A DNA stretch of 32,000 bases from positions 3,480,001 through 3,512,000 of the forward strand of contig NZ_CP080507.1 in the NCBI RefSeq assembly GCF_019464535.1, in the 5' to 3' direction. Position 1 is the first letter of the stretch. Every line of letters begins with the position of its first letter. The notes below the pieces were generated by a model that was not told the DNA's origin, did no database searches, and saw only the letters and a program-made list of their open reading frames with translations. The stretch is from Horticoccus luteus (GTDB lineage Bacteria; Verrucomicrobiota; Verrucomicrobiia; Opitutales; Opitutaceae). Below, piece after piece: positions 1-32,000 of the stretch. A program made the position numbers and the translations under genes.

Positions 1-596
1 AAATACTCCGGCCGCAGCCGCGCGTAGTCCGGCTCCCACGGATAACCCGCTTCGTTCGCACCGCGCGGATCGAAGGCCGGCATGTCCGGATAAAGTCCAC
101 CGACGATCTGCACCACGTTGAACCCCTTCTCCTTCCGGTCCGCCGCCAGCCGTTGAAAGTCCTGCGGCCATTCGAGGCGGTGGCACAGCCCCATCCACCA
201 CGTATCGCCGAGCCAGAAAAACGGCGTGCCGTCCGCGTGTTCGAAGTGCCGCTTGTCCGCCGCCACGCGCACGGGCCCGTGCCGCAGCAAGGCGTTGTCT
301 CCCGTGTAAGGCGTGATCTCGACCGTCCCGGTCAACGCCGCCAGCTCGCGTTCGTCCGCGCGCGAAGATTCCACGCGAAACCCGTGCGTCCCCACTTGGC
401 TCGAAGCGTAACGCACCCGCCAGTTTTGGCCGCCCGCCCAAAACGCCGGCACGCGCAATTCGCGCCCATCCGGCTCGACGAACACCGCGTCGATGAGCAG
501 CTCCTCCGGCGGGTTCGCGTAGGTGCCGCGCGTCGTCAACGCGAGTTCAACGGCAACATTCGTTTCAGTGCGCAGCGAGGGGGATGAACGCGACAT
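1..596 (-). CDS. Putative glycoside hydrolase, DUF5060 + DUF4038 (GH140-like) architecture; 5' part only, continues beyond window start
   Basis: Absent from the ORF track because it runs off the edge. My translation of the minus strand from the ATG (complement of 594-596) reads MSRSSPSLRTETNVAVELALTTRGTYANPPEELLIDAVFVEPDGRELRVPAFWAGGQNWRVRY...RHFEHADGTPFFWLGDTWWMGLCHRLEWPQDFQRLAADRKEKGFNVVQIVGG. The frame stays open to position 1. The DGTPFFWLGDTWW motif is typical of DUF4038. Family recalled from memory. Confidence 0.7.
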   Translation of the reverse strand, partial: MSRSSPSLRTETNVAVELALTTRGTYANPPEELLIDAVFVEPDGRELRVPAFWAGGQNWRVRYASSQVGTHGFRVESSRADERELAALTGTVEITPYTGDNALLRHGPVRVAADKRHFEHADGTPFFWLGDTWWMGLCHRLEWPQDFQRLAADRKEKGFNVVQIVGGLYPDMPAFDPRGANEAGYPWEPDYARLRPEY

Positions 597-770
597 GGGG
601 GAGCCAACGAGGAAGACCCACACCCTAGCCTCCCGGCGCGTGCAGAGCCATCCAGACTTTGAGCAGACAGTTTAGCTTTTTGAGCAACGCCGTCCCGCGC
701 GCGCGTCCTCCTGAACGCCGCGCTCCGACACCCCGTCGCGGCCCGCCGTGCAACCCGTGTTTTTATTCGT

Positions 771-3035
771 TCACCCTTCCACGAGCCACCGCCGGAAGCG
801 CTTGATCTCCGACAGCGTGCCGAGCACCAGCACACTGTCTCCTTCGAGTAAACGCTCGTCGCCGCCAGGATTCAAAATCTGCTGCCCCGGCCGCTGAATG
901 CCCACCACCCGCACCCCCGTGTGCATCGCCACACCAGATGCCGCGAGCGTCTGGCCCGCGTGCGGCCCGGCGGGCACGCGACACGTCTCCAGCACGCTGC
1001 CGCCAAACTCCTCCGCCTCACCATGGCGGCGTTGTTCGCTCTCCAAAAATTTTTGCGCCGCCCGGTTCTGTTCCGTCGCCCCCAGCAACAGCAACTTGTC
1101 GCCCGGATACAGCGCGACATCGGGCGAAGGCGACGACACCACGTAGCCGTTGCGCTCCACCTCCACGACCGAAGCGCCGAAGCGGGCCGGAATGGCGAGC
1201 TCCCGCAACGCCTTCCCCGCATACGAAGCGGCATCCGGCACCACGCATTCCCCGAGGTGCAACTGCCACGCCTCCAGATTTTCGCCCAACGTGATCCGCG
1301 CCTGCTCGCGCGAGTTCGTCGCATCCGCCAGCACTTGCTGCAACGAATTCTGCCACGTGCTGTGCCAGTAGATCAGTCGCTGCGAAAAAACGGCGACCAC
1401 CAGCGCCGCCGCCGCCGCGAGCACCGCCCAGCCCCAGCCTGGCAGTTCTTCCAGCGGCACAATCGCATACAACCAATACGCCAGCCCCACCGCCCCCACC
1501 GCCTTGATCGTCCGCTCCACCAGCGGTGCCGGCAAATGCCCCCGGCCCACGGATTCTCCCGCGATCATCGCCACCGTCGCCAGATTGCGCCAGATCGCCA
1601 CGAGCGGCACCAGCACGAGCACCGTGACCAACGCCCAGAAACCATACGTCACCACGTTCTCGTGCTGCCACGAGGCGAGAAACATGTCCTCCGCCGAGGC
1701 CAGCACCGGGCTCGAAAAAATCAGCACGCCCGTCACGAACAACCCCTCGATCGCCATCTGCCCGAGCCGCCCGCGCACCAGCTTCCACGCCAGCGGCGGC
1801 GCCGGCCGCTCCTGCATTTGCTGCATCCAGCGATGATACGCGTCCATCGCCCGCAACAACCACCCCGGCTCCACGCGTTCCGCGAACCGGATGATGGCAT
1901 CCCGATGGCGGTTCATCACCGGCATCGCAAACACCGTCAAAATCGAGGCGCCCACCGCCACCGAATAAAACTCCGCCGGCAGCAACGCCGCCGCTACCCC
2001 CACCTGCGCGATGATGAACGAAAACTCGCCCAGCGGCGTGAGCAGCAACCCCGCCCGGTGCGCCTCCCGCGGCGGCGTGCCCACGATGATCAGTGCCAGC
2101 CCCGTCGCGATCGGCCGCGCCACCAACGCGAATGCCGCCAGCCCCAGCACCCACGGCCACGCCGACAACACCAGCCGCGGATCGATCATCATGCCAATCG
2201 ACACGAAAAACACGCTGCTAAACACGTCGCGCAATCCGCCAAACGCCCGCTCGACTCCGCTCTTCTGCGGCATCTCCGCCACGATCGCCCCAAACAAAAA
2301 CGCCCCCAGCGCGATCGAATAACCCGCCTTCACCGCCGCCAGCGCGAGCAGGAACAGCACGCCCGCCACCACGATCGTCTGCAACTCCGGATCCGCCCGC
2401 GCCTCCAGCCGACGCATCAACCGCGGCACCAGCAACAGCCCGCCGCCAATCAACAACACCACAAACGCGCTCAGCCCTCCGAGCAGCGACCCCATCCCTT
2501 CGCCCGTCCCCCGCGGCACCTGGCTTCCCAACACCGTCAACATCACCACCGCCACCACGTCTTCCAACACCGTGATCCCGAGCGCGAGCTGCGACGACCG
2601 CTCGTGCGCGAGATTCAGCTCGCTCACGATCTTCGCGATCACCGCCGAACTGGACACCATCAACATCGCCGCCACGAACAGCGTTTGCGCCGCCGGCCAG
2701 TGCACCGCGAGCCCGAGCAACCGCGTCAAGTTCAACACGAAAAACGCCCCCAGCGCCGTGCCCACGATCGTCGTCACGCCGAGTCGTCCGAATTTCGTGA
2801 GGCTCAATCCCAGCCCGATGGAAAACATCAGAAACACGAGGCCCACCTGCGACAGCGCCATGATCCGCCCCTCGTCCACGATCATGGAAAACGGCGGCGT
2901 GTGCGGCCCGATGATGACGCCCGCGAGCAAGTAGCCCACAATCACCGACAGCCCGATGCGTTTGCACAACACACCCGCGACTCCCGCGGCGAGCAGGAGC
3001 GTCGCAAAATCCTGGATGAGGTCGACCCCTTGCAT
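771..3035 (-). CDS. Cation:proton antiporter (CPA2/Kef-like) with two C-terminal RCK_C (TrkA-C) domains
   Basis: 754-aa ORF. The N-terminus MQGVDLIQDFATLLLAAGVAGVLCKRIGLSVIVGYLLAGVIIGP is typical of the Na/H exchanger family, followed by many hydrophobic segments. The C-terminal soluble part has two similar modules ending PGDKLLLLGATEQNRAAQKFL and EGDSVLVLGTLSEIKRFRRWL. Confidence 0.9.
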   Translation of the reverse strand: MQGVDLIQDFATLLLAAGVAGVLCKRIGLSVIVGYLLAGVIIGPHTPPFSMIVDEGRIMALSQVGLVFLMFSIGLGLSLTKFGRLGVTTIVGTALGAFFVLNLTRLLGLAVHWPAAQTLFVAAMLMVSSSAVIAKIVSELNLAHERSSQLALGITVLEDVVAVVMLTVLGSQVPRGTGEGMGSLLGGLSAFVVLLIGGGLLLVPRLMRRLEARADPELQTIVVAGVLFLLALAAVKAGYSIALGAFLFGAIVAEMPQKSGVERAFGGLRDVFSSVFFVSIGMMIDPRLVLSAWPWVLGLAAFALVARPIATGLALIIVGTPPREAHRAGLLLTPLGEFSFIIAQVGVAAALLPAEFYSVAVGASILTVFAMPVMNRHRDAIIRFAERVEPGWLLRAMDAYHRWMQQMQERPAPPLAWKLVRGRLGQMAIEGLFVTGVLIFSSPVLASAEDMFLASWQHENVVTYGFWALVTVLVLVPLVAIWRNLATVAMIAGESVGRGHLPAPLVERTIKAVGAVGLAYWLYAIVPLEELPGWGWAVLAAAAALVVAVFSQRLIYWHSTWQNSLQQVLADATNSREQARITLGENLEAWQLHLGECVVPDAASYAGKALRELAIPARFGASVVEVERNGYVVSSPSPDVALYPGDKLLLLGATEQNRAAQKFLESEQRRHGEAEEFGGSVLETCRVPAGPHAGQTLAASGVAMHTGVRVVGIQRPGQQILNPGGDERLLEGDSVLVLGTLSEIKRFRRWLVEG

Positions 3036-3139
3036 GCGCTCGCGCTACTCTCCCGCCCTCCGTTCCCACGCCAAGACCAATTTTCCCGCCGCCGCCCTCC
3101 GCGGCGCGCCCCGCCCAAGCGCCCGACTTCGCGCGGCCC

Positions 3140-4810
3140 TCACGGATTCCGGTCAATCGGGTCGCCCGGCTCCTCGTAACGCGTCTGGTAAGTTTTATTG
3201 CCCGCCGCGAGCTTCAGAAACTTGTCCAGCGGCACCACGTCCACCGGCTCACTCAAACGCCCCAGAATCGCCGCCACTTTCTCCACCGAATTCCGCTCCC
3301 GCACGTGCATCAGCAGGAAATACGGCCGCTGCGGATTGAGCTGGATCATCTCCTCCAAATCCGCCGCCGCGTCCGCGATCGGCCGTCGCACATCGAGGTA
3401 GTAGTCGTAGCTGATCAGCGGCTTCCCGTCGCGCAAATCAAACGTCCGCGCCGTCCCGTAACCGTTGATGAAACCGATGACGTGCGGAAACTCGTGATAG
3501 TAGCGATCGACGAGTTCCTTCGGCAGGTCCGTGTTGCCCACGTGCCGGTTGCCTTCCGAGTAGTCCATGATCTCGAGCACGTGCAGATCCAGCAGCTTCA
3601 TCAAATCTCGCGCATCCTTCATCAACGCCGGAAACTTGGCCGGCGGAATCGATTTCGGATACATGTAACCCGGGCCGCTGAGCCCGCCGATGAAGTAGTC
3701 GTTCGGCGTCTTGTCCTCGTAGAAAAACTGCAGCGCCGGCGGATTCATCCACGACCAGTTCATCAACACCTGCCACGCATACGGAATCTTCCCGCGCCCC
3801 GGCTGCGTCCACGCGCCGATGCCCATCGAATCCGTCGCCACCGCCGCAATGTAAACCTTCTTCTCCGGCGTCAGTTTCGCATCGAGCGCCACCGACTGGT
3901 TGTTCGTGTAATGAAAATCCGGCGTCAGCGGAATCTGACACGTGAACGACACGTTCGGCAGGTTGTGCAGCCCCTCCATCTTCAACCCGAAATTGCCCAC
4001 GAGCGTCGTATGCTGCCCTTCCGTGTCTTTTCCGTAAGAATGCCAGCCCAGCACGATGCTCGCCGGATGCTGCCCGCCGAGAATCTTCTTCTCCAGCGCC
4101 AGCTCCTGCGGGTGTTTCGGATTCGCCGACAAATCCGTGAAAAACGCCCGCTGCATCACCCCGAAATCCGCGATGCCCGGCTGCATCTCATCCCCCGCCG
4201 GCCCGCCGAGCAGCACGTAGTAATCCCGCGAACACTTCGTCCAGTAATGATCATACGCCCACTGATAAATCGCGTGATCCGGCTGCCCCGTGAAGCGGCC
4301 GCGCAAATCGGCGATTTTCTTCAACCCGTGCTTTTCCACGAGCGGAATGAGGTCCTCGTTCACGACGACCGCGTCCTCCACGCCGGAAATCGTGAACGCC
4401 ACGATCAGCGACGAACGCACGCTCTTGTCCCACACCACATAGCCCTTCGCATAACGCGCGAACTTCGTCAGCGCCGCGTCCGCATCGTCCTCCGCCAGCC
4501 GGTCAAACTTCACGCCGTGCCGCCGCTCGAGAAACCCGATCAGCGGACGCACGATCTCCCACTGCCAGTCCTTTGGATATTCGAGATAGATCCGCGGGTA
4601 ATCGCGATTCGCGAGCCCCTGCAACGACAGGAGCAACGCGTGCACCGGCACGTCGCCGTCCATCCGCCAGTCGTGAGACAGCGGAATCAACGTCGCCTCC
4701 GCCGGCGCCTTGTCCACGCGATGCGGAATCGGCTGCGCGTGCGCCACCGACCACGCCGCGAACGGCACGGCGAACATCAAACCTAAGGTGAAAATTTTGG
4801 GGAATTTCAT
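3140..4810 (-). CDS. Secreted GxGYxYP-family protein (putative glycoside hydrolase)
   Basis: 556-aa ORF with signal peptide MKFPKIFTLGLMFAVPFAAWSVAHAQ. Contains the family-defining motif in GGLSGPGYMYPKS (G-x-G-Y-x-Y-P). Confidence 0.8.
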   Translation of the reverse strand: MKFPKIFTLGLMFAVPFAAWSVAHAQPIPHRVDKAPAEATLIPLSHDWRMDGDVPVHALLLSLQGLANRDYPRIYLEYPKDWQWEIVRPLIGFLERRHGVKFDRLAEDDADAALTKFARYAKGYVVWDKSVRSSLIVAFTISGVEDAVVVNEDLIPLVEKHGLKKIADLRGRFTGQPDHAIYQWAYDHYWTKCSRDYYVLLGGPAGDEMQPGIADFGVMQRAFFTDLSANPKHPQELALEKKILGGQHPASIVLGWHSYGKDTEGQHTTLVGNFGLKMEGLHNLPNVSFTCQIPLTPDFHYTNNQSVALDAKLTPEKKVYIAAVATDSMGIGAWTQPGRGKIPYAWQVLMNWSWMNPPALQFFYEDKTPNDYFIGGLSGPGYMYPKSIPPAKFPALMKDARDLMKLLDLHVLEIMDYSEGNRHVGNTDLPKELVDRYYHEFPHVIGFINGYGTARTFDLRDGKPLISYDYYLDVRRPIADAAADLEEMIQLNPQRPYFLLMHVRERNSVEKVAAILGRLSEPVDVVPLDKFLKLAAGNKTYQTRYEEPGDPIDRNP

Positions 4811-4837
4811 GAGCGCTGCGCGTAAGGTTGAGCGGGT

Positions 4838-5410
4838 TTATTCCGCGTTCTCGCCGTCGACCGCGGTCCCGATCGACTTGTCGCCCGGCCGCTTGAAGAC
4901 ATACACCAACGGCTGGTTGCGCGTGCTGCGCAATTCAATGACCGTGAGTTGGGTGCCGCTGGCCGAGAGCCGGTAGTCCGTGATCACGTTGACCGGGTGC
5001 GGCCCCTGTTGCGTGTCGAGAACGAAGTCCGCCGTCGTCCGCAAAATCCGCCCGCCCTCCAGCAACTGCACCCGCACCTTCTTCGTGTGGTCGCCGCCGC
5101 TGTAGGCGCCGAGATGCCGGTTCGCACTCCACCACGGCAAGGGCACCACGTTCACGTCCTTCGCGAGATCGAGCGCCGTCACTTCGTCGTAGGACCTCCG
5201 GCCCGCCGCGAGATGCCGCGTCAACGTCACCTTCCCGCCGTCGACCGCGATCGTCAGATCCATCGTCTGCCACGCCGCGAGATCGACACTCGCCGCCGGG
5301 TCCATTCGCCACGTGCCCGCCATGCGCGCGAGCTGAGGGTTTCCGTTCGCTGCTTCCGCCGTCGCAGCGACGGATAGCAGAGCCGCCCAAAACAAAATGA
5401 CGCGATACAT
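4838..5410 (-). CDS. Secreted hypothetical protein
   Basis: The track ORF 4838..5569 is trimmed to the internal ATG at 5410, which gives MYRVILFWAALLSVAATAEAANG, a clear signal peptide. It lies 27 bp upstream of the GxGYxYP gene on the same strand. No recognisable family. Confidence 0.6.
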   Translation of the reverse strand: MYRVILFWAALLSVAATAEAANGNPQLARMAGTWRMDPAASVDLAAWQTMDLTIAVDGGKVTLTRHLAAGRRSYDEVTALDLAKDVNVVPLPWWSANRHLGAYSGGDHTKKVRVQLLEGGRILRTTADFVLDTQQGPHPVNVITDYRLSASGTQLTVIELRSTRNQPLVYVFKRPGDKSIGTAVDGENAE

Positions 5411-5581
5411 GCCCGCACAAAGTGCCCACCCACTTCGCGTCTCAAATTGAATATTTCTGAAAGATTCCTTTCCGGACGTGAGGCCGCCGACGCTCCCGAG
5501 CGCCACCCGCTGAGGTCCAAAAACGAAGCAGCCGGGGACGATTGCCCCGGCCGCTTGCGCGCAGAACAAGTGCCCGGCGAC

Positions 5582-6406
5582 TTACGCCTTGCCGGCCTCT
5601 TCGTTGCTCACCGGCTTGAACGCCGGCCGCCCATACCGCTGTTTCGGCGGCGTGCCATACGGGTTGTGTTTAAACTCGTCCACCCCGCGGCACATGTAGG
5701 CTTTGAAATTCGGATTCACCGACAAATCGTTTTTCACGTTCGTCCCGGAATAACGGAGAGTCAGTCCCGCACGCCGCCGATCCGACGGGTTCGCCTGCGA
5801 GCCGTGGATGGCGCGATCGTCGTGCAGCGAGCACTCGCCCGCCTTCAGGCGAAACTGCACCGCGGAGTCCGCCTTGAAATCCGTGCCGTCGGCCAGTTCG
5901 AGCGTGAGCACCGAGGAGGTTTGTTCGGAACGCCGATGCTTGATCACGCCGCCGCGATGCGAGCCGGGGATGAGCTTCATCCCACCGTTGACCTCGTCGA
6001 CGTCATCAAACGCCAGCCACACCGTCACCGAATTGTTCGGCGCCATCGGCCAGTAGTAAGAATCCTGATGCCAGCCGACGGTCGACATGCTGTGCGGCTC
6101 CTTGATGAAGAAGTTGCTCGCCCACAGATAGAAATTCGGCCCGAGAATTCCTTCCACCAGATCGAGAATCTTGGGGTTCATTCCGATCTCGTAGAGATAG
6201 GTGCTCGTCTCGTGCCATTCACGAATGTCTTTCGTCGTCTCGCCCGGTTCGAGTAACGCGAGCAAGTGCGGCAACTCCGCGTTGATGCGCGCCATTTCCT
6301 CGCGCGTGTAGATCGGCGGCAGACCGAGCAGGTAGCCGTTTTCATGATAGAAACGCTTCTGCTCTGCGGTGAGCTGGTAGGGATTGGATTGGGTGGCGGT
6401 GGACAT
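5582..6406 (-). CDS. Phytanoyl-CoA dioxygenase (PhyH) family Fe(II)/2-oxoglutarate oxygenase
   Basis: 274 aa. HxD facial-triad motif in VGWHQDSYYWP, distal His in DDRAIHGSQAN, and Arg in RRRAGLTLRY. Confidence 0.88.
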   Translation of the reverse strand: MSTATQSNPYQLTAEQKRFYHENGYLLGLPPIYTREEMARINAELPHLLALLEPGETTKDIREWHETSTYLYEIGMNPKILDLVEGILGPNFYLWASNFFIKEPHSMSTVGWHQDSYYWPMAPNNSVTVWLAFDDVDEVNGGMKLIPGSHRGGVIKHRRSEQTSSVLTLELADGTDFKADSAVQFRLKAGECSLHDDRAIHGSQANPSDRRRAGLTLRYSGTNVKNDLSVNPNFKAYMCRGVDEFKHNPYGTPPKQRYGRPAFKPVSNEEAGKA

Positions 6407-6449
6407 AAAGAAAAAGTGTTGGGTGTAACGGGGGGCGCAACCGGGCGGA

Positions 6450-7262
6450 TCAATTCCGCGCCGCCGGCTCCGGCGGAGTCCGCTCCTTGCGGCCGTAACG
6501 CTGCGTCGGCACGGGACCGTAATAGGTGTGGCCGTAGGTATCGACGCCGCGGCACAAATGCGCCGTGAACTCCGGGCTCTTGCCCACGTCGGCTTTCACG
6601 TTCGTGCCCGAGTAACGGATCGTCAGACCCGCGCGCCGCCGGTCCGACGGATTCGCCTGCGAACCATGGATCGCGCGGTCATCGTGCAGGGAAATCTCCC
6701 CCGCTTTCAGCCGGAACTGCACCGCGTCATCGACGTTGAACGTGCCTTCTTCGAGTTCGAGTTTGATGACCGCCTTGTCGTCGTCTCGCTGGCGATGCTT
6801 GATAATCCCGCCGCGATGCGAGCCCGGGATGAGCTTCATCCCGCCATTGACCTCGTCCACGTCGTCAAACGCCAGCCACGCGGTCACCGTATTACACGGC
6901 GAGAGCGGCCAGTAGTAGGCGTCTTGATGCCACGGCACCGTCCCCGCGCTGTGCGCCGGTTTGATGAAAAAATGGCTGCCCCACACGTAGAAATTCGGGC
7001 CGAGAATCCCCTCCACCAGATCGAGAATCCTGGGATTCATCACGATCTCGTAAAGAAACGCGCTCTCGTGGTGCCACTCCCGCATGTCGTTCGTCGTTTC
7101 CCCCGGCCGCAGCAGGGCCAGCAGGTGAGGCAGCTCCGCATTCAGCCCCGCCATTTCTTCCGCCGTATAAATGGGCGGAAGTCCCAGCAGGTAGCCGTCG
7201 CGCAGATAAGCCTCCCGTTGCCGGTCGGTGAGCTGACGGGAAGGTGTTTGAGTGGTGGACAT
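6450..7262 (-). CDS. PhyH family Fe(II)/2OG oxygenase, tandem paralog of 5582..6406
   Basis: The track ORF is trimmed to the ATG at 7262 (MSTTQTPSRQLTDRQ...), which parallels the MSTATQSNPYQLTAEQ start of the neighbour. Motifs VPWHQDAYYWP, DDRAIHGSQANPSDRRRAGLTIRY. Long identical blocks with the neighbour, for example LAFDDVDEVNGGMKLIPGSHRGG. Confidence 0.88.
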   Translation of the reverse strand: MSTTQTPSRQLTDRQREAYLRDGYLLGLPPIYTAEEMAGLNAELPHLLALLRPGETTNDMREWHHESAFLYEIVMNPRILDLVEGILGPNFYVWGSHFFIKPAHSAGTVPWHQDAYYWPLSPCNTVTAWLAFDDVDEVNGGMKLIPGSHRGGIIKHRQRDDDKAVIKLELEEGTFNVDDAVQFRLKAGEISLHDDRAIHGSQANPSDRRRAGLTIRYSGTNVKADVGKSPEFTAHLCRGVDTYGHTYYGPVPTQRYGRKERTPPEPAARN

Positions 7263-7408
7263 CGGGGGAAGAAAGCCCGCGGGTGAAATCAGCGGAAACA
7301 AGCGACCCCGACCTTATCACGCCGGCGCGAAAAGCGCGTTCAGATTATTCGTTGGAAATGTATAGATTCTTAGGCCACCGTAAAAATAACTGAACGCCAG
7401 CTCTTCCC
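7263..7408. promoter_or_regulatory. Divergent intergenic control region between the PhyH operon and the AraC regulator
   Basis: 146-bp gap between divergent starts. It has a locally AT-rich core (7340-7400) with AGATTnTT at 7342 and 7364, 22 bp apart. No promoter consensus can be asserted for this taxon. Confidence 0.3.
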
Positions 7409-8287
7409 GTGAAAGTTTATCGCGATCCCCAGATTATCAGCGGCTTTCTTTACGAACGCCCCGTCGACGAGCTCGCTGCGCTCACGCATTGCGGCGAGGC
7501 GCTTTGCTGCCGCGGCCACCATCGCTCGCTGCACAGCCACGAGGGCTTCGAATTCCTCTACCTCTCGCGCGGCGTCGCCACGTGGCGCGCCGGCGGCGAG
7601 GTCAGCACGCAGGAGATGAGCGATCTCTATGTCGCCTTCCCCGGCGAAAAGCACGGCACCGGCCCAAAGCCCAATCCCGAAAACCACCATCTCTGGGTTG
7701 GCCTCAAGCTCGACGCGCTCGGCCCCGCCGCTCGCCAGCTCGCCACGGAACTTCGCGCCCGCCGCGTGCGTCTGCTCACCAGCTGCCCCGAAGTGGAACC
7801 CGTGCTGCGCGGCCTGGTGGCGCAGGTGGTGGCGCATCACCCGCGGCGCCTCGAAGCCGTCTCGGCTTACATCCAGCTCTTTGTCACTCTCGTGAGCCAG
7901 CGGCTCGCGATCGGCCGCGAGCGCCCGCCTGCCGCGACCGCCCTGCCCTATTCCTTCCCCGTGCAACGCGCCATTGCGTTCATGGAGCAAAACCTCGACC
8001 GCCGCGTGCCGCTCCGCGACCTCGCCGCGATGGCCATGGCGCGCAGCGTCCCCCATTTCTGCGCGCAATTCCGGCGCGAAGTCGGCGTCAGCCCCGCCGC
8101 GCATCACCTGCAACTCCGGCTCGCGGCCGCCCGCCTCACCCTGCGGCAACCCGCGGCCGCCATCACTGAAACCGCACTCCGCCACGGCTTCAGTTCCTCG
8201 CAACACTTCAGCACGCTCTTCCGCCGCAGCTACGGTCTCACCCCGCGCGCGTGGCGTCACGGCAGCAAAGTCGCTCCCGCTCCCTAA
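7409..8287 (+). CDS. AraC family transcriptional regulator (cupin-like N-domain + HTH_AraC)
   Basis: 292 aa with a GTG start. The C-terminal part, PVQRAIAFMEQNLDRRVPLRDLAAMAMARSVPHFCAQFRREVGVSPAAHHLQLRLAAARLTL...ITETALRHGFSSSQHFSTLFRRSYGLTPRAWR, is a classic double-HTH AraC signature. Confidence 0.85.
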   Translation: MKVYRDPQIISGFLYERPVDELAALTHCGEALCCRGHHRSLHSHEGFEFLYLSRGVATWRAGGEVSTQEMSDLYVAFPGEKHGTGPKPNPENHHLWVGLKLDALGPAARQLATELRARRVRLLTSCPEVEPVLRGLVAQVVAHHPRRLEAVSAYIQLFVTLVSQRLAIGRERPPAATALPYSFPVQRAIAFMEQNLDRRVPLRDLAAMAMARSVPHFCAQFRREVGVSPAAHHLQLRLAAARLTLRQPAAAITETALRHGFSSSQHFSTLFRRSYGLTPRAWRHGSKVAPAP

Positions 8288-8400
8288 GGCCGCGCAATGT
8301 GGCCGCAGGGCGTGCGCCAGGCACCCTCGCGGCTGCGACGCTGGGCGGGGTGCCCTCACCCCGCGCTCAGCCTCCATTCGCCCCGCGCCTCACCCCTCAC

Positions 8401-9414
8401 TCACTTCGCGACCGTCGCTTCTTTCGGCCAGCGGCCGTAGGCCGAAAACGGCACCGGCGTCTTATCGTAAACCTCCCGACGGCGAACGTATTCTTCGTAA
8501 CGCGTCACCGTTTCCGGATGCTGGCGGCTCTGCACGACGAAATCCGCTTCCGGTGGATAACACGCCACCGTGACCTTCTCATCAAAACCCGGCGTGGCCA
8601 GATCGCCGAGCTCCTCCAATTCCGGCCACAGCCCCGCGTTGTTCGGCACCTCCGCCGACTGATAACGCAGATCGACGCTCCAGCGAATGTGGTCCGAGTA
8701 ATTCGGCGTCGAACAATGCGGCGTGCGATTCGTCATGAACACCACTCCGCCCCGCGGACACGCCGCCGTCACCGCCCGACGCGGATCGGCGGGGAGATCT
8801 TGGTCCTCGATCACCAAAAAGCCCGCGTTGCCGCCCGTCCGGTGTTCTGCGACCCGGCCCTTGTGCGTGCGCGGCAGAATCTGCATGCAGCCATTTTCCA
8901 CGGTCGCATCCACCAGCGGCACCCAGCAAGTGATGATCAAATGCTGGTCGCACGACGCCGCCAGGTAACCGCTGTCCTGATGCCACGGCACAATCCCCCG
9001 CCCCAGATTCGGCAACTTCGGCCGGATGCGATACACCGACGACGCGATGATTTCTTCCGTGTCCAGCAACGCGCTCACCGCCGCCAGCAACCGCGGATGC
9101 GCGATCACGTCGAACATCTCCGGCGCGTGAAATCCGCCGCCGCGCAACCCCTCCAGATGCCGCATGATCGCCTCGCCGTTCTCCTTTGAATCGCGATAGA
9201 TCGCCGCGAGCCGGTGGTCGAAATCCAGCTCCGCATGCAACTTCGTCAATTTCCCGTCCGCCTGCAGCTCGCAGGCTTTGCGGTCGATGGCGACCGCCAT
9301 TTCCCGCCGCAACGGCTCAAGGTCCGCCGGCGCGAAGACATTGGGCGCGATCAAGAAGCCTTCGTCGTGGAAGGATTTGACCTGGGCCGGCGTGAGGGGA
9401 AGGGGAATGCTCAT
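8401..9414 (-). CDS. PhyH family Fe(II)/2OG oxygenase (third, divergent copy)
   Basis: The track ORF is trimmed to the ATG at 9414 (MSIPLPLTPAQVKSFHDEGFLIAPNVF, a typical PhyH N-terminus). HxD motif in VPWHQDSGY, and a later His in TPHCSTPN. Confidence 0.85.
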   Translation of the reverse strand: MSIPLPLTPAQVKSFHDEGFLIAPNVFAPADLEPLRREMAVAIDRKACELQADGKLTKLHAELDFDHRLAAIYRDSKENGEAIMRHLEGLRGGGFHAPEMFDVIAHPRLLAAVSALLDTEEIIASSVYRIRPKLPNLGRGIVPWHQDSGYLAASCDQHLIITCWVPLVDATVENGCMQILPRTHKGRVAEHRTGGNAGFLVIEDQDLPADPRRAVTAACPRGGVVFMTNRTPHCSTPNYSDHIRWSVDLRYQSAEVPNNAGLWPELEELGDLATPGFDEKVTVACYPPEADFVVQSRQHPETVTRYEEYVRRREVYDKTPVPFSAYGRWPKEATVAK

Positions 9415-9560
9415 CGGGCCAAAGTATCGCATGCCCGCCCGCGGCCGGCAATAGCCCGCAATCACCTTTGCTGGTGGATAAACACCTTCCACGATTTCGC
9501 CCCGGAGCACGTCCAGTATCCACTCGCCAACGTTCCGCGCCTTCCCACCATCCGCCGACC

Positions 9561-10571
9561 ATGCCCACGACGTTTCCCGACGGTCGCCCCTCTGCTCAAC
9601 TTCGCCTCGCTGCCCGCGATCAAGGCGTCATCTTCCGCCATGGCGAAGGTCCCGCGCAGTGCGACATGTTGGGCGCGCGCGAAGCCAATGTCTTTCTCGA
9701 GGACGGCGTGTATCATTTGTTTTACGACGGCGCCGGACCGCGCGGCTGGCTCGTGTGTCTCGCCACCAGCCGCGATCTGGTTCACTGGGAGCGCCACGGG
9801 CCCCTGCTCGACTTCGGCTCGCCCGGCTCGCCCGATTCCGCCACCGCCACGTCGCCGTGGGTCATCCACGACGGCACGCAGTGGCGCATGTTTTACGTCG
9901 CTTCGCCGAATGCCTCGCCGGCTCCCGATTACATCCCGTCCTTCCCCTACCTCACGCTCACCGCGACCGCCCCCCGGCTCGCCGGACCGTGGACGAAACA
10001 CTACGACGTGCGCCCCTTCGTCCCGCAACCAGGCACATGGCACTCGCTCACCGCCAGCCCCGGTTTCGTGCTGCGCGAAGGCGGCGAGTATCTGCAGTAT
10101 TTCAGCTCCACCACCGATTCACCCGCGGGCATCTACCAACGCACGCTCGGCCTCGCCCGCACACGCGACCTCGCCGGATCGTGGACGATCGATCCCGAAC
10201 CGCTCTTCCCCGTTAACGAACAGGTGGAAAACACCTCCGTCTACTTCGAGCCCACGAATGGCCTGTGGTTCTTGTTCACCAACCACGTCGCCTCCGAACG
10301 CCGGGCCGACGGCACCATCGGCGAGTGGTGCGATGCCATTTGGGTTTACTGGTCGCGCGATCCCCGCCGTTGGGACCAGCACCAGAAGGCCATCGTCCTT
10401 GATCGGCACAATTGCACGTGGTCCCAACGCTCGATCGGCATGCCCTCCGTGCTCCCGATCGATGGCCGCCTCGCGCTCTTCTACGACGGCAACCACGGCG
10501 AAATCTCCACCAACATGCAGCGCGATGTCGGCCTCGCGTGGCTCGACCTCCCGCTCCGCCCACCGGCCTGA
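9561..10571 (+). CDS. Beta-propeller glycoside-hydrolase-like protein (GH43/GH32/GH130-type fold)
   Basis: The track ORF is trimmed to the ATG at 9561 (MPTTFPDG...). Repeated blade-like motifs: EANVFLEDGVYHLFYDG, LATSRDLVHWERHGPLL, SPWVIHDGTQWRMFYVA, NGLWFLFTNH, GRLALFYDGN. The exact family cannot be assigned by eye. Confidence 0.6.
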   Translation: MPTTFPDGRPSAQLRLAARDQGVIFRHGEGPAQCDMLGAREANVFLEDGVYHLFYDGAGPRGWLVCLATSRDLVHWERHGPLLDFGSPGSPDSATATSPWVIHDGTQWRMFYVASPNASPAPDYIPSFPYLTLTATAPRLAGPWTKHYDVRPFVPQPGTWHSLTASPGFVLREGGEYLQYFSSTTDSPAGIYQRTLGLARTRDLAGSWTIDPEPLFPVNEQVENTSVYFEPTNGLWFLFTNHVASERRADGTIGEWCDAIWVYWSRDPRRWDQHQKAIVLDRHNCTWSQRSIGMPSVLPIDGRLALFYDGNHGEISTNMQRDVGLAWLDLPLRPPA

Positions 10572-10575
10572 GCGC

Positions 10576-11820
10576 TCAGGCCCGCGCCGCCGCCGACCGC
10601 GCGTGGTGCCCCGTGCGAAACGACTTCCACGCCATCGCCGCCGCCACGAACAGCAACGCCGCCGCTTCGAAAAACGCGATGCCCGGCAGGTGCACCCACG
10701 TGTCCGCCGCGATGAAATAGCCGAAGCTCCACGTGGCGATCATCGGCGCGAAGATCGCCGCGAGGCTGTTCAAGCCCGCCAGCGATCCCTGCACCGCCCC
10801 CTGCTCATCGCCCGGCACTTCGCGCGTGATCAATGCCTGCGCCGCCGGCCCGGCGATTCCGCCAAACCCGCCCGCCACGATCAGCGCATAAATCATCCAG
10901 CCCTGTGTCGCCATGCCGTAGCCGATCATCACGAGGCCGGATAACACCAGGCCCACGAGCAACCCGCGGCGTTCTCCGAGCCAGCCCAAGATCGGTTTCA
11001 CGAGCCGCCCCTGCACGATCATGCTCATCACGCCGACGAGTGCGAGCGACACCCCCACCTGCCCCGTCTGCCAGTGGTAACGATACGCCGTATAGAGCAC
11101 CCAGATGCTCTGGAGCATCACCGAGCCGAACATGAACACGAACTGCATGCCCGCGAGATCGAGCACGCCCTTGAACTTTCGCAGCAGCAGCAGCGATCCC
11201 ACCGGATTCGCCCGCCGCCACGAAAACGCCCGGCGCTTTTCCGGCGGCAACGACTCCGGCAGCACCGCAAGGCCATAGAGCCAGTTCAGCCCCACGCACC
11301 CCGCCGCGGCGAAAAACGGCAGCCGCAAATTGATCTGCCCTGCGAGCCCGCCGATCGCCGGCCCCAGCACGAAGCCCACGCCAAACGCCGCGCCCACCAA
11401 CCCGAACGCCTGCGCCCGCTTTTCCGGCGGCGTCACATCCGCGATGTAGGCGTTGCACGCCGCCAGCGCCCCCGCCGTCACTCCCGACACCAGCCGCGCC
11501 GCAAACAACCAGCCCAAATTCGGCGCGAAGCCCATGATCAGATAATCCAGACCCGTGCCCGCCAACGCCACCAGGATGATTTTCCGTCGACCGAAACGAT
11601 CCGACAGCGCGCCCAAAATCGGCGACGCCACGAACTGCATCACCGCGAAGATCGCCACCAGCCACCCATAGTCGTGCGACGCCTGCGCGACGTTGCCGTG
11701 CTCGAATTCCGTCACCAAGCCCGGCAGCACCGGCACCACGATGCCGAACCCCAGCACGAGCATCACCAACGTGACAAAAATAAACCCGACGGCCGGAGTG
11801 CGCGCGCGCGAATCGCTCAT
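10576..11820 (-). CDS. MFS transporter, TCR/Tet-like efflux family
   Basis: The track ORF 10576..12201 is trimmed to the ATG at 11820. That gives MSDSRARTPAVGFIFVTLVMLVLGFGIVVPVLPGLV, then GALSDRFGRRKIIL (MFS motif A-like) and about 12 hydrophobic segments. The 127-aa upstream extension is G/R-rich and runs into the neighbouring gene. Confidence 0.88.
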   Translation of the reverse strand: MSDSRARTPAVGFIFVTLVMLVLGFGIVVPVLPGLVTEFEHGNVAQASHDYGWLVAIFAVMQFVASPILGALSDRFGRRKIILVALAGTGLDYLIMGFAPNLGWLFAARLVSGVTAGALAACNAYIADVTPPEKRAQAFGLVGAAFGVGFVLGPAIGGLAGQINLRLPFFAAAGCVGLNWLYGLAVLPESLPPEKRRAFSWRRANPVGSLLLLRKFKGVLDLAGMQFVFMFGSVMLQSIWVLYTAYRYHWQTGQVGVSLALVGVMSMIVQGRLVKPILGWLGERRGLLVGLVLSGLVMIGYGMATQGWMIYALIVAGGFGGIAGPAAQALITREVPGDEQGAVQGSLAGLNSLAAIFAPMIATWSFGYFIAADTWVHLPGIAFFEAAALLFVAAAMAWKSFRTGHHARSAAARA

Positions 11821-11891
11821 CCCGCCGAACCGTGGCCGGCGGCCCGCCAAACGCGAGCCCGCAGCAGCCCGGCGCCCTGTCCCGCGCTCGC

Positions 11892-13217
11892 CTACAACTG
11901 CGAGCGAAACAGGCCGCAGAACCAATCCGCGCCCTTCTCCCATACCGACCGGTTCTCGAACTCCTGCTGCGTCAACCGCCGCGAGTTCTTCAAGTCGTGG
12001 TTGAAGACCGCCACATTTTTCCGCGCCACATCCGCATCGATGATGTTCGCGCTCACCTCGTCGTTGATCGAAAACGACCGGTTGTCGAAGTTCACCGAAC
12101 CGATCGTCACAAACACATCGTCCACGATCATCACCTTGCAGTGCAGCATCGCCGGTTCGAAGAGGTAAAACTCCACGCCGTGCGCCAGCAGCGGACCCCA
12201 CCGCGAACGCGACGCCATCCGACCGAAGTGCGAATCGTTTTTCGCCGGCACGATCACCTGCACCTTCACGCCCCGGTCCCGCGCGAGCAGCAACATGCGC
12301 GTCGAAAGATCATCCGGCACGAAATACGCATGCTCGATGCGGATGGACTTTCGTGCGCCCGCGATCGCGAGCAGGTAGGACATCCGCGCGTTCTCCGGGT
12401 TTTCTTGCGGCCCGCTCTTCAGGCACTGCGCTTTCGCGCGACCCACGGCATACGTCTCCGGAAAGTAATCCGGCCCCAGCAACACTTCCGCCGTGGTCTG
12501 CAGCCAGTTCGTGGCGAACACCGCCTGCATCTCCCGCACCACCGGGCCTTCGATGCGCACCTGCGTCTCCCGCCAGTGGTCCGGGTCGTCGCCATTGCCG
12601 CTCCACGTGTCGCTGATGCACATGCCGCCCGTGAACCCCACCTTGCCATCCACGATGAGCAGCTTGCGATGCGTGCGGTGGTTGATGTCGGGCTTGATGT
12701 CATACCAATGCTCGCGCCCATACGTCAGCAACTTCACCCCGGCCTTCTTCAACCGGTCGCGGTCCTCGTTCTTGAATTTCAACGTCCCCATCCCGTCCAC
12801 GATCACGTTGACCTTCACGCCCGCCGCCGCCCGTTCGTTCAGCGCCGCGATGAATTCATCGCTGATTTTGCCGGACTCCCAGATGTAGGTCTCCAGCGTG
12901 ATCGTCTTCTTCGCCTCCCGCACCGCTTTCAACATCGCGGGGAAAAACTCCACGCCGTTCACGAGCATTTGCACGTCGTTGCCACGGCTGAACTCCGCGC
13001 CCAGCAGCGGCCCGACCGAGTCCGCGAACGCCACATCCGCCGGACCGGTCGGCAGCTCGATCGGATGTTCGACGATGCTGGCGGTCGTCAGCCAGAAATA
13101 GCCGGCGCCCAAAACCACCACCGCCACGATCCAGATCCACAATCGCGACCAGTCGCCTTTTTCATGCACCCGCTTGGGTTTCTGACGGCGGGGAGAGTGG
13201 CGATGAAACAGCGACAT
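11892..13217 (-). CDS. cls: Phospholipase D / cardiolipin synthase family protein (two HKD motifs)
   Basis: Trimmed to the ATG at 13217 (MSLFHRHSPRRQKPKR...), followed by one TM segment (LWIWIVAVVVLGAGYFWL). HKD motifs HRKLLIVDGKVGFTGGMCISD and LHCKVMIVDDVFVTIGSVNFDNRS. Confidence 0.88.
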   Translation of the reverse strand: MSLFHRHSPRRQKPKRVHEKGDWSRLWIWIVAVVVLGAGYFWLTTASIVEHPIELPTGPADVAFADSVGPLLGAEFSRGNDVQMLVNGVEFFPAMLKAVREAKKTITLETYIWESGKISDEFIAALNERAAAGVKVNVIVDGMGTLKFKNEDRDRLKKAGVKLLTYGREHWYDIKPDINHRTHRKLLIVDGKVGFTGGMCISDTWSGNGDDPDHWRETQVRIEGPVVREMQAVFATNWLQTTAEVLLGPDYFPETYAVGRAKAQCLKSGPQENPENARMSYLLAIAGARKSIRIEHAYFVPDDLSTRMLLLARDRGVKVQVIVPAKNDSHFGRMASRSRWGPLLAHGVEFYLFEPAMLHCKVMIVDDVFVTIGSVNFDNRSFSINDEVSANIIDADVARKNVAVFNHDLKNSRRLTQQEFENRSVWEKGADWFCGLFRSQL

Positions 13218-13335
13218 TGAAGGGAAGGTGCCACTCGACGGGTTGCCGCGGCGCGCAGTCTCGACCGACGCTTGGGCAACCAGTTCCGCAACCGCGGAGC
13301 CCGCGCCCAACTTTCCGGTCCATCGCTTCCTCCGC

Positions 13336-14037
13336 ATGTCCGCGTCCCGCTCCCCTTCCTCCCGCCCGCCCCGCCGCGCGCCCCGCGTGTGGGCCATTGT
13401 CTTCGGCGCCCTCGCGCTCGGCACGATCGCCGCGCTGTTGTGGCGCACGCAACTCGACTGGCACGAGGTCGTCGCCTGGGTCGAGGCGCTCAACGCCCCG
13501 CTTCTCCTCGTTCTTTTCTGCCTGCTTCCGCTCACCGGTTTTTCCATCACCGTCTTTTATCTCGTGATCGGCGCGCGCTTCGGCCCGCTGGTCGGCGGCG
13601 CCTTCGTGGCCGGCGCCACCGCCGTCCACCTGCTCGGCTCGCACCTCATCGCGCGCAGCTTTTTACGCGGGCCACTCGAACGCTTCCTCGCGCGCCGCCA
13701 TCGGCACCTGCCCCACATCCCGGAAGGCGAAAATGCCGGCATCGCCCTCATGGGCGCGCTCGTGCCCGGCCCGCCCTACTTTGTGCGCAATTACCTGCTC
13801 GCCCTCAGCGGCGTTCCGCTCCGCATCTACTTCTGGATTTGCCTGCCCGTTTACGTCGCGCGCTCTTACGTCGCCCTCTGCGTGGGCGATCTCGCCGATT
13901 CCCCCGATGCCCGCACCCTCGCGATCCTCGCCGGCGTTTATGTCGTCAAGCTCAGCGTGTGCGCCTACGTCCTCTGGCGCCTGCGCCGACGCTACCGCCT
14001 CACCCACCCCGCCACGCATCCCGCCGCCGTCACGTGA
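13336..14037 (+). CDS. TVP38/TMEM64 (DedA-related) family membrane protein
   Basis: Trimmed to the ATG at 13336 (MSASRSPSSRPPRRAPRVWAIVFGALALG...). Multiple TM segments. The GPPYFVRNYLLALSGVPLRIYF segment resembles the SNARE-associated/TVP38 core. Confidence 0.7.
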   Translation: MSASRSPSSRPPRRAPRVWAIVFGALALGTIAALLWRTQLDWHEVVAWVEALNAPLLLVLFCLLPLTGFSITVFYLVIGARFGPLVGGAFVAGATAVHLLGSHLIARSFLRGPLERFLARRHRHLPHIPEGENAGIALMGALVPGPPYFVRNYLLALSGVPLRIYFWICLPVYVARSYVALCVGDLADSPDARTLAILAGVYVVKLSVCAYVLWRLRRRYRLTHPATHPAAVT

Positions 14038-14677
14038 ACAGCTCCCCTTGTTGCAACGCCTCGCGCTTCGCCGCGTCCAGCGTGCTCAACGCCAGCATCT
14101 GCATCATCGTCAACCGCCCCGTCTCGGGATCGCGCGCCAACGCCCGCAACAGCCACGCCCCCGCCAGCGCATCGTAAAGCGCCGCGTGATAGTGCCGCCG
14201 CTCCGCCGGACAATGCGCCGCCGCCAACGCGTCCAGCTCCGCCTGCCCCCCTGTCGCGCGCACCACATCCTCCAGCCGGCCCGATGCCGCCCGCGGAAAA
14301 AAATGCGCAAACAGCCGCGCCGAATCCAACCACGGCCCCCACTCGACGACGCTCTGCCCCGGGCGCGAAAAATCCGGCGACCTCCGCGGATACGGCCACA
14401 CCGCCTTGAGCAACGCGTTTTCCGCGCCCGCGTAATGTGCCGCCAGCGGCCCCGCCTCCCGCAACCCCGCAAAATAATCCCACTCCGCGCTGAACGGCGC
14501 CGCTCCCGCCACGCGCGCCGCATCCAGCCCGTGCACCGCCGTGTCCTCCCGCCGCACGGCGCCGCGCGCCGCGCACAGCCGCGTCCGCGTCGCCGTGATT
14601 TCCCCCTGCTCCAGCGTCACCACGCCAAATTCCAGAATCCCCGAACCTACGCTCCCCTCGAAATCGAGGAAAAACAC
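14030..14677 (-). CDS. DEDDh-type 3'-5' exonuclease-like protein (DnaQ/epsilon fold); start uncertain (14677, 14701 or up to 14818)
   Basis: Exo I-like FFLDFEGS, Exo II-like AAHYAGAENALL, Exo III-like HYHAALYDALAGAWLL. A GTG at 14677 is preceded by GGGAG about 7 nt upstream. The track start at 14818 is a TTG and adds a G/A-rich extension. Confidence 0.6.
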   Translation of the reverse strand: MFFLDFEGSVGSGILEFGVVTLEQGEITATRTRLCAARGAVRREDTAVHGLDAARVAGAAPFSAEWDYFAGLREAGPLAAHYAGAENALLKAVWPYPRRSPDFSRPGQSVVEWGPWLDSARLFAHFFPRAASGRLEDVVRATGGQAELDALAAAHCPAERRHYHAALYDALAGAWLLRALARDPETGRLTMMQMLALSTLDAAKREALQQGELFT

Positions 14678-14899
14678 CCGTTGCTCCCGCCACGCGCTCA
14701 CGCCCGCCCCGCCTCCGCCGTGCCCGCCGCCCCACGCCGCGCCGGCCCCCGCCGCCGCCGTGGTTCGTTTCGCTTGGTAGCCATGCTTCGTGAAAACAGG
14801 CGGCGCGCGCGGGCACAAGTTCGGACGCCGCTATCGGGCGCCCCGTTTCGTTTCCGCCCTTGCCAACACTTCGCCCCGCGCGTCACTTCTTCCCTCCGC

Positions 14900-15373
14900 A
14901 TGGCTGGCGTAATCACTCCCCTCCTCGACCCTTCCCGCGTGCTGCTCGGTGTGCAAAGCACCAAGCGCACCGCCGCCCTGCACGAGGTCGCCGCCCTCCT
15001 CGAAGCCCATTCGGAGATGACCCATTTCCAAGGCTTCTACGACGAACTCCTCGCCCGCGAACGGCTCGATACCACCAGCCTCGGCAACGGCGTCGCCCTC
15101 CCTCACGCGCGCACCGACCACGTGAAAAAAATCGTGCTCGCCGTCGGCCGCAGCGACCAGGGCATCGTGTTTGAAAACAGCAACGAGACCATTCGCCTGC
15201 TGTTCATGCTCGGCACGCCGAAGGCCAATCCCGGCGCCTACCTTCAAGTGGTCGGCACTCTCTGCAAAATTTTGAAGGACCCCGCGAATCGCACCGCGCT
15301 GCTCACCGCCGCCACGCCCGCCGAGTTCATCGCCGCCCTCGCCGCCGCCGAAGCGAAACTCTTCGCCGCCTGA
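14900..15373 (+). CDS. ptsN: PTS EIIA type-2 domain protein (PtsN / EIIA-Ntr-like)
   Basis: Only the last 157 aa of track ORF 13733..15373 look real. From the ATG at 14900: MAGVITPLLDPSRVLLGVQSTKRTAALHEVAALL...LGNGVALPHARTDHV (phosphorylatable His motif)...IRLLFMLGTP. Confidence 0.8.
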   Translation: MAGVITPLLDPSRVLLGVQSTKRTAALHEVAALLEAHSEMTHFQGFYDELLARERLDTTSLGNGVALPHARTDHVKKIVLAVGRSDQGIVFENSNETIRLLFMLGTPKANPGAYLQVVGTLCKILKDPANRTALLTAATPAEFIAALAAAEAKLFAA

Positions 15374-15413
15374 CTCGCGGCGCCGCGCACCGGCCCGATT
15401 TTTTCCCGCGCCC

Positions 15414-15863
15414 ATGCCCGTCATCAGCGCCGGAATTCTCCTGCACCGCCAGCGATCCGGAAGTTGTGAGGTTTTCCTCGTGCATCCCGGCGGCCCGTTC
15501 TGGGCGAAAAAAGACGCCGCCGCGTGGTCCATCCCCAAGGGCGAGTGCGCCGCCGGCGAAGACCCGCTCGTCGCTGCGCAACGCGAGTTCACCGAAGAAA
15601 CCGGCTTTCGCGCCCCCGGCCCGTTTACTCCCCTCGGCGAAATCAAGCTCTCCAGCGGCAAACGCCTTCTCGCCTGGTCAGCGCCCGGCGACTGCGATCC
15701 GGCGCGGATCGTGAGCAACACGTTTCGTCTCGAATGGCCGCCCCGCACCGGACGTTTCGCGGAATTTCCCGAGATCGACCGCGCCGCATGGTTTCCCCTC
15801 CCCGTCGCCGCCGAAAAGCTTCACCGCTCCCAACTCCCGCTGCTCTCCGCCCTGGCTCTCTGA
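15414..15863 (+). CDS. NUDIX hydrolase
   Basis: 149 aa. Nudix box GECAAGEDPLVAAQREFTEETGF matches GX5EX7REUXEEXGU. Confidence 0.85.
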   Translation: MPVISAGILLHRQRSGSCEVFLVHPGGPFWAKKDAAAWSIPKGECAAGEDPLVAAQREFTEETGFRAPGPFTPLGEIKLSSGKRLLAWSAPGDCDPARIVSNTFRLEWPPRTGRFAEFPEIDRAAWFPLPVAAEKLHRSQLPLLSALAL

Positions 15864-16048
15864 AGAACGTCGCCGACGCGCTGGACGTGTGCGTTCGCCC
15901 GCCTCTTTCGTCCCACACCAGGCTGCCGCTGCCCGCTTCCCGCGCCTTGCCTTCCGCGATTTATGACGCAGCCTCTGCGGTTCTCTTAACCTCACGCTCG
16001 TCCGCGACCGACACCTCGATCGCAACCGTGCGTGACCCCATCCTCACC

Positions 16049-18226
16049 ATGCGTCTTGTCCCCCTGTTCCCGCCGGCCGCTCGCGCCGCGCTGCTCCTCC
16101 TCCCGCTCGCGTTCTCGGCGACTTTCGCCGCCGATACCGCCAGCACCGCCCCCATGCCCGCCACCAATCCCCTCCTCCAGCCCAGCACGCTGCCGCTGCA
16201 GTTTCCCCGCTTCGACCTGATCAAGGACGAACACTTCGCGCCCGCCTTCGAAGCCGGCATGGCCGAGGAATCGCGCGAAGTGGACGCCATCGCCAACGCC
16301 TCCGCCGCTCCCACTTTCGACAACACCATCGTCGCCCTCAACCGCTCCGGCCGCACGCTCGATCGCGTTGACCGCATCTTCTCGAATCTCGCCGGCGCCA
16401 ACACCAACCCCGCCCTCCAGGCCATCGAGCGCGAGATGGCGCCCAAGCTCGCCGCGCATAACGACGCCATTCATCTCAACGCGAAACTCTTCGCCCGCGT
16501 TTCCGCCGTTTACAATCAGCGCGCCCAACTCGGCCTCGACCCCGAGTCCCTCCGCCTCGTCGAACGCACCTACAAGGACTTCGTCCGCGCCGGCGCCCAG
16601 CTCTCCGATGCCGACAAAGTTCATCTCAAGCAGATGAACGCCCAGCTCGCCGAGCTGCAGACCACTTTCAGCCAGAACGTCCTCAAAGAGAAAAACGCCT
16701 CCAGCGTCGCCGTCGCCTCGCGCGATGAACTCGCGGGCATGTCCGAAGCCGAAATCGCCGCCACCCAGGCCGCCGCGAAAGCCGATGGCCACGCCGGTGA
16801 GTTCGTCATCCGCCTGCAAAATACCACCGGCCAGCCGCCGCTCACCGATCTCGAGGACCGCCCGCTGCGCGAGAAAATCATGGCCGCGTCCCTCGCCCGC
16901 GGCAGCCACGGCGGCGATTACGACAACCGCGCCACCGTCGCGCGCATCGTTCTTCTCCGCGCCCAGCGCGCCAACCTCCTCGGCTATCCCACGCACGCCG
17001 CCTACCAGCTCGAAGACCAGACCGCGCACGACGTCGGCACCGTCAACAAACTCCTCGCCGATCTCGCCCCGCCCGCCGTCGCCAACGCCCGCCGCGAAGC
17101 CGCCGACATCCAGCAGATCATCGACCGCGACAAAGGCGGCTTCCAAGTCACCGCCGCCGACTGGGATTTCTACGCGGAAAAAGTCCGCGCCGCGCGCTAC
17201 GCCTTCGACGAGTCGCAACTCAAACCCTACTTCGAACTCAACCGCGTGCTCACCGACGGCGTCTTCTACGCCGCCCACCGCCTCTACGGCCTCACCTTCA
17301 AAGAACGCAAGGACCTCCCCGTCTATCAACCCGACGTCCGTGTCTTCGAAGTCCACGACGCCGACGGCTCCCTCCTCGCGTTCTTCATCGGTGATTACTA
17401 CGCCCGCCCCTCCAAGCGCGGCGGCGCGTGGATGAATGCCTACGTCGCGCAGTCCACCCTCCTCGGCACCCAAGCCGTCGTCGCGAATCACCTCAACATC
17501 CCGAAGCCCTCCGACGGCCAGCCCACGCTGCTCACGTTCGACGAGGTCACCACGATGTTCCACGAGTTCGGCCACGCACTGCACGGCATGTTCTCGCACG
17601 TAAAATATCCCCGCTTCTCCGGCACCCAGGTCCCGCGCGACTTCGTCGAATACCCGTCCCAAGTGAACGAGATGTGGGCCAAGTGGCCCGAAGTCCTCAA
17701 GCACTACGCCCGTCATTACCAGACCGGCGAGCCGATGCCGCCCGAGCTCCTCGAAAAACTGCTCGCCACGCAAAAATTCAACCAGGGCTACGCCACCACC
17801 GAATACCTCGCCGCATCGATCCTCGATCAGGCGTGGCACCAGATCACCCCCGCGCAGGCCCCCGCCGCCGACGGCGTGCTCGCGTTTGAAGCCACCGCGC
17901 TGAAGAAAGCCGGCGTCGACTTCGCACCCGTGCCCCCGCGCTACCGCACGACGTATTTCTCGCACGTGTTCGAGAACGGCTACTCCGCCGGTTACTACTC
18001 CTACATCTGGGCCGAAGTGCTCGATGCCGACAGCGTCGAATGGTTCAAACAACACGGCGGCCTCACCCGCGAAAATGGCGACCACTTCCGCGCGACGCTC
18101 CTCTCCCGCGGCGGCAGCGTGGATGCGATGAAACTCTTCCACGACTTCACCGGCCGCGATCCCTACGTGGAGCCGCTCCTGAAACGCCGCGGCCTCGAAC
18201 CCGTGACGGCGACGAAAACCGAATAA
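16049..18226 (+). CDS. dcp: M3 family zinc metallopeptidase (peptidyl-dipeptidase Dcp-like), secreted
   Basis: Track ORF 15524..18226 is trimmed to the ATG at 16049, giving signal peptide MRLVPLFPPAARAALLLLPLAFSATFAAD. HEXXH zinc motif in FHEFGHALHGMF. About 725 aa, typical of Dcp/oligopeptidase A. Confidence 0.9.
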   Translation: MRLVPLFPPAARAALLLLPLAFSATFAADTASTAPMPATNPLLQPSTLPLQFPRFDLIKDEHFAPAFEAGMAEESREVDAIANASAAPTFDNTIVALNRSGRTLDRVDRIFSNLAGANTNPALQAIEREMAPKLAAHNDAIHLNAKLFARVSAVYNQRAQLGLDPESLRLVERTYKDFVRAGAQLSDADKVHLKQMNAQLAELQTTFSQNVLKEKNASSVAVASRDELAGMSEAEIAATQAAAKADGHAGEFVIRLQNTTGQPPLTDLEDRPLREKIMAASLARGSHGGDYDNRATVARIVLLRAQRANLLGYPTHAAYQLEDQTAHDVGTVNKLLADLAPPAVANARREAADIQQIIDRDKGGFQVTAADWDFYAEKVRAARYAFDESQLKPYFELNRVLTDGVFYAAHRLYGLTFKERKDLPVYQPDVRVFEVHDADGSLLAFFIGDYYARPSKRGGAWMNAYVAQSTLLGTQAVVANHLNIPKPSDGQPTLLTFDEVTTMFHEFGHALHGMFSHVKYPRFSGTQVPRDFVEYPSQVNEMWAKWPEVLKHYARHYQTGEPMPPELLEKLLATQKFNQGYATTEYLAASILDQAWHQITPAQAPAADGVLAFEATALKKAGVDFAPVPPRYRTTYFSHVFENGYSAGYYSYIWAEVLDADSVEWFKQHGGLTRENGDHFRATLLSRGGSVDAMKLFHDFTGRDPYVEPLLKRRGLEPVTATKTE

Positions 18227-18255
18227 CTGGCGGCACACCTCCACCCGCTCTCTCT

Positions 18256-18285
18256 GGCCCGCTCCCCCGAGCGGGCCTTTTTATT
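18256..18285 (+). terminator. Rho-independent terminator downstream of dcp
   Basis: Perfect 9-bp stem GGCCCGCTC (18256-18264), loop CCCC, GAGCGGGCC (18269-18277), followed by TTTTTATT. It lies 30 nt after the dcp stop codon. Confidence 0.78.
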
Positions 18286-18634
18286 GCAGATCGCCCGCCC
18301 TCCGTCCCTCTCCTCGCGAAACGCGCCCGCGTTTCGTTCCTCCTCCGTCGTCCGACGTCTGCCGTCCGCCGTCCGTTTGCCCTCCTGCCGCTGATCCCCC
18401 CATTTCAAAGGCCTGCCGCAGGTGAAGTATTCGCCCAAGAAATCCTCGTCGGCGAAATGATGAGGCACTCGTCGCTCCGCTTTCCTCTTCCCCTGATTCC
18501 TCGGGTGTAGCGGAAAGTGTCCGCGTTTCGTCCTCCGCTTCATCGTCACGCACGCATTCCTGCGGTGCGATCGGCGCCTTCCGTTATCCTGCCTTCCGGC
18601 GGCAGGGGTTTCGCTCCCGCCCGGCCCGCCTTCG

Positions 18635-19645
18635 TCACCGGCCCCACTGATAACCGATGCCCGCCAGGAACACGTCGGCGTCGCGATTGTAGGTCGTCAC
18701 CACACGATCCCACGTCAGCCGCACCAACCACGGCCCCGTCACCCGCACGCCCATCGTCACCGACACGAGCGGTGAGATCGCCGCGGGATTCGCCGCCCCG
18801 CCCGCCCGCGGATGCTTGCGATCGATATACACATACGGGCCGAGGCCCACGCCGACATTCAACCGGTCCTGAAAAAAATGATTCACCACCCACCCTTGCA
18901 GGGTCAGCCCGCTGCGCCGCGTGATCTCCGGATCGCCTTCGTAAACGAAACCCGCCGTCGCATCGAAATGCGGACTCAACCCCCGCCGGTATTCCGCCGC
19001 CCACGCCCGTGCGGACGGGCTTAGAAACGTGTTCACCACGCTCTGCCCGCCGAAAATCGTCAACTCGTTCGGCGTCGCTTCCTCCGCCTTCTCCGCCGAC
19101 ACCCAGTCCGGCTTCGCCCCGCGCGGCCTGCGCCCCTCCCCGAGCCACACCCCCACGCCCACCGTCGCGGTCGTCAACGCCAGCCCGTGCGCCGGATCCA
19201 CCCGATTCACCAGCACGCGATAAAACACCCGCGGCGAAAAATAGCCCGTGGCCGACACGCTGTAGATCGGCGCCACGCCGTGCTCATCCACGGACCCGCC
19301 CCCCGCGCCCCTTTGGGTGTCGTAATAATAGTCGGCGCCCGCGCCCGCCTCGAGCGCGATCCGTTCGTTAAACAACGGCCACCGCACCCAAAGCTGCGCC
19401 GCGTTGCCATCGCGATGATGGCCCGGCACGTGACCCTCGTTGATGTAGGCGATCGAAGCCGCCCAATGCCGCGCGAAATCCTGCCGGTAATCCACCTGCC
19501 ACGTGCCGCCGAATGGCTTGCCCTCATCGCGCGTGCCCACGCCACCCAGGAACGACAACTCCTGCGCCCGCAAGCCGCCGCTGAAACAGAGCCAGCCGCA
19601 AAGCACCACGCCGCCCCACCCCCAACGTTTGAGCCGAGTATTCAC
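18635..19645 (-). CDS. Secreted, internally duplicated beta-barrel-like (outer-membrane?) protein; start uncertain (GTG 19645 or TTG 19699)
   Basis: A GTG at 19645 gives (M)NTRLKRWGWGGVVLCGWLCFSGGLRAQE, a signal-peptide-like N-terminus. Alternating hydrophobic/aromatic beta-strand pattern. The two halves align to each other (see findings). No catalytic motif recognised. Confidence 0.55.
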   Translation of the reverse strand: MNTRLKRWGWGGVVLCGWLCFSGGLRAQELSFLGGVGTRDEGKPFGGTWQVDYRQDFARHWAASIAYINEGHVPGHHRDGNAAQLWVRWPLFNERIALEAGAGADYYYDTQRGAGGGSVDEHGVAPIYSVSATGYFSPRVFYRVLVNRVDPAHGLALTTATVGVGVWLGEGRRPRGAKPDWVSAEKAEEATPNELTIFGGQSVVNTFLSPSARAWAAEYRRGLSPHFDATAGFVYEGDPEITRRSGLTLQGWVVNHFFQDRLNVGVGLGPYVYIDRKHPRAGGAANPAAISPLVSVTMGVRVTGPWLVRLTWDRVVTTYNRDADVFLAGIGYQWGR

Positions 19646-19965
19646 GCCCGCGACGATAAACCCTTTCCGCCCCGCGTAACATAAGGTCTTCCCGGTCAAA
19701 CGCCCCCGAAATTCCCCCCCGCCGCCGCCGATTCACGACTCCGCCCACTCGCCCTCATCTGGGAGCGCTCTCGGAATCTTACTTCGGCCCGACGACGTTT
19801 CGCCCGCGCCCGCCGTTTTACATAAGCCTGCCCTCTCAGCCCTCCGCCATTCCTCCGCGCTCGACTCCGCCCTTGCCCCGCTATCCGAGCGCCCACAAAA
19901 ACCCCATCGGCCCGCTCCCTCCTCCGTGAACGGGGAATTCTTATTTTCACCCTCGCCGCTTCGCC

Positions 19966-22900
19966 GTGACCCCAACTCCTTCTGCAGGCCATTCAGCTCC
20001 TTCTTCCAACCCGACCTACGAGGAAGTCGCAGAGAAAATTCCCAGCGCCGTCCACGAGCAGGACATCGAAGACCTGTTCATCCAAAAGCTGCGCGACCTC
20101 AAATACACCGACCGTCCCGATATCCACGACCGCGCCTCACTCGAAGCCAACTTCCGCGAAAAGTTCGAGGCCCTCAACCGCGTCCGCCTCACCGACGCCG
20201 AGTTCGCCCGCCTGCTCGAAGAGATCGTCACGCCCGATGTCTTCACCGCCGCCAAGACTCTCCGCCAGATCAACGCCTTCACCCGCGACGACGGCACGCC
20301 GCTCAACTACACCTTGGTCAACATCAAGGACTGGTGCAAAAACACCTTCGAGGTCGTCAACCAGCTCCGCATCAACACCGACTACAGCCACCACCGCTAC
20401 GACATCCTGCTCCTCATCAATGGCGTGCCCTGCGTGCAGATCGAGCTGAAGACCCTTGGCATCCATCCGCGCCGGGCCATGGAGCAGATCGTCGATTACA
20501 AGAACGACCCCGGCAACGGCTACACCAAGACGCTCCTGTGCTTCCTCCAGCTCTTCATCGTCAGCAACCGCGACAGCACCTACTACTTCGCCAACAACAA
20601 CGCCCGCCATTTCTCCTTTAATCAGGACGAGCGTTTCCTGCCCATCTACCAGTTCGCCGACGAGGCCAACAAAAAGATCACCCACCTCGACGACTTCGCC
20701 GCCACCTTCCTGGTGAAATGCACCCTCGGCCACACCATCAGCCGCTACATGGTGCTCATCCAGAGCGAGCAGAAGCTGCTCATGATGCGTCCGTATCAGG
20801 TCTATGCGGTAAAGCACCTCGTCACCTGCATCCAGCAGGACAGCGGCAACGGCTTCATCTGGCACACCACGGGCAGCGGCAAGACCCTCACCTCCTTCAA
20901 GGCCGCCACCCTCCTCAAGGACAATCCCGACCTCGCCAAGTGCCTCTTCGTCGTGGATCGCAAGGACCTCGACCGGCAGACGCGCGAGGAGTTCAACCGC
21001 TTCCAGGAAGGCTGTGTTGAGGAAAACACCAACACCGCCGCCCTCGTGCGCCGCCTGCTTTCCGAGGACTACGCCGACAAGGTCATCGTCACCACCATCC
21101 AGAAGCTCGGCCTCGCCCTCGACGAGACCAGCAAGCGCAACCAGCAGCGGAAAAAGAACGACCAGCCCACCTACAAGGAGATGCTCGCCCCGCTGCGCGA
21201 CCAGCGCATCGCCTTCATCTTCGACGAGTGCCACCGCTCCCAGTTCGGCGAGAACCACCGGGCCATCAAAGAATTCTTCCCCCGCGCCCAGCTCTTCGGC
21301 TTCACCGGCACGCCCATCTTCGAGGAAAACGCCGCCCAGCAGAAGATCGAGGACACCCAGGCCTCCATGAAGACCACGGAAGACCTCTTCCAGAAACGTC
21401 TCCACGCCTACACCATCACCCACGCCATCGAGGATGGAAACGTCCTCCGCTTCCACGTCGATTACTACACCCCGGGAACGCCGACGTCCCCGTCGGCAGG
21501 TTCGAGCTCGGAGCCGACGAGGACGTCGGCGCTCCCAGGCTCGGCGCTCCCAGCCCTCGCCAAACGCGCCGTCATCGAGGCCATCCTCCAAAAACACGAC
21601 ACCGCCACCGGCGGACGCCGCTTCAACGCCCTCCTCGCCACCTCCTCCATCAACGACGCCATCGAATACCACGCGTTGTTCGCCACCCTGCAGGCCGAGA
21701 AACAGAAGGCCGATCCCGATTATAAACCGCTCAATATCGCCTGCGTCTTCTCCCCGCCCGCCGAGGGCGATCCCGATGTGAAGCAGATCCAGGAAGATCT
21801 GCCGCAGGAGCAGGCCGACAACGAGGTCGAGCCCGACCAGAAAAAGGACGCCCTCAAGGCCATCCTCGCCGACTACAACACCCGCTACGGCACCAATCAC
21901 CGCATCTCCGAGTTCGATCTCTACTATCAGGACGTCCAGAAGCGCATCAAAGACCAGCAGTGGCCCAACTCCGACTACCCCGCCGCGCAGAAAATCGACG
22001 TTACCATCGTGGTGGACATGCTGCTCACCGGCTTTGATTCCAAATACCTGAACACGCTCTACGTGGACAAGAACCTCAAGCACCACGGCTTGATCCAGGC
22101 CTTCTCCCGCACCAACCGCGTGCTCAACGCCACCAAGCCCTACGGCAACATCCTCGACTTCCGCCAGCAGCAGGACGCCGTCGATGCCGCCATCGCCCTC
22201 TTCTCCGGCGAAAAGACCGGCCAGCAGGCCCGCGAAATCTGGCTCGTGGACAAGGCCCCCGTGGTCATCGAGAAACTTGCCGCCGCCGTGCAAAAGCTCG
22301 ACGCCTTCATGAAGTCGCAGGGCCTCGACTGCGCGCCCTCCTCCGTCGCCAACCTGAAGGGCGATGCCGCCAAGACAGTTTTTATTGAGCGTTTCAAGGA
22401 AGTCCAGCGGCTCAAAACCCAGCTCGATCAATACACCGACCTGACCGAAGAAAACAAAGCCGCCATCGAGCAGGTGCTGCCGGATGAAAGTCTGCGCGGT
22501 TTTAAAGGCCAGTATCTGGAAACCGCCAAGAAACTCAAAGAGCAGCAGGGCAAAACCACGGGCGGCAAAGCAGACGCCGACGATCCCGTGGCCCAGATCG
22601 ACTTCGAGTTCGTGCTCTTCGCCTCCGCCGTCATTGATTACGACTACATCATGGGCCTCATCGCCAGGTTTGCCGGTCAGACGACTGGCAAAGTTAAGAT
22701 GAGCCGCGACGAACTCGTCGCCCTCATACGCGGCCAGTCCAACCTCATGGATCAAAGCGACGACATCGTCGCTTACATCGACTCGCTCAAAGAGGTCAAA
22801 GGCCTCGGCGAAGACGCCATCCGCGACGGCTACACCCGCTTCAAAGCCGAGAAAGACGCCGCCGAACTCGCCGCCATCGCGCAAAAACACGCCCTCGCCC

Positions 22901-23106
22901 CCGCCGCCCTGCAAACCTTCGTGGACGGCATCCTCACCCGCATGATCTTCGACGGCGAGCACCTGAGCGATCTCATGGCTCCGCTCGACCTCGGCTGGAA
23001 AGCCCGCACCCAGGCCGAACTCGCCCTCATGGCCGACCTGCTCCCCCTCCTCACCAAACGCGCCGGTGGCCGCGACATCTCAGGACTCAGCGCGTATGAG
23101 CAGTAA
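19966..23106 (+). CDS. hsdR: Type I restriction enzyme, R (restriction/translocase) subunit
   Basis: 1046 aa with a GTG start. Walker A / helicase motif I in WHTTGSGKTLTSF, DEAH-type motif II in FIFDECHRSQFG, motif III in FGFTGTP, and later LLTGFDSKYLNTLYVDKNLKHHGLIQAFSRTNR. Confidence 0.93.
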   Translation: MTPTPSAGHSAPSSNPTYEEVAEKIPSAVHEQDIEDLFIQKLRDLKYTDRPDIHDRASLEANFREKFEALNRVRLTDAEFARLLEEIVTPDVFTAAKTLRQINAFTRDDGTPLNYTLVNIKDWCKNTFEVVNQLRINTDYSHHRYDILLLINGVPCVQIELKTLGIHPRRAMEQIVDYKNDPGNGYTKTLLCFLQLFIVSNRDSTYYFANNNARHFSFNQDERFLPIYQFADEANKKITHLDDFAATFLVKCTLGHTISRYMVLIQSEQKLLMMRPYQVYAVKHLVTCIQQDSGNGFIWHTTGSGKTLTSFKAATLLKDNPDLAKCLFVVDRKDLDRQTREEFNRFQEGCVEENTNTAALVRRLLSEDYADKVIVTTIQKLGLALDETSKRNQQRKKNDQPTYKEMLAPLRDQRIAFIFDECHRSQFGENHRAIKEFFPRAQLFGFTGTPIFEENAAQQKIEDTQASMKTTEDLFQKRLHAYTITHAIEDGNVLRFHVDYYTPGTPTSPSAGSSSEPTRTSALPGSALPALAKRAVIEAILQKHDTATGGRRFNALLATSSINDAIEYHALFATLQAEKQKADPDYKPLNIACVFSPPAEGDPDVKQIQEDLPQEQADNEVEPDQKKDALKAILADYNTRYGTNHRISEFDLYYQDVQKRIKDQQWPNSDYPAAQKIDVTIVVDMLLTGFDSKYLNTLYVDKNLKHHGLIQAFSRTNRVLNATKPYGNILDFRQQQDAVDAAIALFSGEKTGQQAREIWLVDKAPVVIEKLAAAVQKLDAFMKSQGLDCAPSSVANLKGDAAKTVFIERFKEVQRLKTQLDQYTDLTEENKAAIEQVLPDESLRGFKGQYLETAKKLKEQQGKTTGGKADADDPVAQIDFEFVLFASAVIDYDYIMGLIARFAGQTTGKVKMSRDELVALIRGQSNLMDQSDDIVAYIDSLKEVKGLGEDAIRDGYTRFKAEKDAAELAAIAQKHALAPAALQTFVDGILTRMIFDGEHLSDLMAPLDLGWKARTQAELALMADLLPLLTKRAGGRDISGLSAYEQ

Positions 23107-24400
23107 GACGAAAACCGCCGCCACACAGAAAGTCGCAACGCCCACGCTGGTTCCGCAGCTGCGGTTTCCCGGATTCAAAGATCCGTGGGTGTATGAGCCG
23201 CTGTCGAAGGTTCTAAAGGAACATAAACTCAAGAACACCGCAGGCCGGGATGTTTTCTCGGTCTCGATGGAATTCGGCATCGTCAACCAAATCGAACTCT
23301 TGGGCCGCAGTTTCGCAGCAGCTGATACTTCGCACTACACTATCGGGCGGCGCTTTGATGTGGTTTACACAAAAAGCCCGTTGAAGGCCTTTCCCTTTGG
23401 CATCGTCAAGCAATGCAAGTTCGACGGGGAGGTCGCCCTCTCTCCTCTTTACGGTGTGTTCACGCCGCCCAACCCGCACCTGGGTTTGATGATCGAGGCC
23501 TATTTTGAATCACCAAATCGGTCGAAGGACTTCCTTTCGCCGCTTTGCCAAAAGGGTGCGAAGAATACACTTCAGATCACAAACACGACCTTCCTGTCTG
23601 GCCGTCTCCCGCTTCCTACGCATCCCGCCGAACAACAAAAAATCGCCGAGTGCCTGAGTTCGGTGGACGAGCTGATCGCCGCGCAAGCGCGGAAACTGGA
23701 CGCGCTCAAGACCCATAAAAAAGGGCTAATGCAGCAGCTTTTCCCCCGCGAAGGCGAAACCCAACCCCGCCTCCGTTTCCCCGAATTCCAAAACGCTGGG
23801 GAGTGGGAGACGCAACCATTTGAGCAGTTTGTAACGAAGTCCTTCTACGGCACGTCCAGTTCAACTTCACCGGCAGGAAGGTATCCGGTCCTCCGCATGG
23901 GAAACATGGTGGACGGCGGCTTGGATTTCACAAACTTGGTCTATCTCGATTTGGATGCCGAATCATTTGAATCGTTCCGATTAGAGAACGGAGATATTCT
24001 TCTCAATAGAACCAATAGTCCTGCGCTGGTCGGAAAGATTTCGCTCTTCCAGCTCAAGTCGGAGTGCATGACTGCCTCCTACATCGTCTCGTATCGCCTG
24101 AACAAAAAGCGAATCGACCCTTCGTTTTGCAACTCGATGCTGAACACGCCGCTGTATCAGTCGCGGATAAGGTCGTTCGCAAAGCCAAGCGTCAGCCAAG
24201 CGAACATCAACCCGACGACTTTCAAAAAGGACTTGATGGTTTCGGTCCCATCGCTCCCCGAACAACAACGCATCGCTGACTGCCTGACCCGCCTCGACGA
24301 CCTCATCGCCGCGCAAACCCAAACGCTCGAAGCCCTCAAGACCCACAAGCAAGGCCTGATGCAGCAGCTGTTCCCTGCGGGGGCAGGAAGTGGGAATTGA
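23096..24400 (+). CDS. hsdS: Type I restriction enzyme, S (specificity) subunit, two TRDs
   Basis: The ATG at 23096 overlaps the hsdR stop by 11 nt, with AGGA about 10 nt upstream. It begins ...LVPQLRFPGFKDPW. Two conserved spacer regions: EQQKIAECLSSVDELIAAQARKLDALKTHKKGLMQQLFP and EQQRIADCLTRLDDLIAAQTQTLEALKTHKQGLMQQLFP. Confidence 0.9.
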   Translation: MSSKTKTAATQKVATPTLVPQLRFPGFKDPWVYEPLSKVLKEHKLKNTAGRDVFSVSMEFGIVNQIELLGRSFAAADTSHYTIGRRFDVVYTKSPLKAFPFGIVKQCKFDGEVALSPLYGVFTPPNPHLGLMIEAYFESPNRSKDFLSPLCQKGAKNTLQITNTTFLSGRLPLPTHPAEQQKIAECLSSVDELIAAQARKLDALKTHKKGLMQQLFPREGETQPRLRFPEFQNAGEWETQPFEQFVTKSFYGTSSSTSPAGRYPVLRMGNMVDGGLDFTNLVYLDLDAESFESFRLENGDILLNRTNSPALVGKISLFQLKSECMTASYIVSYRLNKKRIDPSFCNSMLNTPLYQSRIRSFAKPSVSQANINPTTFKKDLMVSVPSLPEQQRIADCLTRLDDLIAAQTQTLEALKTHKQGLMQQLFPAGAGSGN

Positions 24401-24467
24401 GAAGTGAGAATTGGGAATTGGGGATTTAGAAAAACACAACGCCCCGCCCTCCGTTTTCTCACTTCTC
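24401..24467. repeat. Copy A of the ~60-67 bp repeated element with terminal inverted repeats (left of rhuM)
   Basis: GAAGTGAGAATTGGGAA...TTTAGAAAAA...CCCTCCGTTTTCTCACTTCTC. The arms GAGAAGTGAGAA (24399-24410) and TTCTCACTTCTC (24456-24467) are reverse complements. Further partial copies are GAAGTGGGAATTGA at 24388 and TTCTCACTTCT at 24478. Confidence 0.7.
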
Positions 24468-24487
24468 ACTTCAAAATTCTCACTTCT

Positions 24488-24505
24488 ATAAAATGTTAAT
24501 TTTAT
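24488..24505. promoter_or_regulatory. AT-only palindrome over the rhuM start codon
   Basis: ATAAAAT GTTA ATTTTAT is a perfect 7-bp inverted repeat. The rhuM ATG (24493-24495) lies inside it. Confidence 0.35.
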
Positions 24506-25497
24506 ACACCACCGAAGACGGCAAAAGCCGCATCCAGCTCCGCGCCAAAGACCAAACCGTCTGGCTGAGCCAGCGGGAGATGGCCCAACTCTTTGACGTC
24601 AGCACCGACAATATCGGCCTGCACCTCAAGAACATCTACGAGGACGGCGAACTCGTCCGCGAGGCAACTACCGAGGAATCCTCGGTAGTTCAAATCGAGG
24701 GTGGTCGCGAGGTGCAGCGCCCGGTCGCGCTCTACAATCTCGATGCCATCCTCGCCGTCGGCTATCGCGTCCGTTCCCCGCGCGGTGTCCAGTTCCGCCG
24801 CTGGGCCTCCACCATCCTGAAGGAATACCTGACCAAGGGCTTCGCCATGGACGACGAGCGGCTCAAAAATCCCGACGGCCGCCCGGACCACTTCGACGAG
24901 ATGCTCGCGCGCATCCGCGACATCCGCGCCTCGGAAAAGCGGTTTTACCAAAAAGTCCGCGATCTCTTCACCCTCTGCACCGACTACGACAAGACCGACC
25001 GCACCACCCAGCAGTTTTTCGCCACCGTCCAAAACGTCCTGCTCTACGCCGTCACCCGGCAAACTGCGGCGGAGCTCATCACCGCACGGGCGAATCCCGC
25101 CGATCCCCATTTCGGCCTGCTCGCCTGGAAGGGCGACCAAGTGCGTAAGGCGGACATCGTCGTGGCCAAGAACTACCTGACCGAGGACGAAATCGACACC
25201 CTGAACCGCCTCGTCGTCATCTTCCTGGAAACCGCCGAACTGCGGGCCAAGAACAAGCAGGAGACGCGCATGAGTTTCTGGAAACAGAACGTGGACCAGA
25301 TCATCACCTCCAACGGTTTTCCGCTTCTCACCCACACGGGGTCCATCAGCCACGAGCAGATGGAAGCGCACACCGGCGAGCTTTACCTCAGGTTCGATCA
25401 AGACCGCAAAAAGCAGGAGGCCATCGAAGCCGACCAGCAAGACGAGGCCGAACTCAAAGCGCTGGAAACCAAGATTAAACGCCGGGAAAAGAAGTGA
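24493..25497 (+). CDS. rhuM: RhuM family (Virulence_RhuM) protein
   Basis: 334 aa. The N-terminus MLILYTTEDGKSRIQLRAKDQTVWLSQREMAQLFDVSTDNIGLHLKNIYEDGEL and downstream NLDAILAVGYRVRSPRGVQFRRWASTILKEYLTKGF...IRASEKRFYQKVRDLF are hallmark RhuM sequences. Confidence 0.88.
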   Translation: MLILYTTEDGKSRIQLRAKDQTVWLSQREMAQLFDVSTDNIGLHLKNIYEDGELVREATTEESSVVQIEGGREVQRPVALYNLDAILAVGYRVRSPRGVQFRRWASTILKEYLTKGFAMDDERLKNPDGRPDHFDEMLARIRDIRASEKRFYQKVRDLFTLCTDYDKTDRTTQQFFATVQNVLLYAVTRQTAAELITARANPADPHFGLLAWKGDQVRKADIVVAKNYLTEDEIDTLNRLVVIFLETAELRAKNKQETRMSFWKQNVDQIITSNGFPLLTHTGSISHEQMEAHTGELYLRFDQDRKKQEAIEADQQDEAELKALETKIKRREKK

Positions 25498-25549
25498 GAA
25501 TTGGGAATTTAGAAAAAGAGCCACCTCCAACCCTCCGTTTTTCTCACTT
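25491..25549. repeat. Copy B of the repeated element (right of rhuM, upstream of vapB)
   Basis: GAAGTGAGAATTGGGAATTTAGAAAAAGAGCCACCTCCAACCCTCCGTTTTTCTCACTT. The first 17 nt, the TTTAGAAAAA block and CCCTCCGTTTT(T)CTCACTT match copy A. The arms AAGTGAGAA and TTCTCACTT are reverse complements. The rhuM stop codon lies in the left arm. Confidence 0.7.
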
Positions 25550-25570
25550 GAAACTTCCCTTCGGAGCACT

Positions 25571-25596
25571 TTCGCATAAAAATGCTTTTATGCGAA
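25571..25596. promoter_or_regulatory. Perfect 11-bp inverted repeat over the vapB start codon (candidate TA operator)
   Basis: TTCGCATAAAA ATGC TTTTATGCGAA. The right arm contains the vapB ATG (25590-25592). Confidence 0.45.
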
Positions 25597-25850
25597 CCAC
25601 CCTTGATCTGCCCGATCCGCTTTTTCGTGAACTCAAGGCCCGGTCCGCCCTGCGCGGTGTGCTGCTCAAGGACTTCGTCGCCGAAATCCTCCAGACCGGC
25701 CTCGCCCAGACCGCCGCCGCCCAAGCCGAAGCCCGCCCCCGCAGCCCCTTGCCCGTAATCCGCAAGGCCACGGGCGTCGCCCACCCCGCCCTTTCCAACC
25801 GCGAAATCGACGCCCTGCTCGTCGCCGAGGATGCCCATGGCGGCAATTGA
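25590..25850 (+). CDS. vapB: VapB-type antitoxin
   Basis: The track ORF is trimmed to the ATG at 25590. That gives 86 aa starting MRTTLDLPDPLFRELKARSALRGVLLKDFVAEILQTGL, a typical antitoxin N-terminus. It sits immediately upstream of, and overlaps, a PIN gene. Confidence 0.75.
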   Translation: MRTTLDLPDPLFRELKARSALRGVLLKDFVAEILQTGLAQTAAAQAEARPRSPLPVIRKATGVAHPALSNREIDALLVAEDAHGGN

Positions 25851-26271
25851 CGTTCCCGACCTCAACCTCTGGCTCGCTCTCATCGACCCGGACCACGCGC
25901 ACCACGTCCGCGCCCGCCGCTACTGGGAACACGAAGCCGCCGCCGAAATCGCCTTTTGCCGCGTGACCATGCTCGGCCTGCTCCGCCTGCTCACCAACTC
26001 GCGGGTGATGCACGGAGCGCCTTTCACCCCCGTCGAGGCGTGGGATGCTTACCAAGCCTTCACCGTCCTGCCCGAGGTCTGTTTCGCCGAAGATTCCCTC
26101 GCCGCCGAAAAACGCTTCGAACTTTGGAGCCGCATCCCGGATTTTCCCGCCCACCGTTGGACGGACGCTTGGATCGCCGCGCTCGCCTCGTCTGCCGGTG
26201 CCCGCGTCGTCTCCTTCGACTCGGATTTCACCACCTTCCCCGATCTCGATCTGCTCCATCTGCGCCCATGA
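25837..26271 (+). CDS. vapC: PIN-domain toxin (VapC family ribonuclease)
   Basis: MAAIDVPDLNLWLALIDPDHAHH...TDAWIAALASSAGARVVSFDSDFTTFPDLDLL shows conserved acidic positions typical of PIN. The ATG at 25837 has GAGG 6 nt upstream. An alternative ATG is at 25831. The gene overlaps the vapB 3' end. Confidence 0.85.
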   Translation: MAAIDVPDLNLWLALIDPDHAHHVRARRYWEHEAAAEIAFCRVTMLGLLRLLTNSRVMHGAPFTPVEAWDAYQAFTVLPEVCFAEDSLAAEKRFELWSRIPDFPAHRWTDAWIAALASSAGARVVSFDSDFTTFPDLDLLHLRP

Positions 26272-27875
26272 CCGACACCAACCAAAAGAAGCTGGGCTCC
26301 ACCCTCTGGGGCATCGCCGACCAACTGCGCGGGGCGATGGATGCGGACGACTTCCGCGACTACATGCTGTCCTTCCTCTTCCTGCGCTATCTCTCGGATA
26401 ATTACGAGACGGCGGCCAAGAAGGAACTCGGCAAAGACTATCCCGCGCTGCCGGCCGACGACCGCCGCGTGCCGCTGGCCCTGTGGTATGCCAACAACCC
26501 GGACGACATCCCCGCCTTCGAGAAGCAGATGCGCCGCAAGGTTCACTACGTCATCCAGCCCGCGCATCTCTGGAACAGCATCGCCGGCATGGCCCGTACC
26601 CAAAACCCGGAGCTGCTCAACACGCTCCAAGCGGGCTTCAAATACATCCAGGACGAATCCTTCGAGAGCACCTTTGAAGGCCTCTTTTCCGAGATCGATC
26701 TCGCTTCGCCCAAACTCGGCAAGGTCTATGCCGACCGAAACGCCAAGCTCTGCACCATCATCCAGAAAATCGCCGAGGGCCTGAACGAGTTCTCCACCGA
26801 CATCGACGCGCTGGGCGATGCCTACGAATACCTGATCGGCCAGTTCGCCGCCGGGTCCGGCAAGAAGGCGGGCGAATTCTACACCCCGCAGCAGATTTCC
26901 GACATCCTCTCCACCATCGTCACGCTCGACAGCCAATCTCCCGACCAAGGCCCCAAGAAGCGCCTCGAAAGCGTGCTCGATTTCGCCTGCGGCTCCGGCT
27001 CCCTGCTGCTCAACGTCCGCAAGCGCATGGGCCCGCAAGGCATCGGCAAGATCTACGGTCAGGAAAAGAACATCACCACCTACAACCTCGCCCGCATGAA
27101 CATGCTGCTGCACGGGGTGAAGGATACGGAGTTCGAAATCTACCACGGCGACACCCTCACCAACGAGTGGGACATCCTCCGCGAGCTGAACCCTGCGAAA
27201 AAACCCAGCTTCGACGCCATCGTCGCCAATCCGCCCTTCAGCTACCGCTGGGAGCCAACCGACGCCCTGGGTGACGACGTTCGGTTCAAGAACCACGGCC
27301 TCGCCCCCAAGTCCGCCGCCGACTTCGCCTTCCTCCTCCACGGCTTCCACTACCTCAAAGACGAAGGCGTGATGGCCATCATCCTGCCCCACGGCGTGCT
27401 CTTCCGTGGCGGTGCCGAAGAACGCATCCGCACCAAGCTGCTCAAAGACGGCCACATCGACACCGTCATCGGCCTGCCCGCGAACCTCTTTTATTCCACG
27501 GGCATCCCGGTCTGCATCCTCGTCCTCAAAAAGTGCAAGAAGCCCGACGACGTGCTCTTCATCAACGCCGCCGAGCACTTCGTAAAAGGCAAACGCCAGA
27601 ACCAACTCACGCCGGAGCACATCGCCAAGATCATCGAGACCTACAAGTTTCGGAAAGAAGAGCCCCGCTATTCCCGCCGGGTGGAGATGGCCGAGATCGA
27701 GAAGAACGAGTTCAACCTAAACATCTCCCGCTACATCAGCACGGCGACCGCCGACGAGGAAATCGACCTCGCAACGGTCCACAGCGAACTGCTCGGCTTG
27801 GACACGAAAATCCGAGCCGCGACCGAAAAACACAACGACTACCTCAAGGAGCTCGGCCTGCCGACCCTGCCGTAA
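26268..27875 (+). CDS. hsdM: Type I restriction enzyme, M (N6-adenine DNA methyltransferase) subunit
   Basis: The track ORF is trimmed to the ATG at 26268 (MTDTNQKKLGSTLWGIADQLRGAMDADDFRDYMLSFLFLRYLSDNYE, i.e. an HsdM_N domain). SAM motif I is LDFACGSGSLLL and catalytic motif IV is ANPPFSYRW. The ATG overlaps the vapC TGA (ATGA). Confidence 0.93.
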   Translation: MTDTNQKKLGSTLWGIADQLRGAMDADDFRDYMLSFLFLRYLSDNYETAAKKELGKDYPALPADDRRVPLALWYANNPDDIPAFEKQMRRKVHYVIQPAHLWNSIAGMARTQNPELLNTLQAGFKYIQDESFESTFEGLFSEIDLASPKLGKVYADRNAKLCTIIQKIAEGLNEFSTDIDALGDAYEYLIGQFAAGSGKKAGEFYTPQQISDILSTIVTLDSQSPDQGPKKRLESVLDFACGSGSLLLNVRKRMGPQGIGKIYGQEKNITTYNLARMNMLLHGVKDTEFEIYHGDTLTNEWDILRELNPAKKPSFDAIVANPPFSYRWEPTDALGDDVRFKNHGLAPKSAADFAFLLHGFHYLKDEGVMAIILPHGVLFRGGAEERIRTKLLKDGHIDTVIGLPANLFYSTGIPVCILVLKKCKKPDDVLFINAAEHFVKGKRQNQLTPEHIAKIIETYKFRKEEPRYSRRVEMAEIEKNEFNLNISRYISTATADEEIDLATVHSELLGLDTKIRAATEKHNDYLKELGLPTLP

Positions 27876-28020
27876 GCCAGCTCAGGCACGCCAACGCCCG
27901 AAATGTGCTGAGCGAAACGACAGATCTGCAACGCACACGTGGCCGAAGCCGCCGTCGACGAAGTGATTTCTCGCCGACATCGCTTCCGCATCCCTCGCCT
28001 CCCTCGCAGACTCGCCGCCC

Positions 28021-28401
28021 TCACTCGCGGTGAAACGCCTTCTTCAATTCCTGCTTCGCCGCCTGCAGCGTGCGCCGTTTGGACGCCGAGAGATTCGAGC
28101 CCGCCCGATTTTCGAAAAAGCTGATCATCGAAACCGCCGAGCGGTAAGGATTCGTCTTCCGCCGATGACTGTGTTCCGACGATCGCTTCACCGACCGCGC
28201 GATCTTCTTCGGGTCGTTGCTTTTGAAAATATCCTTCTCGAGCGTCATCGCATCGCTCGTGCGCGTGACCTTCGCCGACCACTTCCGCCCGTCGCGCGGC
28301 GTCCGACGTTTCGCCGCCCGCCGTTTCGCCGGCGCACGGCCCTTGCTCGCGGACGCACCCCGACGCGACGATGAACCGGTAGACTTTCGAGTCGTTTTCA
28401 T
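28021..28401 (-). CDS. DUF3175 domain protein
   Basis: Track ORF 28021..28878 is trimmed to the ATG at 28401. That gives MKTTRKSTGSSSRRGASASKGRAPAKRRAAKR...WSAKVTRTSDAMTLEKDIFKSNDPKKIARSVKRSSEHSHRRKTNPYRSAVSMISFFENRAGSNL, a pattern recalled as DUF3175. Confidence 0.72.
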   Translation of the reverse strand: MKTTRKSTGSSSRRGASASKGRAPAKRRAAKRRTPRDGRKWSAKVTRTSDAMTLEKDIFKSNDPKKIARSVKRSSEHSHRRKTNPYRSAVSMISFFENRAGSNLSASKRRTLQAAKQELKKAFHRE

Positions 28402-28632
28402 CGGACAACTTTTCGCTCCACCGTCCTCGCGCAAGCCCGCTCCGCGCCCGACATTCCCTGATTTCCCCCCTCGGGCCGCACCTGCGATTTCTCGCCTGCT
28501 GCTTCGCTCGTTCGCCGCCTTCCTTCGCCGCCGGCACGTCGCCGCCCTCCCACTTCGCTCTCCACGCCCCCTGCGGCACCGCCTGAAAACCGTTCTCGCC
28601 AGAGCCTCTTTTTCGCGCGCAAATTTTTGCGC

Positions 28633-29118
28633 ATGCCCACGCCCCATCCCAAAAACACCATCTGCCTCTGGTTCGATAAAGACGCGCTCGACGCCGCACG
28701 CTTTTACGCCGCCACCTTCCCCGACAGCCAAGTCACCGCCGTCCATCAGGCGCCCGGCGATTATCCGTCGGGCAAGGCGGGCGATATCCTCACGGTCGAG
28801 TTCACCGTCTGCGGCATTCCCTGTCTCGGCCTCAACGGCGGTCCGGCCTTCCCGCACTCCGAAGCCTTTTCGTTTCAAATCGCCACCGACACGCAGGAGG
28901 AAACCGATCGCTATTGGAACGCCATCGTCGCCAACGGCGGCCAGGAAAGCGCCTGCGGTTGGTGCAAAGACCGCTGGGGCCTTTCCTGGCAGATCACTCC
29001 CCGCGTGCTCACCGACGCCTTCACTGCCGGCGGCGCGGAAGCCAGACGAGCCTTCGAAGCCATGATGGAGATGGGCAAAATCGACATCGCCAAAATCGAA
29101 GCCGCCCGCCGCGGCTGA
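28633..29118 (+). CDS. VOC / PhnB-like (3-demethylubiquinone-9 3-methyltransferase domain) protein
   Basis: MPTPHPKNTICLWFDKDALDAARFYAATFPDS...LTVEFTVCGIPCLGLNGGP...ESACGWCKDRWGLSWQITP is a characteristic PhnB-like family signature. The ATG is at 28633; the track start at 28627 is a TTG. Confidence 0.85.
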   Translation: MPTPHPKNTICLWFDKDALDAARFYAATFPDSQVTAVHQAPGDYPSGKAGDILTVEFTVCGIPCLGLNGGPAFPHSEAFSFQIATDTQEETDRYWNAIVANGGQESACGWCKDRWGLSWQITPRVLTDAFTAGGAEARRAFEAMMEMGKIDIAKIEAARRG

Positions 29119-29129
29119 ACCCTTTCGCG

Positions 29130-30221
29130 ATGAAACGCCTCGCCCTCGTCCTGCCCCTCGCCGGCCTTGTGTTGGGCGGCTGCTCCACGCTGCCCTCGAC
29201 TCGCGAAGTCATTCCCGCTTCCGGTCATATCGCCCTCGTCACCGATTTCGCGCCCACGCAAACGATGATGAGCGTGGGCACGACCGCGTTTCAGAACAAA
29301 CAGTGGGACGCCGACACCGGTTTCGACGCCAACGCTGAAGCTCTCGCCGTGGCTCAGGCTTCGCTTACGCGCCAAATCAAAACTGCGAACGGCCGCGACG
29401 TCGGTTTGCCTCCGCCCTCTCCGGAGTCGGCCGCCGCCAATCCAGCTTTGGCCGAACGCCTCGCCGCGCTCGGACGCGAGTGGCAGGTCGACCTCATTCT
29501 GGTGCTTACCTCCACCGACGCGCCGGACTGGCTTTACCGCACCAGCATGCTCCTCGACGACGTGGGTCTCTATCGGCGCGAAGTATTTGGTATGAAACGG
29601 AGTCAGGTCTACGGCGTGTTTGCATTGCGCGCCTTCGACTGCCGCACTGGCCAATTCACCGCCGTCGACCGCCAGGAATCCGCTCGCGAAGTGCCCCACC
29701 TCGACTGGCACGACACCTGGTCCGCTTATTCCGCGCGCGAGCAACGTCACCTCCTGCTCGGCTGGCACGAGTTATTCAAAGACGCCATTCCGCCACTGCT
29801 CACGAAAGCCGGCCTGGCCACCGCTCCGGAGGCCCGCCAGCAGTCGGCCGCGAAGAGTTTCATCTTCGCGCCGAATCGAGCGAAGTCGTGGCTCCCCGAA
29901 GGCAACACCTTGGAAATCCCGCACGGCATCACCCGCACGCAAGCCCACCTCGCCGTGCTCAACGGCTTGAAGGCGCGTCGCTGGATGGTTGTCTCCGATG
30001 CGCCCGATCGCGTCGTCGGCGTCTATCGCGATGACAAAAAGGAAGCCGGCGTCACTGCTGTCATCAGCGATCAAACCATCACCCTCACGCCCGATGATCA
30101 CGAAGTGCATTCCGACGGTTCGCGCACGCCCGCCTCCTACGAACGCTGGCAGCGCAACGTGAAGGAATCGATCTACCGCGAGCTCCTCAACGCCGACCCT
30201 GCCGAAGCTCCCGCGAGCTGA
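29130..30221 (+). CDS. Lipoprotein, unknown function
   Basis: Track ORF 28914..30221 is trimmed to the ATG at 29130. That gives MKRLALVLPLAGLVLGGCSTL, a signal peptide with a lipobox (L-G-G-C). No recognisable domain. Confidence 0.7.
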   Translation: MKRLALVLPLAGLVLGGCSTLPSTREVIPASGHIALVTDFAPTQTMMSVGTTAFQNKQWDADTGFDANAEALAVAQASLTRQIKTANGRDVGLPPPSPESAAANPALAERLAALGREWQVDLILVLTSTDAPDWLYRTSMLLDDVGLYRREVFGMKRSQVYGVFALRAFDCRTGQFTAVDRQESAREVPHLDWHDTWSAYSAREQRHLLLGWHELFKDAIPPLLTKAGLATAPEARQQSAAKSFIFAPNRAKSWLPEGNTLEIPHGITRTQAHLAVLNGLKARRWMVVSDAPDRVVGVYRDDKKEAGVTAVISDQTITLTPDDHEVHSDGSRTPASYERWQRNVKESIYRELLNADPAEAPAS

Positions 30222-30293
30222 TTCGTCCGCTCGACTCATGCTCGGGCCCTCCTGCTCTTCAGCTCGCTCCGCCACCCGCCGTCACCTCCACCG

Positions 30294-32000
30294 ATGTTCC
30301 TTCCCTGGTTAAAACTCGTCCGCCCGCAGGCCCGCGGCTTGGTCTTTGCCGCCCGCTTCACTCTCGGGCTGGCGGCGGGCAGCGCCGTGTGGGCCGCTGG
30401 CATACCGCAAACTCCCGTCGCGCCCACCGACCTCGCCCTTGCTCCCTACAACACCGTGGGCGAGGTCATGACCAATACCAACAGCCCCGACGGGGCGTAT
30501 CGCGGCACCGGCTTCGTCGTCGGCGAACGCGTGGTCCTTTCCGCCGCGCATGTTTTCTTTTCCCCCGAGCTGCCGGGCTGGAATCGCGGCCAGTGGTATT
30601 GGCTGCCCGGCGCCAACCCCGCGAACATCAACCGCTATGATCTCGGCGTCGCCCCGCGGTCCTTCCGCGTTCTCGCCGGTTACGCGGCCGCGGTTGACCG
30701 AACGGTCGATGCGGCCACGCAACTCGACGAGTTTAACCGCGACACGGTTGCGTTGCTCTTCTACGCCCCCGTTGACCCCGCCGGCACCGCGCCGCTGAGT
30801 TTCGACGCGCTCGCCGGCACCGGCACGTTTTCCCTCGTCGGCTATCCGGCGGAAGTCGGCGGCGCGACCGCCCTCTACGGCCGGATGTATTCCCATGGTC
30901 CCGGTGGCGTCGCCGCCACCTTTTCCGCCGAAGGTCCGGCCCAGGATTATACCGGCAACCCGATGGCCCTTTTCCGCTCGCCCGATTTGATCACGGGCGG
31001 CGGCCAGAGCGGCGGACCCGTTTTCCGTCTCATCGATGGAGAATGGCGCGCCGTGGGACTGGTGCTGGCAGGCGCTCGTGACTACAGCTATATGATCGCG
31101 CGCAGTCTCGACGCCGACACGCATGCTTTGATCGACGGAGCCAATATCGACACACAGCCCGGCATCCCCGGCCAGCTCACCCAATCGCTGCCCAACATGG
31201 CCCTCGTGGCGCCCGTCCTCCGCGACGACGGCAGTATCGTTTACGCGCTGCAGGGCGGCTCCCTGCACGCCGTCTCGGCGACCGGCACGGAACTTTGGGC
31301 CGGGCCTGTTCCCCCCTCCGAGTTTCTCGTCAAACAAATGGCGGAATCGCCCAACGGCGACATTATCGTCCTCGCCTACAATCTCGTCGTGCTCGACGGT
31401 GCGACCGGCGCCATCAAATGGAGCACCCCGGTCACCAACGCCTATGCCTTTGCCGTCGGCTCAGGTGGAGAAGTGTATGTGCAGACGCCCAACCGGCTCA
31501 CCGTCATAAGCGCCGACGGTGTCCCGGGTTGGTCCGTCACCCTGCTAGGCGATGATCGAATTTCCGCCGCGCCTCCGGTGATCGGTCCCGACGGAAATAT
31601 CTATATCCTTCACAACGGCCGGCTCCTGGGCTTCTCGCCGGCCGGCCGCGCGACCCTCGACTTCGCCACGCCCGGCAGCGATCTGGCGGTCGGACCCAAC
31701 GGCACGCTCTATGTTTTATACAATGAACTCAACGTGCGCGCCGTCTCGCCCGCGGGTCAGCAGCTCTGGTATCGGCCCTACCACACCGCCCATGTCACCA
31801 TCCTGGCCGATGGGCGGGTCTTGATGCTCGACGGCGCTGCGCCCGACCTCGTCTTTCTCTCGCCTGACGGAGTGGAGTTGAGCCGCCGACGCCTGAACAC
31901 GGGTGCCTACTCCATCGCGACGGATGGTCACTCCATGATTTACACGTCCGGGTCCTACTACGTTCGCGCGACGACCTTCGATGGCGAAGAGCATTGGAGC
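30294..32000 (+). CDS. Secreted trypsin-like (S1) serine protease fused to beta-propeller (PQQ/BamB-like) repeats; 3' end beyond window
   Basis: Absent from the track because it runs off the edge. My translation from the ATG at 30294 reads MFLPWLKLVRPQARGLVFAARFTLGLAAGSAVWAAG...GTGFVVGERVVLSAAHVF (His)...NRDTVALLFY (Asp)...ITGGGQSGGPVFRL (Ser). It continues with repeats such as DGSIVYALQGGSLHAVSATGTELW, DGATGAIKWS, GPDGNIYILHNGRLLGFSPAG, GPNGTLYVLYNELNVRAVSPAGQQLW. The frame is open to 32000. Confidence 0.75.
   Translation, partial: MFLPWLKLVRPQARGLVFAARFTLGLAAGSAVWAAGIPQTPVAPTDLALAPYNTVGEVMTNTNSPDGAYRGTGFVVGERVVLSAAHVFFSPELPGWNRGQWYWLPGANPANINRYDLGVAPRSFRVLAGYAAAVDRTVDAATQLDEFNRDTVALLFYAPVDPAGTAPLSFDALAGTGTFSLVGYPAEVGGATALYGRMYSHGPGGVAATFSAEGPAQDYTGNPMALFRSPDLITGGGQSGGPVFRLIDGEWRAVGLVLAGARDYSYMIARSLDADTHALIDGANIDTQPGIPGQLTQSLPNMALVAPVLRDDGSIVYALQGGSLHAVSATGTELWAGPVPPSEFLVKQMAESPNGDIIVLAYNLVVLDGATGAIKWSTPVTNAYAFAVGSGGEVYVQTPNRLTVISADGVPGWSVTLLGDDRISAAPPVIGPDGNIYILHNGRLLGFSPAGRATLDFATPGSDLAVGPNGTLYVLYNELNVRAVSPAGQQLWYRPYHTAHVTILADGRVLMLDGAAPDLVFLSPDGVELSRRRLNTGAYSIATDGHSMIYTSGSYYVRATTFDGEEHWS

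Follow-up and report, generated by a model that had tools for sequence, protein, structure and literature searches.

The hsdR-hsdS-rhuM-vapB-vapC-hsdM locus of Horticoccus luteus forms a type I restriction-modification (R-M) operon that is intact and was acquired horizontally. It belongs to a widespread family in which a slot between hsdS and hsdM carries exchangeable accessory genes. The locus lies within the window, the 32,000-nucleotide stretch of DNA that was analysed, and its features are collected in the table below. Our preferred reading, to which we assign a probability of about 70%, is that the R-M operon was acquired with a slot carrying RhuM and, later, VapBC, and that these modules are co-inherited and co-expressed without being mechanistically interdependent.

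Table. Features of the hsdR-hsdS-slot-hsdM locus (positions in the window)
Feature	Coordinates	Strand	Description
hsdR, type I restriction subunit	19966..23106	+	1046 aa, GTG start; Pfam, TIGR00348, PADLOC REase_I
In-frame palindromic insertion in hsdR	21471..21539	+	Inverted repeat I4
hsdS, specificity subunit	23096..24400	+	434 aa; Methylase_S in two stretches, PADLOC Specificity_I
IG1 hairpin element	24386..24490	+	Inverted heptamer repeats (GAGAAnT)n; without ORF
rhuM, slot accessory gene	24493..25497	+	334 aa; PF13310, PADLOC PDC-S05
782-bp block with new rhuM 3′ end, IG2 remnant and vapBC	25485..26266	+	Absent from L121 and L122
IG2, truncated second hairpin-element copy	25488..25565	+	Alignment with IG1 and the complete IG2 of L118
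vapB-like putative antitoxin	25590..25850	+	86 aa; conserved position upstream of VapC
vapC, PIN-domain toxin	25837..26271	+	144 aa; PF01850, TIGR00028
hsdM, methyltransferase subunit	26268..27875	+	535 aa; HsdM_N and N6_Mtase, TIGR00497

Analysis of the open reading frames together with Pfam, TIGR and PADLOC profiles confirmed the identities, positions and common strand of the six genes given in a preliminary description of this DNA. The gene overlaps noted there were also found in the sequence. The start codon of hsdS, an ATG, falls within hsdR and gives an overlap of 11 nt, the hsdR TAA being at 23104-23106. The vapC ATG precedes the vapB stop codon (25848-25850), with an overlap of 14 nt if vapC starts at 25837, and an ATGA at 26268-26271 joins the vapC TGA to the hsdM ATG. 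The locus is likewise composite and tightly packed on one strand, but the view that almost no space is left free does not extend to 24401-24492 and 25498-25589, gaps that are filled by two copies of a structured hairpin element. The GC content of the locus is 0.52-0.63 versus about 0.64-0.71 in the adjoining flanks, and the gene borders coincide exactly with the end of homology to Opitutaceae relatives. Because of the tight spacing, the overlaps and the loss of the vapBC −35 box described below, a single transcript probably covers all six genes. A sigma-70 scan of positions 19500-28500 found no promoter, and Verrucomicrobial promoters may fall outside the model used by that scan.

Profile searches predicted type I domain content for all three R-M subunits. 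HsdR matched HSDR_N, ResIII/SWI2_SNF2, a T1R_D3-like domain and EcoR124_C in Pfam, the last (PF12008, 8.9e-65) identifying a C-terminus of the EcoR124 type. It also matched TIGR00348 (2.7e-115, 386 bits; cutoff 284.55) and PADLOC REase_I (E=0). Its TGSGKT and DECH motifs were intact when the translation was read by eye, as was the NPPF motif of HsdM, and hsdR shares 92-93% nucleotide identity with loci in Opitutaceae MAGs. HsdM matched TIGR00497 (4.9e-117, 391.7 bits; cutoff 242.75) and is 80-95% identical at the amino acid level across 80 loci from many phyla. HsdS matched Specificity_I at 1.5e-83. Matches of hsdS to relatives were confined to the central and C-terminal conserved regions (23607-23809 and 24248-24375), and its target-recognition domains differ from those of the relatives. 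Within hsdS we also found a 118-nt direct repeat, D2 (23628-23745 and 24258-24375). The two Methylase_S stretches, D2 and the comparison with relatives all fit a protein with two target-recognition domains and conserved regions between them.

The preliminary description had treated the locus as a canonical operon that was interrupted. This view was not supported, as the order hsdR-hsdS-slot-hsdM on a single strand is invariant in 49 of 49 homologous loci, including those of E. coli; annotated E. coli genomes share this order, and a PrrC homologue occupies their slot. The arrangement is thus not an interruption but the standard layout of a widespread family, in which it is fixed. The coupling of hsdS to hsdR and the distance to hsdM (1867 nt separate hsdS from hsdM) are family traits and not peculiar to this locus; the gap between hsdS and hsdM is longer than 600 nt in 57 of 62 loci. 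In 28 of 57 loci an ATGA overlap joins the last ORF of the slot to hsdM, and in 16 more this ORF ends within 30 nt of hsdM. PrrC occupies the slot in about 33 of the 57 loci (PADLOC PrrC, 1.2e-137) and RhuM in about 20, with DUF1016 (PDC-S02), Bro-N (PDC-S13), PD-Lambda-5_A, a Ppl-like protein and IS200 as rarer cargo. In our preferred reading, the slot after hsdS is a recombination hot spot that gathers self-contained accessory defence or addiction genes. Since the slot usually carries PrrC or RhuM, the analogy with PrrC drawn in the preliminary description is correct as to position.

RhuM is the second most common cargo of the slot. In nearly all RhuM-bearing loci it directly adjoins hsdM, usually overlapping its start, and in L121 and L122, two related loci, the overlap is a direct ATGA. 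The protein in the window is full-length (PF13310, Virulence_RhuM, 5e-107, 357 bits, model positions 1-251 of 252), matched PDC-S05 at 2.4e-147 (488 bits) and shows 100% identity to the RhuM protein recorded for H. luteus at NCBI. Type I R-M systems often contain embedded genes, and the RhuM-domain family PDC-S05 was derived there by 'guilt by embedding' (Payne et al., 10.1101/2024.01.29.577857). The gene described here resembles that family in being a full-length RhuM gene that lies within a type I R-M operon, in the orientation of its other genes, and shows no essential difference from it, except that a VapBC cassette parts it from hsdM. A PDC-S05 representative cloned alone in E. coli, which is a different homologue from the RhuM considered here, was reportedly protective and lowered T7 and T5 plating about 1000-fold (10.1101/2024.09.26.614923).

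Comparison with the closest relatives indicates that VapBC reached the rhuM/hsdM junction as a secondary 782-bp insertion consisting of a hairpin element and vapBC. In blastn alignments with L121 and L122, the match covered 24505-25484 and restarted at 26267. Presence of vapBC is patchy among loci with 96-98% RhuM identity; L118-120, on three other contigs, carry the intact rhuM-vapBC composite, and L121 and L122/123 do not carry vapBC. The RhuM of loci without the insertion is 97-98% identical to that of the window. No vapBC was found in the wider homologous hsdM set (0 of 80 loci). By the refuting condition named in the preliminary description the outcome is mixed: other cargo fills the slot in most homologous loci, but there is a real lineage that has rhuM-vapBC-hsdM in common by descent. 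A scar of the hsdM 5′ end was found right after vapC in 17 of 31 related vapC loci (z of at least 10), and an eighteenth, L084, had a weaker one (z = 4.7). The overlap of the vapC stop and hsdM start codons also occurs in L082, L091, L095 and L118.

VapC matched PF01850 at 1e-10 and TIGR00028 at 4e-28 (98.4 bits; cutoff 73.6). An alternative ATG at 25831 would give a protein of 146 aa, but the start is likely at 25837 because the homologues are 144 aa long. Among 24 homologues D5, D8 and D128 are invariant and D110 and D130 are at least 90% conserved. The 86-aa ORF at 25590-25850 matched no Pfam, NCBIfam or PADLOC model; it showed weak similarity to RHH antitoxins/ParD (E 0.11). Wherever a related locus is sequenced far enough, an 86-aa partner with 63-99% identity immediately precedes VapC, and by its position, size and co-conservation the ORF would suit a VapB antitoxin. 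The pair resembles Mycobacterium-type VapBC (TIGR00028; VapC43) in that its PIN toxin is about 144 aa long and keeps the acidic residues, and in that a small overlapping gene, for a putative antitoxin, lies upstream. It differs in its weak similarity to solved VapCs (E 0.011), with a weak match to VapC43 of M. tuberculosis, and in the lack of a profile match for the putative antitoxin.

We then considered selection and decay. Among the five genes other than hsdS, dS was similar (0.21-0.32) and dN/dS was 0.02-0.26, with values of 0.23 for hsdR, 0.06-0.07 for rhuM, 0.02 for vapB, 0.11 for vapC and 0.13 for hsdM. These ratios indicate that hsdR, rhuM, vapB, vapC and hsdM are under purifying selection. 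VapC is intact in at least seven loci with truncated or absent hsdM or other R-M genes, and in about 12 loci without any R-M genes. RhuM is intact in L087 and L090, where hsdR and hsdS survive as fragments, hsdM is decayed or absent and vapBC is decayed; vapBC pseudogenes were found in L087, L088, L090, L092, L105 and L110-112. These decayed relatives show that the modules decay independently and are separable, some having kept VapBC after loss of the R-M genes and others RhuM with neither R-M genes nor VapBC intact, and this is evidence against obligatory guarding by the R-M system. In these relics, a second R-M system encoded at another site in the genome might supply the missing functions in trans.

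According to our preferred reading, VapBC would have arrived after RhuM, together with the hairpin element and exactly at the rhuM/hsdM junction, and its insertion would have recreated the ATGA stop/start overlap with hsdM. An HsdR2M2S complex would restrict unmodified DNA, and RhuM would provide an independent second anti-phage layer. VapB would neutralise the VapC RNase, and the pair would therefore mainly stabilise the island by addiction; VapBC could also contribute to abortive infection. From one preprint and the decay series we infer that RhuM is an independent effector.

The preliminary description had suggested that the R-M system might guard the embedded genes, such that RhuM and/or VapC would be held latent by HsdMSR, as PrrC is by EcoprrI, and freed by a phage anti-restriction protein. 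The precedent of PrrC is well established (PMC3014915; PMC12707154). RhuM and VapBC occupy the slot filled by PrrC in 33 homologous loci, and RhuM lacks an antitoxin partner and lies against hsdM, as described above. However, VapC has its own antitoxin and persists intact where the R-M genes are truncated or gone, which makes guarding of VapC unlikely. For RhuM the case is weakened by the intact gene beside decayed R-M genes in the two relic loci and by the PDC-S05 candidate that reportedly works alone in E. coli. In addition, searches with Pfam and PADLOC profiles found no PrrC or AAA_13 match for RhuM, VapB or VapC. We consider this explanation unlikely overall. The position of RhuM against hsdM and the presence of PrrC in the same slot are also what a physical partnership between RhuM and HsdM would predict.

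A broader form of the same idea, which we judge to be improbable, is that the whole hsdR-hsdS-slot-hsdM family is a general guard platform in which the slot gene is coupled to HsdM translation and held by the R-M complex. If so, RhuM would be a second, chemically different guarded effector triggered by anti-restriction proteins, and VapBC would be a recent add-on using the same coupling.

VapBC could instead be a purely selfish hitch-hiker at a permissive junction, which brings the host no gain and persists by addiction only. Its patchy presence among near-identical loci, its survival in decayed loci, where no other pair of genes is still intact, and the pseudogenes among its copies would all fit. 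However, this explanation is largely the same as our preferred reading and differs only in denying a defence benefit, and the strong purifying selection on vapB and vapC points to functional proteins, a result that does not separate addiction from defence. We regard the strictly selfish version as improbable.

Quite improbable is the proposal that VapBC is a regulatory cassette, the autoregulated promoter and vapC-hsdM coupling of which express the methylase independently of hsdR and would overcome the establishment problem that comes with an R-first operon: a near-consensus TTGACC-17-TAAAAT does lie immediately upstream of vapB in most other vapBC copies, and vapC and hsdM overlap in the window and four other loci, but in the window and L118-120 the −35 box is replaced by an arm of the IG2 hairpin, leaving only the −10 in the window and L118, and the 49 R-first loci manage without vapBC, with RhuM, PrrC and other cargo showing the same ATGA coupling.

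The arrangement is real but already documented in kind, as type I operons with PIN toxin-antitoxin genes have been published, and so have embedded defence genes in general. PIN toxin-antitoxin genes transcriptionally coupled to type I subunits are not conserved between close species and were therefore attributed to recent rearrangement (Matelska et al. 2017, PMC5499597). The locus described here resembles those cases in having a PIN toxin and antitoxin within a type I operon, with patchy presence among close relatives, and differs in being traceable through a delimited insertion, a shared hsdM scar and a decay series of more than 30 loci. EcoprrI-PrrC of E. coli (type IC) is similar in that its type I operon has an accessory gene, for the toxic RNase PrrC, immediately behind hsdS, and relatives of the R-M family considered here hold PrrC homologues in that slot. 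In contrast, the published order is hsdM-hsdS-prrC-hsdR (PMC3014915), and neither the window nor its 49 relatives have the type IC order hsdM-hsdS-hsdR. Type IC HsdS proteins have TAEL repeats in their central conserved region (PMC3874165) and none occur in the HsdS translation here, whereas the EcoR124_C domain of HsdR is type IC-like. The cargo also differs, RhuM and VapBC being distinct from PrrC by profile, and the decay series argues against masking of VapC.

The locus is ordinary for its class, and the comparative picture is what makes it useful. A very widespread type I family, found in many phyla and in E. coli, has a dedicated slot after hsdS in which cargo is swapped at precise borders, usually overlapping the hsdM start. 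Loci with R-S-RhuM-M, R-S-RhuM-VapBC-M and decayed relics form a natural, isogenic-like series bearing on the need of RhuM for its R-M neighbours, and the comparison places RhuM in the slot used by PrrC. The series also shows cleanly how a toxin-antitoxin cassette can outlast the defence system into which it inserted.

The hairpin elements have features of their own. The predicted RNA fold of IG1 has a free energy of −44.9 kcal/mol (z = −5.8), and its heptamer motif was never seen in shuffled sequence. The right arm of IG1 is identical at 31 of 33 positions to the right arm of an element encoding 23S_rRNA_IVP in L097. The palindromic insertion in hsdR (27-nt arms, 89% complementary) adds 16 residues and replaces about 12 more, and the segment is missing in HsdR of L118, L121, L122 and E. 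coli.

All six genes of the locus were found on the + strand, in the order and with the identities given in the preliminary description, and profile searches matched the HsdR, HsdS, RhuM, PIN toxin and HsdM domains. The 86-aa ORF upstream of vapC had no match in any profile library searched. It weakly resembles RHH antitoxins, and members of this VapC clade consistently have it as their upstream neighbour in the related loci compared. The acidic residues of the PIN domain are conserved. RhuM is 100% identical to an NCBI protein from Horticoccus luteus (Opitutaceae, Verrucomicrobiota). Three overlaps described earlier were also read in the sequence: 11 nt between hsdR and hsdS, 14-20 nt between vapB and vapC, and ATGA between vapC and hsdM.

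Features of the locus and its immediate neighbours (window coordinates)
Feature	Position	Strand	Evidence or content
Peptidase_M3 gene	15524-18226		
354-aa ORF, immediate upstream neighbour	18635-19699	-	no Pfam match
HsdR	19966-23106	+	HSDR_N, ResIII/SWI2_SNF2, T1R_D3-like, EcoR124_C; TIGR00348
Palindromic insertion in hsdR	21471-21539		27-nt arms, 89% complementary
HsdS	23096-24400	+	two Methylase_S stretches
Hairpin element, first copy (IG1)	24386-24490		
RhuM	24493-25497	+	PF13310 at 5e-107; PADLOC PDC-S05 at 2.4e-147
782-bp block	25485-26266		last rhuM codons, hairpin element, vapBC
Hairpin element, second copy (IG2)	25488-25565		
vapBC cassette	25566-26274		
vapB-like 86-aa ORF	25590-25850	+	upstream position beside VapC; weak RHH-antitoxin likeness
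PIN toxin (VapC)	25837-26271	+	PF01850; TIGR00028, exceeding its cutoff
HsdM	26268-27875	+	HsdM_N plus N6_Mtase; TIGR00497
DUF3175 protein, immediate downstream neighbour	28030-28401	-	

The locus had been regarded as a type I R-M operon interrupted by rhuM and vapBC, a view that did not survive comparison with its relatives. An HsdM scan with one genome per GTDB species returned at least 577 relatives, and we analysed the best 80, which share 80-95% protein identity and come from Verrucomicrobiota, Pseudomonadota, Cyanobacteria, Planctomycetota, Acidobacteriota and others. In all 49 loci having the three genes, hsdR, hsdS and hsdM occurred in that order on one strand; hsdS overlapped or abutted hsdR in 28 of the 49, and the hsdS-hsdM gap exceeded 600 nt in 57/62 loci. 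Annotated E. coli genomes likewise have the hsdR-hsdS-slot-hsdM layout, where the slot is the accessory-gene position between hsdS and hsdM. We therefore rejected the idea that the R-first order is an anomaly, as an order shared by the whole family calls for no explanation particular to this one member. In general, type I enzymes control restriction during establishment post-translationally, by assembly or proteolysis. EcoprrI also carries an accessory gene after hsdS, but its published order is hsdM-hsdS-prrC-hsdR (PMC3014915). The family is therefore a permuted relative rather than a classical type IC system; the TAEL repeats that are a type IC feature (PMC3874165) are missing from the window HsdS.

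Slot ORFs from 57 loci were clustered and the cluster representatives were scanned with profiles. PrrC occupied the slot in 33 loci (PADLOC 1.2e-137; Pfam AAA_13) and RhuM in 20, with both present in several loci in the order S-PrrC-RhuM-M. Thus the earlier analogy with PrrC holds in position, RhuM and VapBC filling a slot that more often holds PrrC. Rarer cargo comprised DUF1016/YhcG (PDC-S02), Bro-N (PDC-S13), PD-Lambda-5_A, a Ppl-like ABC ATPase, an HD protein and IS200 transposases. The E. coli slot genes are PrrC homologues (51-52% identity, E 1e-128), with matches in 85 records from 83 genomes; all 14 records listed had hsdS and/or hsdM annotated at the match or had the match within an ATPase gene, which fits S-PrrC-M. 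The last slot ORF overlapped the hsdM start as ATGA in 28/57 loci and lay within 30 nt of it in 16 more. The largest slot found (L044, 4156-9963; 5.9 kb) encodes an 891-aa Ppl-like ABC ATPase, a protein of 392 aa with weak SIR2/pAgo-associated matches, RhuM and a 325-aa product; the gene for the last lies between rhuM and hsdM, a second instance of these two genes being split apart. Cargo also occurs, less often, at the hsdR/hsdS junction (gap >300 nt in 18/49 loci), where one E. coli locus (L116) encodes an RNA-binding protein and a TrlF-family ATPase and L118-120 have DUF1016/YhcG.

None of the best 80 HsdM-relative loci contained vapBC. That the pair is unique to the window was ruled out by metagenome and RhuM-neighbour look-ups. 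Loci whose RhuM is 96-98% identical to that of the window were of three kinds: R-S-RhuM-M with rhuM and hsdM overlapping directly as ATGA (L121), R-S-two small ORFs-RhuM-M (L122/L123), and a wholly intact R-DUF1016-S-RhuM-VapB-VapC-M (L118, L119 and L120, from one MAG and two other metagenomes). In the alignment with L121, the 782-bp block is present in the window and missing from the relative. Copies of the vapBC cassette in other Verrucomicrobial contexts have 83-91% nucleotide identity. A near-consensus promoter (TTGACC-17-TAAAAT) occurs in most copies outside the window; in the window and L118, a hairpin arm takes the place of the -35 box. A leftover hsdM 5′ end, or scar, directly followed vapC in 17/31 related vapC loci (z >= 10 versus shuffles), with a weaker scar in an 18th (L084, z = 4.7), and L087, L090, L097 and L098 had a copy of the hsdM 5′ end on either side of the cassette. 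From these scars and duplications it follows that this vapBC clade has resided repeatedly at the hsdM 5′ end. In L082 (300-1620) and L083, a 127-aa hsdM N-terminal fragment follows vapBC and the hsdM C-terminal end precedes it on the opposite strand, the signature of an ancestral vapBC-hsdM unit that underwent both an inversion and a deletion; in L084 the hsdM 3′ end lies upstream of vapBC in direct orientation. Directly downstream of its hsdM, L118 (11588-12285) has another pair made up of a small ORF (89 aa) and a PIN ORF (143 aa), and thus toxin-antitoxin modules accumulate on both sides of hsdM there.

The two hairpin-element copies on either side of rhuM consist of inverted heptamer repeats, (GAGAAnT)n ... 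(AnTTCTC)n. The first folds at -44.9 kcal/mol (z = -5.8), and its right arm matches 31/33 positions of the right arm of a ~430-bp element in L097 (3757-4186) that lies within the hsdM 5′ end, encodes a 119-aa 23S_rRNA_IVP (four-helix-bundle) ORF and, judged by eye only, appears to have a ~16-nt target duplication. The copies in the window resemble MITE-like derivatives without an ORF and, being direct repeats, could mediate loss of rhuM. Further elements lie in L118 (8990-9090), L046 (1660-1700) and L015 (4690-4780). The palindromic insertion in hsdR is in frame, adding 16 residues and rewriting about 12 more in a linker of HsdR; neither the E. coli homologue nor L118, L121 or L122 has it. Rfam gave only two sub-threshold matches, to plant miRNA precursors (21471-21540 and 24386-24487), which merely reflect hairpin shape.

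Module status was tabulated for 38 loci. Intact composites were found in L118-120; vapBC was intact beside a truncated hsdM in L082-084, L095, L097, L098 and L100, with intact hsdM and only a rhuM fragment in L091, and with no R-M genes in about 12 loci, 3 of them with the scar. In L087 and L090, rhuM was intact beside hsdR/hsdS fragments, vapB was deleted and an in-frame stop interrupted vapC. Such a stop in L087, L088, L090, L092 and L105 ruled out that vapBC always outlives the R-M genes, and vapBC was truncated in L110-112. The modules are thus separable. Between the window and L118, dS was similar (0.21-0.32) over the five genes compared (hsdR, rhuM, vapB, vapC and hsdM), which fits descent as a unit, and dN/dS values of 0.23, 0.07, 0.02, 0.11 and 0.13, respectively, show that all five are under selection. 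The type I system, RhuM and the PIN/antitoxin pair are each intact, tightly packed, of common descent and individually dispensable in relatives.

These data bear on the suggestion that the R-M complex guards the cargo, for which PrrC is the published paradigm (PMC12707154, PMC3874165, PMC3014915). Guarding of VapC is unlikely because VapC comes with a dedicated antitoxin and persists where R-M genes are missing. Guarding of RhuM is possible but weakened, since rhuM is intact beside decayed R-M genes in L087 and L090, although an R-M system in trans might serve these two loci. We propose instead that RhuM would be a self-contained second defence layer and VapBC a self-neutralised addiction module that would stabilise the island, perhaps with abortive infection as a further effect. 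All six genes would form one operon with the cargo translationally coupled to hsdM, so that translation of the upstream genes would always bring methylase synthesis with it. PDC-S05 was found as a candidate through embedding in defence systems, and earlier work has described genes embedded in type I, BREX and DISARM systems (Payne et al., 10.1101/2024.01.29.577857); one PDC-S05 homologue reportedly reduced T7 and T5 plating ~1000-fold (10.1101/2024.09.26.614923). Coupling of PIN toxin-antitoxin genes to subunits of type I systems, in arrangements that are not conserved, has also been published (Matelska et al., PMC5499597). The window locus is a further example of such arrangements, to which we add an R-S-slot-M layout that holds across the family, PrrC and RhuM being its alternating cargo, and a reconstruction at base-pair level of how vapBC was inserted, with its decay series.

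A sequence search of the PDB with RhuM gave nothing meaningful (best E 0.3). AlphaFold2, given an alignment of 40 close homologues, produced a poor model (pLDDT 60, pTM 0.41), and Foldseek found no PDB match at E <= 0.001. At least 120 homologues matched; the alignment was too shallow because the best 120 listed were all 85-100% identical to the query. A sigma-70-like promoter scan of 19500-28500 returned no sites, and terminator-like sites were in modest excess (19 versus a shuffle expectation of 11.1 ± 3.3). Neither the promoter scan nor Rfam was informative, and the transcription units are putative.

GC content falls from ~0.64-0.71 in the adjoining flanks to 0.52-0.63 within the locus, and homology to the nearest relatives ends at the hsdR start and hsdM stop, so the operon is an acquired island. 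By blastn, the closest loci (L001, L002, L118 and L121) had no homology beyond hsdR...hsdM, and their chromosomal insertion sites are therefore not comparable. No integrase or transposase was matched in the screened flanks (~11.9-19.7 kb upstream and ~28.0-32.0 kb downstream). In parts of the window, candidate ORFs occupy both strands, the longest high-GC3 ORFs upstream of ~13.5 kb being mostly on the - strand. AT skew is positive in many stretches. Every 1-kb interval of 1-32000 has a negative GC skew (about 0 to -0.33), with the cumulative value dropping steadily from -0.15 to -12, which may reflect replication-strand bias.
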